Assembly (NCBI GenBank): GCA_963664185.2
Contig: CAXXOQ010000143.1
Coordinates: forward strand, 3,821-67,820
Direction of reading: 5' to 3'
Source of the DNA: Caldilineaceae bacterium
GTDB taxonomy: Bacteria; Chloroflexota; Anaerolineae; Caldilineales; Caldilineaceae
DNA length: 64,000 bases
The notes under the pieces: generated by a model
What the model was told of the DNA's origin: nothing
Databases searched by the model: none
The model's input: only the letters and a program-made list of their open reading frames with translations
In this document: positions 1 through 64,000 of the stretch, piece by piece
How the letters are laid out: every line of letters starts with the position of its first letter
How positions within the stretch are numbered: the stretch's first letter is position 1
Position numbers and translations under genes: made by a program

Positions 1-149
1 AGAATCTCGGCCGCCATCGCCTCCAGGCGGTTGACGGAAGGATCCTCGCCATAGACATCATCGCCCAGATCCGCTTCCGCCATCGCGGTACGCATGGCAG
101 GTGTCGGCAGGGTTACGGTATCGGAACGCAAATCGATAGCTTGGGTCAT
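1..149 (-). CDS. ltaE: Low-specificity L-threonine aldolase, N-terminal fragment (gene continues off the left edge)
   Basis: My translation of the minus strand from the ATG at 149 gives [50 protein letters not shown]. This matches the conserved threonine aldolase N-terminus (DLRSDT...P...M...[10 protein letters not shown]). An AAGGAA RBS lies upstream. Confidence 0.8.
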
Positions 150-183
150 GTCAGTTCCTTCTTGGTCGAATGCAGGATTGTAC

Positions 184-834
184 TTACCGGCTCAGGCTCC
201 CCTTGGTACTGGGAATACCGGACCGCCGCGGGTCCCGCTGCGCAGCACTGTCAAGGGCGCGGGCCAGAGCCTTGAAAAGCGCTTCCGCCTTGTGGTGATC
301 GTTGTGCCCGTACAGAACTTCCGCATGCAGATTCATGGCCGCATGGAAAGCCAGGGATTCCAGGAGGTGACCGATCAGATCGGTACCCAGCTGGCCCAGC
401 CGGTCCGTGCGGAAATCCGCCTTGCAGACACAGTAGGGACGGCCGGACAGATCCACCACTACCCGCGCCAGGGTCTCATCCATCGGCACGTAGCAGTGCG
501 CGGTACGGACAATCCCCTCTTTGGTGCCCAGGCACTGGGCCAGGGCCTGGCCCAGGCAGATCATGACGTCTTCGGCCGAATGATGTTCATCCACTTCCAG
601 ATCGCCCTGGCAGGTCACTTCCAGATCGAACAGTCCGTGATGGGCCCACAGCGTGAGCATGTGATCCAGAAAGCCAATGCCGGTCTGAATCCGGGAAGTT
701 CCCTGACCATCCAGGTCCAGAGTAACCTGCACATCGGTCTCGCGGGTGGTGCGGTGTATCGTGGCCCGCCGTTCCGGCAGGAAACGGCTCTTTTCCCGGG
801 TTGCTTCGGGCTGGACACCACCACTACCACTCAT
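184..834 (-). CDS. hisB: Imidazoleglycerol-phosphate dehydratase
   Basis: 216 aa ORF with [17 protein letters not shown] and SAEDV motifs typical of HisB. It sits in a his cluster. Confidence 0.95.
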
Positions 835-865
835 ATTGCCCTCGCCATAGCATTCCGTGTTAGTG

Positions 866-1990
866 TCATGTTCCGTGATCCATCTGGTGCAGCACGGCCA
901 TCAGCCGTTCCAGCTGTTCTTCCCGACCGACCGAGATCCGGATGCAATCTTCCAGCCCCGGCTTGTTGTAGTAGCGCACCAGGATGCCCTGTGCCCGCAA
1001 CTGTGACCAGACGCTGTGGGCATCCCGTCCGGTCACTTGGCAAAGCAGGAAATTGCCGGCTGAGGCATAGGGTTGCAGGAAGGAAACAGAGCCCAGGGAC
1101 TGGTACAGTGTATCCCGGTTGCGGCGAATGCGTTGTACCACCTGCGCCACTTCCTCCCTGTGCTGCAGACTGGCCAAGCCGGCGACCATGGCCGCCACAT
1201 TGACATTGTACGGCTGCTTGAATTTCCAGAACATGGGCATCAGCCACGCGGGAAACGCGCCATATCCCAGGCGCAGACCGGCAATGCCCAAGGCCTTGCT
1301 GAACGTCCGCAACACAATCAGGTTGTCATGCGCCAGCACCCAGTCCATGCGCGAGGCCTGATGGGCGAAATCGACATAGGCCTCATCCAGGACCACCATG
1401 ACGGGCAGTGCCAGCAGGCGTGTCAGCTCGGCATCCGCCAGCCAGGTCCCGGTGGGATTGTTGGGGGACGTGGCAAACACCATTTTGATACGGCCCGGCT
1501 CTTTCCGCTGTGATGCCCGCACCGCCTGTTCCACGGCCGCCACATCCACGGCAAAATCCTTCCGCCGCCAGACCGGGCAAACCGCAGCCCCTGTCAACTG
1601 GGCATCAAAACTGTACATGCCGAACGTAGGGGGCAGATCGATGATGGCGTCACCCGCCGTCAGGAACATGCGGCAAAGGTAATCCAGCAGTTCGTCGGCA
1701 CCGCTGCCTACTACGATGTTGGCCGCCGGCACCTGGCTGTCCCGGCTGATGGCCTCGCGCAGGGCTGTCTGCTGGGGATCGGGATAAATGTGGTAGTAGG
1801 GATACTCGGCCAGCGCGTCGAGAATTACCGGCAGGGGACCGTAGGGATTCTCATTGGCATCCAGTTTCACGATCTGCCCGGGCGTGCGTCCCAGACTCCG
1901 GGTAAGCACCTCGAAGGGCTGGATTGGCACATACTCCTCCAGATCCGTGACCAGGGGATTGAGCAGTTGGGCAGGATGTCGTTTTGTCAT
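866..1990 (-). CDS. hisC: Histidinol-phosphate aminotransferase
   Basis: 374 aa ORF with [10 protein letters not shown] near the N-terminus, a class II aminotransferase fold, and the RTFSKA PLP-lysine motif. Lies between hisD and hisB. Confidence 0.95.
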
Positions 1991-2016
1991 GTTGCTGCCG
2001 GTGCGTGCGCGTTCCG

Positions 2017-3363
2017 TCAGGCGGGTGCCGGTGGAGGGGATGGATCCAGTCTTGTGGTTACGGCCTGGGCATGCGCATCCAGGCCTTCCGCCTGGGCCAG
2101 ACGCACCGCCGCCGGTCCAATGTGGTCCACTACTGCATGATTCAGGCCAAACAGGCTCACAATGCGCACGAAATCCAGTACGTTGAGCGCACTGCTGAAA
2201 CGGGCCGTGCCGTTGGTCGGCATTACATGGCTGGGTCCCGCCACGTAATCCCCCAGCACCTCAAAGCTGTCATGGCCCAGAAACACGCCCCCGGCATTGC
2301 GGATGCGTCCCACCCAAGTCCAGGGATCCGATACCATCAGGCAGAGGTGTTCCGGCGCATACTGGTTGGCCAGACCTACGGCTTCCTCCAGGGAGGCGGT
2401 TACGACAATCCCGCTGCCCCGTTCCAGGGAGCCACGGATGATCGCGCGCCGGGGCAGGGAGGGCAGATACTGCACTACGCGCTGCTGCACCTGTTCCGCC
2501 AGTCTGCGACTGGGCGTGAGCAGGATGGCACTGGCCAGGACATCATGTTCCGCCTGGCCCAGCAGATCGATGGCCACCGTGTCCGGATCCGCCGCGGCGT
2601 CCGCCAGAATCATGGTTTCGGTGGGTCCCGGCAAGCCATCAATGCCCACCTGGCCAAACAGCTGTTTCTTGGCCAGTGTCGTGAACAGGCCCCCCGGTCC
2701 ACAGATCTTGTCTACCGGCGGTACCGATTCCGTGCCATAGGCCAGGGCCCCAATGGCCTGGGCGCCACCCGACACATACACGGTCTCCAAGCCCACGACA
2801 TGGGCGGCCGCCAGAATGATTTCGTGGGGCATGCCGGTCTCTGCCTGCGGGGGGGTAATCAGGGTGATGGATGGCACACGGGCCACCTGGGCCGGAATCA
2901 CGGTCATGAGCAGTGTGCTGGGCAACGGCGCCGATCCCCCGGGGCAGTAGATCCCCACCCGGTCCACCGGCTGTACCAGTTGCCCCAGGAAACCCTCGGG
3001 CGAGGAATCGAGCCAACTGGCCTGGGGCTGTTTCTCGTGGAAGCGGCGGATACGCTGGGCGGCCATCTGCAGGGCTCCGGCCAAAGCGGGGGACAGGCGT
3101 TCATACGCGCGGGTCAATTGGTCGGCCTCCAGCGCCAGATCCGCCGGGCGGCAATGATCGAGCCGGGCTCCCCAATCCCTCAAAGCCTGGTCGCCCCGCT
3201 GTCGCACATCCTGGAGAATCTCCCGGGTCGCCTCCTCGGCCGAAACCGGTCGCCCGAAAATCTCCTGCAGGTGGGACAGCAGTTCCACCGGCGGTTCGAT
3301 CTCCGCAAAGGGTGTGCGCAACAGGATGGATGCCTGTGCCTCACTCTTTTCCAGTATGCGCAT
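2017..3363 (-). CDS. hisD: Histidinol dehydrogenase
   Basis: 448 aa ORF with CPGG, AGPSHV(M)PT and QAEHD-type motifs of HisD. Confidence 0.95.
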
Positions 3364-3506
3364 ACAATCCGAACCTCAACACCAACAGGCACGATCCCCG
3401 AAACGGGATTATAAGGTGCTGGCAGCCACTTGCCATGAAAACAGGCCGGGGTACGTGACCGCCGCCGGCCTGCGGGAGTCCGGGACTGGCCCTGCCGGCA
3501 CCATCG

Positions 3507-4025
3507 TCAGGCTCCCGTGACCATGCTGCCCCAGCCGGAAGTCGCCGCAGGCGGACAGAGCTGAAACGGATGAAATGTGACTTCGTGTGCCTGCAACCGC
3601 CCGTCACGGTACGTGAACTTGCCGGAGAAAAAGCGGCCCTGGTCAATCCACGGCAGAAAGATGCGATCGCCTTCCCAGAGATTCAGGTCCAGGACGGCCT
3701 GATCCTCTATCCACTGCAGAGTCCCTTCGGGCGAATCAATCAGCGTACCCGTGAACTCATGGGCCGTATAGACAAAGACAAACCAGTCATCGACTTCGTC
3801 AAAGCTGGGGAACGTCAGGATCCCATGCAGCACCGGATGGCATATGTCCAGACCGCTTTCTTCCCGTACCTCACGCACCACGCACTCTTCCGGGGACTCG
3901 CCCAATTCCACCTTGCCCCCCAAACCATTCCATTTTCCTTCATGAAAGTCGTTGTCTTTCTTGACGCGGTGCAGCATCAGGGTCCGGCCGGCCTGCCGCA
4001 CATAACAGAGGGTACCAAGTTTCAT
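3507..4025 (-). CDS. NUDIX hydrolase (MutT-like)
   Basis: 172 aa ORF with a NUDIX box, GGKVELGESPEECVVREVREESGL. Confidence 0.8.
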   Translation of the reverse strand: MKLGTLCYVRQAGRTLMLHRVKKDNDFHEGKWNGLGGKVELGESPEECVVREVREESGLDICHPVLHGILTFPSFDEVDDWFVFVYTAHEFTGTLIDSPEGTLQWIEDQAVLDLNLWEGDRIFLPWIDQGRFFSGKFTYRDGRLQAHEVTFHPFQLCPPAATSGWGSMVTGA

Positions 4026-4060
4026 GGCCAGTGTTCCCCAAACCTCGTCGTGCCGGCAGT

Positions 4061-5095
4061 TCAGTAAGCCAGCAGATCCCGGGCTGCGGCCAGAATCTTG
4101 GCGGTGCCGGGGCGGTAGGCATCTTCCAGGGGTGGACTGAAGGGCACAGGTACGTCCAGGCCGCCCAGCCGCTGCACGGGGGCATCCAGATACTCAAAGG
4201 CCTGTTCGGCGATCAGGGCCGCCACCTCAGCGCCCACCCCCATCAGGCGATTGGCGGAATGCACGATGAGAACCTTCCCCGTACGCCTTGCCGTGGCCAG
4301 GATCCGGTCCGTGTCCAGGGGCTTGATGGTGCGGAGGTCAAGCACATCCACCGTTACGCCTTCCGTTTCCAGCTGGTCAGCCGCCCGCAGGGCTTCCTGC
4401 AGTTGGGCGCCATAGGTGATCACGGAAATGTCATCCCCGGCCCGTATCCGGTGCGCTTCGCCGATGGGGATCAGGTATTCCCCTGCCGGCACCGGGCCCT
4501 TGAGGGAGCGGTAAAGGGTCTTGTTCTCAAAGTAGACCACCGGATTGTTGTCCCGGATGGCCGCCACCAGCAGGCCCTTGGCATCCGCCGGGGTGCCCGG
4601 ACAGATCACCTTGAGCCCGGGCACATGGGCAAACCAGGCTTCGGGATTCTGGCTGTGAAAGGGCCCCGAACGGGTGCCGCCATCGGCCGGGGCCCGGATC
4701 GTCCAGGGCACCGCTGCCTGCCAGATGTAATGGGTCGTGGCCGCGTATTGCACGATCGCATCGAAAGCCGTGGTAATGAAGTCGGCAAACTGCACTTCAA
4801 TGACGGGCCGCAACCCCATCATCGCCATGCCCGTCGCCATACCCGTAAAGCCCAGTTCGGACATGGGCGTGTTCATGACACGGCGATCACCGTACTTGGC
4901 GGCCAATCCCTGCGTGACATTGAAAGCGCCGCCGAACTCGCCGCCGACATCCTCGCCCAGGATGAAGACATTCGTATCCCGTGCCATCTCCTGATCCAGG
5001 GCTTCGGTAATCGCCTGGAGATAGGTCAGGGATCGGCTGTCTGTTGCCACATGGGTGGGATTCTGTACCGGGGTCCGCGTTGCCGTGTCCAACAT
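4061..5095 (-). CDS. 2-oxoacid (pyruvate/branched-chain) dehydrogenase E1 component, beta subunit
   Basis: 344 aa ORF with a transketolase-like pyrimidine-binding domain and C-terminal domain (NVFILGEDVG..., MNTPMSE). Directly follows the alpha subunit. Confidence 0.9.
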   Translation of the reverse strand: MLDTATRTPVQNPTHVATDSRSLTYLQAITEALDQEMARDTNVFILGEDVGGEFGGAFNVTQGLAAKYGDRRVMNTPMSELGFTGMATGMAMMGLRPVIEVQFADFITTAFDAIVQYAATTHYIWQAAVPWTIRAPADGGTRSGPFHSQNPEAWFAHVPGLKVICPGTPADAKGLLVAAIRDNNPVVYFENKTLYRSLKGPVPAGEYLIPIGEAHRIRAGDDISVITYGAQLQEALRAADQLETEGVTVDVLDLRTIKPLDTDRILATARRTGKVLIVHSANRLMGVGAEVAALIAEQAFEYLDAPVQRLGGLDVPVPFSPPLEDAYRPGTAKILAAARDLLAY

Positions 5096-5104
5096 AGGCG
5101 TATG

Positions 5105-6085
5105 TCAGTCTGCGTAGATTCCGTCCAGCACGGTTCCGGGATCGGGGAACGGACTCTGTTCCGCTTCCGCAAACGCTTCCTGGATTTCCGTATCCACTTC
5201 TGCTTCCAGTGCAACCAACTGGTGTGTATCCACCATGGCCTGATGGAGCAGGCGCTCCCGAAAGGCCCGCACGGGATCCCGGGCTTCCCACTCCGCCAGC
5301 AAGGCGGCGGGCACATATTCGGCACTGTCATGGATGGCATGGCCCAGCATGCGCATGGTCCGGGCTTCAATCAGGCCCGGCCCTCCGCCCTGCCGTGCCC
5401 GTTCCAGCATGCTGCAGGCCGCGTTGTATACACTCTCCACATCGTTGCCATCCACCACGGTCGCGGGTATGGCATACGCCTTGGCCTTGTCCACCAGTTC
5501 CGGCACAGCCGTGTGCTCCGTGGCCGGGGTGGAATAGGCATACTGGTTGTTTTCCAGAATGACTACCAGGGGGGCTTGATACAACGATGCCATGTTCAGG
5601 CATTCGTGAAAGACCCCGGCCGTCGATCCCCCGTCTCCGCACACCGTCAGGGCCGCTTGCGGCTGATTGCGATACCGGAAGCTCATGGCGGCACCCAGCG
5701 CCGGCGGCAGGGACTGGGGTATATGGCTGATAAAGCCGATCAGATTGAGGCGCAGATCCCCGTTGCCGTGCAGATTGGCATCCCGCCCCCGGGTCGTGCC
5801 ATTGGCCCGTCCCAGCAGATTCGCGTAGATCTGCCGGGGTGGCAGGCCCCGCAACAGATACATCCCTACATTGCGGTGCATCGGCGCCACCGCATCGTCC
5901 TTCTGCAGGGAAAAGCCGGCGCCAATACTTACCGCTTCATGGCCCCGTGCACTGAAACAGGTACCCAGGCCCCGTCCCTGTTTCCACATGGAAACCATGG
6001 TTTCATCAAAGCGGCGGGTCAGATACATCCACCGATAGACTTCGATTTTCTGGGCACAGGAAAGGAGCGCGAAGGGGGCAGTCAT
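5105..6085 (-). CDS. 2-oxoacid dehydrogenase E1 component, alpha subunit (TPP-dependent)
   Basis: 326 aa ORF with a GDG(X)n-NN TPP-binding motif (CGDGGSTAGVFHECLNMA...LENNQYAYSTP). Confidence 0.9.
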   Translation of the reverse strand: MTAPFALLSCAQKIEVYRWMYLTRRFDETMVSMWKQGRGLGTCFSARGHEAVSIGAGFSLQKDDAVAPMHRNVGMYLLRGLPPRQIYANLLGRANGTTRGRDANLHGNGDLRLNLIGFISHIPQSLPPALGAAMSFRYRNQPQAALTVCGDGGSTAGVFHECLNMASLYQAPLVVILENNQYAYSTPATEHTAVPELVDKAKAYAIPATVVDGNDVESVYNAACSMLERARQGGGPGLIEARTMRMLGHAIHDSAEYVPAALLAEWEARDPVRAFRERLLHQAMVDTHQLVALEAEVDTEIQEAFAEAEQSPFPDPGTVLDGIYAD

Positions 6086-6807
6086 GGAGCAGGGTTACAT
6101 CGGGCCAAACGCGACAGGATCTCGGCCACGGTCTCCTCAAGCGTGAAATCGGTTGTATCTATGATATCAGCATTTGCCGCAGGCACGGAGGGTGCCACAG
6201 CTCGTGTGGCATCCTGGTGATCCCGGTTCTGCATGTCTTCCCGCACCGTGGCCAGGGGCGTGGGTTTGCCCTGTTCCGCCAGCTCTCGATACCTGCGGCG
6301 GGCACGGACATCCAGGTCAGCATCAAGGAAGAACTTGCAGCCAGCGTCGGGAAACACGACCGTGCCGATATCCCGTCCAATGATGACCACCCCGCCGTCG
6401 GGCTGGGAATTCTCCAGATGGTCCAGTCCAATTTCCCGCATCTGTATCGTAAGTGCATGGCGCACGCCGGGATTTGCCGACACCGTGGGCAGCAGTTGAT
6501 CCACTTCGGGACTCCTCAGATTCCAGGTCACATCCTGGCCACCCATCCTGACGGTGGTCGTCCGTCCATCTGCGATTTCATGCACGGCAGGGGGACGCAA
6601 TTGTACCTGCAGGGCTTCCGCGGTCTCGTTCATCCTGGTGGAGGAAATGGGAGAACCATCCTGCAACAGTGCCCAGCATACGGCCCGAAACAGGATGCCG
6701 GTGTCAAAGAACAGATAGCCCAACGCATGGGCCACCCGAAAACCGACGGAGGACTTGCCGGAGGCTGAGGCCCCGTCAATGGCAATACAACGGGAAAACA
6801 TAACCAT
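6082..6807 (-). CDS. cmk: Cytidylate kinase (start uncertain; the ORF is open to 6840)
   Basis: IAIDGASASGKSS P-loop and Cmk-like body. The stop overlaps the E1-alpha start in an ATGA overlap (6082-6085). Confidence 0.85.
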   Translation of the reverse strand: MVMFSRCIAIDGASASGKSSVGFRVAHALGYLFFDTGILFRAVCWALLQDGSPISSTRMNETAEALQVQLRPPAVHEIADGRTTTVRMGGQDVTWNLRSPEVDQLLPTVSANPGVRHALTIQMREIGLDHLENSQPDGGVVIIGRDIGTVVFPDAGCKFFLDADLDVRARRRYRELAEQGKPTPLATVREDMQNRDHQDATRAVAPSVPAANADIIDTTDFTLEETVAEILSRLARCNPAP

Positions 6808-7031
6808 GTCGTGTCGGTCTGCGACCTGTCTGGGCATCAAGCCTCACCGGAGAAACGGGATCGACTTCTGTCACCCAGCGCAGGTCCCAATGGCTGCGGT
6901 CGTCCCTGACTGGCTTGTGGCATTTCTGGTACACACCTTTTCCCGTTCCCGATTCCCCAAGTTCTTGGCCGGCGTGGCCGACGGGATGCCGCACGTTCGT
7001 ACAACCCGGAAAGCCGACACAGGTACCGACT

Positions 7032-7863
7032 TTATCCTCGGCCGGGGACTTGGTCGGTATTCCCGAGAGCCGTGGAAGGATCGATACCGTGCGCCTGCAG
7101 AATTCTGGATAACTTCCGTAATTCATCCTGCTGTGCAGCGATCTCGACATTCTTGGCCGTTAACCTGGCTTGCTGCTTGGCCAGCTTCCTGTCCTTCTCT
7201 TCTCCCGCCAGCAACCAGGTTTGGGTTTTCGTTCCCAGATGCGCAAGGTTCACCAACCTCGTGCATCACGCTGACAGGCGACATGCGTCTGCAGCCACCG
7301 GCTCTCCATCACCCATTCTGTCCCGGTGGTAGTAAGGGGCAAGGGCGGGTACACGCCTGCGTGCAATGCCCATCCCTGCAGGGGATCTACAGATGCGTCC
7401 CGAAACTTGCCCTGTGCATCAAAAATCCAGTATTCCTCTACCCCAAGCCCCTGATACACCTCCAGCTTGTCTACCAGGTCGCGGCGGCGCGTGGACCGCG
7501 AAAGCACTTCCACCAGCAGGGAGGGCGGCCGCTCGCAACGATCGCCATCGTATCCTTTCCCGTCATAATCGACGCTGACGTTCCTGGCGGATGCCACGTG
7601 TACCATCAGATCGGGATAGAAGACAGTTCGGATCCCCGCCACGGTGCACTTGTACCATTCGTCCCGACGTACCTCGCAGGTTTCATCCTGGAGCTGTGCC
7701 CATTGGTTCAGGGCATCCTGCAGCACAGTTTGGACATCGTTATGGGCTGGATGCACAGAAACATCCTCCCCTTGTCGCAGTCATTGCCAATCCAGTCCTG
7801 CAGTTCTTTCTTTTGTCCGGCGCCGGATTCTGTCCAGGACAGGACAGGCATAGTGGTACCCAT
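7032..7863 (-). pseudogene. Uma2-family (DUF820) endonuclease gene split into three reading-frame pieces
   Basis: The core ORF 7250-7756 has the PDLMV...PSLLVEVLS(R)ST...D...K...Y...GV.EYW(I)FD Uma2 signature. The coiled-coil C-terminal tail typical of the family (TWLLAGEE...LRKLSRILQAHGIDPS) lies in another frame (7032-7256). A GGAGGA RBS plus ATG at 7863 opens a third frame (MGTTMPVLSWTESGAGQKKELQDWIG...). Confidence 0.6.
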
Positions 7864-8117
7864 GGCAACGGTTTCCTCCTAACTGGCGACCATCTAATTG
7901 TACCTTATGGATATGAACCGCACAGGTTCAGGTTGTGCCACTGACACAGTGGGAATTGGTTGCATTGCGGGAACAGAGCGCAGGGATGGGGACGTGAGAC
8001 AGTACGCAGGATTCTGGGCAGTTCCGGGTGCACTGGATCGTATTTCATAACCCCTCAAATGCAGCAGGCGCAGGGAATTGGTGCCGAGGCTTCACGAGGC
8101 AGGCATATGGTAGTGGG

Positions 8118-8414
8118 TTACACCATGATTTTGTCCTGATGATAGCCCCTTTGTGTATCCAGCACACTGTCGGTAACCCTCCCGCGTTTGACCTTGCAGT
8201 ACAACATGAAGATTCCTCTGTCAGGGCATCCGGCGGCTTTTCGGACATTGGGGGAAAGGTACTGTCGGCTCTGGTAACCCTGCGCCAAAGGACTGCGCCC
8301 CATCCAGTCCATCCCGTTTGGGTTTCCGGATTCAGGTATAGGCCATCGGCTGTCGATCGCTTCGTCACGGCTGAGGTCCGTATCCCGCAACTTTACCCCG
8401 ATACCGTCAAACAC
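8118..8414 (-). CDS. Hypothetical protein or gene fragment with no recognisable family
   Basis: 98 aa ORF with a GTG start in a more AT-rich stretch. The frame stays open upstream almost to the ADH stop with no ATG, so it may be a remnant. Confidence 0.25.
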   Translation of the reverse strand: MFDGIGVKLRDTDLSRDEAIDSRWPIPESGNPNGMDWMGRSPLAQGYQSRQYLSPNVRKAAGCPDRGIFMLYCKVKRGRVTDSVLDTQRGYHQDKIMV

Positions 8415-8524
8415 GCCCTGTTCCGGGATCGGTACAGTTATGCTGCCAGACCGGGGCCCACAGTCGCCCTGCGGCGAGCAAGGAGGAGCAGACCGGCTCC
8501 CTTTCCCGGTATGCTGGCCTCACA

Positions 8525-9538
8525 CTACGGCTGTAACAGAATTTTGAGCGCACCGGATCGACTTGCGGCGGCCATTGCTTCGGCCCCATCCGCCAAAGGC
8601 ATCTCACAGTCAATGATTTCTGCTGCTGGAAACTTGCCGGAACGGGTGCCCGCCTGCAGCCAGGACAGGGCCCAGGCAAAGGGACCACAACGGCTGCCCC
8701 TTACCTGTATCTCGTTGACCACCAGGGTGTTCAGATCCAGGTGTCCCGTGTGTTCCGCTTTCGTACTCTTGAGCACCAGCGTTCCCATGGGCCTGACCAT
8801 GGACTGAGCCATGGTATAGGCACTCCCGGAGCCCGCACATTCCACCACAATGTCAAAGGCATGGTACTCACGTTCTGCCACGTGCAATTCCCTGTCCGCC
8901 ACATTTTCGGTCTGGATCCCCCTTGCCGCCAGCAGTCCGAGTTTGCGATCATGCCGCCCAAACACCTGCAGATCACACCGGGTGTCCTGCAGGGTCAAGG
9001 CTATGAGCAGGCCAAGCTTGCCATCGCCGATCACTGCTACGCGCTGGGCAGGTCCAATCGACAGCTGTTCCTGAATGCGCAGTGCCGCCGCCACGGGCTC
9101 GGTAAACACGGCTACCCTGTCTTCCATGCCCGCCGGCACCTCGTGCAGGTTCACCACCGGGAGGGAAACATACGTGGCGAAAGCGCCATCATGGGCCAGA
9201 ATCCCCAGACAGGTCCGCCGGGCACAATGACGGAAGAAACGCCGCTGGCAGTCAGGACACGCGCCGCAGCCGACGTTGATTTCTCCCACCACCCGCTTGC
9301 CGATCCAATCAGGCTGTGCGGAACATGCCTCCACCACGCCCGTGAATTCATGGCCGAGGATCAGATCCTGGGACGGCATGTAACCGGCCAGCAACTGCAG
9401 GTCCGTATTGCATATGCCGGCCAAGGTTACCCGAATCAGGGCATCGGCCGCACCCGGTATGGGCACCGGGTAGTCCCTGCGTAACGTCAACCCGTGTTGC
9501 GTTAGCTGCAACGCCTGCATATAGGCTTGCGTCTGCAT
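8525..9538 (-). CDS. Zinc-dependent alcohol dehydrogenase family (MDR) oxidoreductase
   Basis: 337 aa ORF with GICNTD, GHEFTGVV and a structural-zinc Cys cluster (CGACPDCQRRFFRHC). Confidence 0.85.
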   Translation of the reverse strand: MQTQAYMQALQLTQHGLTLRRDYPVPIPGAADALIRVTLAGICNTDLQLLAGYMPSQDLILGHEFTGVVEACSAQPDWIGKRVVGEINVGCGACPDCQRRFFRHCARRTCLGILAHDGAFATYVSLPVVNLHEVPAGMEDRVAVFTEPVAAALRIQEQLSIGPAQRVAVIGDGKLGLLIALTLQDTRCDLQVFGRHDRKLGLLAARGIQTENVADRELHVAEREYHAFDIVVECAGSGSAYTMAQSMVRPMGTLVLKSTKAEHTGHLDLNTLVVNEIQVRGSRCGPFAWALSWLQAGTRSGKFPAAEIIDCEMPLADGAEAMAAASRSGALKILLQP

Positions 9539-9554
9539 GCGGCACCTGTAAAGG

Positions 9555-10511
9555 CTAGGCTGACGCCGCCGGAACCCCCTGCGGAATCTTCTGCGTCAGG
9601 AATTTGCGTTCGTGCCAAGCCACCAGCAGCGGGGTGGCATTGCAAAGGGAACTGTAGGTTCCCGAAATCAGACCCACGATCAGGATCGCCATGAATTGCT
9701 GCAGGGTGGCCCCACCCAGAAACAGAATGGCCACCAGGACCAGCAGCGCCGTAATCTGGGTGGCAATGGACCGCTGCAGGGTCTCCACCACGCTGCGGTT
9801 GGCAATGGTAGCGAACCTTTCGCCCTGATAGCGTCGCTGATTCTCGCGGATGCGATCAAAGACCACAATCGTATCGTTTACGCTGAATCCGATGACCGTC
9901 AGCACCGCTGTGAGGAAAAGCGCATCGACCTCCCACGAAGCGATGAGACTCATCAGGGACAAGAATGACAATGTGACCAGAACGTCGTGGACCAGGGCGA
10001 CAATGGCACAGGCACCGTAGCGCAAGGGATGACTGACATGCCGAAACGCCGCAGTAATATACAGGAGAATGGCGATCGCCGCCACCACAATGGCCACAAA
10101 GGCCGCCCGACTCACTTCAGCGCCGATGGAAGGACCAATGTTGCGGTAGAACAGCTCGTCAAAGGGTCCGACCTGCGCGGCAATCAGGCCCTCAAGCTTC
10201 TCCTTGACGTTGTTGTCAATGTTCTTGAGCTTGAGTTGTACCGTCCGATCATCCTGCACCAGGAACGCTGTGGTATCGGTCAGGCCTTCATTCAGCATGA
10301 CTTCCCGTACCACTTCCGGCTGCACGGGTACTTCAAAGCGTATTTCCCACTGTACGCCCCCGGTATAGTCGATGCTGAGGGGCAACAGGCCCTGTCCGGA
10401 GACACCCCGGATCACCATGAACAGCAGTCCCGGCAAAATGATGATCAGGGAGAAAACGAACCAGAGGGTACGCTTTTCGACAATGTTGATCCAGGCAGAT
10501 TGTCCATTCAT
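9555..10511 (-). CDS. secF: Protein translocase subunit SecF (the alternative start at 10565 overlaps secD)
   Basis: SecF-type 6-TM protein (FSVNDTIVVFDRIREN motif) directly after secD. Confidence 0.9.
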   Translation of the reverse strand: MNGQSAWINIVEKRTLWFVFSLIIILPGLLFMVIRGVSGQGLLPLSIDYTGGVQWEIRFEVPVQPEVVREVMLNEGLTDTTAFLVQDDRTVQLKLKNIDNNVKEKLEGLIAAQVGPFDELFYRNIGPSIGAEVSRAAFVAIVVAAIAILLYITAAFRHVSHPLRYGACAIVALVHDVLVTLSFLSLMSLIASWEVDALFLTAVLTVIGFSVNDTIVVFDRIRENQRRYQGERFATIANRSVVETLQRSIATQITALLVLVAILFLGGATLQQFMAILIVGLISGTYSSLCNATPLLVAWHERKFLTQKIPQGVPAASA

Positions 10512-10551
10512 GGGAAGCAGGCAGGTCGCGGGTAAAGGGGGTACGGCGAAT

Positions 10552-11955
10552 CTAGTAGCCCACAAGGGCTTTGCTGGTCTTGCGGTCCGCAGCGACCGGC
10601 AAGGCCAGGAAAGAACGCATGAAGGTGCGGGTGATCAACACGGCCGTGAGCATTGACAGCCCCACCCCAATGGCCAGGGTCAACGCAAACCCCTTGACCA
10701 CACTGGCCCCAAAGCTGCTGCCAAACCAGAAGAGCACCGCGCAACTGATCAGGGTGGAAATGTTGCCATCGCGGATGGCGGGCCAGGCCCGGTTGAAGCC
10801 TGTGCGAATGGCCGCCCGCATGGAGCGGCCCGCCCGCAATTCCTCCCGGAGCCGTTCAAAAATCAGAATGTTGGCATCCACGGCCATGCCAATGGACAGC
10901 AGAAACCCCGCGATGCCAGGCAGGGTGAGGGTGACCGGCACCAGCTTGAATACCGCCATGTTCAGGGCCACATAGATTACCAGGGCCAGACAGGCGAGCA
11001 ATCCCGGCAAGCGATACAGCACCAGCATGAAGAGCAGAACCATGGCCAGGCCCACCTGGCCCGCCAGCAGGCTCTTGGTGACCGATTCCTGGCCCAGCGT
11101 CGCGCCTATGGTCCGCACATCTACCACCTGCAGCGGTACGGGCAGGGCCCCATACTTCATCTGGATCGCCAGACTGCGGGCCTCTTCTTCCGTGAAACTG
11201 CCCGAAATCACGCCCACGTCACGAATGGCGTTGTTGATCACAGGTGTGGACAATACCGTGCCATCCAGCACAATGGGCATGACTTGCCCCACATTGGCCT
11301 GGGTATACGCGAAGAATGCATCGGAGCCCGGACCGGTAAGTTCAAAGTTGATTTGCCAGGCCCCCGTCGTATTGTCCAATCCTGGCACCGCATCCTGCAG
11401 GACGGTGCCGGTCATGACCGTCTCAAATACCTGCCCCGGGTAGGGCAGGGGCACCGGATCACTCAGCCCCGCCTGCATGGCCGCCTGGGTGTCCGCCACC
11501 GCATTGGGCCGGTTGGTAGTATTGATAACATACCCGGGGAGCAGCTGGGCGCCGTCGGTACGCACGAATTCCAGTTGTCCGGTGGAACGCAAGGTTTCAA
11601 TGGCCTTTTCCGGGTTGTCAATGCCCGGGAGTTCCACGATAATCCTGTGCAATCCCTGGCTCTGCACCGAGGGTTCGGTGACTCCCAGGCTGTTCACGCG
11701 GTTCTCGACGATGATGCGGGCGGTTGACATGGCCCCTTCCGTCAACTCCACCTCCGGCGGCAGATCCGCTTCCAGCAGAATCTGGGTCCCTCCCTGCAGA
11801 TCCAGTCCACGTGACAGGTTGACCAGATCCCGTGGCTCGTCGGCCGTGCCGGCGAATTTTTCCAGCCATGCGGCATGTTCAATGGGCAAGGCCACATACA
11901 GGGCGGCAGCAGCCAGCAGGGCAATGAACAAGAGGGAGACAGAATGGTTGCGCAT
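10552..11955 (-). CDS. secD: Protein translocase subunit SecD
   Basis: 467 aa ORF with GLDLQGG, a periplasmic domain, and the C-terminal RND-like TM bundle ([13 protein letters not shown]). Confidence 0.9.
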
Positions 11956-12051
11956 ACAGCGGGAATTCGGGGTTCAGTTTGCCATGCGGGCCATGGGAAG
12001 TTCAGCCATTGCAAGAGGGAAGTATAGAGTACACCAATTCCACCATCAAAA

Positions 12052-12909
12052 ATGGCACTGCCCATGAAATGTATTTCCAGCACCCGCAACCGGCACATCC
12101 AGCATGCCCTCAAATTGCGCCAGCGCACCCATCGCCGCCAGCGAGGTCACACGCTGATTGAAGGCGAGCGGGAAATAGCCAGCGCGTTGCGCGCGCGGAT
12201 TCCTTTCCATACCATCTATCTCTGTCCCGAATTGGTTGCGTACAATCTGGACCCGGCGCTGGTATCGCAGTTGGACACCTATGCCCGCGAGACAGCGGTG
12301 CCCATCTTCCACATTTCGCCCCAGGTCCATGAACGCCTGGCCATGCGCGGCAGTACAGGGGGTGCCGTGGTGGAAGCTATCTGTCCCCCGGTCTCACTGC
12401 AATGCTTGCCCCAGGCACCGAATGCCCGTTATGTCATCCTGGAAGATGCGGATCGGCCCGGTAACATTGGCGCGGTGCTGCGGACAGCCGCGGCCACGGG
12501 AACCACCGGCCTGATACTGGCCCGGCATCAGGGAACCGGTACCGATCTGGCCAATCCCAATGTCATCCGGGCCAGCCTGGGCACCGTTTTTGCCGTTCCG
12601 TCGGCCCAGGCGGACAATGCGGCCGTACTCGCCTGGCTACGGGCACAGCAGTGTGCCATCATAGCCTGTGCCCCAACAGGCCACAGCCTTTATGCCCCGG
12701 TTGATATACCCGGTCCGGCCGCCTTTGTCTTTGGCAGTGAAGCGCAGGGGTTGTCTTCGTTGTGGTACGAGGCTGCCCACTCGACACTGGCCATCCCCAT
12801 GGCCGATGCGGTCGACAGCCTGAATCTCTCGGTCAGTGTAGCCATAGTCCTGTACGAATTCCTGCGCCGCGAGCAGACCACGACCCCGGTGCCGGCCCCG
12901 ACAGTCTGA
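12052..12909 (+). CDS. TrmH/SpoU-family RNA 2'-O-methyltransferase
   Basis: 285 aa ORF with SpoU motifs (GNIGAVLRTA, FGSEAQGLS, IPMADAVDSLNLSVSVAIVLYE). Confidence 0.85.
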   Translation: MALPMKCISSTRNRHIQHALKLRQRTHRRQRGHTLIEGEREIASALRARIPFHTIYLCPELVAYNLDPALVSQLDTYARETAVPIFHISPQVHERLAMRGSTGGAVVEAICPPVSLQCLPQAPNARYVILEDADRPGNIGAVLRTAAATGTTGLILARHQGTGTDLANPNVIRASLGTVFAVPSAQADNAAVLAWLRAQQCAIIACAPTGHSLYAPVDIPGPAAFVFGSEAQGLSSLWYEAAHSTLAIPMADAVDSLNLSVSVAIVLYEFLRREQTTTPVPAPTV

Positions 12910-12997
12910 AACCTCTTCACCGGGAGGTCACGGTCCATCATCACACCAGAACACGATTCCCTATGCTAGAGTCAAGGGCAGCCTATTGTAGAATGGC

Positions 12998-15007
12998 TTG
13001 TGGCTTTCCCCTTTTGGTACAGGATTCACCACCCTCTTGAAAAAGACAATCGAACTTTCTCCGCGCAAGATCACGATCCTCGTCGGTGCCGTCCTGCTGG
13101 CAATCGTGATTACTTCCCTTCTTGTGCGGCAATACAGCAATACGGAATACGCCTCGCTGGATGTGATTGTCAATGCGGCCCAGGCAGGGGATATCAAGCA
13201 GTTGCTCGTCAAGCATGATCGTGTGGAAGTGCTCCTGCAAGACAACACCACCATCACGGCCCTGAAAGAGACGGGGATCAGTTTTCTGTCTACCCTGCAC
13301 AGCCTGGGCGTATCCCAGCTGGATACGATCGAGATGCAGATAGCCCCGCCTGGGGCCTGGCAACGCATGGGGCCCATTCTCTTTGCCCTGTTGCCCCTGT
13401 TGCTGATCGGTGTCTTCTTTCTGTTCATTTTCCGTCAGGCCCAGAGCATGGGCAACCAGACCTTCAGTTTCGGGCGCAGTCGGGCCCGCAAGACCGATGG
13501 CGCGGATGTGGATGTCACGTTTGACGATGTCGCCGGCAACGAGGAAACCAAGCTGGAACTGGAAGAGGTGGTCGAGTTTCTCAAGACTCCCGATCGCTTC
13601 CTGATGCTGGGCGCGCGCATTCCCAAGGGGGTATTGCTGGTAGGCCCACCCGGTACCGGCAAGACCCTGATGGCCAAAGCGGTGGCCGGAGAGGCTGGGG
13701 TGCCCTTCTTTACCATTTCCGGCTCCGAGTTTGTCGAAATGTTTGTCGGTGTAGGGGCGCGCCGCGTGCGCGACCTGTTCAATCAGGCCGCCAACAATGC
13801 CCCCTGCATCGTGTTTATAGACGAAATTGATGCCGTGGGCCGACGCCGGGGTGCCGGCATGGGAGGCTCGCACGACGAACGGGAACAGACCCTGAACCAA
13901 ATCCTGGTGGAAATGGACGGGTTCGATACGGGTACCGACATCATTGTCATGGCGGCCACCAACCGGCCGGACATTCTGGACCCGGCGCTGCTCCGGCCCG
14001 GCCGCTTTGATCGGCGGGTGACCATGGATGCGCCGGATGCCAAAGGGCGCCGGGCCATTCTGGATGTCCATATCAAGGGCAAACCGCTGGCCCCGGACGT
14101 GAACCTGGATACGGTGGCCAAACGGACCGTCGGCTTTGTGGGTGCCGACATCGAGAACCTGGTCAATGAAGCTGCGCTCTTTGCCGCCCGGAACAACCGC
14201 GCACAGATCACGGTGGGCGATTTTGAGGAAGCCATCGAGCGCGTGCGGGTGGGTCCCGAACGCAAGTCCCGCCAGGTTACCCAGCGGGAGCGCGAAATTC
14301 TGGCTTACCACCATGCGGGCCATGCCCTCGTTATGCACTATCTGCCGGAACATGATCCCGTCCACAAGATCACGATCGTGCCCCGGGGCATGAAGGGAGG
14401 CTATTCCCGCAGCCTGCCGGAGGTGGAAACCCATCTCTATACGGTGGAAAAACTGCAGGCCCTGCTCGCCGCCAATCTGGGCGGACGTATTGCGGAGCAA
14501 CAGCACTTTGGGGAAGTAACCACGGAATCCACCGATGATCTGGACATGGTCACAAAACTGGCCCGCACGATGATCACCCAGTGGGGCATGAGCGCAACCC
14601 TGGGTCCCATTCAGTATGGACACCGCGAAGAACTGGTGTTTTTGGGTTCGGAGATCACGGAATACCGGAACTACGGGGAAAAAACCGCGGAAAGCATAGA
14701 TGATGAGGTCCAGATCCTGGTTGCCCACGCCCAGGAAAAGGCCCAGTCCATCCTGGCGTCCCGTGGTGACGAACTGGATTTGGTGGCCGCGTACCTGCTG
14801 GAATATGAAACCCTGGAAGCAGACGAGTTTGTCGCCTTGCTGCAAGGCGAACTCACGCTGGATGGCCACATGGATCCCAAGGTGCAACCGGAGTCGTCTC
14901 CCGAAACCCCGGCCTCTGCCCAGCCCGACTCGGCCACCCAGGAAGAAAGTGAAGCCCCTGACAAAGAGGTGGGTCTTGGCGGCAGCACAGTGCCGGCTCC
15001 CGTTTGA
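12998..15007 (+). CDS. ftsH: ATP-dependent zinc metalloprotease FtsH (non-ATG start, exact start uncertain)
   Basis: 669 aa ORF with two N-terminal TM helices, Walker A GPPGTGKT, the SRH, and the HEAGHA zinc site (HHAGHAL). Confidence 0.95.
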
Positions 15008-15058
15008 TATCCGCCGTGGCCCTGCCCATACCGGCCACCTGTTCCCCGCCATGGGCCC

Positions 15059-15727
15059 ATGTCCCACGTTTTGTACGCGTGCAGACGGCACTACCTGGGA
15101 TCGTTCAACATACTCTCCACGCTGCTGATCCTGGGGGGACTGGGCGCGGTTCTGGTCGGTGCGGGTATCACGCCCTGGCCTTCGATTCTGGGCTTGCTGA
15201 TCGCGCTGCTGCCGCTGGGGATTCTGGGCCTGGATCTCCATGCCCGCCGCCAGCATTACGTGCAGTTCACCCCCGACAGGGCGGCAGTATCCCCCGCTCC
15301 GCTGGCTCCCGGGCGCAAACTGCGCATTCGTGCTACCGGCTGGTTTGAGGTAGAAGACAAGCACCAGATTCACGTGTGGCTGGAGGGGTACTATCGTACC
15401 TTTCCCACGCGGGAACATGCGGTGATTGCGCTGTGTGCTCCCACATCGCTGTGGGGCTGGGGGCGCAGCCGCAGCCAGGACGATGGCATGTGGTACATGT
15501 TCATTCGGCCCGAAGACATCCTGCAGGTGCAAAGCGGTGACCTTGCGTTTGGCCAGGAACGCTTGGCTGGCGTACGTCTTGCCTATCGTGCGCTTGTGCC
15601 TGGGAAATTCCGCCGGAAACGGCTCCGGCAACAGGACTGCATTGCCTATCTGGGTTTCCCCAACCGGCCGGAGGCCTTGCTGGCAACGGGGGATTTGCTG
15701 TACGACGCCCCATCAGACCAACCATGA
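15059..15727 (+). CDS. Hypothetical membrane protein (2 N-terminal TM helices)
   Basis: 222 aa ORF beginning 51 nt after ftsH on the same strand. No family recognised. Confidence 0.5.
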   Translation: MSHVLYACRRHYLGSFNILSTLLILGGLGAVLVGAGITPWPSILGLLIALLPLGILGLDLHARRQHYVQFTPDRAAVSPAPLAPGRKLRIRATGWFEVEDKHQIHVWLEGYYRTFPTREHAVIALCAPTSLWGWGRSRSQDDGMWYMFIRPEDILQVQSGDLAFGQERLAGVRLAYRALVPGKFRRKRLRQQDCIAYLGFPNRPEALLATGDLLYDAPSDQP

Positions 15728-16089
15728 ACGGGACACAGCCAATGCGCGCTTGTCCGTTCCCATGGGCCACGCATGACCACGCATAGCCGTGTGGGATGGG
15801 GGATTGAGGAAACCCTGACAGGGACATCCTGTACACAGGTGCTGGGAGGACGCAACGTCCATGCCTCCCGCCGTGGCGTAGCCCTCTGCCCTTGGGTTGC
15901 ATACCCGTACGTTCATGCCGTACCGGTAAGTTGATCGCGGCAAGTCCCTCCGCCTTCATACGCACGCTGCATGACAGACCATGGCATTGGGCTTGTGTAC
16001 TGCGGGTATGGCATCGCTCTGCCTGCAGTGCCCGCGGCCAGGGCCCAGTGCAGTATTCGGTGTGGCAACAGGCAGCCCGTCCCGAACGG

Positions 16090-16638
16090 TCACCGGTTCG
16101 GCCCCGGGATTTTCTTCCCGGTTCTGATCATGATTTCCGCGGAGTTGCCGGGTACCTCCGGCGGCTGAATGCCATCTGCCGTGGATTGCGTTGCAGCTGT
16201 AACCTCACCCCCTTCCCAGATTTCCACCACAAACTGATCCAAGCCACGAGGAGCAGGACCGTCGAGATACTCTCCTTCGCGGGTGAACTGGGAAGCATGC
16301 CAGGGTCACCCGAAACGGCAATTGGCAGCAACCCACTTGTACAGGCAACCCAGATGCGGACAAACCATATAGAGTGCGCGGGGTTCCTGCTCCGTATTGA
16401 CCAGCCAATACTTGCCGGCGGCATGACTCAGGAGTGAGTCCGACGAAGCGGACAGCGCAGCGGCCGGGCCCAAGGGGAATTCGCCTCCGAATTCTCCCGC
16501 CCGAAACCGGGGATACATGAACAGGTCCGTCGCCACGACCTGTTGCAATGACACCAGGCCAACCATGGCCACCCACGAATAGGCCAGAAATGCGCGCCTG
16601 TTCCGTTGACTTCCGGCGTAGAGACGGAATGCGTGCAT
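16090..16638 (-). pseudogene. Rieske [2Fe-2S] protein (cytochrome b6f/bc PetC/QcrA type) interrupted by a single in-frame TGA at 16306-16308. Either a pseudogene or a recoded gene.
   Basis: AAGGAGG RBS 5 nt before the ATG at 16638, a Tat-like NRRAFL motif, and box I CPHLGC. Eighteen residues later, where box II CPCHGS is expected, the frame reads TGA-P-W-H-A-S. The same frame then continues with QFTREGEYLDGPAPRGLDQFVVEIWEGGEV... to a stop at 16090. Confidence 0.7.
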
Positions 16639-16840
16639 AGTTGCCTCCTTTGACGGCCATTGTATTATCATTATCGGCGCCATGATACAGCAGGAAGTGA
16701 CCGCACCGCAGCTATCTTCCTTTATGCATGAACTGGCCGTCCCGCGAACCTCCCGTCTCAGGACAAGCACAACCTGGACGGAAGCAGTTTGCCGGAAAGT
16801 ATTTTGGATCCAAGCAACGCGGATTCATTGAAAGATTGGC

Positions 16841-17281
16841 ATGCCTGTCCACCGCCCCGACTGGGATCAGTATTTTTTTGAAGTTGCGCGCGTTGTGGCT
16901 TCCCGGAGCACCTGCAACAGGGCTGCAGTCGGGTGCGTCATTGTGCGCGAACGCCGTATACTCACCACAGGGTATAACGGTGCGCCCACCGGGTTGCCAC
17001 ATTGTGACGATGTCGGACACCTGATAGAGAACGGTCATTGCATCCGCACCTTGCATGCCGAACAGAACGCCCTGATTCAGGCAGCCCTGCATGGTGTAAG
17101 CACCAGGGGTGCCACCCTCTATGTAACTCACCAGCCCTGTTTCACCTGTGCCAAGATGATCGTCAATGCCGGTATCGTCAGGGTCGTTCACGGCCGCGGC
17201 TATGAATCACCGCAAAGCCTGCAGCTGTTTGACGAGGCTGGCATCAGGCATGAAGCCCTGCTCGGATCCCACACGGGTTAG
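16841..17281 (+). CDS. Deoxycytidylate (dCMP) deaminase
   Basis: 146 aa ORF with HAEQNA and PCFTCAKMI zinc-binding CDA motifs. Confidence 0.9.
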   Translation: MPVHRPDWDQYFFEVARVVASRSTCNRAAVGCVIVRERRILTTGYNGAPTGLPHCDDVGHLIENGHCIRTLHAEQNALIQAALHGVSTRGATLYVTHQPCFTCAKMIVNAGIVRVVHGRGYESPQSLQLFDEAGIRHEALLGSHTG

Positions 17282-17921
17282 ATGTCTCCCTGTCCATCCC
17301 CGGGCAGCATCGCAGGTTCAGGTGTGTATTTTTTGTGGCCGCACCGCATATTGCCACCCGACGATGACATCATAACGTCCCGGCTTCCCCGAACATCACC
17401 GGGATGGGCTCACGCAGGCACCAGTCCGCCAGCACCCATCTTGAAGAAGCTGCGGATCGGAACCGGCAATGCCCCCACCATGGTCATGCCAACCGTATAA
17501 CAGATAGAGGATGCCCGATATCATGCACATTGCCCGCACCTGCGGTCTCTTTCCTCCCCCAGCTGGAACTTGACCGCCAGCCCGCATGCCATCACCCTGA
17601 CCATGGCGACAGGGCTGTCACCGGATTGTGGCTGTCCGCTGCCGGGAGTCAGATGAAGGCACACGGTGTTCTGTCACGGTTGCCCGTTCCCCAAGCGGCA
17701 TTTGCCGTGGTGGCAACAGGCCTTACGGCTGCCGGCGTGCCTTTCCTTCCATCTGGCCACGGTCCTGGGCTTGTCCCGGGGAGAAAGACCGCGGGGACCG
17801 CAATATGCTACAATTGAATCAGCCAGGTGCGTTTCAAGCCATACCTTGTGCCTGTAAGCTTTCTTTTTCCCTCGCAATCCATCGCGGCACTGTGGCACTG
17901 CTTTCCCCAACACGAACACAG

Positions 17922-18992
17922 ATGCTCCTGCGCCGGTTGTCCCTGGACCGTGTGTCGTGGGTGGATATCATCCTCGGCTTCTTGCGCATCGGGATTTTGG
18001 TCGCGGTGGTTGCCGGCTCGATCAGTACCATCGCCTCCGGCAAATACACAGTGACCCAGTGGGGCAGCCTGGTTGCGGCCGGCGTCGCCCAGGGCAGCAT
18101 CTATGCCCTGATCGCCCTGGGCTACACCCTGGTGTACGGCATCCTGCGGATGATCAACTTCGCCCATGGTGAGGTTTTCATGTTCGGTGCTTATGTCACG
18201 GCCTATTTTGCCTTGTGGACGGCACGCCACGATTGGCTGGCGAATTCGCCCTATCTGACGATCCTGTCATGGGTCTTGCTGGCTGCCCTCGTATCTACAG
18301 GTGTGGCCGTTCTGGTGGAACGTGTGGCCTACAAGCCCTTGCGAGGCAAACCCCGCCTGGTCACACTGATTTCGGCCATCGGCGTGTCCTTTTTCCTCCA
18401 GTATACGGCCCGCAGCTTTTTTGGTTCGGGCTTCATTTCCTATCCGGACATGCCTATCTTGCGGGGCCGGGTTGAGGTAGGACCCTTCGCCTTCCCTTCC
18501 GTACAGCTGGGCGTGCTGGTGATGGCCCTTGTCCTGATGGCCATCCTGTACTGGCTGGTGGAAAAGACCCGCATGGGCCGGGCCATGCGCGCCGTATCCG
18601 AAGACATGGAAGTTTCCCGCCTGATGGGTGTCGATACCGAAAAGGTCATTTTGTTCACCTTCGCCCTGGGCGGGGCCCTGGCCGGGGCGGCCGGGGTTTT
18701 CAACGGCCTGTACAAGCCCCAGGGCGTGAATTTCTTCATGGGTTTCTTTCCTGGCATCAAGGCCTTTACGGCGGCCGTGCTGGGGGGCATCGGCAGTGTG
18801 CCAGGAGCGCTTTTGGGCGGCCTGGTGCTGGGGATCATCGAGTCCGTGGGACCGAACCTGGTCCTGGACGGGCTGGGCATTCCCGCGGCCAATCAGCTCA
18901 AGGATGCCATTGCCTATCTGATGCTGGTGTTCATCCTGATTTTCCGGCCCCAGGGCATCCTGGGGGAAAAGATCGAAGAAGAGAAGGCCTGA
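17922..18992 (+). CDS. livH: Branched-chain amino acid ABC transporter permease (LivH type)
   Basis: GSIYALIALGYTLVYGILRMINFAHGE motif. I prefer the ATG at 17922 to the 17628 start in the ORF track, because the upstream 98 codons are not protein-like. Confidence 0.9.
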   Translation: MLLRRLSLDRVSWVDIILGFLRIGILVAVVAGSISTIASGKYTVTQWGSLVAAGVAQGSIYALIALGYTLVYGILRMINFAHGEVFMFGAYVTAYFALWTARHDWLANSPYLTILSWVLLAALVSTGVAVLVERVAYKPLRGKPRLVTLISAIGVSFFLQYTARSFFGSGFISYPDMPILRGRVEVGPFAFPSVQLGVLVMALVLMAILYWLVEKTRMGRAMRAVSEDMEVSRLMGVDTEKVILFTFALGGALAGAAGVFNGLYKPQGVNFFMGFFPGIKAFTAAVLGGIGSVPGALLGGLVLGIIESVGPNLVLDGLGIPAANQLKDAIAYLMLVFILIFRPQGILGEKIEEEKA

Positions 18993-18996
18993 GGTC

Positions 18997-20688
18997 ATGC
19001 AGGATATGTCGCCCCGCCGCCGATGGCTGATCTTCAGTGGCTTCGCCACGATCGCCGTCATCTATCTCATGCTGACGGGCATGATCGAGACGTTTGGGGA
19101 ACGCCAGATCATCATCGGTGTGATCAGTCTGGGCCAGATCGTACTGTATCTGCCTTCCCTGGTGTCCGGCTTCCTGATGCGCGAGGACACGTCGGTGCCC
19201 TCAAGACTGCTGTACGGTGCTTTGGCTGGCCTGGCGACGTTTGTGATTCCGGTCCTGCTGCTGGTTTTCATGGACAATGTGCCCATGCGGGACATGTTCC
19301 AGCACGCCTCTCCTACCCTGGTGGGCGTCATGACCTTTGGGCAGGAAACGCTTCCGGTGGGCTTGGCTCTGCTTGGCCTGGCCGGCATGGCCTCCGGTGT
19401 GGCGGGAGCCGTGTTATCCCTTTTGCCGCAATCCGTCCGCAAGGCCCTGGTTACCGGTTTTGCCGTGGTAGTGACCGTGGCGATGTTGAGCGATCTCGTG
19501 GGCCAGGTACTGCGCCAGATCCTGGGAGGGCGTCCGGATCGGATTCTGTTCAGCGGGAATGCCCTGCGCCCGGGCGTAGGGATTGGGCTTTTCGTTTTGG
19601 TCCTGGTTCTCGTGTATCTGCAGTCCCGGTTTGGGGCCGGTTGGCAAACCCGCTTCCCTGTCCTGAACCAGATGCGCTCCGGCCGGGGCCAGCTTATCGC
19701 CAATGGGATTGGGATCGTCTTTCTCCTGATCCTGCCGTGGATGTTGGGCAGCTATCTCAGTGAAGTGCTGGTCAACGTGGGGCTATTCATGCTGATGGCA
19801 CTGGGCCTCAACATTGCTGTCGGCCTGGCAGGTTTGCTGGATCTGGGCTATGTGACGAATTTCGCCGTGGGCGCCTATTTGGTAGGCGTCCTGACTTCCA
19901 CGGGGCCCCAGGGCGTGGGACATTTCAATTTCTGGCTCATCGTGCCCATCAGCATTGTAGCCGCGATGTTTACCGGCTTCCTTCTCGCGCTGCCGGTTAT
20001 TCGCATGCGCGGGGATTATCTGGCGATTGCCACGCTGGGTTTTGGCGAGATGATTCGTCTGCTGGCCCTGTCCGACTGGTTCGCCCCCCTGATCGGTGGG
20101 GCCCAGGGCGTCCTCTTCATTCCCAAGCCCCAAATCCTGAACCTGAGCTTCCAGACGCCCCAGCAACTGTACTACATCATCCTGGCCGCCTGCCTGCTGG
20201 TCCTGCTGGTCAGCTATCGGCTGGATATCTCCCGTACGGGGCGGCGCTGGATGGCGATCCGGGAAGACGAAACCGTGGCCAACGCCATCGGCATTGACAC
20301 GACATGGGTCAAGACCCTGGCCTTTACCCTGAGTGCTGCCAGTGGCGGTTTGTCCGGCGCGATTTTCGCCGCCAAGCTGGGCACCATTTTCCCGCATTCG
20401 TTTCAGTTGCTCATTTCCATCAATGCCCTGTGCATCATTCTCGTAGGCGGCATGGCCAGCATTCCCGGTATTGCCCTCGGTTCCATCGTGCTGATTGGCA
20501 TGCCCGAATTGTTGCGGGAATTCTCGGAATACCGATACCTTTTCTACGGCATTCTCCTGGTACTCATGACCCTTTTCCGTCCCACGGGCCTCATCCCGGC
20601 CGCGGCGCGGCATTATACGCCACCGAAGGCGGAGTCGGGTCCTTCGCCTCCGGCCTCATCGCCAGGCACCGCACCGCAAAGGGCCTGA
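18997..20688 (+). CDS. livM: Branched-chain amino acid ABC transporter permease (LivM type) with a long N-terminal membrane extension
   Basis: 563 aa ORF. The C-terminal about 330 aa carry LivM motifs (GLAGLLDLGYV, IRMRGDYLAIATLGFGE). Confidence 0.9.
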   Translation: MQDMSPRRRWLIFSGFATIAVIYLMLTGMIETFGERQIIIGVISLGQIVLYLPSLVSGFLMREDTSVPSRLLYGALAGLATFVIPVLLLVFMDNVPMRDMFQHASPTLVGVMTFGQETLPVGLALLGLAGMASGVAGAVLSLLPQSVRKALVTGFAVVVTVAMLSDLVGQVLRQILGGRPDRILFSGNALRPGVGIGLFVLVLVLVYLQSRFGAGWQTRFPVLNQMRSGRGQLIANGIGIVFLLILPWMLGSYLSEVLVNVGLFMLMALGLNIAVGLAGLLDLGYVTNFAVGAYLVGVLTSTGPQGVGHFNFWLIVPISIVAAMFTGFLLALPVIRMRGDYLAIATLGFGEMIRLLALSDWFAPLIGGAQGVLFIPKPQILNLSFQTPQQLYYIILAACLLVLLVSYRLDISRTGRRWMAIREDETVANAIGIDTTWVKTLAFTLSAASGGLSGAIFAAKLGTIFPHSFQLLISINALCIILVGGMASIPGIALGSIVLIGMPELLREFSEYRYLFYGILLVLMTLFRPTGLIPAAARHYTPPKAESGPSPPASSPGTAPQRA

Positions 20689-20698
20689 AATTCGTATT

Positions 20699-21484
20699 AT
20701 GTCCCATTCTGTTCTTGACATCGCCGGTGTTTCCAAGGTCTTTGGCGGCTTGCGGGCGGTCCAGGAGGTAGACTGCGCCATTGAAGCCGGAACGATCATG
20801 TCCATTATCGGGCCCAATGGCGCCGGCAAGACCACCCTGTTCAATTGCATCAGCGGTTTGTATGTCCCTACCGAAGGGGACATCCTGTTGCAGGGACGCC
20901 GCATCCAATGGCCTGTCCCCGGACCGCATCGCGCACCTGGGCGTGGCGCGCACCTATCAGAAACATCCGTCTCTTCAGCCAGATGACGGTTCTGGAAAAC
21001 GTGAATGCTGGGCCAGGAACGTCTTCTGCGCACTTCGTGGCTCGGTGCCATTGTGGGTACGCCCGCCTCCCGGCGCGAGATGGCCGAAGTCGTGGCCCGG
21101 GCCCACGACACCCTGGACTATGTGGGCCTGGCCGGCCAGGAGGCACGCATGGCCGGAGAACTGTCCTATGGGGATCAACGGCGCCTGGAGATAGGCCGCG
21201 CGCTGGCGAGCGAGCCGTCTCTGCTGTTGCTGGACGAACCTACAGCCGGCATGAATCCCCGGGAAAGCGCCGAGGCACGCCATTTCTTCCGGCGACTGCG
21301 CGACGAGAAGAACATTACCCTGTTGCTGATTGAGCATGATATGCGGGTCGTCATGGACATCTCGGATCAGATCGCCGTGCTCAACTACGGCGCCAAGATT
21401 GCCGAGGGGACACCGGAGGAGATCCGTACGAATCCCCAGGTCATCGAGGCGTATCTGGGTGCCGAGATGGCCGAAGAGTCGTAG
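20699..21484 (+). pseudogene. livG: Branched-chain amino acid ABC transporter ATP-binding protein LivG, disrupted by three +1 single-base insertions
   Basis: Walker A GPNGAGKTT is in frame 2. The expected NGLSPDRIAHLGVARTYQ and NIRLFSQMTVLENV segments appear in the two other frames. The original frame resumes at MLGQERLL with LSYGDQRRLEIGRAL and LLLLDEPTAGMN. Confidence 0.8.
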
Positions 21485-21521
21485 GACCCGGCACCACCGG
21501 AGCACAACGGGACAGGCAACC

Positions 21522-22232
21522 ATGGCGCTTCTGGAAGTCCAAAACATTCATTCCTATTACGGCAACCTGGAAGCACTGCATGGGGTTTCGCTCCGGGTGG
21601 AGGAAGGCGAAATCGTTTCCCTCATCGGCGCCAATGGCGCGGGCAAAACCACTACCCTGCGTTCCCTGTGCAACCTGATTCGGCCCCGCCAGGGTTCGGT
21701 CATCTATGCCGGGCAAGACATACGAGGCATAGCCGTGCATGAACTGGTATCGGTCGGCATGGTCATGGTGCCGGAGGGCCGGGGTATTTTCAGCAAGCTG
21801 ACAGTGCAGGAAAACCTGCAGATGGGGGCCTTCCAATGCCGGGATTCCACGGTGATGCAACAGACCCAGGCGTATGTTGAAGACATTTTTCCCCGGTTGC
21901 GCGAGCGTTTGTCCCAGTTGGCCGGAACGCTGAGCGGGGGGGAACAGCAAATGCTGGCCATTGCCCGGGCCCTGATGGCCCGTCCCAAAATGCTGTTGCT
22001 GGATGAACCTTCCATGGGTCTGGCTCCGCTGCTCGTCAGTCAGATCTTTGACACCTTGAGCAGCATCAATGCCAATGGCACAACCATCTTGCTGGTAGAG
22101 CAGAACGCCAAGCGGGCATTGGAATTGTCCCATCGCGGCTACGTACTGGAAACAGGCACCATCGCGCTGGAAGGTACATCCGAAGAGCTGATAGCCAATC
22201 CCAAGGTCATAGAGGCCTACTTGGGGGGTTAG
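21522..22232 (+). CDS. livF: Branched-chain amino acid ABC transporter ATP-binding protein LivF
   Basis: MALLEVQNIHSYYG, GANGAGKTT, LSGGEQQMLAIARAL and LLLDEPSMGLAP motifs. Confidence 0.9.
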   Translation: MALLEVQNIHSYYGNLEALHGVSLRVEEGEIVSLIGANGAGKTTTLRSLCNLIRPRQGSVIYAGQDIRGIAVHELVSVGMVMVPEGRGIFSKLTVQENLQMGAFQCRDSTVMQQTQAYVEDIFPRLRERLSQLAGTLSGGEQQMLAIARALMARPKMLLLDEPSMGLAPLLVSQIFDTLSSINANGTTILLVEQNAKRALELSHRGYVLETGTIALEGTSEELIANPKVIEAYLGG

Positions 22233-22498
22233 CCTTCGTGTACGCAGCGATCCCAATAGGGCACGCAGCTGTTCTATGGGGAGTGCTCTGCTGCAAGTGG
22301 CCAGTACCCATATCCATGCCATGTGTGAACCCCAAAAATTGGGGCACCGCCTGCGTTAGTTGGCTCGTCCAGGAATGGGAGAGGAGGCATCCCACCACGC
22401 CAAGGTCAAGAACAAGGGAAGCGCGTCGATCATGGGAAACATGACAGCAACACGCAGGATATCTGCATCAACAACCAGGAACAATACCGCACGCGTGC

Positions 22499-23880
22499 CT
22501 ATGGGCGCCATGTTGCATCCAAGTATCTTTTGCGGGCATCCATTTCCACATCCAGAAAATCAACAGGCCATTCACCGAACGAACCATCTTGTTGAATGTC
22601 AGCCTGTTCTATGTGGGTGTTGCCTTCGCCATCCAGCGCAAACCAGTTCAGACTCACGTCTTGTGGTTTGAGATCACCTTGGGCTACCAGCGTTTGAATA
22701 CCCAGAAGAAGCAATTCACTGTGCGTTTCAATTACAATGCGCACCCCCCTTTGGACGGCGGCACGGAGAACGTCAGCCAAAGCATAAATGCCTTTAGGGT
22801 GAAGATGCAGTTCCGGTTGTTCAATAACGACCAATTGATCGCGTTTGGCTGCCCGCAGCGCAACCAGCAACGGCAGGACCTGGAACAGACCAAGACCTGC
22901 ATCAGCGACATTGACCATGTGGGAGAGTTGACGTTGCAAGCCGGGAACAAAACGTCCAATCATCACTTCCAGGGCAGTATCCCCTACCGTCTGCACTTCC
23001 ACTTCGGACGTTAAGTCAAGGGCAAGCAAATCAGCTTTAAGACCCTGCATCTGTTCACTGTCGGTTTCCCAATGCTGTATCACACTTGCAAAATAGTGAT
23101 GCATCAAACCCGGAAAGGAATCTCCCATGGGTGTCCGCGCGAAAGTTCGCGCAAATGCAGGATCGCGGAGACCAGGCACATGCATGACGTCAGTGATCAA
23201 ACATGCCACCTGGTGACTGACAGGAATTCCATAGGATGCGTTCTCACTTTTCCCAGTCATCCAATACATCAACGCCAATATCCAAAAAGCTTCGCGTCCT
23301 CACTCCACGCGCTGTAACGTGGTAAGGCACCGGAGGCTTCATCTTGCAAGGGAAGCATCGCCCCACCAAAGAGCCTGGCGGCTTCCTTTGCTACCTCAAT
23401 GGGGATGCTGCCTTCTGTGTTACAAAGCGTTTGGGAATTCCGGGCACCAGGGACATGGTCATCCCAAAAATCCACCAACTCGCGTTCAAGGGAAATCGTG
23501 CCGTCCTGTGCACGTTGAAACTCCAGGGAAAAAGTCAGTTCAAGATCTTGGAAGCGATAGCCTATCCCAATTTTCAGATCTTGCTCGCGAGCGTTGGCAT
23601 TGCCATGGCCAAGCAATTGCGAAGTCAGCAACAACTCAACGTTGGGACCATCTATCTTGAGAGGGCCAGGATCAAAAGGTGCTTCAAGGGTTTGCTTGAG
23701 AAGCAGCAACGGTTGTATCATGCTGCTTTTGCCGCTGCTGTTTGCTCCTGCAAGCAGGGTGAGCGGACGCACAGCAAGCGGTTGTGCCTTGCGCAGCGAT
23801 TTGTAACCTGAAACCACCAACCTGGTGATTCGTCCACCGTTCATGGAACCTGCTCCCCGCTGGCGCCAACTTTCAACCAT
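22499..23880 (-). pseudogene. ABC-fold AAA_15/21-type ATPase with a DUF3696-like C-terminus, split by one frameshift near 23269-23290
   Basis: N-terminal ORF (23269-23880) has Walker A LLAGANSSGKSS. C-terminal ORF (22499-23278) has Walker B LVVIEQPELHLHP, ETHSELLL, and the C-terminal FGEWPVDFLD motif I associate with DUF3696. The two ORFs overlap by 10 nt next to a T5 run. Confidence 0.7.
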
Positions 23881-24134
23881 AATAGCAACGGCATGCCGCT
23901 TGCCGAAGCATCACTTCGGGTGGGGAACGCAAGTCACCGCGAATGCGCCTGATGGGCAAGAGGGACATATGACACACATCCTGTTTCTGCCCCCTCAGGT
24001 TCGCCGTCAGGGGACCGGCAAGCCAATTGGCTTCCATGGCTGTTCTTTGATCCGGCTGTCCCCGTGCATTACAATCCAATGGTTGAGAGCGAGAGAGCTG
24101 GCTTTCACACTGTGTCTTTCTTCCCACTGCTGAC

Positions 24135-25100
24135 ATGCCCGGAAAGTCGTTTCGCATATTCACAGGCACGGCCCATGCGCAGTTGGCCCATGACATATGT
24201 TCCATCCTGGACACAGATCCGGGCCGTTGCACCATAACCATACATGCCGACACCGAAACGCATGTCATGATCGATGAAACAGTGCGGGGCCAGGACATTT
24301 TCCTGGTGCAGCCCTGTTCGCCCCCGGTCAACGAAAAACTCATGGAAGTCCTGCTCCTGACCGACGCCTTGCGCCGTGCGAGTGCGCAAACCATCAGCGT
24401 GGTCATGCCCTATTTCCCCTACGCCCGCCAGGAACGCATGGCACACGGGCGGGAAGCCGTGAGTGCGCGGGTGGTGGCCAACATGCTGGAAACCGCCGGT
24501 GCAGACCGTGTCATCTTCATTGACATCCACACACTGGCCATTCAGGGTTTCTTCAATATTCCGGTGGAATCGCTCACCGCGGTGCCTCTGCTTTGCGGAT
24601 ACTTCCAGGGTGCGCGTTTTGCCAATTGCGCCATCGTCAGTCCTGATGTAGGCCGCGCCAGTATGGCCGGACGCTATGCCTCCATTCTGGGCTTGCCCCT
24701 GGTGGTCATGCACAAGCGGCGGATCGATCATACACAGACCGAAACGACGCACATCGTCGGCACCATAGCCAACCGGCATCCCATTGTGATTGATGACATT
24801 ATCGCGGGTGGCAGTGTCCTGCGCCAGCTGGATGCCCTCTTTGCCCAGGGGGCCATAACACCCGCCTACTTCGTGGTGACACACGCCCTGCTGCTACCCT
24901 CTGCCCTGCAGCAACTGGCCCAGGACAAGCGCATTGTCAAGCTGATCACCACCGACACCGTCCCCGCCCCCACGGCCGCCCGCCAGCAACCCGAGATGGC
25001 CGCCAAAATCGAGGTGATTTCGGTGGCACCGCTACTGGCCGAAGTGATTTTGCGGGTCTTCAACACGATCAGCATCTCCGAACGGGTTGACTATCAGTAG
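24135..25100 (+). CDS. prs: Ribose-phosphate pyrophosphokinase
   Basis: 321 aa ORF with Prs-like motifs ([13 protein letters not shown]; PRPP-binding VIDDIIAGG). Confidence 0.95.
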
Positions 25101-25128
25101 GACCGGAATCCCTTACCCGTAACCGCCC

Positions 25129-25605
25129 ATGTGGAAATACATTGCCGCTTGGCTCAAACCGGAATCCGACAACGTTCCGGGCATCCCGGACGAGGCTGAC
25201 ATCGTGTTGGGCCCGAAAACGTACTTCGCAGGCATGCTGCAGTGCAACAGCACCGTGATCCTGGAGGGACGGGTGGAAAATGCCCGGATTACCACATCTG
25301 CCAATATAATAATTGCCGAATCGGCCCAGGCAACCTGTGATATCTCGGCCCGTATCGTGTCGATCCGTGGCCACTACACGGGCACGCTGGAGGCTGACCG
25401 CGCCGAAATCCTGGAGGGCGCACAGGTCAATGGTCAGGTGCATGTCAATACCATTTACATCGATGACAACGCGGTCATGAATGCGGAAATGTATCTGTTG
25501 GGCGCTGCCACCAAAGAGGCCATCGAACAGACCGAGATCACAACCGATGTCATCACCCGCACGACCGGCAATGCGCTCCGCCCCCCCCCGGAAATAGGTG
25601 CCTGA
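25129..25605 (+). CDS. Bactofilin-family cytoskeletal protein
   Basis: 158 aa ORF with a beta-helical repeat pattern (G.L.....V.I.G.V.G.I) typical of DUF583/bactofilin. Confidence 0.75.
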   Translation: MWKYIAAWLKPESDNVPGIPDEADIVLGPKTYFAGMLQCNSTVILEGRVENARITTSANIIIAESAQATCDISARIVSIRGHYTGTLEADRAEILEGAQVNGQVHVNTIYIDDNAVMNAEMYLLGAATKEAIEQTEITTDVITRTTGNALRPPPEIGA

Positions 25606-25655
25606 TCCCTCAGGTGCTTCGCTACCCTTTCATTCCATCATCAAGGAAACAAGCC

Positions 25656-26171
25656 ATGAGTTACCGTACCGTAACATTTCTGCAGGACAATGAACTGCAT
25701 CTGGAAGGCACGCCCATTTCCGTAGGTGACGAAGCCCGGGAAGTGACCCTGTCTGCCTCTCTCGCGGATGCATACGATTTGCTGGGAGACAGTGCCGGCC
25801 TGATTCGGCTCGTCAGCGTAGTACCCAGCCTTGACACCGGTGTCTGTGATGCCCAGACCCGGCGTTTCAACGAAGAAGCGGCCGCTTTGGGCAAGGATGT
25901 CATTGTGCTGACGGTGAGTGCCGACCTGCCTCCCGCCCAGGAACGCTGGTGTGGCGCTGCGGAGGTGGATCAGGTCAAGATGCTCTCGGACCACAAGGAA
26001 ATGGCATTTGCCAAGGCGTACGGCACCTACATCCAGGAACTGCGCCTCAACCATCGGGCCGTGTTTGTCATTGACAAGAAAGACAAGGTGGTCTATGTCC
26101 AGTACCTGGACGAAGTGACGGACGCTCCGGATTTCGACTCAGCCATAGCCGCGGTCAAGGCCCTGCAGTAA
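25656..26171 (+). CDS. tpx: Thiol peroxidase (atypical 2-Cys peroxiredoxin, Tpx)
   Basis: VVPSLDTGVCDAQTRRFN active-site motif. The ATG at 25656 is preceded by AAGGAA. Confidence 0.9.
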   Translation: MSYRTVTFLQDNELHLEGTPISVGDEAREVTLSASLADAYDLLGDSAGLIRLVSVVPSLDTGVCDAQTRRFNEEAAALGKDVIVLTVSADLPPAQERWCGAAEVDQVKMLSDHKEMAFAKAYGTYIQELRLNHRAVFVIDKKDKVVYVQYLDEVTDAPDFDSAIAAVKALQ

Positions 26172-26210
26172 TCGACCACTGTCTGGGTTCCCCGCAGGGG
26201 TGCCTGCAGC

Positions 26211-26849
26211 ATGTTCGCCGCTGCCTGGCTTCTGGCAGGAGTCCTGCTGGGTTATGTGATTGGAGCCATTCCCGTAGGGTATGTTGTCTGTCGCCTCTAT
26301 GGCGTGGACATCAGGACCATAGGCAGTGGTCGCACCGGCACCACCAATGCCTGGCGCGCTGCCGGCCTGAAAGCTGCGTTGCCTACCCTCCTGGGCGATT
26401 CGCTCAAGGGCGCCGCCGCTATTTGGGCTGTGCAGGGGCTCCTGGCGCAATGGGCCTTGGACATCAGCGATCCGTTGCGGATTCTGGCGCTGTCCCTGAC
26501 CGGAGGTATGGCCGTCATTGGCCATAACTGGTCGGTGTTTCTGGGCTTCAAGGGAGGTGCCGGCGGCATTACGGCAGCGGTGGCGTGCATGGCGTTGCAT
26601 CCCGGTGTCGGCCTGATGGTTTGGATCATCGGCGCCACCATGATGTACTGGTCACGTATTGCCGCCATCGCTACCTTCTCTGTCGGCATATCCTCGGCCG
26701 CGGCCTTTCTGGCCCTGGCCGTCTTGCAGGTTGTGCCATGGACCTACCTGGCTTTTTCCGTCCTGGCCACTACGGGCATTGCCATATCTTTGCGTTCCAA
26801 CCGGGCCAAACTGAAAGCCGGTGAAGAACGAATTGTTACCCTGTGGTGA
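26211..26849 (+). CDS. plsY: Glycerol-3-phosphate acyltransferase PlsY
   Basis: SGRTGTTNAWRA and GHNWSVFLGFKGGAG motifs. Confidence 0.9.
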   Translation: MFAAAWLLAGVLLGYVIGAIPVGYVVCRLYGVDIRTIGSGRTGTTNAWRAAGLKAALPTLLGDSLKGAAAIWAVQGLLAQWALDISDPLRILALSLTGGMAVIGHNWSVFLGFKGGAGGITAAVACMALHPGVGLMVWIIGATMMYWSRIAAIATFSVGISSAAAFLALAVLQVVPWTYLAFSVLATTGIAISLRSNRAKLKAGEERIVTLW

Positions 26850-26894
26850 GCATTTCACATTCAGTCCGATGTTTCACGCAGGAGACATCAACAT

Positions 26895-27569
26895 ATGCAG
26901 AGCATGGCCAAATCCCTGACCGCCGAATTCATAGGCACATTCGCCCTGATTGTGCTGGGTGCCGGCGCGGGTACGCTGGCCGGTCTGGGCATAGCGGGTT
27001 CCCTGATCACCATTGCCCTTGCCCATGGCTTCACGATTATGGCATTTGCCTATGCCTTTGGCGACATCAGCGGGAGCGTCATTAATCCCGCGGCCACCCT
27101 GGGCCTCTATGTGGCGGGAGCCCTGGAAGGAAAGCGTGTGGTGCCCTACATGATTGTCCAGATCCTGGGCGCCGTCATCGCGGGCTTCGTGCTGCGCCTT
27201 GTCTTTGGGGAAGCGGGGGTAGCCATAGGTCTGGGCGCCACGGTGGTAAACTATGACGCCGGTATTGCCCTGGGCGTCGCCTTCCTGCTGGAGGCCATGG
27301 GCACGTTTTTCCTGGTCAACTCCATCATCAATGCCGCGGTGAGAGAGAAAGCCGGCAACATGGCGCCTGTCGCCATCGGCATTACGGTAGCGGCCTGTAT
27401 CTTCATGTTCGGACCCTTGACCGGGGCCTCCCTGAATCCCGCCCGCACCCTGGGCCCAGCCATCGCGGCTGGCGTGTATGCCGACATCTGGCTGTTCCTG
27501 GTGGCCACCTGTGGGGGAGCGGTCCTGGCCGGTGCGTTCAACCGCTATTTCTTGCAGGCAGGCGCGTAA
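26895..27569 (+). CDS. glpF: MIP-family channel (aquaporin/glycerol facilitator)
   Basis: Two NPA boxes (NPAATLG, NPARTLG). Upstream of glpK. Confidence 0.85.
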   Translation: MQSMAKSLTAEFIGTFALIVLGAGAGTLAGLGIAGSLITIALAHGFTIMAFAYAFGDISGSVINPAATLGLYVAGALEGKRVVPYMIVQILGAVIAGFVLRLVFGEAGVAIGLGATVVNYDAGIALGVAFLLEAMGTFFLVNSIINAAVREKAGNMAPVAIGITVAACIFMFGPLTGASLNPARTLGPAIAAGVYADIWLFLVATCGGAVLAGAFNRYFLQAGA

Positions 27570-27674
27570 TGCAGGATCGGTGCCAGGTCCCCGTTTTCTG
27601 TACACACGTTACTGTCATCGCGAAACAAGGGGCGGGGGAGGATGCATGACTGACGTCGGACCCGCGGCGCATAC

Positions 27675-29180
27675 ATGAGCACCCAGTACATTGGTGCCCT
27701 GGATGCCGGCACCACCAGCACCCGTTTCATCGTCTTCGATCACGAGGCGCACATTGTCGCCCAGGCGCAGCGGGATCATGCCCAGATCTTCCCGCGTCAA
27801 GGCTGGGTGGAACATGACCCCATGGAGATTTGGGCCAATGCCTGTCGGGTGATGCAGCAGGCCCTGGCCGACGCCCAATTGCCTCCCGCGGCCCTGGCGG
27901 CCATTGGCATCACCAACCAGCGGGAGACAACCGTCATCTGGGACCGTCACACGGGACAGCCGGTCTATAACGCCATCGTATGGCAAGACCTCCGCACCGA
28001 AACCCTGTGTGCCGACTGGACCGCACAGGGTTTGGCGCCGGAGCTGGCCCGTATCACCGGTTTGCCCATTTCCCCCTATTTTGCGGCATCCAAGATCCGC
28101 TGGATTCTGGACCACATGGAAGACGGTGTACAGAGAGCCACCCGTGGGGATCTCTGTTTCGGCACTGTGGATACCTGGCTCCTGTGGCAGTTGACGCCGG
28201 ATCACCGGCATGTGACCGATGTCACGAATGCCAGCCGTACCCTGTTCATGGATCTGGAAAGGCGGGAATGGCACGAGGGCCTGCTGGACACGCTGGAGAT
28301 TCCGGGCGAAATCCTGCCGGCCATTTTGCCGAGCAGTCATGCGGAGGGATATGGCATCACCGATCCCCAGGGGCCTTTGGGGCAAGCCGTGCCTGTCACC
28401 GCCGTGCTGGGGGATCAGCAGGCAGCCACGGTCGGACAGACCTGTTTCCAGCCCGGTGAGGCGAAAAACACCTACGGCACTGGATGCTTTCTGCTTCTCA
28501 ACACCGGCCCGGACATCATACAGAGCCAGAATGGCCTGATCTCCACCGTGGCCTACCAGTTCGGTTCATCCCCCGCGGTGTACGCCCTGGAGGGGTCCAT
28601 TGCCATGGGGGGCGCCACCGTACAGTGGCTGCGCGATGAAATGGGCCTCATTGCCGATGCGGCGGAAACGGAAGCCCTGGCCGCAAGCGTGTCCGACAGT
28701 GGCGGATGCTATTTTGTACCGGCTTTCAGCGGCCTGTTTGCCCCACACTGGCGTGCCGATGCCCGGGGTGTGATTACGGGTCTGACCCGCTTTGTCACCA
28801 AGGCGCACCTGGTGCGGGCCGCCCTGGAAGCCATTTGCTACCAGTCCCGGGAAGTGCTGGACGCCATGCAGGAAGACAGTGGTGTGCCGCTGGATGTCCT
28901 CCATGTGGATGGCGGGGCCACCGCCAACCATTTCCTGATGCAGCTGCAGGCGGATATCCTGGGCACGCCGGTAGCCAAGCCCGTCATTGCCGAAACCACC
29001 AGCCTGGGGGCCGCCTACGCGGCAGGGCTGGCCACGGGGTTTTGGTCCTCGCCGGAAGAGTTGCGCGCCAAGCTGCAGATTGCGGAACGCTGGACCCCGC
29101 ACTCTACCCCGGCGGAACGCAGGGCGGGGCTGGCCCAATGGCACAAGGCCGTACAGCGTTCCCTGAACTGGGCTGACTGA
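27675..29180 (+). CDS. glpK: Glycerol kinase
   Basis: 501 aa ORF with YIGALDAGTTSTRFIVF, ITNQRETTVIWD and the FGGY kinase C-terminal domain. Confidence 0.95.
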   Translation: MSTQYIGALDAGTTSTRFIVFDHEAHIVAQAQRDHAQIFPRQGWVEHDPMEIWANACRVMQQALADAQLPPAALAAIGITNQRETTVIWDRHTGQPVYNAIVWQDLRTETLCADWTAQGLAPELARITGLPISPYFAASKIRWILDHMEDGVQRATRGDLCFGTVDTWLLWQLTPDHRHVTDVTNASRTLFMDLERREWHEGLLDTLEIPGEILPAILPSSHAEGYGITDPQGPLGQAVPVTAVLGDQQAATVGQTCFQPGEAKNTYGTGCFLLLNTGPDIIQSQNGLISTVAYQFGSSPAVYALEGSIAMGGATVQWLRDEMGLIADAAETEALAASVSDSGGCYFVPAFSGLFAPHWRADARGVITGLTRFVTKAHLVRAALEAICYQSREVLDAMQEDSGVPLDVLHVDGGATANHFLMQLQADILGTPVAKPVIAETTSLGAAYAAGLATGFWSSPEELRAKLQIAERWTPHSTPAERRAGLAQWHKAVQRSLNWAD

Positions 29181-29356
29181 TCAAAGGACGGGGCCGCCCT
29201 GCAGGCTCTGGTCACAGGTATGGCGGGAAGGGATGTTCCTGCTTCGCGCTGGCCGGTGGCCCTCCTGGCATAAAGCGACGGCGGGGCCATGCCCGTTTGC
29301 CCACACAGGGATGGGGATACAAGCCTGCCGGCCGCCACAGAGGGACATGCCTGCCG

Positions 29357-30376
29357 TCAATCCGCCTCGGTCCCGGTGAGCGTCAATTCGTGCGCAAAGT
29401 GACAGGCAGCGTGATGGCCTGGTGCCACCTCTTGCCAAGGGGGAGGCTCCGTCCGGCAGACTTCCTGCACATAATGGCAACGGGGATGGAAATAGCAACC
29501 TGTAGGCAACGCCGCCGGGTTGGCGGTTTCCCCGTGCAGGACGATCCGTTCCTTGTGCTCATCCGGTTCTGACTTGGGCACAGCGGAAAGCAGGGCTTCC
29601 GTGTAGGGATGATGGGGAAAGCGGAAAAGCCGCTCGGTCGTGGCGGTTTCCACCAGACGCCCCACGTACATGACCGCGACCCGGTCCGACACGTGTTCCA
29701 CCACACTGAGATCATGCGCGATGAACAGGAAGGTCAGTCCGAAGTCCTCCTGCAATTGGGGCAACAGATTGAGGATTTGGGCCTGGATTGATACATCCAG
29801 CGCGGATACCGGTTCGTCCGCTACGATCAGCTTCGGCCGTGTCGCCAGGGCACGGGCAATGCCAATGCGCTGGCGTTGGCCACCGGAAAAGGCATGCGGA
29901 TAACGGCGCAGGTGCTCGATGTTCAGGCCCACATGCGCGGCCAGCTCCTTGACTTGCGCTTCCAGTTCCCGGCCCTGGGCCAGTTGATGGGTCCGCAAGG
30001 GCTCTGCGATGATGTCGTACACCGGCATGCGCGGATCCAGGGAAGAGTAGGGGTCCTGAAAGATCATCTGCACATGCGGTCGCAGAGACTTCAGGTTCTT
30101 GTAATCCAGTGTGGCCAGATTCCAGCGCTGGCCGCCGTGGTGGAACCAGACTTCGCCCCCGGTCGGATCCACCGCCCGCAGCATGCAGCGTCCCACCGTG
30201 GTCTTGCCGCTGCCCGATTCCCCCACCAGGCCCAGGGTTTCCCCGGGATACAGATTGAAACTGACATCGTCTACCGCCTTGACATAGCCACTGACGCGGC
30301 GGAACACCCCTTTTTCAATGGGATAGTACTTCCGCAGCTGCTTGACCTCAACCAGGGGCGTCAATTCGTTTGACAT
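29357..30376 (-). CDS. Peptide/nickel (Opp/Dpp-type) ABC transporter ATP-binding protein, F type
   Basis: [24 protein letters not shown], and the oligopeptide C-terminal domain (HPYTEALL). Confidence 0.9.
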
Positions 30377-30400
30377 GATGGCATCACGGCTCTGACGGCG

Positions 30401-31429
30401 CTAGGCGGGCAACGACTCAGGGACTTCCAGTTCCACTTCGCCACTGTGCAGGAAACAACGCACAAAGTGTCCTGCCCCCACCTCGGTCAAGGCGGGGATT
30501 TGACGGTCACACTGGCCGTGCATGGCTTCTTCGCACCGATCATAGAAGCCACAGAAATTCGGCAGGTTCAGCGGACTGGGCACGGTGCCCCGTATGGCGG
30601 TCAGGGGTTCTCCCCTGCGGGTACGGCCCAGTTTGGGAATGGAACGCAACAGCCGGATGGTATAGGGATGCTGGGGGCGGTAGAAGATGTCCCGCACCGT
30701 ACCATACTCCACGACCCGCCCCAGATACATCACGGCTACCCGATCGCATACTTCGGCAATGACACCCAGATCGTGCGTTATGTAAAGAACTGCCATGTGG
30801 AACTGTTCCTGAAGTTCCTTGATCAGCTCCAGAATCTGGGCCTGCACCGTCACGTCCAGGGCCGTGGTCGGCTCATCCGCAATCAGCAACCGGGGCTGGC
30901 ACGCGAGGGCAATGGCAATCATGACCCGTTGCCGCATGCCGCCGGACAGCTGATGGGGAAACTCCCTGATGCGTTGCTCCGGATTGGAAATGCCTACCCG
31001 GGCCAGCATGTCCAGGGCAATTTCCGTGGCTTCCTTCCGGTCCCGGGTCCGGTGCAGGTACAGGGTTTCGCGGATCTGGTTGCCAATGGAATGCACAGGT
31101 GACAGACTGGTCATGGGTTCCTGAAACACCATGGACACCGACTTGCCCCGAATATCCCGCATCATGGCCCCGGAAAACCCCGGGTCCGCCACATCCACCA
31201 CCTGGTCGCCCAGATTCATGCGAATTTCACCCCCCACAATGCGGCCGGGCTTGGGCACGATGCCCATGATGGAATGGGCTGTGACACTCTTGCCGCAACC
31301 ACTTTCCCCAATCAGGCCCAGGGTTTCCTGCGGTGCCATGGCGAAGGAAACCCCGTCCACGGCCTTGACCACACCTTCCGTGACAAAGAACTGGGTCTTG
31401 AGATCATTCACTTCCAGCAGGAAAGACAT
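30401..31429 (-). CDS. Peptide (Opp/Dpp-type) ABC transporter ATP-binding protein, D type
   Basis: [14 protein letters not shown] start, [32 protein letters not shown]. The start was moved to the ATG at 31429. Confidence 0.9.
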
Positions 31430-31439
31430 CGGCGGGCTC

Positions 31440-32582
31440 TTACTTGTATGGATCAGCCGCGTCGCGCAGGCCATCCCCCAGAAAGTTGAACGCAAGCACG
31501 GTAAACACAACGAAAATGACCGGCGACACCACCCAGGGGTACAGCTGAATGGCGTTCAGATTGCCGGAACGCTGGAGCAGTACGCCCCAACTCACCGCGG
31601 GCGCGCGCATGCCCAGGCCCAGAAAACTCAGGGCGGTCTCCCCCAGAATCATGCCGGGTATGGCCAGGGTCAGGGCCACGATGAGATAGCTGAGGAAATT
31701 GGGCAGCATGTGCACCCGGATGTTGGTGGCGGCGCTCACGCCCATCACCCGGGCAGCCGTCACATAGTCCAGCTCCCGGAGTTCCAGCAACTTGCCCCGC
31801 ACCACACGGGCCAGGCCGCCCCAGCTCACCAGGGAGAGAATGCAGACAATGGCAAAATAGGTCTTGACCACGCCCCAGTCCGGCGGCAGGGCAGCACTCA
31901 GGGCAATCCAGAGGGGAATGGGGGGAATGGAAATCAGGAATTCGATCAGGCGCTGGATGATGACATCCACGACGCCCCCGAAGTAACCCGAAACACCGCC
32001 GAGCACAATGCCTATCAGAAACGAGACCGAAACCCCCACCAGGCCGATGGTCAGGGAAACCCGGGAACCGTATATGACCTGCGTCAGCAGATCCCGGCCA
32101 ATGTTGTCCGTACCCAACAGAAACAGGCGCCCTGGCTCTTCGACCCCCAGCAGATGAATCCGGGTTTCCCAGAGCCCCCAGAGCTTATAGGGATCGCCCT
32201 GGTGCAACAGGCGCAGGGGATAGCGCATGGACTCGTCGACTTCAAAGATTTTTTCCAGGGTGTACGAATCGCGGGTAGGGGTGGTGGCATACACAAAGGG
32301 ACGTCGCAACCCATTCTCTGTAAACCGGATGCGCACCGGGGGATGGTATTCCAGATCCTCAAACCGGGTCTTGACTTCATAGGGGGCCAAAAACTCGGCG
32401 AAAATCGCCAGGGCATAGAAGAAGGACAGGATGGTGATCCCCACCATGGCAAGGCGATGGCGGCGAAACCGCTGGCGAATCAGCTGCCACTGGGACGCCA
32501 GATAATACTGCTCCTGGGCCGCGTCAACCCGCGGGGCCGGTATCTCGGCCATGTCGGCCGCATGGGGATCGTGCGTTGCCAT
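31440..32582 (-). CDS. Peptide ABC transporter permease (OppC/DppC type)
   Basis: 380 aa ORF with a BPD-transporter permease fold, in the operon. Confidence 0.9.
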   Translation of the reverse strand: MATHDPHAADMAEIPAPRVDAAQEQYYLASQWQLIRQRFRRHRLAMVGITILSFFYALAIFAEFLAPYEVKTRFEDLEYHPPVRIRFTENGLRRPFVYATTPTRDSYTLEKIFEVDESMRYPLRLLHQGDPYKLWGLWETRIHLLGVEEPGRLFLLGTDNIGRDLLTQVIYGSRVSLTIGLVGVSVSFLIGIVLGGVSGYFGGVVDVIIQRLIEFLISIPPIPLWIALSAALPPDWGVVKTYFAIVCILSLVSWGGLARVVRGKLLELRELDYVTAARVMGVSAATNIRVHMLPNFLSYLIVALTLAIPGMILGETALSFLGLGMRAPAVSWGVLLQRSGNLNAIQLYPWVVSPVIFVVFTVLAFNFLGDGLRDAADPYK

Positions 32583-32588
32583 CGGACT

Positions 32589-33569
32589 TCAGTGCAGGCG
32601 AATGCGGGGATCCAGGGAATAGAGCAGCAGATCCGAGATAAATGTCCCAATCACGGTCAGGGAGGTCAGGAACAGCAACAGGCTGCTGGCAATGAACATG
32701 TCCTCGGCCACCAGGGCACTGAAGAGCATCGGCCCCACGGTCGGCAAACCCAGGACCATATCCGTAATCACGGTACCCGATACAATCGCGGGCAATTCCC
32801 AGCCGATGGTGCTGGTGATGGGATTCAGGGCGACCCGTATCGGATATTTCAGCAACAGCCGGAATTCGGATACGCCTTTGGAACGGGCCGTAATCACATA
32901 CTGCTTTTCCAGTTCATCCAGCAGCGTCGCCCGCATCACACGCGCCACGCCGGCCGTACCCGCCGTACCCACGATGATCATCGGCAGGGGGATATGCTTG
33001 AGCAGGTCGATGAACTTGTTCAGGCTCCATGGTTCATCCAGGTATTCGGTGGAAAACAGGCCCCCGACCGCGCCTCCCGCATTGAAAATGATCACCATCA
33101 GGATCAGGGCCAGCAGGAAATTGGGCGAAGCCAGTCCCACAAAACCAATCATGGTAAAAAAATAGTCAATGAAGGAGTATTGGAATACGGCCGAAATCAC
33201 GCCGATCAAAATCCCCACGGTATAGGCAAAGAGCAGTGACAGCAACGAAATGAGGGCCGTAATGCCCACCCGTTCGGCAATAATGTCGGACACGGGTTTG
33301 GCTTGCTGGAACGACCAGCCCAGTTCCCCCCGCAGGACATTGGCAAACCATTTGTAATACTGCACCCAAACGGGCTGGTCCAGCCCAAACTGAACCCGCA
33401 AGGCATCCAGCACCTGCTGTTCCACCTCCTGGCCGGTCGCCGCATACCGCACGGCCAGGGTGGTAATGTAATCCCCCGCCGGCAGCTGGATGATCACGAA
33501 AGACACCATGCTCGTGATCACAACGAGCAGTACCATGTACAGGAAACGACGTGCAAGGTAGGCAAACAT
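32589..33569 (-). CDS. Peptide ABC transporter permease (OppB/DppB type)
   Basis: 326 aa ORF with the MFAYLARRFLYMV start typical of the family. Confidence 0.9.
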   Translation of the reverse strand: MFAYLARRFLYMVLLVVITSMVSFVIIQLPAGDYITTLAVRYAATGQEVEQQVLDALRVQFGLDQPVWVQYYKWFANVLRGELGWSFQQAKPVSDIIAERVGITALISLLSLLFAYTVGILIGVISAVFQYSFIDYFFTMIGFVGLASPNFLLALILMVIIFNAGGAVGGLFSTEYLDEPWSLNKFIDLLKHIPLPMIIVGTAGTAGVARVMRATLLDELEKQYVITARSKGVSEFRLLLKYPIRVALNPITSTIGWELPAIVSGTVITDMVLGLPTVGPMLFSALVAEDMFIASSLLLFLTSLTVIGTFISDLLLYSLDPRIRLH

Positions 33570-33644
33570 GCTTTACCTGTCAAATACGCGCCCCCGGAAT
33601 CAGCCTTGATTCCGGGGGCGCATCCGCAAGACGGTACGCGTAAT

Positions 33645-35741
33645 CTAGTTCAGAATGAAGACAACATCATTGGGATAGGCTCCGGGCGCAGCCCCGACGA
33701 AGCTTTCATCTTCCGGGACATTCTGGATGCGATTGCTGATGGCAGATACGCTCGGCGGCGCGCTGACCGTACCCCACAGGTACAGATTTTCCACGTTCAG
33801 GGTGATCAGTTCGTTGATGGTGGACTCATACTCGGGGGTACCCGGTTCGGTCTGGAGCCAGGCAAAACCCAACTCGAACAGTTGCTTGATTTCATCCGGG
33901 GGTTCAATGCCTTCCTCCCCTTTGGTGTCATACCACTGGCGCCAGACATAGGAGGACATGGCACAGCAGGACTGCCAGTGCCAGGGCGGCATCAGGCGCA
34001 TGGGATAGGCCCGATAGGCGATCAGTTCGGAACCACCGTCTGTATTCCAGATTCCCACATCGTGCTCGTTGGCCACGTAGCGCGACATCAGGGTGTCTTC
34101 CGGCACAAATTTGGGTTGCCAGCGAATCCCGATTTCCTTCCAGTCCTCGACCAGCAGTTCCATCATCTCATCGTGGTACCCCAGCCATTCGGTGGCGTAT
34201 TCTCCCAAAATCGTAATGGTTTCGCCCGTGTCCGGGTTGACGCGGTACTCCCCGTTGGCATCCCAGGGCAGACCCATTTCATCCAGCAGGGCATTGGCGC
34301 GTTCCACATCGTGCTCGGCGAAATAGGTCCCCATCCAGTCTTCGTAACCCGTCCAAATGGAGGAAACGGGCGCGGTGAACGGCTTCGTGGTGCCCAGGAA
34401 AATCGTTTCGCTCAAATCGTCCCGATCCACCGCCAGGGCATGGGCCTGGCGGAAGCGGATATCATTGAACAGTTGGCTCTTGAACGGATCCGCGGTGGAG
34501 TAATTGAAGGCGACGCCCAGCGCACTGGAGGTCGTCTTGTTTTCCGTAATGACGATGCGATAATCGCCTTCCGCCTCGTTGCGGCGCAGAATCGGCAGAT
34601 CGGCAATGCTGATCTGGCTGGGGCCGTAGTCAAATTCCTGGTTCATGAACTTGAGCTTGAGGACTTCCGGATCCCCGCCCTGCTGCACGATCGAAACAAG
34701 TATGGAATCGATATAGGGCAACTGATTCCCCGCGGTGTCGACACGCCAGTAATAGGGGTTGCGTTCCCAGGTGACAAAAGCACTTTCCACATCCTTCAGG
34801 ATGAAGGGATTGAGTTGGGGACGTTCGGCCCGGGCCGCATAGTTCTTGCGCATGTTTTTGTCGGTAAAGGCACCGACCCAGTCGTCAAAACCTGCCTCCT
34901 GGGCATTGGCATCCGCATTCTCGTCGTAATCCGGGTGATACTGCCCCAGGAAATGGACAGGGGCCGCCGGAACGGAGGTCGCCCATGCCACCACAACCTT
35001 CTTGTTGGGCACACTGAAATCGTAACGCAAGGTATAGTCATCCACGACTTCCAGGGCAATCCACTCTTCGTTGAGCTTGTAGTTGTTGTCACTGCCGAAA
35101 AACAGCCGTTCGTCCTGCAGAATGGAATTCCACCAGAAGGCGAAATCGGCCGCATCCAGCGCATCGCCGTCAGACCATTTCATGCCCTGGCGCAGATGCA
35201 GGGTGAGCGACATGGCATCGGCGCTCATTTCATGGGATTCCGCGATATTGGAAAAGTACTGGGTCGTGTCCGGTCCCGCCTCGGGATTCGCCACAAACAG
35301 GCGCTGTTGCATCCCCTCGGTAAAACCCGTAAACCAGGATCCGGCTTCCGGGAAACCGGACAGCCGCAGTTCCCCGCCATACTGTCCGATATACCGCGGG
35401 GGCCGAATGACATAGGGATGCGCCGGCATTCTTTCGGCCAGCGGGGGCAGGGTACCTGCTGCTACCATCTCGGCCAGCATCGGTGCTTCGCTATAGCTGT
35501 CAAGGGTATTGCCGGTCGCAGCGGTATAGGCGGCCGGGGTACTGAAGTGGTAATCCACCCAGGGCTCATCCTCCAACATCACCAGGCCATCCATGTCGGC
35601 TTCCGCGGGAGCCGCCTCCGCTTCTGCCGCGGCCGGCGCGGGTTGATCCGTTTCGGCTTCCTCCGCACCACCGCCAGCACAGGCCACGGCGGCCAAAGCC
35701 GCCAGCAGTACTACGATCAAAATCCATGTTATGCGTCTCAC
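33645..35741 (-). CDS. ABC transporter substrate-binding lipoprotein, family 5 (peptide/nickel), unusually large
   Basis: 698 aa ORF with a lipobox-like signal (LAALAAVACAGGG), an acidic linker, and an SBP_bac_5-like body. First gene of the operon. Confidence 0.85.
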   Translation of the reverse strand: MRRITWILIVVLLAALAAVACAGGGAEEAETDQPAPAAAEAEAAPAEADMDGLVMLEDEPWVDYHFSTPAAYTAATGNTLDSYSEAPMLAEMVAAGTLPPLAERMPAHPYVIRPPRYIGQYGGELRLSGFPEAGSWFTGFTEGMQQRLFVANPEAGPDTTQYFSNIAESHEMSADAMSLTLHLRQGMKWSDGDALDAADFAFWWNSILQDERLFFGSDNNYKLNEEWIALEVVDDYTLRYDFSVPNKKVVVAWATSVPAAPVHFLGQYHPDYDENADANAQEAGFDDWVGAFTDKNMRKNYAARAERPQLNPFILKDVESAFVTWERNPYYWRVDTAGNQLPYIDSILVSIVQQGGDPEVLKLKFMNQEFDYGPSQISIADLPILRRNEAEGDYRIVITENKTTSSALGVAFNYSTADPFKSQLFNDIRFRQAHALAVDRDDLSETIFLGTTKPFTAPVSSIWTGYEDWMGTYFAEHDVERANALLDEMGLPWDANGEYRVNPDTGETITILGEYATEWLGYHDEMMELLVEDWKEIGIRWQPKFVPEDTLMSRYVANEHDVGIWNTDGGSELIAYRAYPMRLMPPWHWQSCCAMSSYVWRQWYDTKGEEGIEPPDEIKQLFELGFAWLQTEPGTPEYESTINELITLNVENLYLWGTVSAPPSVSAISNRIQNVPEDESFVGAAPGAYPNDVVFILN

Positions 35742-36032
35742 TTGGCCTTTCCTCCTTCATCATGAGAGAAACCATCAAATCGCCGGTTACGCAATCACTT
35801 TTGGACACCACATGACGTCCGTGACTCACGCCATACACATTCATTTTCGACTTTCTTTGGGTGCCCGTATTCTAAAGGGTGGCCAAGGACAATCGGAAAT
35901 TTTGGCGGCCCTGTAAACTGTTGTCCCCGCCCAGGATTGCCCGCATGCCACAAGTCGGAAATCGGGAAACGCCTGCATTCAGCATACAATACAGCCAGTC
36001 AGCCCTGCATAACCCGTCGCAAGCGAGATACC

Positions 36033-37385
36033 ATGAGCGAATTGCAAGACTTCCTGCTGGACGATGCCCAGATGCGTGCCTTTATCGGCCAAGGATACCT
36101 GAAATTCCATTTGCCCATGGGCACCACCTTTCACCAGCAGGTCTATGATGAGACCGAGCGGGTGTTCGCTGCGGGCGGCAATCCCGGCGATGACATTTAT
36201 GACGCTGTGCCTCTCCTCCATGAAGTATTCCATCATCCCCTGGTCCGCGGTGCCCTGACCAGCATCCTGGGGGCCGACTATTTCATGTACCCGCATCGCC
36301 ACTGTCATTTGACACCCCCCCAGCGTCAGGCCCAGCACAATCACAAGGACAGCATTCCCAGCGATCACTTCGTGCGGCACCACCGGGTGCGGTGGGCCAT
36401 GGCGTTTTACTATCCCCAGGAGACGCCCCTGGCATTCGGACCCACGGGTGTGCGTCCCGGCACCCAGTACTACATCACACCGGACACGGCCATGAAGCAC
36501 GATGAAATCCCCATGGTCGGGAAAGCCGGTGACGTGGTCATTGTTCATTACGATTTGTGGCACCGGGGTCTAACCAATTCCCTTAACCGCAACCGCTACA
36601 TGAACAAATTCCTGTTCTGTCGGGCCAGCGAGCCGACGGCACCCAGCTGGAATCATGAGAACCGCGACTGGTGGCCACCGGCTTCCTGGGGCTACAACTA
36701 CAACGCCCAGCCCATCTGGGAGTCCATATGGCACTGGCACCTGGGCCAGCCCAACCCCGATGCGGCCGCCGGCGCCGGCACAGACATTGATCAGATGGCC
36801 ACCGACTTGGCCGGCGAGGATGAACATGTCGCCATGAATGCAGCCTATGCCCTGGCCCAGTCCGGTGAAGCAGGCTGCGAGGCGCTCTTCCGGTACTGGC
36901 CCCAGGAAGCGGTGAACCGGCTGGAATCCAATTTGAGTGGACGCTACCGCAATCCCTGCGAGCTTCTGTCCTCCCACGGCCTCACCGCAGCCAACGGCAT
37001 GTCTGTCCCCCGGCTGGAATCCTTGCTCAAGGATGACAACTGGTGGATCCGGGCCGGAGCCGCCGATCGGCTGGGTGATGTGGGCGTATCGGCACGCAGT
37101 ACCATCCCTGCGCTGACCGAGGCCTTGCATGACACTTCGGAATGGGTGCGCCGCAATGCCGCCTTCTCCCTGGGCATTCTGGATGACGAGGGTACCAGTG
37201 CCCGCCTGCTGGGAGAATGCCTGACGGATCCGGCACCGCGCGTAGCCCAAAATGCTTCCCTGGCCTTGTGCAAGATGGCACGCCATGCCCAGGACGCCCA
37301 GGACGCCCTGTGTCAGGCCCAGACCTCCAGGGTCAAATACGTGCGCACCAATTCCCAGCTTGCCTTGCAGTTGATGCATGCCTAG
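36033..37385 (+). CDS. Phytanoyl-CoA dioxygenase (PhyH)-family Fe(II)/2OG oxygenase fused to C-terminal HEAT repeats
   Basis: HKD (HxD) and HYDLWHRGLTNSLNRNR motifs N-terminally. The C-terminal half has WIRAGAADRLGDVG / EWVRRNAAFSLGIL HEAT-like repeats. The ATG at 36033 was chosen over 35937. Confidence 0.7.
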   Translation: MSELQDFLLDDAQMRAFIGQGYLKFHLPMGTTFHQQVYDETERVFAAGGNPGDDIYDAVPLLHEVFHHPLVRGALTSILGADYFMYPHRHCHLTPPQRQAQHNHKDSIPSDHFVRHHRVRWAMAFYYPQETPLAFGPTGVRPGTQYYITPDTAMKHDEIPMVGKAGDVVIVHYDLWHRGLTNSLNRNRYMNKFLFCRASEPTAPSWNHENRDWWPPASWGYNYNAQPIWESIWHWHLGQPNPDAAAGAGTDIDQMATDLAGEDEHVAMNAAYALAQSGEAGCEALFRYWPQEAVNRLESNLSGRYRNPCELLSSHGLTAANGMSVPRLESLLKDDNWWIRAGAADRLGDVGVSARSTIPALTEALHDTSEWVRRNAAFSLGILDDEGTSARLLGECLTDPAPRVAQNASLALCKMARHAQDAQDALCQAQTSRVKYVRTNSQLALQLMHA

Positions 37386-37655
37386 CTTCCCGGTATCGGT
37401 CAGGGCACATGCGGGCCCTGCCGGGAACACCTGTGGCGTCTTGCGAGAGTGTGTACTTTGTCTCCGCCCCTGTTTGCGCTGCTGCCAGGCCGATCCCGGA
37501 TCACCGCCTGGCCTGCCGGAACACACATCTCCCTGCCCACGGGAAGCCACCACGCAGTGTCCGTTTCGATAGTCCGCCGGTCCGGGAAGGCAGACTGCCA
37601 TCTTTCTCTTTGCCTGAATCCCGCTTCCTTGTCTGCCTGATACCAGGAACCGCCC

Positions 37656-39710
37656 ATGAATGCCTGCCTTCTCCTTCGTGCCCGCATACCGGACGCCGTA
37701 GTCCAGCGGATGCGGATCGGTTGCCTGGTGGTGGTCTGTTGCCTGCTGACCAGTCTCTGGCTGGGAGCCGCCCCCGTGCCGGCCTACGCCACCCAGCTGT
37801 TGCCCTGCAACGATCTGCTGGGCTGCATTGAAATTCCTGCCGGACAGCCTGTCGTGGTGGGTGGACTGTTTGATCGTACGGGTGCCAATTCCGTGCAGGG
37901 GGTGGATCAGGCCCGGGCCGCGGCCCTGGCGGTCCAGGACTTTGGCCCTGTTCTGGGGCACACGGTCAGGCTGCAGGAACTGGACATTTCCTGCCAGGCC
38001 TCCACATTGCATTTGGAGGCCCTGACAGCGACGCCGACCCTGGTAGGCTTCGTGGGGCCCAGTTGCAATGGAGCGGCGCGGATCATGCTGCAACAAAATC
38101 TGCACCGGGACCTGCCCCTGGTTTCACCGGCAGCCACGGACAATGCCCTGTTCGTGTCCGATCGTCTGCAGCGGGGGTTGTGGCAACCGGGCTTCTACTC
38201 TGTGGCACCCAGTGACATACATCAGGGTGTGCTGCTGGCGCGCTATGCGTATGAGACCCTGGGCGTACGCACGTTGCTGGTCGTGGATGACGCCCAGCCC
38301 CAGCGCGACTCGCAGCGGGCAGCGATGGAAGCCACGTTCCGGATTTACGGGGGCCAGATCGTTGGCCGGGAATCCCTGACTCCGGGTACCGGTCCCGTCA
38401 TTCCCCTGCTGGAACGGGCCGCTGCGCTCCAGCCGGATGCGTTGTACCTGCCTACAGATCATCAGGATGCCCGGCGTTTGGTTTTGGCGATCAGCAGCAT
38501 GCCAGCTCTCCATGACGTGCTCCTGCTGGTGGGTACGGACTGGCTGGCAGCGGACGTTGCCGGGATCACACGCGATTCCAGCCTGGAGATCTACGCGGCA
38601 GGCCCCTACCTTACCCCGCAACAGGCCAATGCTTTTGAACACCACTGGCATCGCAATTACCTACAGGCTCCCTTTACCCTGAGCGCACCGCATGCCTATG
38701 ATGCTACCAGTCTGTTGTTGCAGGCTGTGCGCCTGACGGCCCAGCAGGATGTCCACGGCAATCTCTCGGTGGGCCGTCTGGCTTTGCGCCAGTCGCTCAA
38801 TCAGATGTCCGGGTTCCCCGGCTATACCGGGGTGCTGCAGTGCACGGGTCATGGCCAGTGCGCCGCGAACCTGGCATGGGGCCTCTACCGTCTGCCGACC
38901 CGTTCCGATGTGGGGGCCTGGCCCCTGATCCTGATTCAGGCTCCCAGGTTTCCGGTGGGCCGCAGCCCCCGCTACCTGGGACGTATCGTGGAGGACGCCA
39001 ACGTACGGAGCGGTCCAGAAAGCCATCTGCCTGTCTTGCGGACACTGGATCGGAATGACACGGTCCAGATCATCGGCACCACGCCGAACCGGGCTTGGGT
39101 GCAGATGGTTACCGGCGGCTGGCTGGAAGCCAGCCATCTGGAACTGTACCAGTTTGACTTGCCTGCCGTCTTCCGTGTGCCGTCCACACCCTTGCCCACA
39201 CCACCCCCCGCACAGGTAGGGGATCCGGATTGGCCAGTCCCCCAAGCCCAGAGCTTCCGTGCCCCTGATGGCATGTCCGTCCGGGTCATAGCCCTGTTGC
39301 AGGAAGGGGATCCGGGGTACTCGTCTACCGTACCCCCCAACACAACCAACCGGTCCCAATGCCCGCTCTGCGGCCATGTTGCGGTGCGCGTGGGATTGGA
39401 AAACACCTCTTCCGTCAATGAGCATCGTGTTTACCTCCAGGATTTTTCCCTGCATCTTGTGCAGGATCGGAACGGGTTTCCGGCCCGCATTGAAGCAGCG
39501 GCACTCCGGTGTCGCCGCCGGATCTTTGTCAGGGACAGCTCTTTGCTCCGCGCCGGCATTGGTGAGGTAACCCGGGATTTGTGCTTTGCCGTGCCGGATG
39601 TCACGCGTGTTACCTGGCTGTACAATCTGGTTTATGAATCGGCCCGCGACCCCCGGGAACCGCATGACACGCCACAGCCCGAGTTTGCCGTGCACTTCAG
39701 CCTGCGGTAA
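37656..39710 (+). CDS. Secreted multidomain protein: type-1 periplasmic binding (LivK-like) domain, SH3b-like domain, and an unassigned C-terminal beta-rich domain
   Basis: 684 aa ORF. A signal peptide is likely from M19 (MRIGCLVVVCCLLTSLWLGAAPVPAYA). PBP1 features include GFVGPSCNGA and LPLVSPAAT. The SH3b-like segment ANVRSGPESHLPVLRTLDRNDTVQIIG...WVQM..GWLEASHLE lies at about 38982-39149. Confidence 0.65.
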   Translation: MNACLLLRARIPDAVVQRMRIGCLVVVCCLLTSLWLGAAPVPAYATQLLPCNDLLGCIEIPAGQPVVVGGLFDRTGANSVQGVDQARAAALAVQDFGPVLGHTVRLQELDISCQASTLHLEALTATPTLVGFVGPSCNGAARIMLQQNLHRDLPLVSPAATDNALFVSDRLQRGLWQPGFYSVAPSDIHQGVLLARYAYETLGVRTLLVVDDAQPQRDSQRAAMEATFRIYGGQIVGRESLTPGTGPVIPLLERAAALQPDALYLPTDHQDARRLVLAISSMPALHDVLLLVGTDWLAADVAGITRDSSLEIYAAGPYLTPQQANAFEHHWHRNYLQAPFTLSAPHAYDATSLLLQAVRLTAQQDVHGNLSVGRLALRQSLNQMSGFPGYTGVLQCTGHGQCAANLAWGLYRLPTRSDVGAWPLILIQAPRFPVGRSPRYLGRIVEDANVRSGPESHLPVLRTLDRNDTVQIIGTTPNRAWVQMVTGGWLEASHLELYQFDLPAVFRVPSTPLPTPPPAQVGDPDWPVPQAQSFRAPDGMSVRVIALLQEGDPGYSSTVPPNTTNRSQCPLCGHVAVRVGLENTSSVNEHRVYLQDFSLHLVQDRNGFPARIEAAALRCRRRIFVRDSSLLRAGIGEVTRDLCFAVPDVTRVTWLYNLVYESARDPREPHDTPQPEFAVHFSLR

Positions 39711-39765
39711 AGAGACCTGGACTTCGGTCCAGAACTGATGCATCCGTTACCGAGATACGCTCGGC

Positions 39766-41454
39766 ATGCTCCGCCAAGACGCGTTGGACGCTTTGCACCG
39801 CAACCCCGAGGTGTCTGTGCTTATCGCTGGGGCTGGGGTCAACGGGGCCGGGGTCTTTCGGGATCTGGCCTGTCAGGGGGTAGATGCCTTGCTGGTGGAT
39901 CAGGGCGACTTTGGGGCGGGAACCAGTGCCGCGTCTTCCCACCTCATTCACGGTGGCTTGCGTTACCTGGAATATGGCGATTTCCGCCTGGTCCGGGAAG
40001 CGGTCCAGGAGCGCAACCGCCTGCTGGTCAACGCCTCGCATTATATCCAGCCGTTACCGACCTGCATCCCCCTCTTTTCGCACGTTTCCGGACTGCTGAA
40101 CGCCCCCTTGCGCTTCCTGGGCCTGCGCGATGCCACGGCGGCCCGGGGAACCTGGATCGTACGGCTGGGCCTGGCCCTCTACGACAGGTTTTCCCGATCG
40201 ATTCACGACAATCTTCCGGCCTCTCGGCTGGTGAATCGGCAGGCCAGCCGAGAACTCTTTCCGGCCTTGCATCCGCGCATCAAGGCGACCGCGCATTACC
40301 ATGATGCGTGGGTCCGGCATCCTGAGCGCCTGATCCTGGAACTCATCCAGGACGGCCTGCGCGAGCCAGCCGTCGGCATGGCACTCAACTATATGTCAGT
40401 GGTCGCCAGGGATCAACAGGATGTCCTGCTCCGTGATCACACGAACGGTACGGACATCCGTGTACGCCCCCGGGTGATCGTGAATGCCGCAGGTCCCTGG
40501 ATTGATCAGGTGAATCAGCGGCTGGACCGACCCTCTGCCTTCATCGGCGGGACCAAGGGATCCCATCTGGTCGTGGCCCACGATGCGCTTTACGAGGCCC
40601 TCCAGGGACACATGATGTTCTTTGAACACACGGATGGCCGCGTAGTGCTGATCTGCCCGTTCCATGACAGGGTATTGCTGGGAACTACCGACATCCGGGT
40701 CGACGATCCCGATGACACCTGTTGCACGCCGGAAGAGGAAGCCTATCTGCTGACCATGGTGTCCCAGGTCTTTCCCCGGATTGCCCTGTCGCCGGCCGAC
40801 ATTGTCTTTCGCTTTTGCGGTGTGCGGCCCCTGGGGGCCTCCGACAAAGCGGCGGCGGCCATCAGCCGGGATCATCAGCTGCGTCTCCTGCCCGGGACGG
40901 CCACGCAGGCACCGGTCTACTCGCTGATAGGCGGAAAATGGACTACGTTTCGGGCCTTTGCCGAACAGACTGTGGATGCTGTGCTCACCGAACTGGAACT
41001 GCCACGCCGCAGGGCTACGCAGGATCTGGCCATAGGCGGAGGCAGGGCCTATCCGGATACCCCCGCCGCGGCCGAGGACTACGTAAGGGACCTGGCGGCA
41101 CAGTACCACCTGCGTCCAGGGACATGCCGTGAGCTGTTTGCCCGGTATGGCACGGGCGCCGAAGACGTAGCCTCCTTTTGCGCCGGTCATGCACAGGGGG
41201 AGGAGCGCATGCCCCTTTCCTGTTTGCTGAAGGCCGAACTGGTGTATCTGTGCCGCCATGAAATGGTCGTGCATCTGGAGGATCTCCTGTTGCGACGCAC
41301 CCTGCTGGCCATGTTGGGCCAATTGTCGTCCGCGGTGCTGGAGGAGGTAGTCACGGTGATGGCATCCGAACTGGAATGGACTGCCACGCACAAGGAAGCG
41401 GAATTGCGGCAGGCCCGCGACAAGCTGCAAACCCGCCATGGGGTTGTTTGCTGA
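39766..41454 (+). CDS. glpD: FAD-dependent glycerol-3-phosphate dehydrogenase
   Basis: VLIAGAGVNGAGVFRDLA dinucleotide fold, SSHLIHGGLRYLE motif, and the C-terminal GlpD domain. Confidence 0.85.
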   Translation: MLRQDALDALHRNPEVSVLIAGAGVNGAGVFRDLACQGVDALLVDQGDFGAGTSAASSHLIHGGLRYLEYGDFRLVREAVQERNRLLVNASHYIQPLPTCIPLFSHVSGLLNAPLRFLGLRDATAARGTWIVRLGLALYDRFSRSIHDNLPASRLVNRQASRELFPALHPRIKATAHYHDAWVRHPERLILELIQDGLREPAVGMALNYMSVVARDQQDVLLRDHTNGTDIRVRPRVIVNAAGPWIDQVNQRLDRPSAFIGGTKGSHLVVAHDALYEALQGHMMFFEHTDGRVVLICPFHDRVLLGTTDIRVDDPDDTCCTPEEEAYLLTMVSQVFPRIALSPADIVFRFCGVRPLGASDKAAAAISRDHQLRLLPGTATQAPVYSLIGGKWTTFRAFAEQTVDAVLTELELPRRRATQDLAIGGGRAYPDTPAAAEDYVRDLAAQYHLRPGTCRELFARYGTGAEDVASFCAGHAQGEERMPLSCLLKAELVYLCRHEMVVHLEDLLLRRTLLAMLGQLSSAVLEEVVTVMASELEWTATHKEAELRQARDKLQTRHGVVC

Positions 41455-41613
41455 TACCGTGAAGCCTACCGCTTGCCTTGGCGTCCTGCATGTTGTCGGC
41501 GGGGAAGCGATGACGTCCCACAGTCGGGAGTACCGGCAACTTTTCTGCTCCCGCTGTCACGACACCCCCGGTGCGCCATGGGGATGGCAGGGATATCCGC
41601 CTCTCCCTCCCTC

Positions 41614-42468
41614 CTACGGGCCCCAAAGCTGCAGGGAATTGGTTTCAATGAGGTATATCAGGAGCAGACTGAAGACACTGAAGATGCCGTATTCCAGCCA
41701 CTGCGTGCGCCGGATTTGTTGCTGGATGTAGTTCTGACTGATATTGACCAGCAGGAAGAAAAACCAGATCAGCAGGACCCCATGGGCCAGATCAGAGAGT
41801 CCCGACAAGATCAGGATCATGCCTGCCAGACTGATGATCAGGGTGATGCCCAGGGCATACCGGAGCAGAAGGATCCGATCCGGCGTGGTATGGCGCAGCA
41901 ACTCGATCGTCACCAGGAACGAGGTACCCGTGATCATGGCGGCGGCAAGCAGCGGACGCGCTTGCACATGGTGCACCAGCAAGAAGAGCAGGAAGGCCGT
42001 GATGTAAGCCATGCCGTGCAAAAGGAAAATGAACTGCCCGGCATGCGGATGCGAGGGCTCCTGCGATTCATAGAGCAGAAACTGGATGAAGGTGTAAGCC
42101 CCAATCGCGACCAACATGGCAAAGACCGATACGGTCGGCAGGACAGAAAGAGGCTGTGCCACGACGACCACCAGGGCCAGGGCCGCGGGCAGGCAATACA
42201 CGGGCCAATAGCGGGTCACGCGCCAATACAGGGCCAGATGCCCCAGGCGTGGATGGATCTGGATTATGCTGTCCGTCACCACCAGCGATGTAATCAGAGC
42301 CAGCATGCCTTCCATCATATTGGGGGTAAGCCTGAGCGTTACCTGTGCCCCCGCGAGCAGAGGGGATGTCCATGTGATTTCGGGCAGGCGCCATACCAGG
42401 GTCAGGGTCATGACCAAGGCCATGACCCATCCTGCGATGCTGATGCGTTGGCGAAAATCCGTCAACAT
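41614..42468 (-). CDS. Hypothetical polytopic membrane protein (about 8 TM)
   Basis: 284 aa hydrophobic ORF, divergent from the O-antigen-ligase-like gene. No family recognised. Confidence 0.5.
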   Translation of the reverse strand: MLTDFRQRISIAGWVMALVMTLTLVWRLPEITWTSPLLAGAQVTLRLTPNMMEGMLALITSLVVTDSIIQIHPRLGHLALYWRVTRYWPVYCLPAALALVVVVAQPLSVLPTVSVFAMLVAIGAYTFIQFLLYESQEPSHPHAGQFIFLLHGMAYITAFLLFLLVHHVQARPLLAAAMITGTSFLVTIELLRHTTPDRILLLRYALGITLIISLAGMILILSGLSDLAHGVLLIWFFFLLVNISQNYIQQQIRRTQWLEYGIFSVFSLLLIYLIETNSLQLWGP

Positions 42469-42510
42469 TCACGTACGTCCCCGGACAGCATCTGCTGAAC
42501 TGTCAGCCAT

Positions 42511-45129
42511 GTGGTTCCCGTGTTGCTGAAATCATACCGCGCTACGGTGCCAGGATGGCGCGTGGCGTGGGCACTGCTCCTTCTCTGGGTCCTGCTGTGG
42601 ATTCTACCGGATTTGGTGACAGCCTTCATCCAATCCCATACGGCGAAACCCATTTCGGTACAGTCTGTCTTGCCGGATCAGGCGGAAGCAGGACTTGCCC
42701 TGGATTGTGTCTGGATTCGTTCCCTTTCCGATCTGGAACAGTGTGTCGCGCCCGCGGCAAGCCAGACAAGGCCAGGGGACCAGCAGATCACGTTTGTGCC
42801 TGTATTGTGGCAGGAGACGGAAATTCAGCCCGGGCAGTGGGACTGGACATGGACCGATACTGCAGTCTCCCATCTGCAACACCTGGGCCTGACTCCCGTA
42901 CTGGTATTGCACGGTGTCCCGGGCTGGTTGCGGCAACAGGGAACCAACTGGGACCGGGATGATCCTGACGTGGCATCTTCCTATCCCCATGCCTTTGCCC
43001 GCTTCGCGGCCAGAACCGCCCAAAGGTACCAGTCGCAGGTGCGATTCTTTCAGCTGGATGTCGCCGCCAATGTAGCTATGGGCAACTTTCCCTTCGCGGT
43101 CAGTCCGGTGCGTTACGGCCAGATGGTAGCGCTGGCCGCGCGCCAAATGGAACGAAATGCGCCGGATCCGGTTCTTCTTTCTGCCCCCCTGCTGCCTGTC
43201 GATACGACCACGCTGGCCGCAATCCCACCGGAACAATGGTTGGCCCGTTTCCAGGAGTCCCAGGGCAAGGGACATCTGGATATTGTACAGTGGCGGCCCC
43301 GTGCGCTATCTGTGACACCGGATGGACAGAATCAGTCCAAGGCCCACACGCTGCTAACGCACAATCCATTCCCTCCCCTGTATCCTGCGGATGCTCCGTG
43401 GGAGCACTGGTGGTTCACGGAGCCGTTGTCCCCGCTTGCCCCTGCCCGTGAAGGGCCCGACACCGGATTCCGTGCTGTGATCGCGGGAACGGATCCTCCC
43501 GGCCGCTGGATCAGGGTTGTTCCCGTAGCCATGACGGGCGCCGCCCCAGAGCCCACAGGTGTCTTACTGTTCCCGGAGGAGCCGCTTCCCGTACCATGGC
43601 GGCACGGGACAGGATGGGCCCTTTGGATGTTGGTGGCCGTAGCAATCTGGATCCAGGCGATGGCCGCTTTCCGGCAGCTGGAACATGCCATGCAGCGGCG
43701 TGCGCCAACATTGCCTCCAAGGCATGCCGATTTCCTTGTCATTGGGGTTGCCCTTTGCGCCCTTGGGGTTGTCATCATGGCGTCCGGGTGGGGTCTGGCC
43801 TGTCTGGGGCTCATCCTGTTGCTGGGACTGGCCTTCCTCAGGCCCTTTCTCATTTGGCTCATCCTCTTGGCCGCGCTTCCCTTTGACTATATCCATGCCA
43901 ATATCATGACACCGTTGCGGCTACAGGCCTTTGCCCTGTCTCCGGCCCAGATCCTTGCCCTGGCACTCTTCCCGGTGTTGTGTACATCCGCCGTGAGGCA
44001 GCTGCGCTCCTGGTCTCTTCCATCCAACCAGACCGTATCCTGGACTGTGGTCGGTACAGGTGTTGCCTGGTTGCTGCTGCTGGGGCTCTGTCACAGCCAC
44101 AGACCTGCCGCTACGCGATGGCCCCAGATATGGGAACTGGAGGTTTTTCCCCTGTACATCGCGGGTCTTTCCTGGTGGTTATGGTCCCGTGCACGCGCCG
44201 TCTGGCTGCCCCTTACCGCTCTGGCGGCAGGCATCGCCCTGTTTGCCACCATTTCCCTGCTGGCCTGGATCATCAGTCCCTGGATCCCCGGGCCCCTGGA
44301 ACAGCGCCTGAGTGGTTTGACCTTCTCGCCCAATCATGCCGCGATGATTCTGCTGCGGGGATTCTGGCTGGCCCTGGGTCTGGCATCCCTCCCTTTCTCC
44401 CTGCGCCATTGGGGAAGATTGCATCTGGCCCTCGCGGTCATCTCCGGCTGGGCTCTGCTGCTTACCTTCAGCCGGGGCGCGCTGGCCCTGGGGATGCCTG
44501 TCAGTCTGCTGGTGTGGCTCTGGTGGCGGTACCGTGCCCACGAACATTCCCACCTCCTGCGCCACAGCTCCCTCGCCACAGGTATCATCATTGGCGTATC
44601 CGGCATGCTGCTGGGACTGGCCCACATGCGGTTCAATCTGTGGGAACGGCTATTGGATCTGGCCCCCATGGCCGCGCGGTGGGCCATTTGGCAGCATACA
44701 TGGGATCTCTGGCTGAAGCATCCCTGGTTTGGGCAAGGCAGTGATGGGTTCTACTGGGGTGCCACAGCAAACTTTCCCGTTTCCCCCTGGCTCAATCCCG
44801 AAATCCTGCATCCCCACAATGTTTGGCTGGAAATCCTCGTCCGATCCGGTGTGGCGGGCCTGGCAGGTATGCTGCTGCTTTGCGTATTGCTCTTCCGGGC
44901 CTTGCGCATGCCATCCCGGGATCCCCGGCACTTCTGGCTCATGGGTGCCGCGGGCATGGCATGGGCCGGTGGCCTGGCGCATGGCCAGGTTGACGCATTC
45001 TGGTCTCTGCCTGACATTGCGGCCATGAATCTTCTTTTGGTCCTGGCCATTCTGCAATGGGGACAGCAAAAAATCGGGCCGGGAACCTACGCTCCCGGCC
45101 CGATGCCATCTCTGCGGACAGAGACGTGA
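42511..45129 (+). CDS. Large membrane protein with an O-antigen ligase (Wzy_C/RfaL-like) domain and an N-terminal extracytoplasmic domain
   Basis: 872 aa ORF with a GTG start. Multiple TM helices, with the LLLTFSRGALALG motif typical of Wzy_C. The N-terminal 330 aa are soluble-like after one TM helix. Confidence 0.65.
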   Translation: MVPVLLKSYRATVPGWRVAWALLLLWVLLWILPDLVTAFIQSHTAKPISVQSVLPDQAEAGLALDCVWIRSLSDLEQCVAPAASQTRPGDQQITFVPVLWQETEIQPGQWDWTWTDTAVSHLQHLGLTPVLVLHGVPGWLRQQGTNWDRDDPDVASSYPHAFARFAARTAQRYQSQVRFFQLDVAANVAMGNFPFAVSPVRYGQMVALAARQMERNAPDPVLLSAPLLPVDTTTLAAIPPEQWLARFQESQGKGHLDIVQWRPRALSVTPDGQNQSKAHTLLTHNPFPPLYPADAPWEHWWFTEPLSPLAPAREGPDTGFRAVIAGTDPPGRWIRVVPVAMTGAAPEPTGVLLFPEEPLPVPWRHGTGWALWMLVAVAIWIQAMAAFRQLEHAMQRRAPTLPPRHADFLVIGVALCALGVVIMASGWGLACLGLILLLGLAFLRPFLIWLILLAALPFDYIHANIMTPLRLQAFALSPAQILALALFPVLCTSAVRQLRSWSLPSNQTVSWTVVGTGVAWLLLLGLCHSHRPAATRWPQIWELEVFPLYIAGLSWWLWSRARAVWLPLTALAAGIALFATISLLAWIISPWIPGPLEQRLSGLTFSPNHAAMILLRGFWLALGLASLPFSLRHWGRLHLALAVISGWALLLTFSRGALALGMPVSLLVWLWWRYRAHEHSHLLRHSSLATGIIIGVSGMLLGLAHMRFNLWERLLDLAPMAARWAIWQHTWDLWLKHPWFGQGSDGFYWGATANFPVSPWLNPEILHPHNVWLEILVRSGVAGLAGMLLLCVLLFRALRMPSRDPRHFWLMGAAGMAWAGGLAHGQVDAFWSLPDIAAMNLLLVLAILQWGQQKIGPGTYAPGPMPSLRTET

Positions 45130-45144
45130 CGTTTTTTCACGCGC

Positions 45145-46782
45145 TTACCCCATGCGCAACACGATCTCGGTATCCGCACCTACGACCTGGGGCATAAGGG
45201 TATTCTTGATGAACTCCACCAAAGCGGGATTGTCCATCAAGTCACCGCCCAGCAAAGCCGGCAACAGATCCAGCATGGCATTCATGGTAGCTACATCGTA
45301 TTCAAGCGAGAGGGCCGGATCGCCGTCCAGCTGGATATTCAGCTGATTGGGACTGGTCTGGATGGTGAGTTCCCCCACGCCCGCAAGCAAATCGAGCACA
45401 TCCGCGGGCAGGGCAATATCGTCCATACCCAGAGCAGCTACATCTATGCCCCCGACCGACGCGACACGGTTGCCTTCCAGCTGCACGGCCAGCCGCAACA
45501 TCGGCGGCGGACCGTCCAGGGCAGGCGGCGCGGCAAAGGCAATGTTCGCCAGGGGGTCCACCGAGACATCACTGCCGGGCAATTGCAAGTCAATCGGCAA
45601 GGGACCGGCCGTCGTCATGGTTTCCAGAAGTGTCAATACCCCAGGCACCATGCCCGAGCCTCCCGTCAAGCCATCCACCAGGGCCACGCCCGAATCATGC
45701 AAGGTGATCGCAGGCAACAACTGATTGTTGATGGCCATGGCAATGTTGCCACTGCCTACATGCAGGTTCAAACGGGTCACATTGGCTTTCTGCAGCAGAT
45801 CCGTGACATCGGCCGGCAACAGGTCCGCCCCCAGCGGCAGGCCAAAGGCAGACGCCACCCCGGCATCATCCACACTGATGACCAGCGGTGGCAGGGAAGT
45901 GCTGCCCACGGGCGTGCCGGTGAAGGAAACCTGCAGGGTAAGATCCAGTTCGGGCAACCGGGGCAGGAACGTATTCACCAGCTCCAGTGTGTCCGGGTCC
46001 TCCGCCAGCAATGCCTGGGCCAGTACCAGTCCCGCCGCGAGGCTGTCTTCATCGTAGGCCAAACCCGGCAGCGGCTGGTCGTTCAGGGCCAGGTCAAGGG
46101 TGTTGGGAGTTATGTCAATGCGCAGGGTTTCCGCCCCCAGACTGGCCAGCTGCTGCAATGTGCCTGCATCCACCAAGGGTGGCAGGCCCAGCACATCCAG
46201 ACCTACCCCATTGACCGAAAGGGCGCCTGCGCTGTCGATGGCTATGCCCGACAAGTCCAGTACGGCCAGGGGTTCCAGGCCCTGCGACGGCGTGTAGCTG
46301 GTTTCACCCGACCACCTGTCGGCCGACCCGCCGTCGGCCAGCTGGATGCGGACCCCAATCCCCACCTTGCGCAGCCAGGCGAAAGCCTGTTCCAGATCGA
46401 CAGGCACATGCACGCCCATCTGGGCTATGACCCCGGCCAGGGCCGCGGCCGAATCCTCATCCCAATAGATGTAGGGCAATTCGTCGCCGTTGTTGTAGAT
46501 GTGGATACCGTTGTACCCGATCCGGACCTCCAGTTCCCGCGTACCTGCTGCGGCCAACTGGTCCATGGTACTCTTGATGCCAGTGGCACTCAGGGAACTT
46601 ACAGGCAACCCCAGAGCTTGCAGGGTATCACCGTCGTCTGCCACCTTCAGGGTGACCGAAGGCAGGTTGAACCAGGTGGAACCCGTACTGCCACCTCCTG
46701 TACACGAACCCAGCAACAAGGCGGCCAGGGACAACAAGAGAATGAACTTGACGCGAAAAAGGTTTCGAGCACGCACCTGCAT
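45145..46782 (-). CDS. Lipoprotein with four internal repeats of roughly 100 aa; function unknown
   Basis: AGGAG RBS plus ATG at 46782 and a lipobox (LLLGSCTGGG). A repeated module recurs: LEVRIGYNGIHIYNNGDELPYIYWDEDS / LRIDITPNTLDLALNDQPLPGLAYDEDS / LNLHVGSGNIAMAINNQLLPAITLHDS / LTIQTSPNQLNIQLDGDPALSLEYDVAT. Confidence 0.6.
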   Translation of the reverse strand: MQVRARNLFRVKFILLLSLAALLLGSCTGGGSTGSTWFNLPSVTLKVADDGDTLQALGLPVSSLSATGIKSTMDQLAAAGTRELEVRIGYNGIHIYNNGDELPYIYWDEDSAAALAGVIAQMGVHVPVDLEQAFAWLRKVGIGVRIQLADGGSADRWSGETSYTPSQGLEPLAVLDLSGIAIDSAGALSVNGVGLDVLGLPPLVDAGTLQQLASLGAETLRIDITPNTLDLALNDQPLPGLAYDEDSLAAGLVLAQALLAEDPDTLELVNTFLPRLPELDLTLQVSFTGTPVGSTSLPPLVISVDDAGVASAFGLPLGADLLPADVTDLLQKANVTRLNLHVGSGNIAMAINNQLLPAITLHDSGVALVDGLTGGSGMVPGVLTLLETMTTAGPLPIDLQLPGSDVSVDPLANIAFAAPPALDGPPPMLRLAVQLEGNRVASVGGIDVAALGMDDIALPADVLDLLAGVGELTIQTSPNQLNIQLDGDPALSLEYDVATMNAMLDLLPALLGGDLMDNPALVEFIKNTLMPQVVGADTEIVLRMG

Positions 46783-46840
46783 GATCTCCTTGTATTGCTG
46801 TTGAACCCGGACCTGTGAAGCGCACTGCCGATTTGCATGC

Positions 46841-46864
46841 GATCCCGAACTGCGGTTCGGGATC
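46841..46864. repeat. Perfect 10-bp inverted repeat with a 4-nt spacer (GATCCCGAAC TGCG GTTCGGGATC)
   Basis: Read directly from the sequence. It lies 59 nt upstream of the lipoprotein start codon (46782), in the leader or operator position. Confidence 0.6.
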
Positions 46865-47209
46865 CCTAAATCCGGCAATAGGCAAGCCACTTCGCCGGGT
46901 GACCTTGCTATTAGCCTAAGAGTATACCAGAGCACTGGACCATTTCTCGTATCCCGATTTGTCTGAATTCTGCAGGGTCAGGAGTCCAGACAGTCTTGAA
47001 ACGCTACAAGGCAATGAGACCCTATGGGGCGAGGCGCAGGAACCCCGAATGACAGCACGCCATAACGGCCTGCGACGACCGTAGGAACAGTCCTGCCATC
47101 CCGCAAGACAATGGCCGCGGCCCTGCAACACCATCTCCCTCAGCCCGCAGCGGAATGAGGGAAACGGCGAGGCAGACCCGTGTTCAGCAGAATTTGCATG
47201 GAAAATTCC

Positions 47210-48443
47210 TCAAGCAGAAAACGACGCCGTGCATAACGATTCTTCTTCCAACAAGAGGCCCTGCTTCCACAATTCACCAGGCCTGTCTCCCTCTCCTATC
47301 AGGTTGTGCAACAGGGCATAATCATGTGCCCGCTTCACGGTGCTGAAGCCCGCTTGCTTCACCAGCCCCACAATTTCGTGCAGCTCCATGCAATTCAGCA
47401 ATTCAGGCGAGTGGGTGGCAATGAACACCTGGCCTCCACGTCGGGCATAAGCGCGAAATTCGGCAGTCAGTTCTGGCAATAACCTGGGATAGAGCTGATT
47501 CTCAGGTTGTTCCACTGCCAGAACGGAATTGAGGATGATAGAGCAACACCAGATAAGCAAACATTTTTGTGGTGCCATCAGAAACATGGCGTGAGAGGAA
47601 GGGATCCCTGAAGTTGCCATCCTGGAAACGCAGTGCCAGGCGTCCGTCCTCAGTCGACAGGGCATCCACATGACTCACACCAGGTATCCGCTGGCGCATG
47701 GCGGCCAACACCTGATCAAAGCTTGCGGGGTGATGGGCAAAGAGCGATTGGGCCACTTGGGCAAGGTTATCCCCTCGTAGGGAAAGGTATGCGGCACTGG
47801 ACCGAGCGTCGGCAACACGAAAATCCGAGACGTACCAACTCTCAATGAGGCGGCGCAATGCGGCAACGACACGAAACTCGCGAAACTGGCCCAGGCCTTT
47901 GATCGCAAGTAGGCTGGGATCGTCCAAGGTATACCTGTCCCATTGCACAACTGCCTCCTCAGCCCCATAAGCCGACTCGTTGGCAATTGCTTGACCCACC
48001 CCCTTGCGAAAGTCCAGAAAACGCCAGGGCTGTCCCCTCTGCCCTCTTTGATACTGGAGATATTCGTGATCTACCAACGCGTTGCCGTGTGGGGATGAGA
48101 TTGCAAGGTGGTATGTAACCAACCTGCCACTTCCTGCATGAAACTTGACGGTAATTTGCATGGGTCCTTGTGTCCCACGGCTAACCAGTTCCGAGAATCC
48201 TCCCCGCTTTGTGACTGCAGCAGCCACATTCTGATGGAGGGCATCCTTGAGGAAGGCAAGTACGTCGAAGAAGGTGGTCTTTCCCGATCCATTCGCACCG
48301 ATGATGACCACCATAGGCGGAAGGTTTCGCAATGAGATATGGCGGAAGAGCCGATAATTTCTTATCTCGATGCTCTCTATGCGTTTAGCCTGCACGGGCC
48401 GATTCTGATCGGATTCGGTAATCCGCCAATGGGCTTTGTTCAT
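47210..48443 (-). pseudogene. ABC-fold AAA_21/AAA_15-type ATPase, split by one frameshift near 47530-47545
   Basis: The N-terminal part has IESIEIRNYRLF and Walker A IGANGSGKTT, then SDGTTKMFAYLVLLYHPQ. The frame then shifts to NSVLAVEQPENQLYP (Walker B), ATHSPELL and a GELWKQGLL tail. The start was assigned to the ATG at 48443. Confidence 0.7.
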
Positions 48444-48709
48444 GATTGGGGGCAAGTACGGGTGGCTTTGGCAAAAACCCTTGAAAGTCCAGAATTGCAG
48501 GTTCACTGTATGCATCTGGATACCCAAAACAGGCACCAGAGGAATTGCAGTCCCCCTTTGCCGGGCAATTGCGGTAGTTTCCCCATGATGAAGTGCCTGT
48601 TGACAGGTCCGGGGGAGTAGACCAACAGGTCCAGTGTACTGCATCTGTCCGGCAGGGCCTTCCCTCTCCCGGGGTTAAGAGAGGACAATGCACCGGTATA
48701 ATCGGGCCT

Positions 48710-50365
48710 TCAACACCTCCCCGTGGGCAATTGGTACACGAAATCGTCTTCAGGCACAGCCAGACCCAGCCGCTTGCGCAGGGCATGGGTCATCGCCCTT
48801 TGATCGCTCCAGGCGTATTCCGTTTCGCCAAAACACATGCTGCGTTCATGGCCCTTGCCAAAGGCCGCCACGATATCCCCGGATGCTGCCAGACTGACGG
48901 CCCGTTCCAGGGCCAGGGCTCGATCCGGCACGATTTCCCAGGGAGTTGTGGTATCGGCACTGCGGATTCCGTCCGCAATGGCGGCACAGATCTCGGCCAG
49001 ACATTCCGTGCGGGGATCTTCGGCCGTGACGATGACATAGTCACTCTGCTGCGCACTGACCGCGCCCATGAGCTGCCGTTTGGCCTGATCCCGCAGTCCG
49101 GCGCAACCAAAAACGGTGATCAGCCGACCTCGGGTCCGGGTGGCCGTGGGCCGGCATGCCCGCAAGGTGACCAGGGCAGATTCCAGACTTCCCGGGGAAT
49201 GGGCGAAATCCACGACCGCCAGAAAGTCCTGTCCCAGATCAATACGCTGCATGCGTCCCTCCACGCCGGCAAAGCTGTGGACACCCCGCTGGATCTGGGC
49301 CGGAGATAATCCCAGGGCATGTCCCATGGCCAAGGCCAACAGGATGTTGGAGACATTGAATTGGCCCAGCAGGCGGGACTGCAGGTGCCAGACACGCTGC
49401 TCGGGCCCCTCAACCCAAAACTGCAGGCCCTGAGGCGCAAGCTTGATCCGGGAAGCCCGGTAGGCGATGGGTCCGGCAGGGGATTTCCTCTCCTGCCCGT
49501 ACAGATACACCTGCACCGGAACCCGGCGCATCGGAGCCAACACCTCCATGCGGGCCTGCATGGCCGCCGTGGCACGCGCATCGTCTGCGTTGAGAATCAC
49601 TGTCGGCTTCCGATCCGCGTCCGGGGTATCGGTCAGCAGATCCAGAAGGCTGCACTTGGCCTGCAGGTAACGTTCGAAGGTACCGTGATAGTCCAGGTGT
49701 TCATGCGTTATGCTGGTAACTCCTGCCACATCCAGTGCGGTTTCGTCTACCCTGTGCTGGGCCAGCCCATGACTGGTGCACTCCAGCACCGCGTACCGGC
49801 ATCCTTCATCCACCATGTGCCTGAGTTGCCGCTGTACCTCCCACGCATCCGGGGTGGTGACATGAAAGCCCGATTCCTGGACGCAGCTGGGCCGCGTGAT
49901 GCCGACCGTGGAAATCGCGCCCACGGCCTGGCCCGCTTCCGCCAGCAGCCAAGTCAGCAGGGCCGTGGAGGTCGTCTTGCCATCCGTGCCCGTGATGCCA
50001 GCCGTCCGCAGTTGATACGCCGGAAAACCAAAGAAAAGAGCCGCCGCCTGGGCGTATGCAGACTGACTGTCCCGCACCTGCAAATAGGGGGTCGGGATGA
50101 CACCGGCCTGCTGGCAGCGCATCCGGAACTGGTGCGCGGATTCCGTCCCCATGACACTTTGGGCCCCTGCCGCGATGGCCGGGGTTATGAAATCATGGCC
50201 GTCCACGATCAAGCCGCGCTTGGCCACGAACAGACTGCCGGGCCGGACAGACGCGTGGTCCCAGGTTACATGGCAGATGGGAAGATCAGGCTGCCGCAGC
50301 AGGCCGGAGTCAATCCGATTGCCCCGGGCCTGCAACAAGGCATGCAGATCGTCCAGGTTGGCCAT
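48710..50365 (-). CDS. murE: UDP-N-acetylmuramoyl-L-alanyl-D-glutamate--2,6-diaminopimelate ligase (Mur ligase family)
   Basis: 551 aa ORF with GITGTDGKTT, a Mur ligase middle and C-terminal domain, and an EDPR motif at the DNPR position. Confidence 0.85.
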   Translation of the reverse strand: MANLDDLHALLQARGNRIDSGLLRQPDLPICHVTWDHASVRPGSLFVAKRGLIVDGHDFITPAIAAGAQSVMGTESAHQFRMRCQQAGVIPTPYLQVRDSQSAYAQAAALFFGFPAYQLRTAGITGTDGKTTSTALLTWLLAEAGQAVGAISTVGITRPSCVQESGFHVTTPDAWEVQRQLRHMVDEGCRYAVLECTSHGLAQHRVDETALDVAGVTSITHEHLDYHGTFERYLQAKCSLLDLLTDTPDADRKPTVILNADDARATAAMQARMEVLAPMRRVPVQVYLYGQERKSPAGPIAYRASRIKLAPQGLQFWVEGPEQRVWHLQSRLLGQFNVSNILLALAMGHALGLSPAQIQRGVHSFAGVEGRMQRIDLGQDFLAVVDFAHSPGSLESALVTLRACRPTATRTRGRLITVFGCAGLRDQAKRQLMGAVSAQQSDYVIVTAEDPRTECLAEICAAIADGIRSADTTTPWEIVPDRALALERAVSLAASGDIVAAFGKGHERSMCFGETEYAWSDQRAMTHALRKRLGLAVPEDDFVYQLPTGRC

Positions 50366-50386
50366 AAGTCTGGGTCAGCCAGCGGG

Positions 50387-51841
50387 TTATTCGTCGTCGT
50401 CCCGGCGTACGAATACGGAGATCAGACCTACCACGATGACCACCATCAGGATCACCGCCACAGCAAATACCAGGGGAGAGAAAGTGCCCAGGAACGGGAT
50501 TTCGACCGCTGGCATGTTGTCAAGATCGAAGGGCATTTCCAGATTCGCCAGGAACCCTTCGCGGGCGGGAGGAGGCGTGGGGGTAGGTTCGGCCACCGGT
50601 GCCTCTTCCCCGGGCGTATCTTCCGCCGCAGGGGTAGGCGTGGGTTGCGGGTCTGTGTCTGCTGCCGGCACGGGGGTAGGTGTCGGGGCTGCAGGCTCCG
50701 CCGCTGCCGGTTCCGTCTCATCGGGGGCTTCGGCGGTGTCCGCTACCGTCCGCAAAACCGGCTCGGGCAGGGGCTGGGACAGCAACGTGTCATAGCGGCC
50801 CAATGACTGAAAGGAATATCCCTGATCCGGGGAACGAATCACCCAGCCGGCATCGGTCCCCGCGTAAGCATATCCCTGCAGGCCTTCCAGAGTCCAAACC
50901 ACCCCGCGGTACGTTTGCTCATCCACCTGGGGTCGCAGCCACTGGTTGCCATTGCCCACCCAGAGACCGCGGCCGGTTCCCGCAACCAGCAACGTACCTT
51001 CCTGAAACAGGGCAAATACCGAAGCGTCCACCGGAAACCCGGGAGCCTGCGTCCAGTCGACGCCATTGACCGATCGCCAGAGGCCTGCCCCGACCAGGCC
51101 CGCATACAACGTATCCCGGTAGACCTCCAGACTGCGCACCAGCGTACCGTCTTCAAAGTTGCCCACCGGGTTCCAGGAATCGGAATCGGCATTCTGGGCA
51201 AAGATGCCGTCGTGGGTGCCAATGTACAGCGTCCCCCTGAACTCCGTGATCGTACGCACGCGCCGCGCACTCTGGGCTGGCGTATCGCTCAAGGACAGGC
51301 CGATGGCATTGATGACCCAGGACTCACCGTTGTCATAACTGGTCAGCACCCCATCCTGACGGGTACCGGCATGGAGAATGGAAAAGCCATCGACATTCTG
51401 GGCGTAAAGAACCCCAACGCCACTGTCACTGCCCAACCAGCTCAGGAAGACCGGCAATTCCTCAAAGCTGCGGCCCCCATCCAGGCTGCGAAACAGAAAG
51501 CCGGTGGCACCGTCACCGGCATAGACAATGGCGGGACTGACGATGTCATGTTCCACGGCCGCAATGCTCAGTCCCGCGGGTATACCGGTGGACCGGGTCC
51601 AGGAAACACCGCCGTCTTCGCTATAGTAAACCCCTGCTTCATCCGGCACATTGAGTGTGCCCACAACGATCCGGGCAGGATCATTGGGCGCAACGGACAG
51701 GGAAATGACAGCATTGGACGTGGGGGGAGCGCTCTGGGCCCAGCTGCGGGAAGGATGCAGTTCCCCCAGCACCAGGCACAGAATGAGAAACGGCAAACAC
51801 CATCCCCAGTTGCGGACACGAGCTACCACGCAGTGCTTCAT
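50387..51841 (-). CDS. Secreted BNR/Ycf48-like beta-propeller protein with a Pro/Thr/Ala/Glu-rich linker and a C-terminal TM anchor
   Basis: Signal peptide, repeated S-x-D-x-G-x-(S/T)-(W/F) motifs (SEDGGVSW, SLDGGRSF, SYDNGESW), a low-complexity linker, and the hydrophobic tail PLVFAVAVILMVVIVVGLISVFV. Confidence 0.6.
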   Translation of the reverse strand: MKHCVVARVRNWGWCLPFLILCLVLGELHPSRSWAQSAPPTSNAVISLSVAPNDPARIVVGTLNVPDEAGVYYSEDGGVSWTRSTGIPAGLSIAAVEHDIVSPAIVYAGDGATGFLFRSLDGGRSFEELPVFLSWLGSDSGVGVLYAQNVDGFSILHAGTRQDGVLTSYDNGESWVINAIGLSLSDTPAQSARRVRTITEFRGTLYIGTHDGIFAQNADSDSWNPVGNFEDGTLVRSLEVYRDTLYAGLVGAGLWRSVNGVDWTQAPGFPVDASVFALFQEGTLLVAGTGRGLWVGNGNQWLRPQVDEQTYRGVVWTLEGLQGYAYAGTDAGWVIRSPDQGYSFQSLGRYDTLLSQPLPEPVLRTVADTAEAPDETEPAAAEPAAPTPTPVPAADTDPQPTPTPAAEDTPGEEAPVAEPTPTPPPAREGFLANLEMPFDLDNMPAVEIPFLGTFSPLVFAVAVILMVVIVVGLISVFVRRDDDE

Positions 51842-52051
51842 TGCATTATCTCCCGCATTGCAAATCGGGCTTTATTGTCAACCAGAGGGATTCGGGCGGG
51901 GATGGCGTCTATCACAACCTGCCCGCAAACCCCCAGACCGGGTATCTATGCAATTTGATTATAGGCAATATCCGGCGTTTGGGCGAAACCCCGATTCCGG
52001 TTTCCCGTACTGCACCCTGACCGTGGGGAGCGGACTGCCGCCCAGGTTGGC

Positions 52052-53563
52052 CTAGAAGCCGAAACCCAGCAGCTGTTCGGAAGCGGTGGTGGCCCACTCC
52101 AGCAAAGGCGCCGGGAACAGGCCAATCCAGAAGACAATCAAAGTACACAATACCAGCACCGCGCCCATGCCGACCGGAATCGGGATGGGGGACGTGTCGG
52201 CCGGCCGACTCCCGAAGTACATGGCCCGGATCACGTTGATGTAGTAAAACGCGGCGATCCCGGCGTTGATCACACCGGCGCCCGCGAGCCAGAAATACTG
52301 CCGTTGCACGGCGGCCCCAAAGACAAAGAACTTGCCCCAAAAGCCGGCGGTGGCCGGGATGCCCGCCAAACTGAGCAGAAAGACGGTCAACATGAGGGCC
52401 AGGGCAGGCGAACGGGCAAAAAGGCCCTCGTAGACCGACAGCTGGGTGCTGCCCTGTCGCTCTTCCAGTACCATCACGACCAGAAAGGCCCCCACATTGG
52501 TGAACATGTAGGCGAACAGGTAAATCAGGATCCCGTTGATCCCGTCCATGTAGCTCTCGGTACCCGCGGCCAGGGCTGCGATGCCCATCAGAATATAGCC
52601 GGCATGCGCCACCGAACTGTAGGCCAGCATGCGTTTGACATCCCTTTGCCGCAGGGCCATGAGATTCCCCATGGTCATGGTCAGGATGCACAAACCTGCC
52701 AAAATGGGCACCCAGTTCACCAGCAGGTCGTTGAGCGCCACGACAAAGACCCGGGCTGTCACCGCCAACCCTACGGCTTTGGAGGCCGTAGACAGATAGA
52801 CCGTGACCGGTGTAGGCGCCCCGTCATAGGTATCGGGCGCCCACTGGAAGAACGGTGCCAGGGTGGCCTTGAAGCCCAGCCCGGCCATCACGAACATGGT
52901 AGCCGGCATCAGGCCCAGCACCAGTGCTTCCGTATCGCCTGCCTTGAGCAGTGCCGAAACCTCGTGCAGATTGAGGGTGCCCGTCGCGCCGTACACGAAG
53001 CTGATGCCGTACAGCATCGCCGCCGAGGCGACGGCACCGTACAGGAAATACTTGAGACCCGCCTCGGTACTGCGCTGGTTGTCGCGCAGAAAACCGGCCA
53101 GCAGATAGCTGGTGATCGACAGAAATTCAATCGCCACGTACAGCAACAGCAGGTTGTTTGCGCTCAGGGCCACACAGAGGGCCAGCGACACAAACACGAA
53201 GAAACTCCAGAATTCGCCGCGCCGCGCCGTGCGCTGATTCATGTAGTTGCCGCCGGCCAGGCCGATCAGGATCATCACCAGCAGCAGGGGCGCCTTCAGA
53301 AAGGCGGCAAACAGATCCATTTCCATCAGGTGCAGGGCGATGCGCGGCTGCTGCCCCACTTCCAGTTCGAAATAGGCGAAGGTCTGGAACAGGGCGGCGA
53401 CAAAGGCTCCGCCCAGGGTAAACAGGGCCAGAGTGGTATAGCCGCGTCCTTCATCCGTGTGGCCCCGCACCGCCACATCGATCAGGAATATGATCAGCCC
53501 CCCGACAAGCAGGATGATTTCAGGGACTAGCAGGCTGAACTGCTCCACAGGCCATTGCTCCAA
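52052..53563 (-). CDS. nuoN: NADH-quinone oxidoreductase subunit N
   Basis: 503 aa antiporter-like subunit, last gene of the minus-strand nuo operon. Confidence 0.9.
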   Translation of the reverse strand: MEQWPVEQFSLLVPEIILLVGGLIIFLIDVAVRGHTDEGRGYTTLALFTLGGAFVAALFQTFAYFELEVGQQPRIALHLMEMDLFAAFLKAPLLLVMILIGLAGGNYMNQRTARRGEFWSFFVFVSLALCVALSANNLLLLYVAIEFLSITSYLLAGFLRDNQRSTEAGLKYFLYGAVASAAMLYGISFVYGATGTLNLHEVSALLKAGDTEALVLGLMPATMFVMAGLGFKATLAPFFQWAPDTYDGAPTPVTVYLSTASKAVGLAVTARVFVVALNDLLVNWVPILAGLCILTMTMGNLMALRQRDVKRMLAYSSVAHAGYILMGIAALAAGTESYMDGINGILIYLFAYMFTNVGAFLVVMVLEERQGSTQLSVYEGLFARSPALALMLTVFLLSLAGIPATAGFWGKFFVFGAAVQRQYFWLAGAGVINAGIAAFYYINVIRAMYFGSRPADTSPIPIPVGMGAVLVLCTLIVFWIGLFPAPLLEWATTASEQLLGFGF

Positions 53564-53585
53564 TGCATGGGAAAAAGATAAGGCA

Positions 53586-55205
53586 TCAGGTCAGATTGGT
53601 TATGAATTCGATCAGCTGCATCGATGAGGCATTGAAGAAGGAAAGCAGCCAGGTCGGATAGATCCCGATGACCACCATGCCAATGACCAGAGGCCACAGC
53701 GTGATCTTTTCAAACAGGACCATATCCGTGGGGCCACTCGTGTGCTGGCCGTCCACGGTAGTCCAGTGCTCCAGCCGTTCCGCATCGTATTCGCCCAGGA
53801 ACACGTTCTGGAGAATGCGCCACAGGATGTAGACCGCAGTCATGACAATGCCGATGGTGCCAAATGCCGCCCAGACCGGCACAATGGCGAAGGCGCCGCG
53901 GAACGTGAAGAATTCCGCCCAGAATCCGGCCAGGCCGGGCAGGCCCAGACTGGCAAACGCGGTCACCATCATGATCCCATAGAAATAGGGAGTCTTGGCA
54001 CTCAGGCCCCCGAACTTGGACAGATCGCGGGTATGGGCGCGCTCGTAAATGATCCCGACCAGCAGGAAGAGCGCGCCGGTGATGATGCCATGGTTGAACA
54101 TCTGGAGCGTGGCGCCATTGAGGGCCATCACCGCACTGTCATAGACTCCGGACGCCGGAAGGGTCCCACCCATCTTTTCCGTGACCTTCTGCAAGCCTTC
54201 CGGCGTAAGCACCAGGGACGCGGCGCCTATGCCCAGCATGACATACCCCATGTGGCTCACGGAACTGTAGGCGATAAGCCGTTTCAGATCCCGCTGGGCC
54301 ACACAGACAAAGGCGCCGTAGACAATGGCGATGGCGCCGACCGCAATGACGACGGGTGCCCAGAACTGGCTGGCTTCCGGATAGGTCGGCAGAATGATGC
54401 GCAGAAAGCCGTAGGCGCCCAGCTTGAGCAGGACACCGGCCAGGATCACACTGCCGGCCGTGGGGGCCTCGGTATGGGCATCCGGCAACCAGGTATGGAA
54501 GGGGAAACTCGGCACCTTGAACGAGAAGCCCAGGAAGAAGCCCCAGAAGGCGAGACTGCCCAGCAGGATGCGCGTATCATAGTCCAACTGCACGAAAGGC
54601 TGGGCCTGGGCGGCATTCAGGATGTCAAATGTGCCTGTCGCCAGATACGTGATCAGGATCGCCAGCAGCATGGCGACGGACCCGACCAGGGTGTAGATGA
54701 AGAACTTGATGGAGGCGTAGCTGCGGTTTTCTCCGCCCCAAATGCCGATGAGGAGGTACATGGGCACCAGGCTCACTTCCCAGAAGAGGTAGAAGAGCAC
54801 ATAGTCCAGGGCCATGAAGACGCCCAGCATGCTCAGTTCCAGCAGGTGGAACATCACGAAATATTCCCGCACCCGGGTGCGGATCGTGCGGGCACTGTAA
54901 TAGATGCTCAGGGTGGAGAGCAGGGTGGTCAGGAAGATCAGGGGCAGGCTCAGGCCATCCGCACCCAGCCGGAAACTGGAGTTGAGTACCGGAATCCAGG
55001 GCGCGGTGATCTCGAACTGCATGCCCCCCAGTTCCCGATCATAGGTGAAGAGCAACACGACACTGAGGATCAGGGGGACCAGGCTCGCCAGGATGGAAAC
55101 CCGGCGAATGGACTGGTCGCTGCGACAGAACAGCATGACCCAGATCCCGGCCACGAGGGGGAAAAACAGGGTTGCAAACAATGCCACCTGGCTCGAATTG
55201 GCCAT
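53586..55205 (-). CDS. nuoM: NADH-quinone oxidoreductase subunit M
   Basis: 539 aa ORF with NuoM-type motifs (FHTWLPDAHTEAPTAGSV). Confidence 0.9.
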   Translation of the reverse strand: MANSSQVALFATLFFPLVAGIWVMLFCRSDQSIRRVSILASLVPLILSVVLLFTYDRELGGMQFEITAPWIPVLNSSFRLGADGLSLPLIFLTTLLSTLSIYYSARTIRTRVREYFVMFHLLELSMLGVFMALDYVLFYLFWEVSLVPMYLLIGIWGGENRSYASIKFFIYTLVGSVAMLLAILITYLATGTFDILNAAQAQPFVQLDYDTRILLGSLAFWGFFLGFSFKVPSFPFHTWLPDAHTEAPTAGSVILAGVLLKLGAYGFLRIILPTYPEASQFWAPVVIAVGAIAIVYGAFVCVAQRDLKRLIAYSSVSHMGYVMLGIGAASLVLTPEGLQKVTEKMGGTLPASGVYDSAVMALNGATLQMFNHGIITGALFLLVGIIYERAHTRDLSKFGGLSAKTPYFYGIMMVTAFASLGLPGLAGFWAEFFTFRGAFAIVPVWAAFGTIGIVMTAVYILWRILQNVFLGEYDAERLEHWTTVDGQHTSGPTDMVLFEKITLWPLVIGMVVIGIYPTWLLSFFNASSMQLIEFITNLT

Positions 55206-55249
55206 GGGCCCGGACCTCCTACCTAACCTCGACTCGATTCAAAAGCTGT

Positions 55250-57466
55250 CTAAACCAGCGTCAATACGATCGGCATGCCGACCAGTGCGATCCAGATCGA
55301 CAGCACCGTGAGGGCGATCACCAGATACGCCTGCACCTTGCCATCCTGCAGGCGTGTGAGCACACCGCCACTCCAGTGCATCAGCTTGCCAATCAGATTG
55401 ACAATGCCATCCACCAGCAGGGCATCCGCAGCGGCGGCCAGTGCTGCGATCCAGACGCCCATGCGGCCAATCCAGTTCACCAGCGGATCAATGATCCAGG
55501 TGGCGTCCACATCGGCAAAGAACGCGGCCGCATTGCGGCTCCAGCGCACCACCGTAGCATCGTACAGTTCGTCCACAAAATACTTGCGATGCCAAATCTG
55601 CCAGAGCGCGCCGAAGGCATCCACCAGGGGATCCGTCTTGCCCGCCGGCAGGCCCCGGCCATACACGATCCATCCCAGGGCCAGGCCGCCCAGGGCGACC
55701 AGCACCGACACCAGCAGCGGAATCAGGTTGAACTCCGGATGCAGGACATGAATGTGGATGACTTCCATGAAGGGTTCCAGATAATGCCCCAGCCAGTTGG
55801 GCACCAGGTTGCCCAGTACCGGGAACGTGCCGGGAATCCCAATCCAGCCCAGCGTGATGGCAAAAAAACTGATCAGCACCAGCGGCACCGTCATGCTGCG
55901 GGTGCTTTCGGAGGCATGTTCGGCCATGGCCGTACGGGGCTGGCCATAGAAGGTCAGCGCTATCTGGCGCATGGTATAGAACGCGGTCAGGAAGGCGGAC
56001 AGCGCCAGGACGACAAACACCACACCATGGCCGGCGAAAGCCGAGGCCAGAATTTCATCCTTGGACCAGAAACCGGCGGTGATCAGCGGGAACCCGCTCA
56101 GGGCCAGTCCCCCTATGATGAAGGTATAGCCGGTCACGGGCATGTGCCGCAGCAAGCCGCCCATGTTGCGCATATCCTGGGGATCGTTCGGATCCAGCAC
56201 ACCGTCCTTGCGATGTACCGGTCCCGCTTCATGGCCGTTGTGATGACCGTCTTCCCCGTGGCCATGGGCATGCTCATGGCCGTGTTCCATGCCGTGGATC
56301 ACACTGCCGGAGCCGAGGAACAGCAGGGCCTTGAAAAAGGCATGCGTGAGCAAGTGGAACAGGGCGGCCACGTACGCGCCGATGCCCAGGGCCGCCACCA
56401 TATAGCCCAGCTGGCTGATGGTGGAGTAGGCGAGCACACGCTTGATGTCCCATTGGGTCAGGGCAATCGTGGCGGCAAAGAGGGCCGTGAAGGCCCCCAC
56501 CGCCGCCATCACGGTCATGGTCGCGGAGGTAATCGTCAGCGCCCGATCATAGAGGGGATACAGCCGCACCAGCAGGAAAACGCCTGCCGACACCATGGTG
56601 GCCGCATGGATCATGGCCGACACGGGGGTGGGCCCCTCCATGGCGTCGGGCAACCAGATGTGGAGCGGGAACTGGGCACTCTTGCCAATGGTGCCGCAGA
56701 AAATCAGGAAGGTGACAATCGACAGCCAGGTGAATTCCCGGAATCCCAGATTGGCGTAGGTATTGCTGAGTTCCAGCAGGTTGGTGTCGCTGAACAGGAC
56801 ACCGAAGTCCAGCGAACTGGGATGGCTCTGGATGTACAGCAAAATCAGGCCGGCGAACATCAGGGCATCCCCGATACGGGTGGTGACGAACGCCTTGAAG
56901 GCGGCCCGTTTGGCACTTTCCTTCTCGAACCAGAAACCGATCAGCAGATAGCTGCACAGCCCCATGATTTCCCAGAACACGAAGAACGTGATCAGGTTGT
57001 TGGACGTAACCAGGCCCAGCATGCCGGTGGCGAACAGGGAAATGTAGGCAAAGAACCGGCTGTAGCGCGGATCCTTGTGTTCCGCGTGGGCTTCCGGATA
57101 GGCTTCCGGCTTCAGGTGGGGGGGAAAGGTCATGTAGCCCCTGGAGTAGATGAAAATCATGACCAGGAGAAACGTCACCATGAACAGCATGAGGGCATTG
57201 GCCGGATCCAGGGCCCAGCCAATGTGGATGGCGGACGCGCCCGTCGGGATCCGGAACAGCGTTTCGTACAGGGGATGTTCCGCCAGATGATGATCCAGGA
57301 AGGCCGTGAAGGCCACGCCCCAGCCCAGCACCAGGCTGACCAGAACCCCGCCAATGGCGATGGACGCACTGAGGACCTTGTTGGAATTGGTGAACAGAAT
57401 GATCAGGACAAACGCCAGGGCCGGCGGCACGGCGATGAACCAGGTCAGGTCATAGAGTGCAGTCAT
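55250..57466 (-). CDS. nuoL: NADH-quinone oxidoreductase subunit L (738 aa, with a His-rich insertion)
   Basis: [43 protein letters not shown], and the long C-terminal lateral-helix region. Confidence 0.9.
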
Positions 57467-57879
57467 GTTGCGCCATCAGAAGAAATATTGCGGGGGCGAG
57501 ACAGCTCCGCAGAAGACTTGAACGAGAAGGGAAAGTGCGCCCTGCGCAGGCCGGTGTAGCCCAGGTAGCCCCCTACCAGTCCCAGGATGCCAACCCCTAT
57601 GATCAGCAGGTCATGGGTTACGCCTGCCGTGCGTGCCAAGGTCGCAAACAGGACTCCAGAGACCAGGCCCACGAGGATCATGCGGCGCTGCTCCCGCTTT
57701 TGGCCCTGCAGCTGGACCAGTAGGGCGGGCACATCCCGGTAATCAGGGCGGTGTTTGGCCACTTCCCGGAGGGCGTACAGGGCGCCTGCATAATTGCCTT
57801 GCGCCATCTTGTCCCGTGCCAGATCATAGAGAAAGGCACACTGTTCATCCAGAGACCCTTCCAGCATTTTCTTGGCCAT
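57463..57879 (-). CDS. Hypothetical small membrane protein (TPR-like N-terminal helices plus 2 TM) embedded between nuoK and nuoL
   Basis: 138 aa ORF. Its ATG is 8 nt after the nuoK stop, and its TGA overlaps the nuoL ATG (ATGA at 57463-57466). The hydrophobic segments are [16 protein letters not shown] and [18 protein letters not shown]. Confidence 0.6.
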
Positions 57880-57887
57880 GATCCGAC

Positions 57888-58199
57888 TCAGCCCTGCAAC
57901 ATGTCGATTTCGTCCAGGTTCACGGTTTGGCGTGACCGGTAGATGGCGATGATCAGGGCCAGGCCCACAGCGACCTCGGCCGCCGCTACCGCAATGACGA
58001 AGATGGCGAAGGTCTGGCCGGCCAAATCGGCCCGGTTCGGCCCATAGCGCCAGAAAGCCACCAGATTGATGTTGACGGCATTCAGCATCAACTCAATGGC
58101 CATCAGCATCGCGATGGCATTGCGCCTCACCAGCGCCCCGTAAAAGCCGCAACAGAACAGAAATGCGGCCAGCACCAGGTAAGCCTGCAGCGGAACCAT
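57888..58199 (-). CDS. nuoK: NADH-quinone oxidoreductase subunit K
   Basis: 103 aa ORF with 3 TM helices and the [10 protein letters not shown] motif. Confidence 0.9.
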
Positions 58200-58222
58200 G
58201 AACGGAATCGTCCTCCCTTGCC

Positions 58223-58753
58223 CTATTCGTCGTCCCGGGCCAGCATAACTGCGCCCACCAGGGCGATCAGCAAGAGCAGGCCAATCAATTCCAGTGCCAC
58301 GCCATAGGTCGAGACAAAGTTCCAGCCCAGATCGGCAATCAGGGATTCGTCCGCTTCCAGGGCGGTATCGCCCATGCTCCAGGGAACCCGGTCCACGACA
58401 CCGGCCAGCATGAGGAACAGGAGCAGGGAAACGGACATGACGGCAAACAGGTGCCGGTTGTTGGTGGCCGTAGCCCCAAACATAATGCCCTTCGTCAGCA
58501 TGATGGCAAAGGTGATCAGGGTAGCGATCGCGCCCACATACACCAGGACCTGGGTCACAGCCAGGAACTCGGCTTCCAGCAATACGTAGATGCCGGCCAC
58601 GCCAAAGAGGGTGGCCACCAGGGCCAGGGCGGCGTAGAACAGGTTGCGACAGGTCACAACCAGGATACCGGCCACGGCTGTCATCAGGGCTACGGCCCCG
58701 AAAACCGCCTGCTGGACAGTAGGAATGGGGATCTCAACGGGCAAGGGGGGCAT
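58223..58753 (-). CDS. nuoJ: NADH-quinone oxidoreductase subunit J
   Basis: 176 aa ORF with the NuoJ-like [18 protein letters not shown] motif. Confidence 0.9.
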
Positions 58754-58783
58754 AACGGCAGAATGGTGGCAGAGAGGGAAAGG

Positions 58784-59995
58784 TCAGTTCTCGACCGCAG
58801 GCTTCATGGTGCCAATCAGGGAATCAGGGGTAAAGGCGCGCTTGGGGCGCACCATGTCCTGCTTCAGGTGTTTGCCGATCGCGCTGAGCGCGATGCCAAT
58901 CACGACGATATTGCCCACCAGAATGGCGATGTGGATGAAAGCGGTATCCCAGGGCAGCACCTGAATGATCATTTGCCAGGAAAGCAGGCCCACAGTGAGG
59001 GGTACCAGCATTTTCCAGCAGAAGGACATCATCTGGTCCACCCGGAGGCGGGGAAATGTACCCCGCACCCAGATCTGCAACAGGTACACCAGGAACGTCT
59101 TGCCCACAAAGTAGGCGGCCCCCAGCCAGGGACCGATGCCAGGCAATTCCACGCCGGGGCCGTTCCAACCTCCCAGGAAAAGCACCGCGGTCACGGCCGC
59201 CAGGACAAAGCCGTTCAGGAACTGGGCCAGGAAGAACATGGCAAAGCGCATACCCGAGTATTCAATGTGAAAACCGGCAATCAGTTCCGATTCGGCTTCC
59301 AGCAAATCAAAGGGGGTCTGCTCCGACTCCGCCAGGGAGCACATAAAGAAGATGAGGGCAGCGCCGGGCATGATAAAGATGTACCAGCCCAGGCCCAGAA
59401 AGTGGCCTTGCGCCGCGGCGAGCGTGCTGAGTTTCATGGAACCCGCGACCAGCACCACGGCCAGCATGCTCAGGACCAGGGGAATCTCATAACTGAGCAG
59501 TTGGGCCACGACCCGGAAACCGGACAGCAGGGCGTACTTGTTGTTGCTGCCCCAGCCGGCCATGAGGGCCGCCATGATGCCTATGGAACCCAGGGCCACG
59601 ATATACAGTACGCCCACATTCAGGTCGGCGCCCACCAGGCCCGGTGTGATCGGGATGACCGCAAACAGCAGAATGATGCCGAAGACCGACAGGACCGGTG
59701 CCAGATTGTAGGCGATAAAGTCGGCGTTGCTGGGCGTAATGGTTTCCTTGGACACCAGCTTGAGGGCATCCGCCAGGGTCTGCAGCAAACCGAAAGGCCC
59801 CACCCGATTGGGGCCAATGCGATCCTGTATGCGGCTGATCACCTTGCGCAGCAGCCAGATCAGGACCAGGGCGATCAGAGGGGCCACCAGCCCAATGGCC
59901 GTCGCCCCCACGACCAGGGCCACAGCCGATGCAATCCCTTCCGGCAAGCCTGCGTTCGTCAGGGATTCAGTGAGCACAAAGTACCATTCAGCCAA
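58784..59995 (-). CDS. nuoH: NADH-quinone oxidoreductase subunit H
   Basis: 403 aa ORF with [31 protein letters not shown] and the E-x-E-L-x-x-G-F motif. Confidence 0.9.
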
Positions 59996-60026
59996 GATGC
60001 AAGTCCCCAGAAATATCTGTATCAGT

Positions 60027-60389
60027 CTACTGCCATTCCAGTCCGCCCTTGCGCCAATCGTAGATCAGGCCCACGATCAGCAGGAGCATAAAGAACAGCG
60101 TAACCAATGCAGCCGCCAGGCCAAACTCGGGACGGCCGTATGCCAGGGCAATGGGAAAGAGGAATATGACTTCCAGATCGAACACCAGGAAGACGAGGCC
60201 AATCAGGTAGAACTGCGCCCTGAACTGGATCCATGTATCGCCAATGGTGTTGAGACCACTTTCGTAGATGTCGTTCTTGACGGGATCGGGTTTGCGCGGC
60301 CCCAGAATCCAGCCAGCGACGATGGAAACCAAAGGCAGAACGATCCCCAAACCACTCAGAATCAGGATGAATGCGTAGTTGACCAGCAT
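60027..60389 (-). CDS. nuoA: NADH-quinone oxidoreductase subunit A (copy heading the membrane-arm operon)
   Basis: 120 aa from the ATG at 60389, with [17 protein letters not shown] and [10 protein letters not shown] motifs. Confidence 0.85.
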
Positions 60390-60587
60390 GGGCTCCCAAC
60401 CCTTTCCGGAAACCTGCGACCTGTCGTGCCAAAGCCAAACACTGCTGTTTCCGGAGTCCCAACAAAATCCCCCTGGTGGGAGGATCAGGATCGGCGGACA
60501 CAACAATGTGCAGTGTAGCACACAGCATAGCCTGTCCCAAGAAATACGGGCAGGACAAGTGCCATGTCGGAGCCGGCAGACCCAAAG

Positions 60588-60745
60588 GCCGGAATCCGTC
60601 ATTTCCGGCCGGATTTCCTCCGCCTGCGGTCCTGGCACCTGCCGAAAGAGTATGGGCCCAACACTTTACCCCCGCCGGCTGATGGCCGGGGGTATCAGCA
60701 GGGGCACCCGGCAGACAGGCCAAATTCCGGATTTCCGGCTCCGGG
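60588..60745. promoter_or_regulatory. Cluster of TTCCGG / CCGGAA(T) motifs in the divergent nuo intergenic region (possible operator sites)
   Basis: GGCCGGAATCCGTCATTTCCGGCCGGATTTCC at 60588-60619 and AATTCCGGATTTCCGGCTCCGG at 60723-60744, read directly. Any function is inferred only from position. Confidence 0.25.
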
Positions 60746-60753
60746 TATGGCAT

Positions 60754-60826
60754 GGACGGCAACGCTTGCCCGCGGGCGCGGGCACCATACGCCAAGACCG
60801 GGATACACAGGGACGGCAAGGCTTGC
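60754..60826. repeat. Direct repeat GGACGGCAA(C/G)GCTTGC, two copies 57 bp apart
   Basis: Copies at 60754-60769 and 60811-60826 differ at one base, and the flanks are also partly similar. Confidence 0.6.
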
Positions 60827-60921
60827 GCGGTGTGATCCTGATCGCATAGAAGTGGAAAGTGGAATTCGGATAGAGTACAATTTGCCGTAGGGATTCCTGT
60901 AGGACACTATATCTCGGATAC

Positions 60922-60927
60922 TATAAT
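60922..60927 (+). promoter_or_regulatory. Candidate -10 box (TATAAT) for the plus-strand nuoA-B-CD-E operon
   Basis: Perfect TATAAT in the only AT-rich stretch of the intergenic region, about 80 nt upstream of the nuoA ATG (61008). I found no convincing -35 element. Confidence 0.25.
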
Positions 60928-61007
60928 CCAACAGGGTTGCTCATTCATCCTCCCACAAGACGGTTTTGGATGGTCCCTGCAGCCTTGGTGTACCCCCGAC
61001 CTGGATC

Positions 61008-61388
61008 ATGGAAGAAGTAGCGAACACCCCCAAGGATTTTCTGCCCCTGCTGATCATGGTGCTGGTTTCCCTGGCCGTGGCAGGCGTTGTGATTCTGGTC
61101 CCAATTCTCTTTGGCCCGAAGAATCTGACCCAGACCAAGGGTGAAGCCTACGAGTCGGGCATCATTCCCTTTCACAATACCCATCGGCGGTTTCCGGTGC
61201 AGTATTACCTGATCGCGGTCCTGTTCATCATCTTTGACATAGAGGTCGTATTCCTCTATCCATGGGCGGCCGTGCTGCACAACGCCGCCGTGAAATATGT
61301 CGCGCTGGCAGCCATGGCCCTGTTTCTGGCCATCATTGTGATTGGCTTTGTCTACGAATGGCGCAAGGGCGCCCTGGATTGGGAATAG
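61008..61388 (+). CDS. nuoA: NADH-quinone oxidoreductase subunit A (copy heading the peripheral-arm operon)
   Basis: 126 aa from the ATG at 61008, with YESG, FIIFDIEVVFLYPW and YEWRKGALDWE motifs. Confidence 0.85.
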   Translation: MEEVANTPKDFLPLLIMVLVSLAVAGVVILVPILFGPKNLTQTKGEAYESGIIPFHNTHRRFPVQYYLIAVLFIIFDIEVVFLYPWAAVLHNAAVKYVALAAMALFLAIIVIGFVYEWRKGALDWE

Positions 61389-61403
61389 CAGGGGCACAGA
61401 TCG

Positions 61404-61943
61404 ATGGGTTTGGAACAACTGCTGCCGGAAGACAGTCTGGTCACGGCCCGCCTGGAAGACCTGGTCAACTGGGGCCGCAAGCACAGCACATGGCCCCTGT
61501 TGTTTGGCCTGGCCTGCTGTGCCATGGAAATGATCGCCGCGGGCACCGCCCGCCACGATATTGCCCGTTATGGATCGGAACTGTTTCGGGCGACACCGCG
61601 CCAGGCCGATCTGATCATCGTGTCCGGGCGCGTCAGCAACAAGATGGCGCCGGTCATCCGGCGGCTGTACGACCAGATGCTGGAACCCAAGTGGGTCATC
61701 GCCATGGGCATTTGTGCCAGTGCCGGGGGGCCCTTCAACAACTACGCCATCGTACAGGGCGTAGACAAGATCATCCCGGTAGATGTGTACGTACCTGGCT
61801 GTCCGCCACGTCCCGAGGCATTGCTCTATGGCCTGGATCTGCTCCGCCAGAAACAGGCAGGCGAGCACTTCCGCAAGTACGATTTCACGGCGGCCATGCC
61901 TGCCGCAACCAAGAGCGATTCCGGTCTGGCCGTGCGCGGCTGA
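61404..61943 (+). CDS. nuoB: NADH-quinone oxidoreductase subunit B
   Basis: [17 protein letters not shown] and [10 protein letters not shown]2-cluster motifs. Confidence 0.95.
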
Positions 61944-61976
61944 TCTTGCCTCCTGCTCCCGGACAACTTCCACTCT

Positions 61977-63815
61977 ATGCCTCTGCTCAATGTTTCCCCT
62001 GTGCAACGTCCCTATGAGACGCTGCCCAATCTGAATGACATCGCCATTCCGGCACGGGCACCCGCCCTGGGCACCGACACCGAGGATACCCGGGCTATCC
62101 AGGAGCGTTTTGGGGAAGCCATCCAGGATTCGGGCCTGCAGTTCGACTTGCCCTTTGTCGTGGTGCAGCCGGATGCGTTGACGGATCTGGCTACCTGGCT
62201 ACGGGACGGGGAACTGGGTTACCACACGCTGGTGGATGTCACGGCGGTCGATCTTTCCCAGTTGCCGGGCACGACCGGGGACCACCAGTTTCAGACCGTT
62301 TATCAGTTCCGTGCCTATGACCGTCACCTGCATCTGGCCGTGGTGTGTCCCCTGGAGGGCGGACGCAGTCCCGTATGCCCCAGTCTGGCCTCCGTTTTTC
62401 CCGGCGCCATCTGGCCTGAGCGGGAAGTCATTGATCTGATGGGTATCACCTTCACGGGCCATCCGGATCCGCGGCGCATCCTGATGCCGGCCAACTGGCC
62501 GAATCACCCCCTGCGCAAGGAAGTGCCGCTGGGGGGCGAGGACGTGCCCTTCACTCTGACTTGGGATCATCCCGAATTCGAGTCGCTGGGCGAACAGGTG
62601 CTGGAAGCCACCAGCCTGCCGCCGGAACTGCCGCCGGGCATGAGTCGCCAGAACATGATTCTCAACATGGGGCCGCACCATCCCAGCACCCACGGCGTGT
62701 TGCGCCTGGTGGTCGAGCTGGATGGGGAGCGGGTGGTGCATGTGGACCCGGATCTCGGGTACCTGCACAGCGGTTTTGAAAAGACGGGCGAGAACAAGCG
62801 TTACAAGGATTTCGTGTACTACACGGACCGCATGGACTATCTGTCCGCCATGAACAACAACCTGGGGTATGTGCTGGCCGTGGAAGGGATGCTCGGCCTG
62901 GAAGTGCCTGCGCGGGGCCAAGCCATCCGGGTCATCATGGGGGAATTGCAGCGTCTTGCCTCGCACCTGTTCTGGCTTTCGACCCATGTGCTGGATGTTT
63001 CAGGCACAGGCATGAGTCTGCTGATGTACGCGACCCGGGAACGGGAACGGATCCTGGACATGTTCGAAATGGCCTGTGGCGCCCGCCTGACTACCAGCTA
63101 TATCCGCATGGGCGGTGTCTGGAAGGACCTGCCAGAGGCTTTCCTCGGTGCAGTGCGGGAATTCTGTGATCTGATGCCCGGTCGCATTGAGGAATATGCC
63201 ACCATGATGGACGACAGCCCCATCTGGCATACCCGTCTGGATGGCATTGGTCTCGTCACCCGCGAGGAAGCCCTGGCCAAGGGCTTGACGGGTCCCATGC
63301 TGCGGGGGAGCGGGATAGACTGGGACTTGCGCCGGGATCGCCCCTATACGGGCTACGAAAACTACGACTTTGATGTGCCGGTCAGCCAGCGGGGCGATGG
63401 TTACGGCCGGTACGAAGTACGCATGGAGGAGATGCGCCAGAGCGTGCGCATTATCCGCCAGGCGCTGGACCGCCTGCCCGACGGTCCCTATCGGGCGGAA
63501 GATCGCAAGGTGAATCCCCCGCAACGGGCGGAACTCGATGTCAGCATGGAGTCCCTGATTCACCATTTCAAGCTCTTTACCGAAGGTTTCAAGGTGCCCC
63601 CCGGCATGTACTACCATGGCATAGAGGCCAGCAAGGGGGAACTGGGCTTCTTCATCTACAGTGATGGCTCGGGCAAACCCTATCGCCTGCATGTCAGGGG
63701 ACCCAGTTTCAACAATCTCTTTGCCATCAGTGACATGAGCAAGGGGTTGATGCTGTCCGACATCATTACCAATATCGGCTCCATTGACATTGTGCTGGGC
63801 GAAGTCGACCGCTAA
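61977..63815 (+). CDS. nuoCD: Fused NADH-quinone oxidoreductase subunits C and D
   Basis: Single 612 aa ORF. The NuoC-like N-terminal about 200 aa are followed by NuoD motifs (NMGPHHPSTHGVLRL, and GEVDR at the C-terminus). Confidence 0.9.
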   Translation: MPLLNVSPVQRPYETLPNLNDIAIPARAPALGTDTEDTRAIQERFGEAIQDSGLQFDLPFVVVQPDALTDLATWLRDGELGYHTLVDVTAVDLSQLPGTTGDHQFQTVYQFRAYDRHLHLAVVCPLEGGRSPVCPSLASVFPGAIWPEREVIDLMGITFTGHPDPRRILMPANWPNHPLRKEVPLGGEDVPFTLTWDHPEFESLGEQVLEATSLPPELPPGMSRQNMILNMGPHHPSTHGVLRLVVELDGERVVHVDPDLGYLHSGFEKTGENKRYKDFVYYTDRMDYLSAMNNNLGYVLAVEGMLGLEVPARGQAIRVIMGELQRLASHLFWLSTHVLDVSGTGMSLLMYATRERERILDMFEMACGARLTTSYIRMGGVWKDLPEAFLGAVREFCDLMPGRIEEYATMMDDSPIWHTRLDGIGLVTREEALAKGLTGPMLRGSGIDWDLRRDRPYTGYENYDFDVPVSQRGDGYGRYEVRMEEMRQSVRIIRQALDRLPDGPYRAEDRKVNPPQRAELDVSMESLIHHFKLFTEGFKVPPGMYYHGIEASKGELGFFIYSDGSGKPYRLHVRGPSFNNLFAISDMSKGLMLSDIITNIGSIDIVLGEVDR

Positions 63816-63834
63816 CCGCAGGATCATCATCTAC

Positions 63835-64000
63835 ATGGACCAACCCGTTCTTTCTCCCGCGTTGCGCGCCGAAATCCAGGAACTCATGGAGCGCTATCCG
63901 CCTGGCCGGGCCCGCTCCGCCATATTGCCGGCCCTGTATGCCATTCAGCGGGTGCAGGGTCACGCCTCCCTGGCCGCCCAGAACGAGCTGGCCGGGATGC
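63835..64000 (+). CDS. nuoE: NADH-quinone oxidoreductase subunit E, N-terminal fragment (continues off the right edge)
   Basis: My translation from the ATG at 63835 gives MDQPVLSPALRAEIQELMERYPPGRARSAILPALYAIQRVQGH..., a typical NuoE N-terminus. Confidence 0.8.
   Translation, partial: MDQPVLSPALRAEIQELMERYPPGRARSAILPALYAIQRVQGHASLAAQNELAGM

Follow-up and report, generated by a model that had tools for sequence, protein, structure and literature searches.

The iron-sulfur (Rieske) subunit of bc1/b6f complexes (PetC/QcrA; PF00355) is the described system closest to the locus reported here, which lies in a stretch of 64,000 nucleotides from a Caldilineaceae bacterium (the window, i.e., the whole stretch of DNA that was analysed). 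A search of 5.8 billion proteins gave 214 homologs of the gene in question. The best of them are Caldilineaceae (Chloroflexota) Rieske proteins of ~300 aa (P0001-P0004) with 65-70% amino acid identity, and all of these carry CTHLGC...CPCHGS. Their genes are arranged as ValRS, then Rieske-cytochrome b (544 aa)-cytochrome c, and they are therefore the iron-sulfur subunit of a respiratory bc-type complex. The gene in the window (hereafter the orphan) resembles the canonical protein of this Caldilineaceae operon (P0001-P0004, P0003/P0126) in the core at the above level of identity, the twin-arginine (RR) motif, the anchor helix, box I C-x-H-x-G-C and the spacing of the boxes, and its C-terminal half is colinear with the canonical one without indels. 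It differs in box II, which reads stop-P-W-H rather than C-P-C-H, and in the lack of the ~120-aa N-terminal extension found in the ~300-aa homologs. It also has no adjacent cytochrome b or c gene, is located in a species-specific insertion and shows neutral evolution.

A short orphan paralog of another Caldilineaceae lineage (P0067, 160 aa) likewise has neither the N-terminal extension nor a cytochrome b neighbour and shares CPHLGC, VAAN and H-A-S-Q-F with the gene in the window; however, its CPCH is intact, the identity is only 61%, the genomic context is different and the C-terminus is shorter; a common origin is not established. This intact paralog (CPHLGC...CPCHAS) is found just 3' of the SUF Fe-S assembly operon, and that operon itself includes a Rieske-type gene of ~105-111 aa (L005 9081-10483, L006 9081-10483, L007 4273-5693).

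Two further systems invite comparison. Bacterial selenoprotein genes (e.g., formate dehydrogenase FdhF) share with the orphan a UGA at the position of the homologs' Cys and an open downstream frame; unlike them, the orphan has no SECIS-like element, is confined to one species, is unconstrained in its upstream half and has its neighbouring functional Cys destroyed. The +1 frameshifting of the prfB type is brought to mind by an in-frame UGA followed by C and by a substitution pattern hinting at different frames on its two sides. Unlike prfB, the orphan on inspection lacks a CUU-U-type slippery codon as well as an SD-like element suitably spaced ahead of the UGA, and the frames implied by the substitutions (the alternative frame, then the Rieske frame) are not those that a shift at this UGA connects.

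The features of the locus are listed below by their positions in the window; L001 denotes the contig of a second strain.

16090-16638, minus strand: highly probable pseudogene of an orphan Rieske copy (182 codons, counting an internal and the terminal TGA)
16644-16650, minus strand: Shine-Dalgarno (SD) sequence AAGGAGG, with a 5-nt spacer to the ATG at 16638
16585-16602, minus strand: twin-arginine motif NRRAFL, codons 13-18 (NRREFL in L001 and in all intact homologs)
16345-16362, minus strand: box I CPHLGC, codons 93-98 (CPHRGC in the L001 strain)
16306-16308, minus strand: in-frame TGA, codon 111, at the first box II Cys, a [2Fe-2S] ligand (Cys in 118/118 intact homologs; TGA also in L001-L004)
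16300-16302, minus strand: TGG (Trp) at the second box II Cys, the disulfide Cys (Cys in 118/118 homologs; TGG common to both strains)
16281-16311, minus strand: hairpin containing the TGA, a by-product of the local sequence and not a conserved element
16205-16660, minus strand: alternative-frame ORF of 151 aa, in whose frame the inter-strain changes upstream of the TGA are mostly synonymous
15728-16840, no strand assigned: lineage-specific segment of ~1.1 kb between the 222-aa gene and the dCMP deaminase gene, missing in three sister species
15059-15727, plus strand: 222-aa gene, upstream flank of the insert
16841-17281, plus strand: dCMP deaminase gene, downstream flank of the insert

The initial annotation of this DNA described a ribosome-binding site 5 nt before the ATG, the NRRAFL and CPHLGC motifs and the absence of a frameshift, all of which we reproduced from the sequence, together with the 71 Rieske-like codons that it reported after the TGA. 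These follow codon 111 up to the TGA at 16092-16090, again with no frameshift. It also placed the TGA at the box II ligand Cys and a Trp at the disulfide Cys. The alignment to 118 intact homologs bears this out: the box II codons are TGA-CCC-TGG-CAT-GCT-TCC where the homologs encode Cys-Pro-Cys-His. The spacing of 18 given there for the two boxes (first to third Cys) is equal to that of the intact homologs. A read-through product with Cys substituted at the TGA scores 36.4 bits against the Pfam Rieske family PF00355 (cut-off 20.3). The codon alignment with intact relatives, a comparison that the annotation had proposed for the TGA codon, contains no indels. In it the TGA and the TGG coincide exactly with TGC/TGT codons of relatives whose Cys-Pro-Cys-His is intact, hence each lesion is a single third-base change. 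Among the properties of a functional Rieske protein, the similarity to PF00355 and the box I C-x-H-x-G-C are thus present, and the box II C-x-C-H is lost.

The TGA, the TGG and the terminal stop recur in L001-L004, independent contigs that stem from four other samples; the identical codon in four independent assemblies rules out a sequencing or assembly error at the TGA. An internal restart downstream of the TGA is rejected as well, because the sole nearby in-frame start, TTG133, is CTG in L001. The whole protein database contains only two truncated calls of 110 aa, namely P0005 (that of the window itself) and P0046, which has 85% identity and comes from other sponge metagenomes. No other protein among the 5.8 billion has the TGA/Cys-Pro-Trp-His form in the same context, the degenerate DNA pattern TGN-CCN-TGG-CAY... 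has 0 matches in genome contigs and metagenome contigs, and a peptide-word scan of species-representative genomes revealed no relatives. The TGA form is carried by only two haplotypes, both of one species.

The surroundings of the orphan were compared with three sister species found via homologs of the 222-aa gene (71-77% identity; L011-L015). The gene order is the same in 3/3 of them: SecDF, then SpoU-FtsH-222 aa-dCMP deaminase-ABC transporter. The gap between the 222-aa gene and the dCMP deaminase gene is 42-55 nt in these species versus 1113 nt in the window, and the homology to them ends at ~15714 and restarts at ~16838. Within the insert, only 16607-16099 resembles Rieske DNA (~70% nucleotide identity); remnants of cytochrome b, ValRS or the N-terminal extension were sought in the insert and none was found, and the 64-kb window contains no cytochrome b homolog at all. 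Considering that these remnants are missing and that the match is limited to 16607-16099, a segmental duplication of the bc operon is ruled out. Terminal direct or inverted repeats, the signature of a mobile element, could not be found convincingly at the insert. Since the insert is missing in the sister species and has no cytochrome b or ValRS remnant, the segment is specific to the species and the Rieske gene within it is an orphan copy.

For the flanking 222-aa gene, Pfam gave no match, and the 5.8 billion proteins include just four homologs at E<=1e-10; nevertheless, its pN/pS of 0.04 reflects strong purifying selection, and it is restricted to the clade, with no recognisable family. The public gene calls at the locus are misleading, as they comprise a 110-aa "protein" and a 191-aa antisense ORF. 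The latter, at 15892-16437 on the plus strand (L001 10202-10777) and listed as a protein of 181-191 aa, has a pN/pS of 0.86 and no Pfam match and is almost certainly a spurious call.

L001, the contig that encodes P0046, runs colinear with the window across 20.3 kb with a nucleotide identity of 97.6%; it is thus a second strain of the window's species. Between the strains, pN/pS is 0.03-0.18 and pS mostly 0.04-0.08 in 13 neighbouring genes, i.e., those with a recognisable family or, in the case of the 222-aa gene, with conserved homologs; it is 0.36 in a gene of the Uma2 family located in a divergence hot spot. The 110 codons of the Rieske frame before the TGA contain 3 synonymous and 17 non-synonymous changes (pN/pS 1.8-1.9), and pN in this part (0.065-0.069) is at or slightly above the pS of the neighbours (0.04-0.08). 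The 71 codons after the TGA contain 4 synonymous and 2 non-synonymous changes, only six in all, with pN/pS of ~0.16-0.21. The replacements here are below the neutral prediction (Poisson p 0.002-0.025), which resembles constraint, and the local divergence varies widely along the 20 kb. The interval 15728-16840 diverges at ~4.5 per 100 nt, and so do its non-genic parts. For the same pair of strains, 19/181 residues differ in the orphan versus 1/301 in the canonical Rieske protein (Fisher p = 2.7e-6). Both marks of a bc/b6f Rieske subunit, an adjacent cytochrome b and purifying selection on the coding sequence, are missing from the orphan.

The damage was scored at 52 positions conserved in at least 95% of the 118 intact homologs. 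At these positions, the damaging changes common to both strains are only C111stop and C113W; T94P is also common to both, and this variant occurs in intact proteins too. Beyond these, E16, P63 and P69 are gone from the window strain, and Y90 and L96 of box I from the L001 strain, each of them 100% conserved in the intact homologs. The frame has neither an indel nor a second stop in either strain, and a single position differs between the strains in the SD sequence and the 62 nt upstream; both observations count against a pseudogene. Against every intact relative, the orphan shows pS of 0.65-0.79 (saturated) and dN of ~0.2; therefore, the constraint was held for most of its history and the loss is recent.

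An intact canonical operon probably belongs to the same genome as the orphan, judging by co-occurrence in samples rather than by a closed genome. Two versions of the canonical protein, P0003 (NCBI and ENA) and P0126 (Logan and ENA), are split between sources in the same way as the strain versions of the truncated Rieske gene and of its 222-aa neighbour. P0126 is encoded in an intact operon (ValRS, then Rieske-cytochrome b-cytochrome c) in ERZ23495289, SRR18245579 and SRR18245567, the samples that gave L001-L003. The two versions are identical at 300/301 positions; the single difference falls in the Pro/Ala linker, and there are 0 in the core.

We consider it highly probable that the locus is a recently inactivated orphan Rieske pseudogene that is now drifting. 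Of its two readings, the initial annotation had preferred the young pseudogene, derived from an orphan Rieske paralog, to UGA recoding such as selenocysteine, and its choice is supported by the species-specific insert, the intact canonical operon, the pN/pS of 1.8 and the lost invariant residues. What is expected of a pseudogene is observed: a lesion at an essential site, an intact copy elsewhere (the same-genome link being one of co-occurrence) and a neutral rate of change (the last 71 codons having too few changes to judge). We infer the following sequence of events, and also that the gene is neither expressed nor functional. It would be a unitary pseudogene, originally a spare, core-only copy of a Rieske subunit of the bc/b6f type, with an RR membrane anchor and a cluster-binding domain, having neither the N-terminal extension nor a cytochrome b partner, and purifying selection presumably acted on it for most of its history. 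Since the box II lesions are common to both strains and the other losses of invariant residues are strain-specific, box II would have been hit shortly before the strains split, both its Cys being lost by third-base changes (TGY>TGA and TGY>TGG), with drift ever since. This loss would abolish the binding of [2Fe-2S] and truncate the product at residue 110. The subsequent drift runs close to the neutral rate, and too little time may have passed for indels or more stops, hence the frame would still look intact. The respiratory complex would draw its Rieske subunit from the other Rieske-cytochrome b-cytochrome c operon, which is intact and highly conserved.

A recently dead orphan Rieske paralog is an ordinary finding. 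Nevertheless, it offers a clean case, which can be dated, of decay in a redundant paralog of the respiratory chain of one sponge-associated Caldilineaceae species. It also calls for caution, as an in-frame TGA at a catalytic Cys and an open downstream frame are insufficient to call a selenoprotein.

There is a small chance that the locus is not inert, either because the UGA is decoded (as Sec, Cys or Trp) with an unprecedented cluster ligand set or because an overprinted chimeric product is under purifying selection. Either outcome, a Rieske cluster ligated by Sec or a freshly overprinted ORF, would give the locus true biochemical or evolutionary interest; the evidence is against both. The selenoprotein reading, in which the UGA is decoded as selenocysteine or else read through as Cys or Trp to yield a full-length Rieske protein with a Sec-Pro-Trp-His box II, is in our opinion very unlikely. 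It is suggested by the position of the TGA exactly at the Cys codon, which is the usual Sec/Cys relationship, by the frame that stays open for 71 more codons in both strains, where 4 changes are synonymous and 2 non-synonymous, and by the hairpin that includes the UGA; moreover, UGA followed by C is a weak termination context. Yet any functional product needs the anchor and box I, where pN/pS is 1.8, and this lack of constraint is decisive against any full-length product. Residues that are 100% invariant were lost independently in each strain, the disulfide Cys is Trp, and the gene is partnerless in a recent insertion. The TGA common to two strains of one species amounts to simple inheritance, with no carrier that is more distant; the orphan has the UGA at the homologs' Cys, and it has neither a SECIS stem-loop nor conservation across diverged lineages. 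The hairpin at 16281-16311, noted in the initial annotation, does exist (-13 kcal/mol; z = -2.0 for the 31-mer alone), and the objection made there that it is too close to the UGA for a SECIS element proved correct. With a loop that begins 6 nt past the UGA and lacks G at its first positions, it falls outside the rules for bacterial SECIS elements. In the 91-nt context z is -0.43, as in shuffled sequences, and Rfam models, including those of SECIS, gave no match on 15900-16900 at the gathering or E<=10 thresholds. L001 carries a G>C at 16310 that is not compensated and weakens the hairpin to -7.5 kcal/mol (5.5 lost). As the intact canonical sequence does not form this hairpin, the structure is a by-product of the mutated codons. 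A genome-wide reassignment of TGA is ruled out, as it ends 6/13 conserved neighbouring genes and the orphan frame itself, and no description of a Sec-ligated Rieske cluster was found in the literature searched. Neither sel genes nor tRNAs occur in the 64-kb window. SelA and SelB are reported to be common, being found in most sponge-symbiont bins (PMC5649159), which speaks for recoding; therefore, we do not rely on the absence of the Sec machinery, and the case rests on the evolution of the gene itself.

The distribution of changes upstream of the TGA raises a different question, since 14/20 differences fall at position 2 of the Rieske codons. A base-preserving permutation for any phase gives p ~0.0025, in a post hoc test on one pair of haplotypes with 20 changes. 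Composition was rejected as the cause of this excess: with GC of 0.63/0.49/0.68 at the three codon positions, p remains 0.0025 in the permutation. In the alternative frame, 15 of the changes upstream of the TGA are synonymous and 5 non-synonymous (ratio 0.13), with no stops, and downstream of it the Rieske frame is the best fit (4 synonymous, 2 non-synonymous); the N:S contrast between the halves on either side has p = 0.028. Taken literally, this pattern would mean that the relic has been re-used, with an alternative-frame product (16660-16205), possibly joined by a +1 shift to the downstream Rieske frame, under purifying selection. The 15:5 and 4:2 ratios, the periodicity, the contrast between the halves and a bias beyond GC composition agree with this proposal; still, we regard it as very unlikely. 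Apart from the post hoc nature and small size of the test, the proposal requires a pS of 0.16, or 2-3 times that of the genome, whereas the 26 changes taken together are as many as neutrality predicts. It is the ATG of the Rieske frame that has the SD sequence, and the ATG at 16660 has none; inspection of 16310-16250 reveals no evident slippery or prfB-like shift site. The 151-aa product is rich in Arg, Gly and Pro, with no Pfam or other family match, its GC3 would be 0.49, and the long-term divergence clearly follows the Rieske frame. The position-2 excess, which plain neutral drift does not explain, is most likely due to chance combined with local variation of divergence. It is very improbable that the 110-residue N-terminal fragment (the anchor and half of the domain) is still made, either with a residual role or as a harmful product disabled by selection for radical replacements. 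In favour of such a fragment are the strong SD sequence, the preserved upstream region, a pN/pS above 1 and the location of 18/20 changes at codon positions 1-2, often as radical replacements (e.g., Q>P, L>R, G>D, P>L). However, the observed 17:3 does not differ significantly from the neutral expectation of 3:1, the minus strand has no promoter-like site, and the protein database contains no family of such fragments. We thus retain the recently inactivated, drifting pseudogene as the preferred reading.

A few observations concern other parts of the window and of the related contigs. The strongest hot spot of divergence between the strains is at 6850-8440 (up to 35 substitutions per 330 nt, with indels of 7, 9 and 14 nt), around the Uma2-family gene and the adjacent non-coding DNA; this region may be variable or mobile. 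Compared with L001, the window has single-base indels of homopolymer length at 20905, 20961 and 21004, at 22500, 23248 and 23335, and also at 10537 and 17777. The genes hit by them are intact in L001; they include an ABC ATPase gene with three +1 insertions within 100 nt and an AAA_15/AAA_21 ATPase gene split into ORFs 22499-23278 and 23269-23880. This looks like assembly error in the window and not biology, and lone single-base frameshifts here are not to be trusted without reads. A second AAA_15/AAA_21 (AbiEii-like) ATPase gene is split into the overlapping ORFs 47210-47671 and 47502-48644 on the minus strand, which may be due to a homopolymer indel or a real frameshift.

The canonical Rieske protein of this clade (genes L008 8001-8921, L010 8001-8885 and L016 6001-6906) begins with a conserved segment, MAELSPAEKWIxEAKRRVAERxGETYDPE, followed by a Pro/Ala-rich linker of ~90 aa and then by the RR motif. 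This puts the motif ~130 residues into the protein, an unusual position in a Tat-targeted Rieske subunit. The region 3' of the bc operon in the samples of the L001 strain (L016 9923-12906, L017 8288-11271) contains, in this order, a UvrD-like helicase gene, a DarT-domain gene and a large gene with ADP-ribosylglycohydrolase/glyoxalase domains, a set that resembles a DarT-type toxin-antitoxin or defence module.

Follow-up and report, generated by a model that had tools for sequence, protein, structure and literature searches.

Complex I of bacteria is commonly regarded as a minimal enzyme of 14 subunits, and few lineage-specific additions to it have been characterized. In a 64,000-nucleotide stretch of DNA from a Caldilineaceae bacterium (the window), a 138-codon open reading frame, here called gene X, fills the junction between nuoK and nuoL. 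Does its product belong to complex I and, if so, in what capacity? The initial annotation placed the start of X 8 nt after the nuoK stop codon and its stop codon in an ATGA overlap with the start of nuoL, and both placements held when the sequence was re-read. The locus is laid out as follows.

52052..60392, minus strand: compact membrane-arm operon nuoA2-H-J-K-X-L-M-N, with intergenic gaps of -4 to 44 nt
57888..58199, minus strand: nuoK, the upstream neighbor of X (PF00420, E = 1e-30)
57877..57890, minus strand: nuoK stop codon TGA (57890-57888), 8-nt spacer (gtcggatc), and X start codon ATG (57879-57877)
57463..57879, minus strand: gene X including its stop codon, predicted to encode a conserved hairpin membrane protein of 138 aa with a cytoplasmic TPR head
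57463..57466, minus strand: ATGA, in which the X stop codon TGA (57465-57463) overlaps the nuoL start codon ATG (57466-57464)
55250..57466, minus strand: nuoL, the downstream neighbor of X (PF00361, PF00662)

Pfam searches identified NuoK, NuoL, NuoJ, NuoH, and one copy of NuoA among the neighbors, and X lies exactly where the proximal gene block (A/H/J/K) meets the distal one (L/M/N). A promoter and terminator scan of the operon returned weak consensus matches only, all of them inside coding sequence.

We identified 91 DNA-distinct orthologs of X in about 96 loci, mostly from Caldilineaceae (Chloroflexota). nuoK lies upstream in 89 of the 91 and nuoL downstream in 88, on the same strand throughout; the genes that lack one flank are located at contig ends or in the truncated locus L070, a MAG contig in which X follows A2-H-J-K without L-M-N. 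The most divergent members (32-37% identity) likewise sit between nuoK and nuoL, as does X in all three loci reached via NuoK instead of via X. From 118 genome stretches encoding an X relative we kept 80 loci, and the survey of nuoK-nuoL junctions for a syntenic homolog, which the initial annotation had suggested, found X in 80/80 species genomes as well as in metagenome loci. In the out-group, formed by more distant relatives of NuoK, nuoK joins nuoL directly at 68 of 69 junctions (median gap, 25 nt), which bears out the premise that canonical operons place nuoK immediately before nuoL. X is therefore a lineage-specific insertion that has been retained within this operon. At the clade edge its distribution is patchy: L165, the sister of X-bearing L122, lacks X, as does a group near X-bearing L096 (L126, L144, L146, and L163). 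Complex I therefore evidently works without X in near relatives of X-bearing operons. The aerobic Chloroflexota that carry X come from sponges, oceans, soils, and wastewater.

X is a genuine gene under purifying selection and is vertically inherited. GC-rich DNA yields many spurious ORFs, such as the antisense ORFs of the window, and no obvious Shine-Dalgarno motif precedes the X start codon in the window sequence; both observations would suit a chance ORF in intergenic or overlapping sequence that is not a gene. The comparative data refute this reading, to which we attach virtually no weight. Because 91 DNA-distinct orthologs preserve the reading frame under purifying selection (dN/dS approximately 0.1-0.37, well under 1), X is no chance artifact of GC-rich sequence. 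Furthermore, GC3 exceeds GC2 in X, matching the pattern of real genes in the window, the 417-nt space between nuoK and nuoL is missing from out-group operons, and the AF2 model is confident (pLDDT of 81-89, as 10-residue block means, across residues 11-110). It is also improbable that X is an unrelated small membrane protein that settled at the junction and is kept only for the transcription of the operon. Such a hitch-hiker would be in keeping with the absence of any functional domain linking X to complex I, with the many related operons (the majority) that lack X, and with the L070 contig. However, the position has been held for a very long time, over a divergence reaching about 32% identity in X and 49% in NuoL, and was never relocated. 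No X copy occurs outside a nuo operon among the 80 genome loci kept, and the gene is under purifying selection. A profile match to a mobile or selfish family, which the initial annotation had named as evidence against its proposal, did not appear among the mobile, phage, and defense families of PHROGs and PADLOC at E ≤ 1.

The protein layout proposed initially, a TPR-like N-terminus followed by a basic stretch, two transmembrane helices, and a polar tail, agrees with sub-threshold Pfam TPR matches, the AF2 helices, and hydropathy. We divide the protein as follows.

57682..57879, minus strand: residues 1-66, head, predicted cytoplasmic, in which the conserved N-terminal lead LxGxLxEQC is followed by one canonical TPR (aa 14-47) and then a capping helix
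57625..57681, minus strand: residues 67-85, transmembrane helix 1, containing GxxxG (hydropathy; AF2 helix 50-84 is continuous with the capping helix)
57610..57624, minus strand: residues 86-90, short outer loop on the periplasmic side, with Asp90 of the (P)ND(L) motif as its last residue
57550..57609, minus strand: residues 91-110, transmembrane helix 2, glycine-rich (hydropathy, AF2 model, and invariant G100 and G104)
57466..57549, minus strand: residues 111-138, C-terminal tail, basic then polar, predicted disordered and cytoplasmic, of varying length in the family

The AF2 model contains helices at residues 10-26, 30-43, 50-84, and 90-115, and pLDDT falls below 50 over residues 116-138. 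Hydropathy marks residues 67-85 and 91-110 as the hydrophobic segments, and the capping helix carries the basic juxtamembrane stretch KREQRR. Across the family, the mean K+R count is 4.4 before the first transmembrane helix and 2.2 after the second, and the outer loop (median, 6 aa) averages 0.2 K+R and 1.1 D+E. This charge distribution obeys the positive-inside rule, and the X family is thus predicted to consist of helical-hairpin membrane proteins of about 120-140 aa with both termini in the cytoplasm. Fourteen columns are invariant across 85 X proteins. Invariant residues of the head are L6, G8, Q13, C14, L17, K24, G28, N29, G32, A33, and E39; Asp90 and, in the second transmembrane helix, G100 and G104 are also invariant, and GxxxG is present in 85/85 sequences. 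The N-terminal head is better conserved than the transmembrane region. Both transmembrane helices are rich in GxxxG motifs. The GxxxG motif, the invariant G100 and G104, and the positive-inside charges are typical of a helix-packing hairpin.

The head is modeled as a TPR module of three helices and 1.5 repeats, the last helix continuing straight into the first transmembrane helix. Pfam TPR families (clan CL0020) match X at aa 16-58, and none passes its gathering cutoff (TPR_19, 20.9 versus 25 bits; TPR_2, 17.9 versus 27 bits). X nonetheless follows the 34-residue TPR consensus (positions 4, 7, 8, 11, 20, 24, 27, and 32): with C14 as position 1, L17, L20, A21, A33, L37, and P45 agree with it, V40 is a semi-conservative replacement, and K24 is a misfit. 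These columns are 93-100% conserved in the family. The family profile matches hundreds of long multi-TPR proteins, repeatedly, through profile positions of approximately 12-65. A tandem array of at least three repeats is absent from X, which has one repeat plus the capping helix that becomes the first transmembrane helix.

Beyond these TPR signals, X has no family match in Pfam, NCBIfam, PDB, PHROGs, or PADLOC. None of the 14 Nuo core families matches it in Pfam or NCBIfam, while each neighbor matches its own family. A profile search of all PDB chains returned weak generic TPR matches and PufY only, at E values of at least 0.18, and no complex I or NDH-1 chain at E ≤ 1. Foldseek likewise found generic TPR folds in the PDB, none at E ≤ 0.001, with no complex I chain among the best 50 matches listed. 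We attribute the matches to Psb34 (NCBIfam, E = 0.12), exosortase and PsbQ (Pfam), and PufY (PDB, E approximately 0.7) to chance similarity of transmembrane segments. Longer profile matches, considered as possible Rosetta-stone fusions, are generic caspase/CHAT-TPR proteins without fusion to Nuo subunits. P0140 (268 aa), in which the C-terminal half of X follows an unrelated N-terminus, is probably a chimera created by gene calling or assembly. Nor is X a fragment split off from a neighbor, as NuoK, NuoJ, and NuoL are of normal length with and without X. Every named copy is annotated as "hypothetical protein", and in the literature we found neither a description of the gene nor a structure of complex I from Chloroflexota. 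X thus represents an unannotated family, missing from Pfam and NCBIfam and fixed in the membrane-arm operon of widespread aerobic Chloroflexota; a name and a model for it would allow hundreds of "hypothetical proteins" to be annotated consistently.

The tight translational coupling described initially exists in the subclade of the window, where X is coupled on both sides, but is not a trait of the family. Tight K-X-L packing occurs in 11 of 86 loci, only in that subclade, and the ATGA overlap of the X stop codon with the nuoL start codon is limited to the subclade of the window and L011; the median gaps in the family are 55 nt (K-X) and 69 nt (X-L). Of the role that was read from this coupling, a lineage-specific accessory or assembly subunit, the lineage-specific part is well supported by the junction surveys, and the part as subunit or assembly factor is putative. 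Within the subclade, two-sided coupling favors co-production of X with NuoK and NuoL. GC3 of X is below that of nuoJ, nuoK, and nuoL in 69 of 77 loci (0.66 versus 0.71-0.75; 0.68 versus 0.79-0.81 in the window), which suggests weaker expression than that of the core subunits.

X also evolves faster than most core subunits, with a median identity of 47% compared with 55-82% for core Nuo subunits; the closest are NuoA1 (53%) and NuoJ (55%). We compared distance matrices for X and 10 Nuo proteins over 49 taxa. X distances correlate with the distances of each Nuo subunit (r = 0.85-0.92, with the peak value of 0.92 for NuoL), which fits co-inheritance with the operon. Partial correlations are small and unstable (NuoL, +0.32; NuoA1, +0.36; NuoK, -0.35) and single out no partner. 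We also screened NuoK, NuoJ, NuoA2, NuoH, and NuoL for X-linked features. In X-bearing operons, RxDGxLD extends the His-rich TM11-12 loop of NuoL, NuoH has a conserved C-terminal tail (KRAFxPxSLIGTM), and NuoK has F13. All these candidate docking marks are absent from the divergent L096 and L122, which carry X; they therefore count as core-clade synapomorphies that are unlinked to X.

Taken together, X is most likely a supernumerary (accessory) subunit of the membrane arm of complex I in Caldilineaceae-type Chloroflexota, a reading that we favor over each alternative but hold tentatively. We infer its association with complex I, its stoichiometry, and its docking site from genomic association. 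Genes adjacent in operons tend to encode interacting subunits, and accessory subunits have precedents in Nqo15/16 of Thermus, the NDUFS4/S6/A12 homologs of Paracoccus, and NdhL-S of cyanobacteria. As a subunit, X would be synthesized alongside NuoK and NuoL and would pack its glycine-zipper hairpin against the membrane arm; its small TPR head, on the cytoplasmic face, could stabilize a neighboring element or offer a docking surface. Counting against a subunit, the single modeled TPR would be too little for the usual peptide-binding groove, and TPR proteins are more typically assembly factors than structural subunits. The fast evolution of X, the rarity of tight coupling, the near relatives that lack X, and the partial correlations that favor no partner weigh on the same side. 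The lower codon bias of X and its patchiness at the clade edge also make a non-stoichiometric role possible. Should X prove to be a subunit, bacterial complex I would gain its first hairpin subunit bearing a TPR, and the recruitment of accessory subunits to the proton-pumping arm could be followed in a natural experiment. Cultured members (Caldilinea aerophila and Litorilinea aerophila) make the prediction directly testable, and closely related operons that carry or lack X can serve as built-in controls.

A transient assembly factor is a less likely but serious alternative. X would then be a membrane-anchored TPR chaperone that binds a newly made subunit or module of the membrane arm, for example by joining the NuoA/H/J/K module to NuoL/M/N, and would leave the finished enzyme. 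The TPR character of the head (Pfam, profile, and Foldseek) points in this direction, as does the position of X exactly between the proximal and distal blocks; energy-converting complexes repeatedly rely on membrane-anchored TPR proteins, among them Ycf3, Ycf37/Pyg7, Pitt, and TTC19, for their biogenesis. Codon bias below that of the flanking core genes would fit sub-stoichiometric production, and the sister lineages without X indicate that it is dispensable. Conversely, two-sided coupling in the clade of the window favors equimolar synthesis, 1.5 repeats are too few for a classical client-binding groove, and the invariant GxxxG hairpin suggests a stable helix-packing interface. To our knowledge, assembly factors are also rarely encoded amid bacterial nuo structural genes, and X would be a rare operon-encoded example. 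We consider it unlikely that X instead lies outside the catalytic assembly as a regulatory or tethering adaptor, co-expressed with complex I and either recruiting to the membrane arm a partner such as another respiratory complex or a cytoplasmic enzyme or sensing redox state via Cys14. An adaptor would be consistent with the better-conserved head, with an architecture like that of tail-anchored TPR adaptors, and with Cys14, which is invariant in 85/85 core-family sequences and lies within the most conserved segment. Yet P0032, P0061, and the L122 copy carry Ala or Leu in its place, which rules out a redox switch as the ancestral function. In addition, no conserved candidate partner gene was found beside the nuo operon, and the best local structural matches, cytosolic domains of Fis1, are generic (E approximately 0.5). 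A bolder proposal, that X is a stoichiometric extra subunit whose head tethers another enzyme or complex, or a second complex I, with Cys14 making either that contact or the activity of the enzyme redox-responsive, seems a long shot. If true, such a redox docking platform would be a mode of bacterial complex I regulation or organization without described precedent.

Returning to the accessory-subunit reading, X resembles Nqo15/Nqo16, the Paracoccus homologs, and NdhL/P/Q in being a small, lineage-restricted addition to the 14-subunit core that is dispensable in relatives. NdhL/P/Q are, like X, short helical membrane proteins, although the location of X on the membrane arm is putative. X differs from most known accessory subunits in being encoded in the operon between two core genes, and we know of none in which a TPR head and a two-helix hairpin occur together. 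In its architecture, X can be likened to Ycf37/Pyg7, Pitt/Slr1644, Ycf3, TTC19, and LapB-type proteins, which pair a cytoplasmic or stromal TPR module with a membrane anchor. These proteins have at least three TPRs and usually one anchor, as against 1-1.5 repeats and a hairpin at the C-terminus in X, and we detected no homology to them past the generic TPR signal.

The best local structural match of the X head is Fis1 of mitochondria and peroxisomes (rmsd approximately 2 Å over about 60 aa; Foldseek probability approximately 1). The identity is 16-21%, the Foldseek E value of approximately 0.5 is not significant, and the two proteins belong to different kingdoms and processes; the likeness is one of analogy, not homology. 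Fis1 has a six-helix head of two TPR-like repeats and one transmembrane helix, whereas X has a predicted three-helix head and two transmembrane helices. Both proteins nevertheless appear to present a small helical TPR-like head at the membrane surface, held by a C-terminal anchor.

The nuoK-nuoL junction of the window is filled by one minus-strand ORF (hereafter X), and the ORF listing of the window gave coordinates for it identical to those read directly from the sequence. The 8-nt spacer, 138 codons, and ATGA overlap described in the initial annotation were borne out in every detail by both. The boundaries of X and the genes at the divergent end of the complex I locus are as follows:

57890-57888, minus strand: nuoK stop codon TGA, from sequence reading
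from 57879, minus strand: ATG start codon of X, 8 bases after the nuoK stop, opening a 138-codon frame
57465-57463, minus strand: TGA stop codon of X, overlapping the nuoL ATG (57466-57464) as ATGA
60027-60392, minus strand: nuoA2
60966-61388, 61404-61943, and 61977-63815, plus strand: nuoA1, nuoB, and nuoCD; the related loci L001-L096 share this nuoA2/nuoA1-B-CD layout

Pfam identified the immediate neighbors of X as NuoK (PF00420, 1e-30) and NuoL (PF00361, 8.5e-76, plus PF00662), and NuoJ, NuoH, and one NuoA copy upstream of nuoK. The minus-strand genes form a compact operon, nuoA2-H-J-K-X-L-M-N, with gaps of -4 to 44 nt, from which plus-strand nuoA1-B-CD diverges. Complex I is encoded by two divergent operons with one full-length nuoA paralogue each, A1-B-CD-EF-G and A2-H-J-K-X-L-M-N; on the A1 side, CD is fused and EF is also fused (~664 aa in relatives). 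No nuoI was found between nuoH and nuoJ or elsewhere in the window.

X is a genuine protein-coding gene under selection. A search of 5.8 billion proteins returned nine homologues (97-43% identity), all unnamed and lacking a Pfam domain, and each one inspected lay between nuoK and nuoL. The initial annotation had proposed surveying this junction in related genomes. When one genome per GTDB species was scanned with a pattern, a relative was detected in 118 genomes; in all 80 genomes retained, nearly all labeled Caldilineaceae or Caldilineales (Chloroflexota), X was syntenic, lying between nuoK and nuoL and sharing their strand. Three further loci, found via NuoK instead of via X, also contain it. 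Among 91 DNA-distinct copies, nuoK is upstream in 89 and nuoL downstream in 88, the others ending at contig edges. Pairwise dN/dS was 0.1-0.37 at unsaturated distances, GC3 exceeds GC2 as in other genes of the window, and 85 distinct proteins share 14 invariant columns (L6, G8, Q13, C14, L17, K24, G28, N29, G32, A33, E39, D90, G100, and G104). That X is not a gene is scarcely conceivable.

A NuoK alignment led by the most divergent X-bearing operon was used to scan the metagenome collection, yielding 80 NuoK-anchored loci (NuoK 51-75% identical to that of the window). X was absent from 68 of the 69 loci that cover the K-L junction, in agreement with the canonical placement of nuoK directly before nuoL; the median K-L gap at X-lacking junctions was 25 nt, with no convincing ORF in the few wider ones. 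The single exception, L122, carries a divergent X (HMM E = 6e-30). An exhaustive profile search added more divergent members, including P0061 and P0032, which lack the C14 cysteine, are ~32-36% identical to X of the window, and occur as K-X-L, or as X-L where the contig is short. In neighbor-joining trees of NuoL and NuoH, which are rough and do not fix the direction of events, the core Caldilineaceae clade contains X throughout. L122 is sister to L165, which lacks X, and L096 (with X) clusters with L146 and L163 (without X), joined in the NuoH tree by L126 and L144 (also without X). L126 shares the divergent two-nuoA architecture, yet is without X. These close operons (L122 versus L165; L095/L096 versus L126, L144, L146, and L163) differ only by X, which implies loss or transfer events and offers natural controls for functional study. 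On these trees, X predates the core clade and was lost or transferred at its edges. Related complex I enzymes evidently function without X.

X represents a new, unannotated protein family. Neither Pfam, NCBIfam, PHROGs, nor PADLOC gave a significant match, the last two giving no hit to any mobile or selfish family. Among all PDB chains, which cover every solved structure of complex I and NDH-1, no profile match was better than E = 0.18. Named members of its cluster are all "hypothetical protein," and X falls outside every core Nuo family and every known accessory-subunit family. Literature searches returned no description of X and no Chloroflexota complex I structure. Complex I accessory proteins are already known as a kind; novel for that kind are the combination of a head of one TPR with a hairpin of two helices and the location within the operon.

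The product layout in the initial annotation agreed with our reading: a polar N-terminal section of 65 residues, KREQRR, two hydrophobic segments (67-85, 91-110), and a tail that is polar and varies in length across the family. An AlphaFold2 model from a 10-sequence alignment (mean pLDDT 75, with block means between 81 and 89 for residues 11-110) places helices at 10-26, 30-43, 50-84, and 90-115, with a disordered tail. Residues 14-47 fit the TPR consensus (L17, L20, A21, A33, L37, and P45 at positions 4, 7, 8, 20, 24, and 32), and residues 16-47 align with positions 3-34 of Pfam TPR_2, with every Pfam TPR model scoring under threshold. The family profile repeatedly matches hundreds of long multi-TPR proteins, identified as such by Pfam, at positions ~12-65. 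Foldseek returned generic TPR folds only, the best local matches being Fis1 cytosolic domains (rmsd ~2 Å over 60 residues, with non-significant E-values). The head is thus modeled as one TPR plus a capping helix running unbroken into TM1, and X belongs to the TPR superfamily in a loose sense only, via this single repeat. Conservation peaks in the N-terminal lead and first TPR helix (LxGTLEEQCxFLYxLAxEKMxxGNYTGA), and GxxxG motifs occur in 85 of 85 sequences. Mean K+R counts across the family are 4.4 for the 12 residues ahead of TM1, 0.2 for the ~6-residue loop, and 2.2 past TM2; from these the positive-inside rule predicts a cytoplasmic location for the TPR head and the two termini, and the loop carrying invariant Asp90 would face outward. 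In a metagenome protein, P0140 (268 aa), the C-terminal half of X, with the capping helix and the two TM helices, follows an unrelated 190-residue N-terminus without a Pfam match; P0140 is possibly a fusion, or a chimera created by assembly or gene calling.

The strongest evidence on function is positional. Bacterial complex I and NDH-1 are known to have gained accessory subunits in particular lineages, and adjacent operon genes tend to encode interacting proteins. The slot of X in the membrane-arm operon remained unchanged while X fell to ~32% identity and NuoL to 49%, and no copy at any other position was found in 80 genome loci. Given these considerations, X probably has a complex-I-associated role. 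That it is an unrelated hitch-hiker at this fixed slot is improbable, and a role as adaptor or regulator is only a little less so. The initial annotation proposed an accessory or assembly subunit on the basis of tight coupling. The lineage-specific, operon-tied character of X held up, but the family as a whole does not share the coupling: X is set off from its neighbors by median gaps of 55 nt (K-X) and 69 nt (X-L), packing is tight in only 11 of 86 loci, and the ATGA overlap is limited to the subclade of the window and L011.

Within a complex-I-associated role, we tentatively favor an accessory subunit, a reading supported by the hairpin with its invariant glycine zipper, by the placement in mid-operon, and, in the subclade of the window, by translational coupling on both sides. 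An assembly factor, somewhat unlikely by comparison, or another sub-stoichiometric role would be consistent with the TPR head, the sister lineages without X, and the faster evolution of X than most core subunits (median identity 47% versus 55-82%, only NuoA1 and NuoJ being close to X). Its lower GC3 points the same way: 0.68 versus 0.79-0.81 for nuoJ/K/L in the window, with a mean difference from the flanking nuoJ/K/L of -0.067 across 77 related loci and X lower in 69. A clean test of X is feasible in cultured Caldilineae.

Divergence of X parallels that of all Nuo subunits (r = 0.85-0.92), and partial rate covariation with them was weak and unstable. Residues or insertions in NuoL, NuoH, NuoJ, NuoA2, and NuoK separate operons with X from those without; we rejected these as marks of X, since divergent X-bearing loci lack them and they therefore mark the core clade. 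NuoL residues ~392-430 (~56177-56293, minus strand) form a His-rich insertion ahead of the conserved QDMRNMGG motif, in what we take to be the TM11-TM12 loop by comparison with Escherichia coli NuoL. It may be a metal-binding loop; His-rich versions are common across the wider group, with an R-x-D-G-x-L-D extension only in the core clade. At residues ~383-403 (58787-58849, minus strand), NuoH has one additional TM helix at the C-terminus and after it a basic tail, whose motif K-R-A-F-x-P-x-S-L-I-G-T-M is confined to the core clade and missing in out-groups and divergent X-bearing loci.

A Litorilinea aerophila MAG has two X-bearing loci, L085 with a complete operon and L070 (1-3321 and downstream) with A2-H-J-K-X followed by unrelated sugar-metabolism genes (enolase-superfamily, glycosyltransferase, DegT aminotransferase, and UxuA); L070 is a truncated second copy, a strain mixture, or a chimeric contig. 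At L093 (2114-3354 and 4836-7919), two ORFs make up NuoH, and the gene call for "NuoL" is 1027 aa long, extending into NuoM-like sequence, probably through long-read assembly frameshifts and not real fusions. Directly downstream of nuoN, the divergent X-bearing contig L095 carries an IS605 OrfB/TnpB (Cas12f-like) gene (8877-10088, minus strand). In the window, nuoN is adjoined downstream by a 484-aa ORF (50387-51841, minus strand), with a Mur-ligase gene next. This ORF combines a signal-peptide-like N-terminus with a region rich in Pro/Thr/Ala and a TM anchor at the C-terminus, and is kept at the same position in relatives, where its sole annotation is a faint DUF6242_C match.
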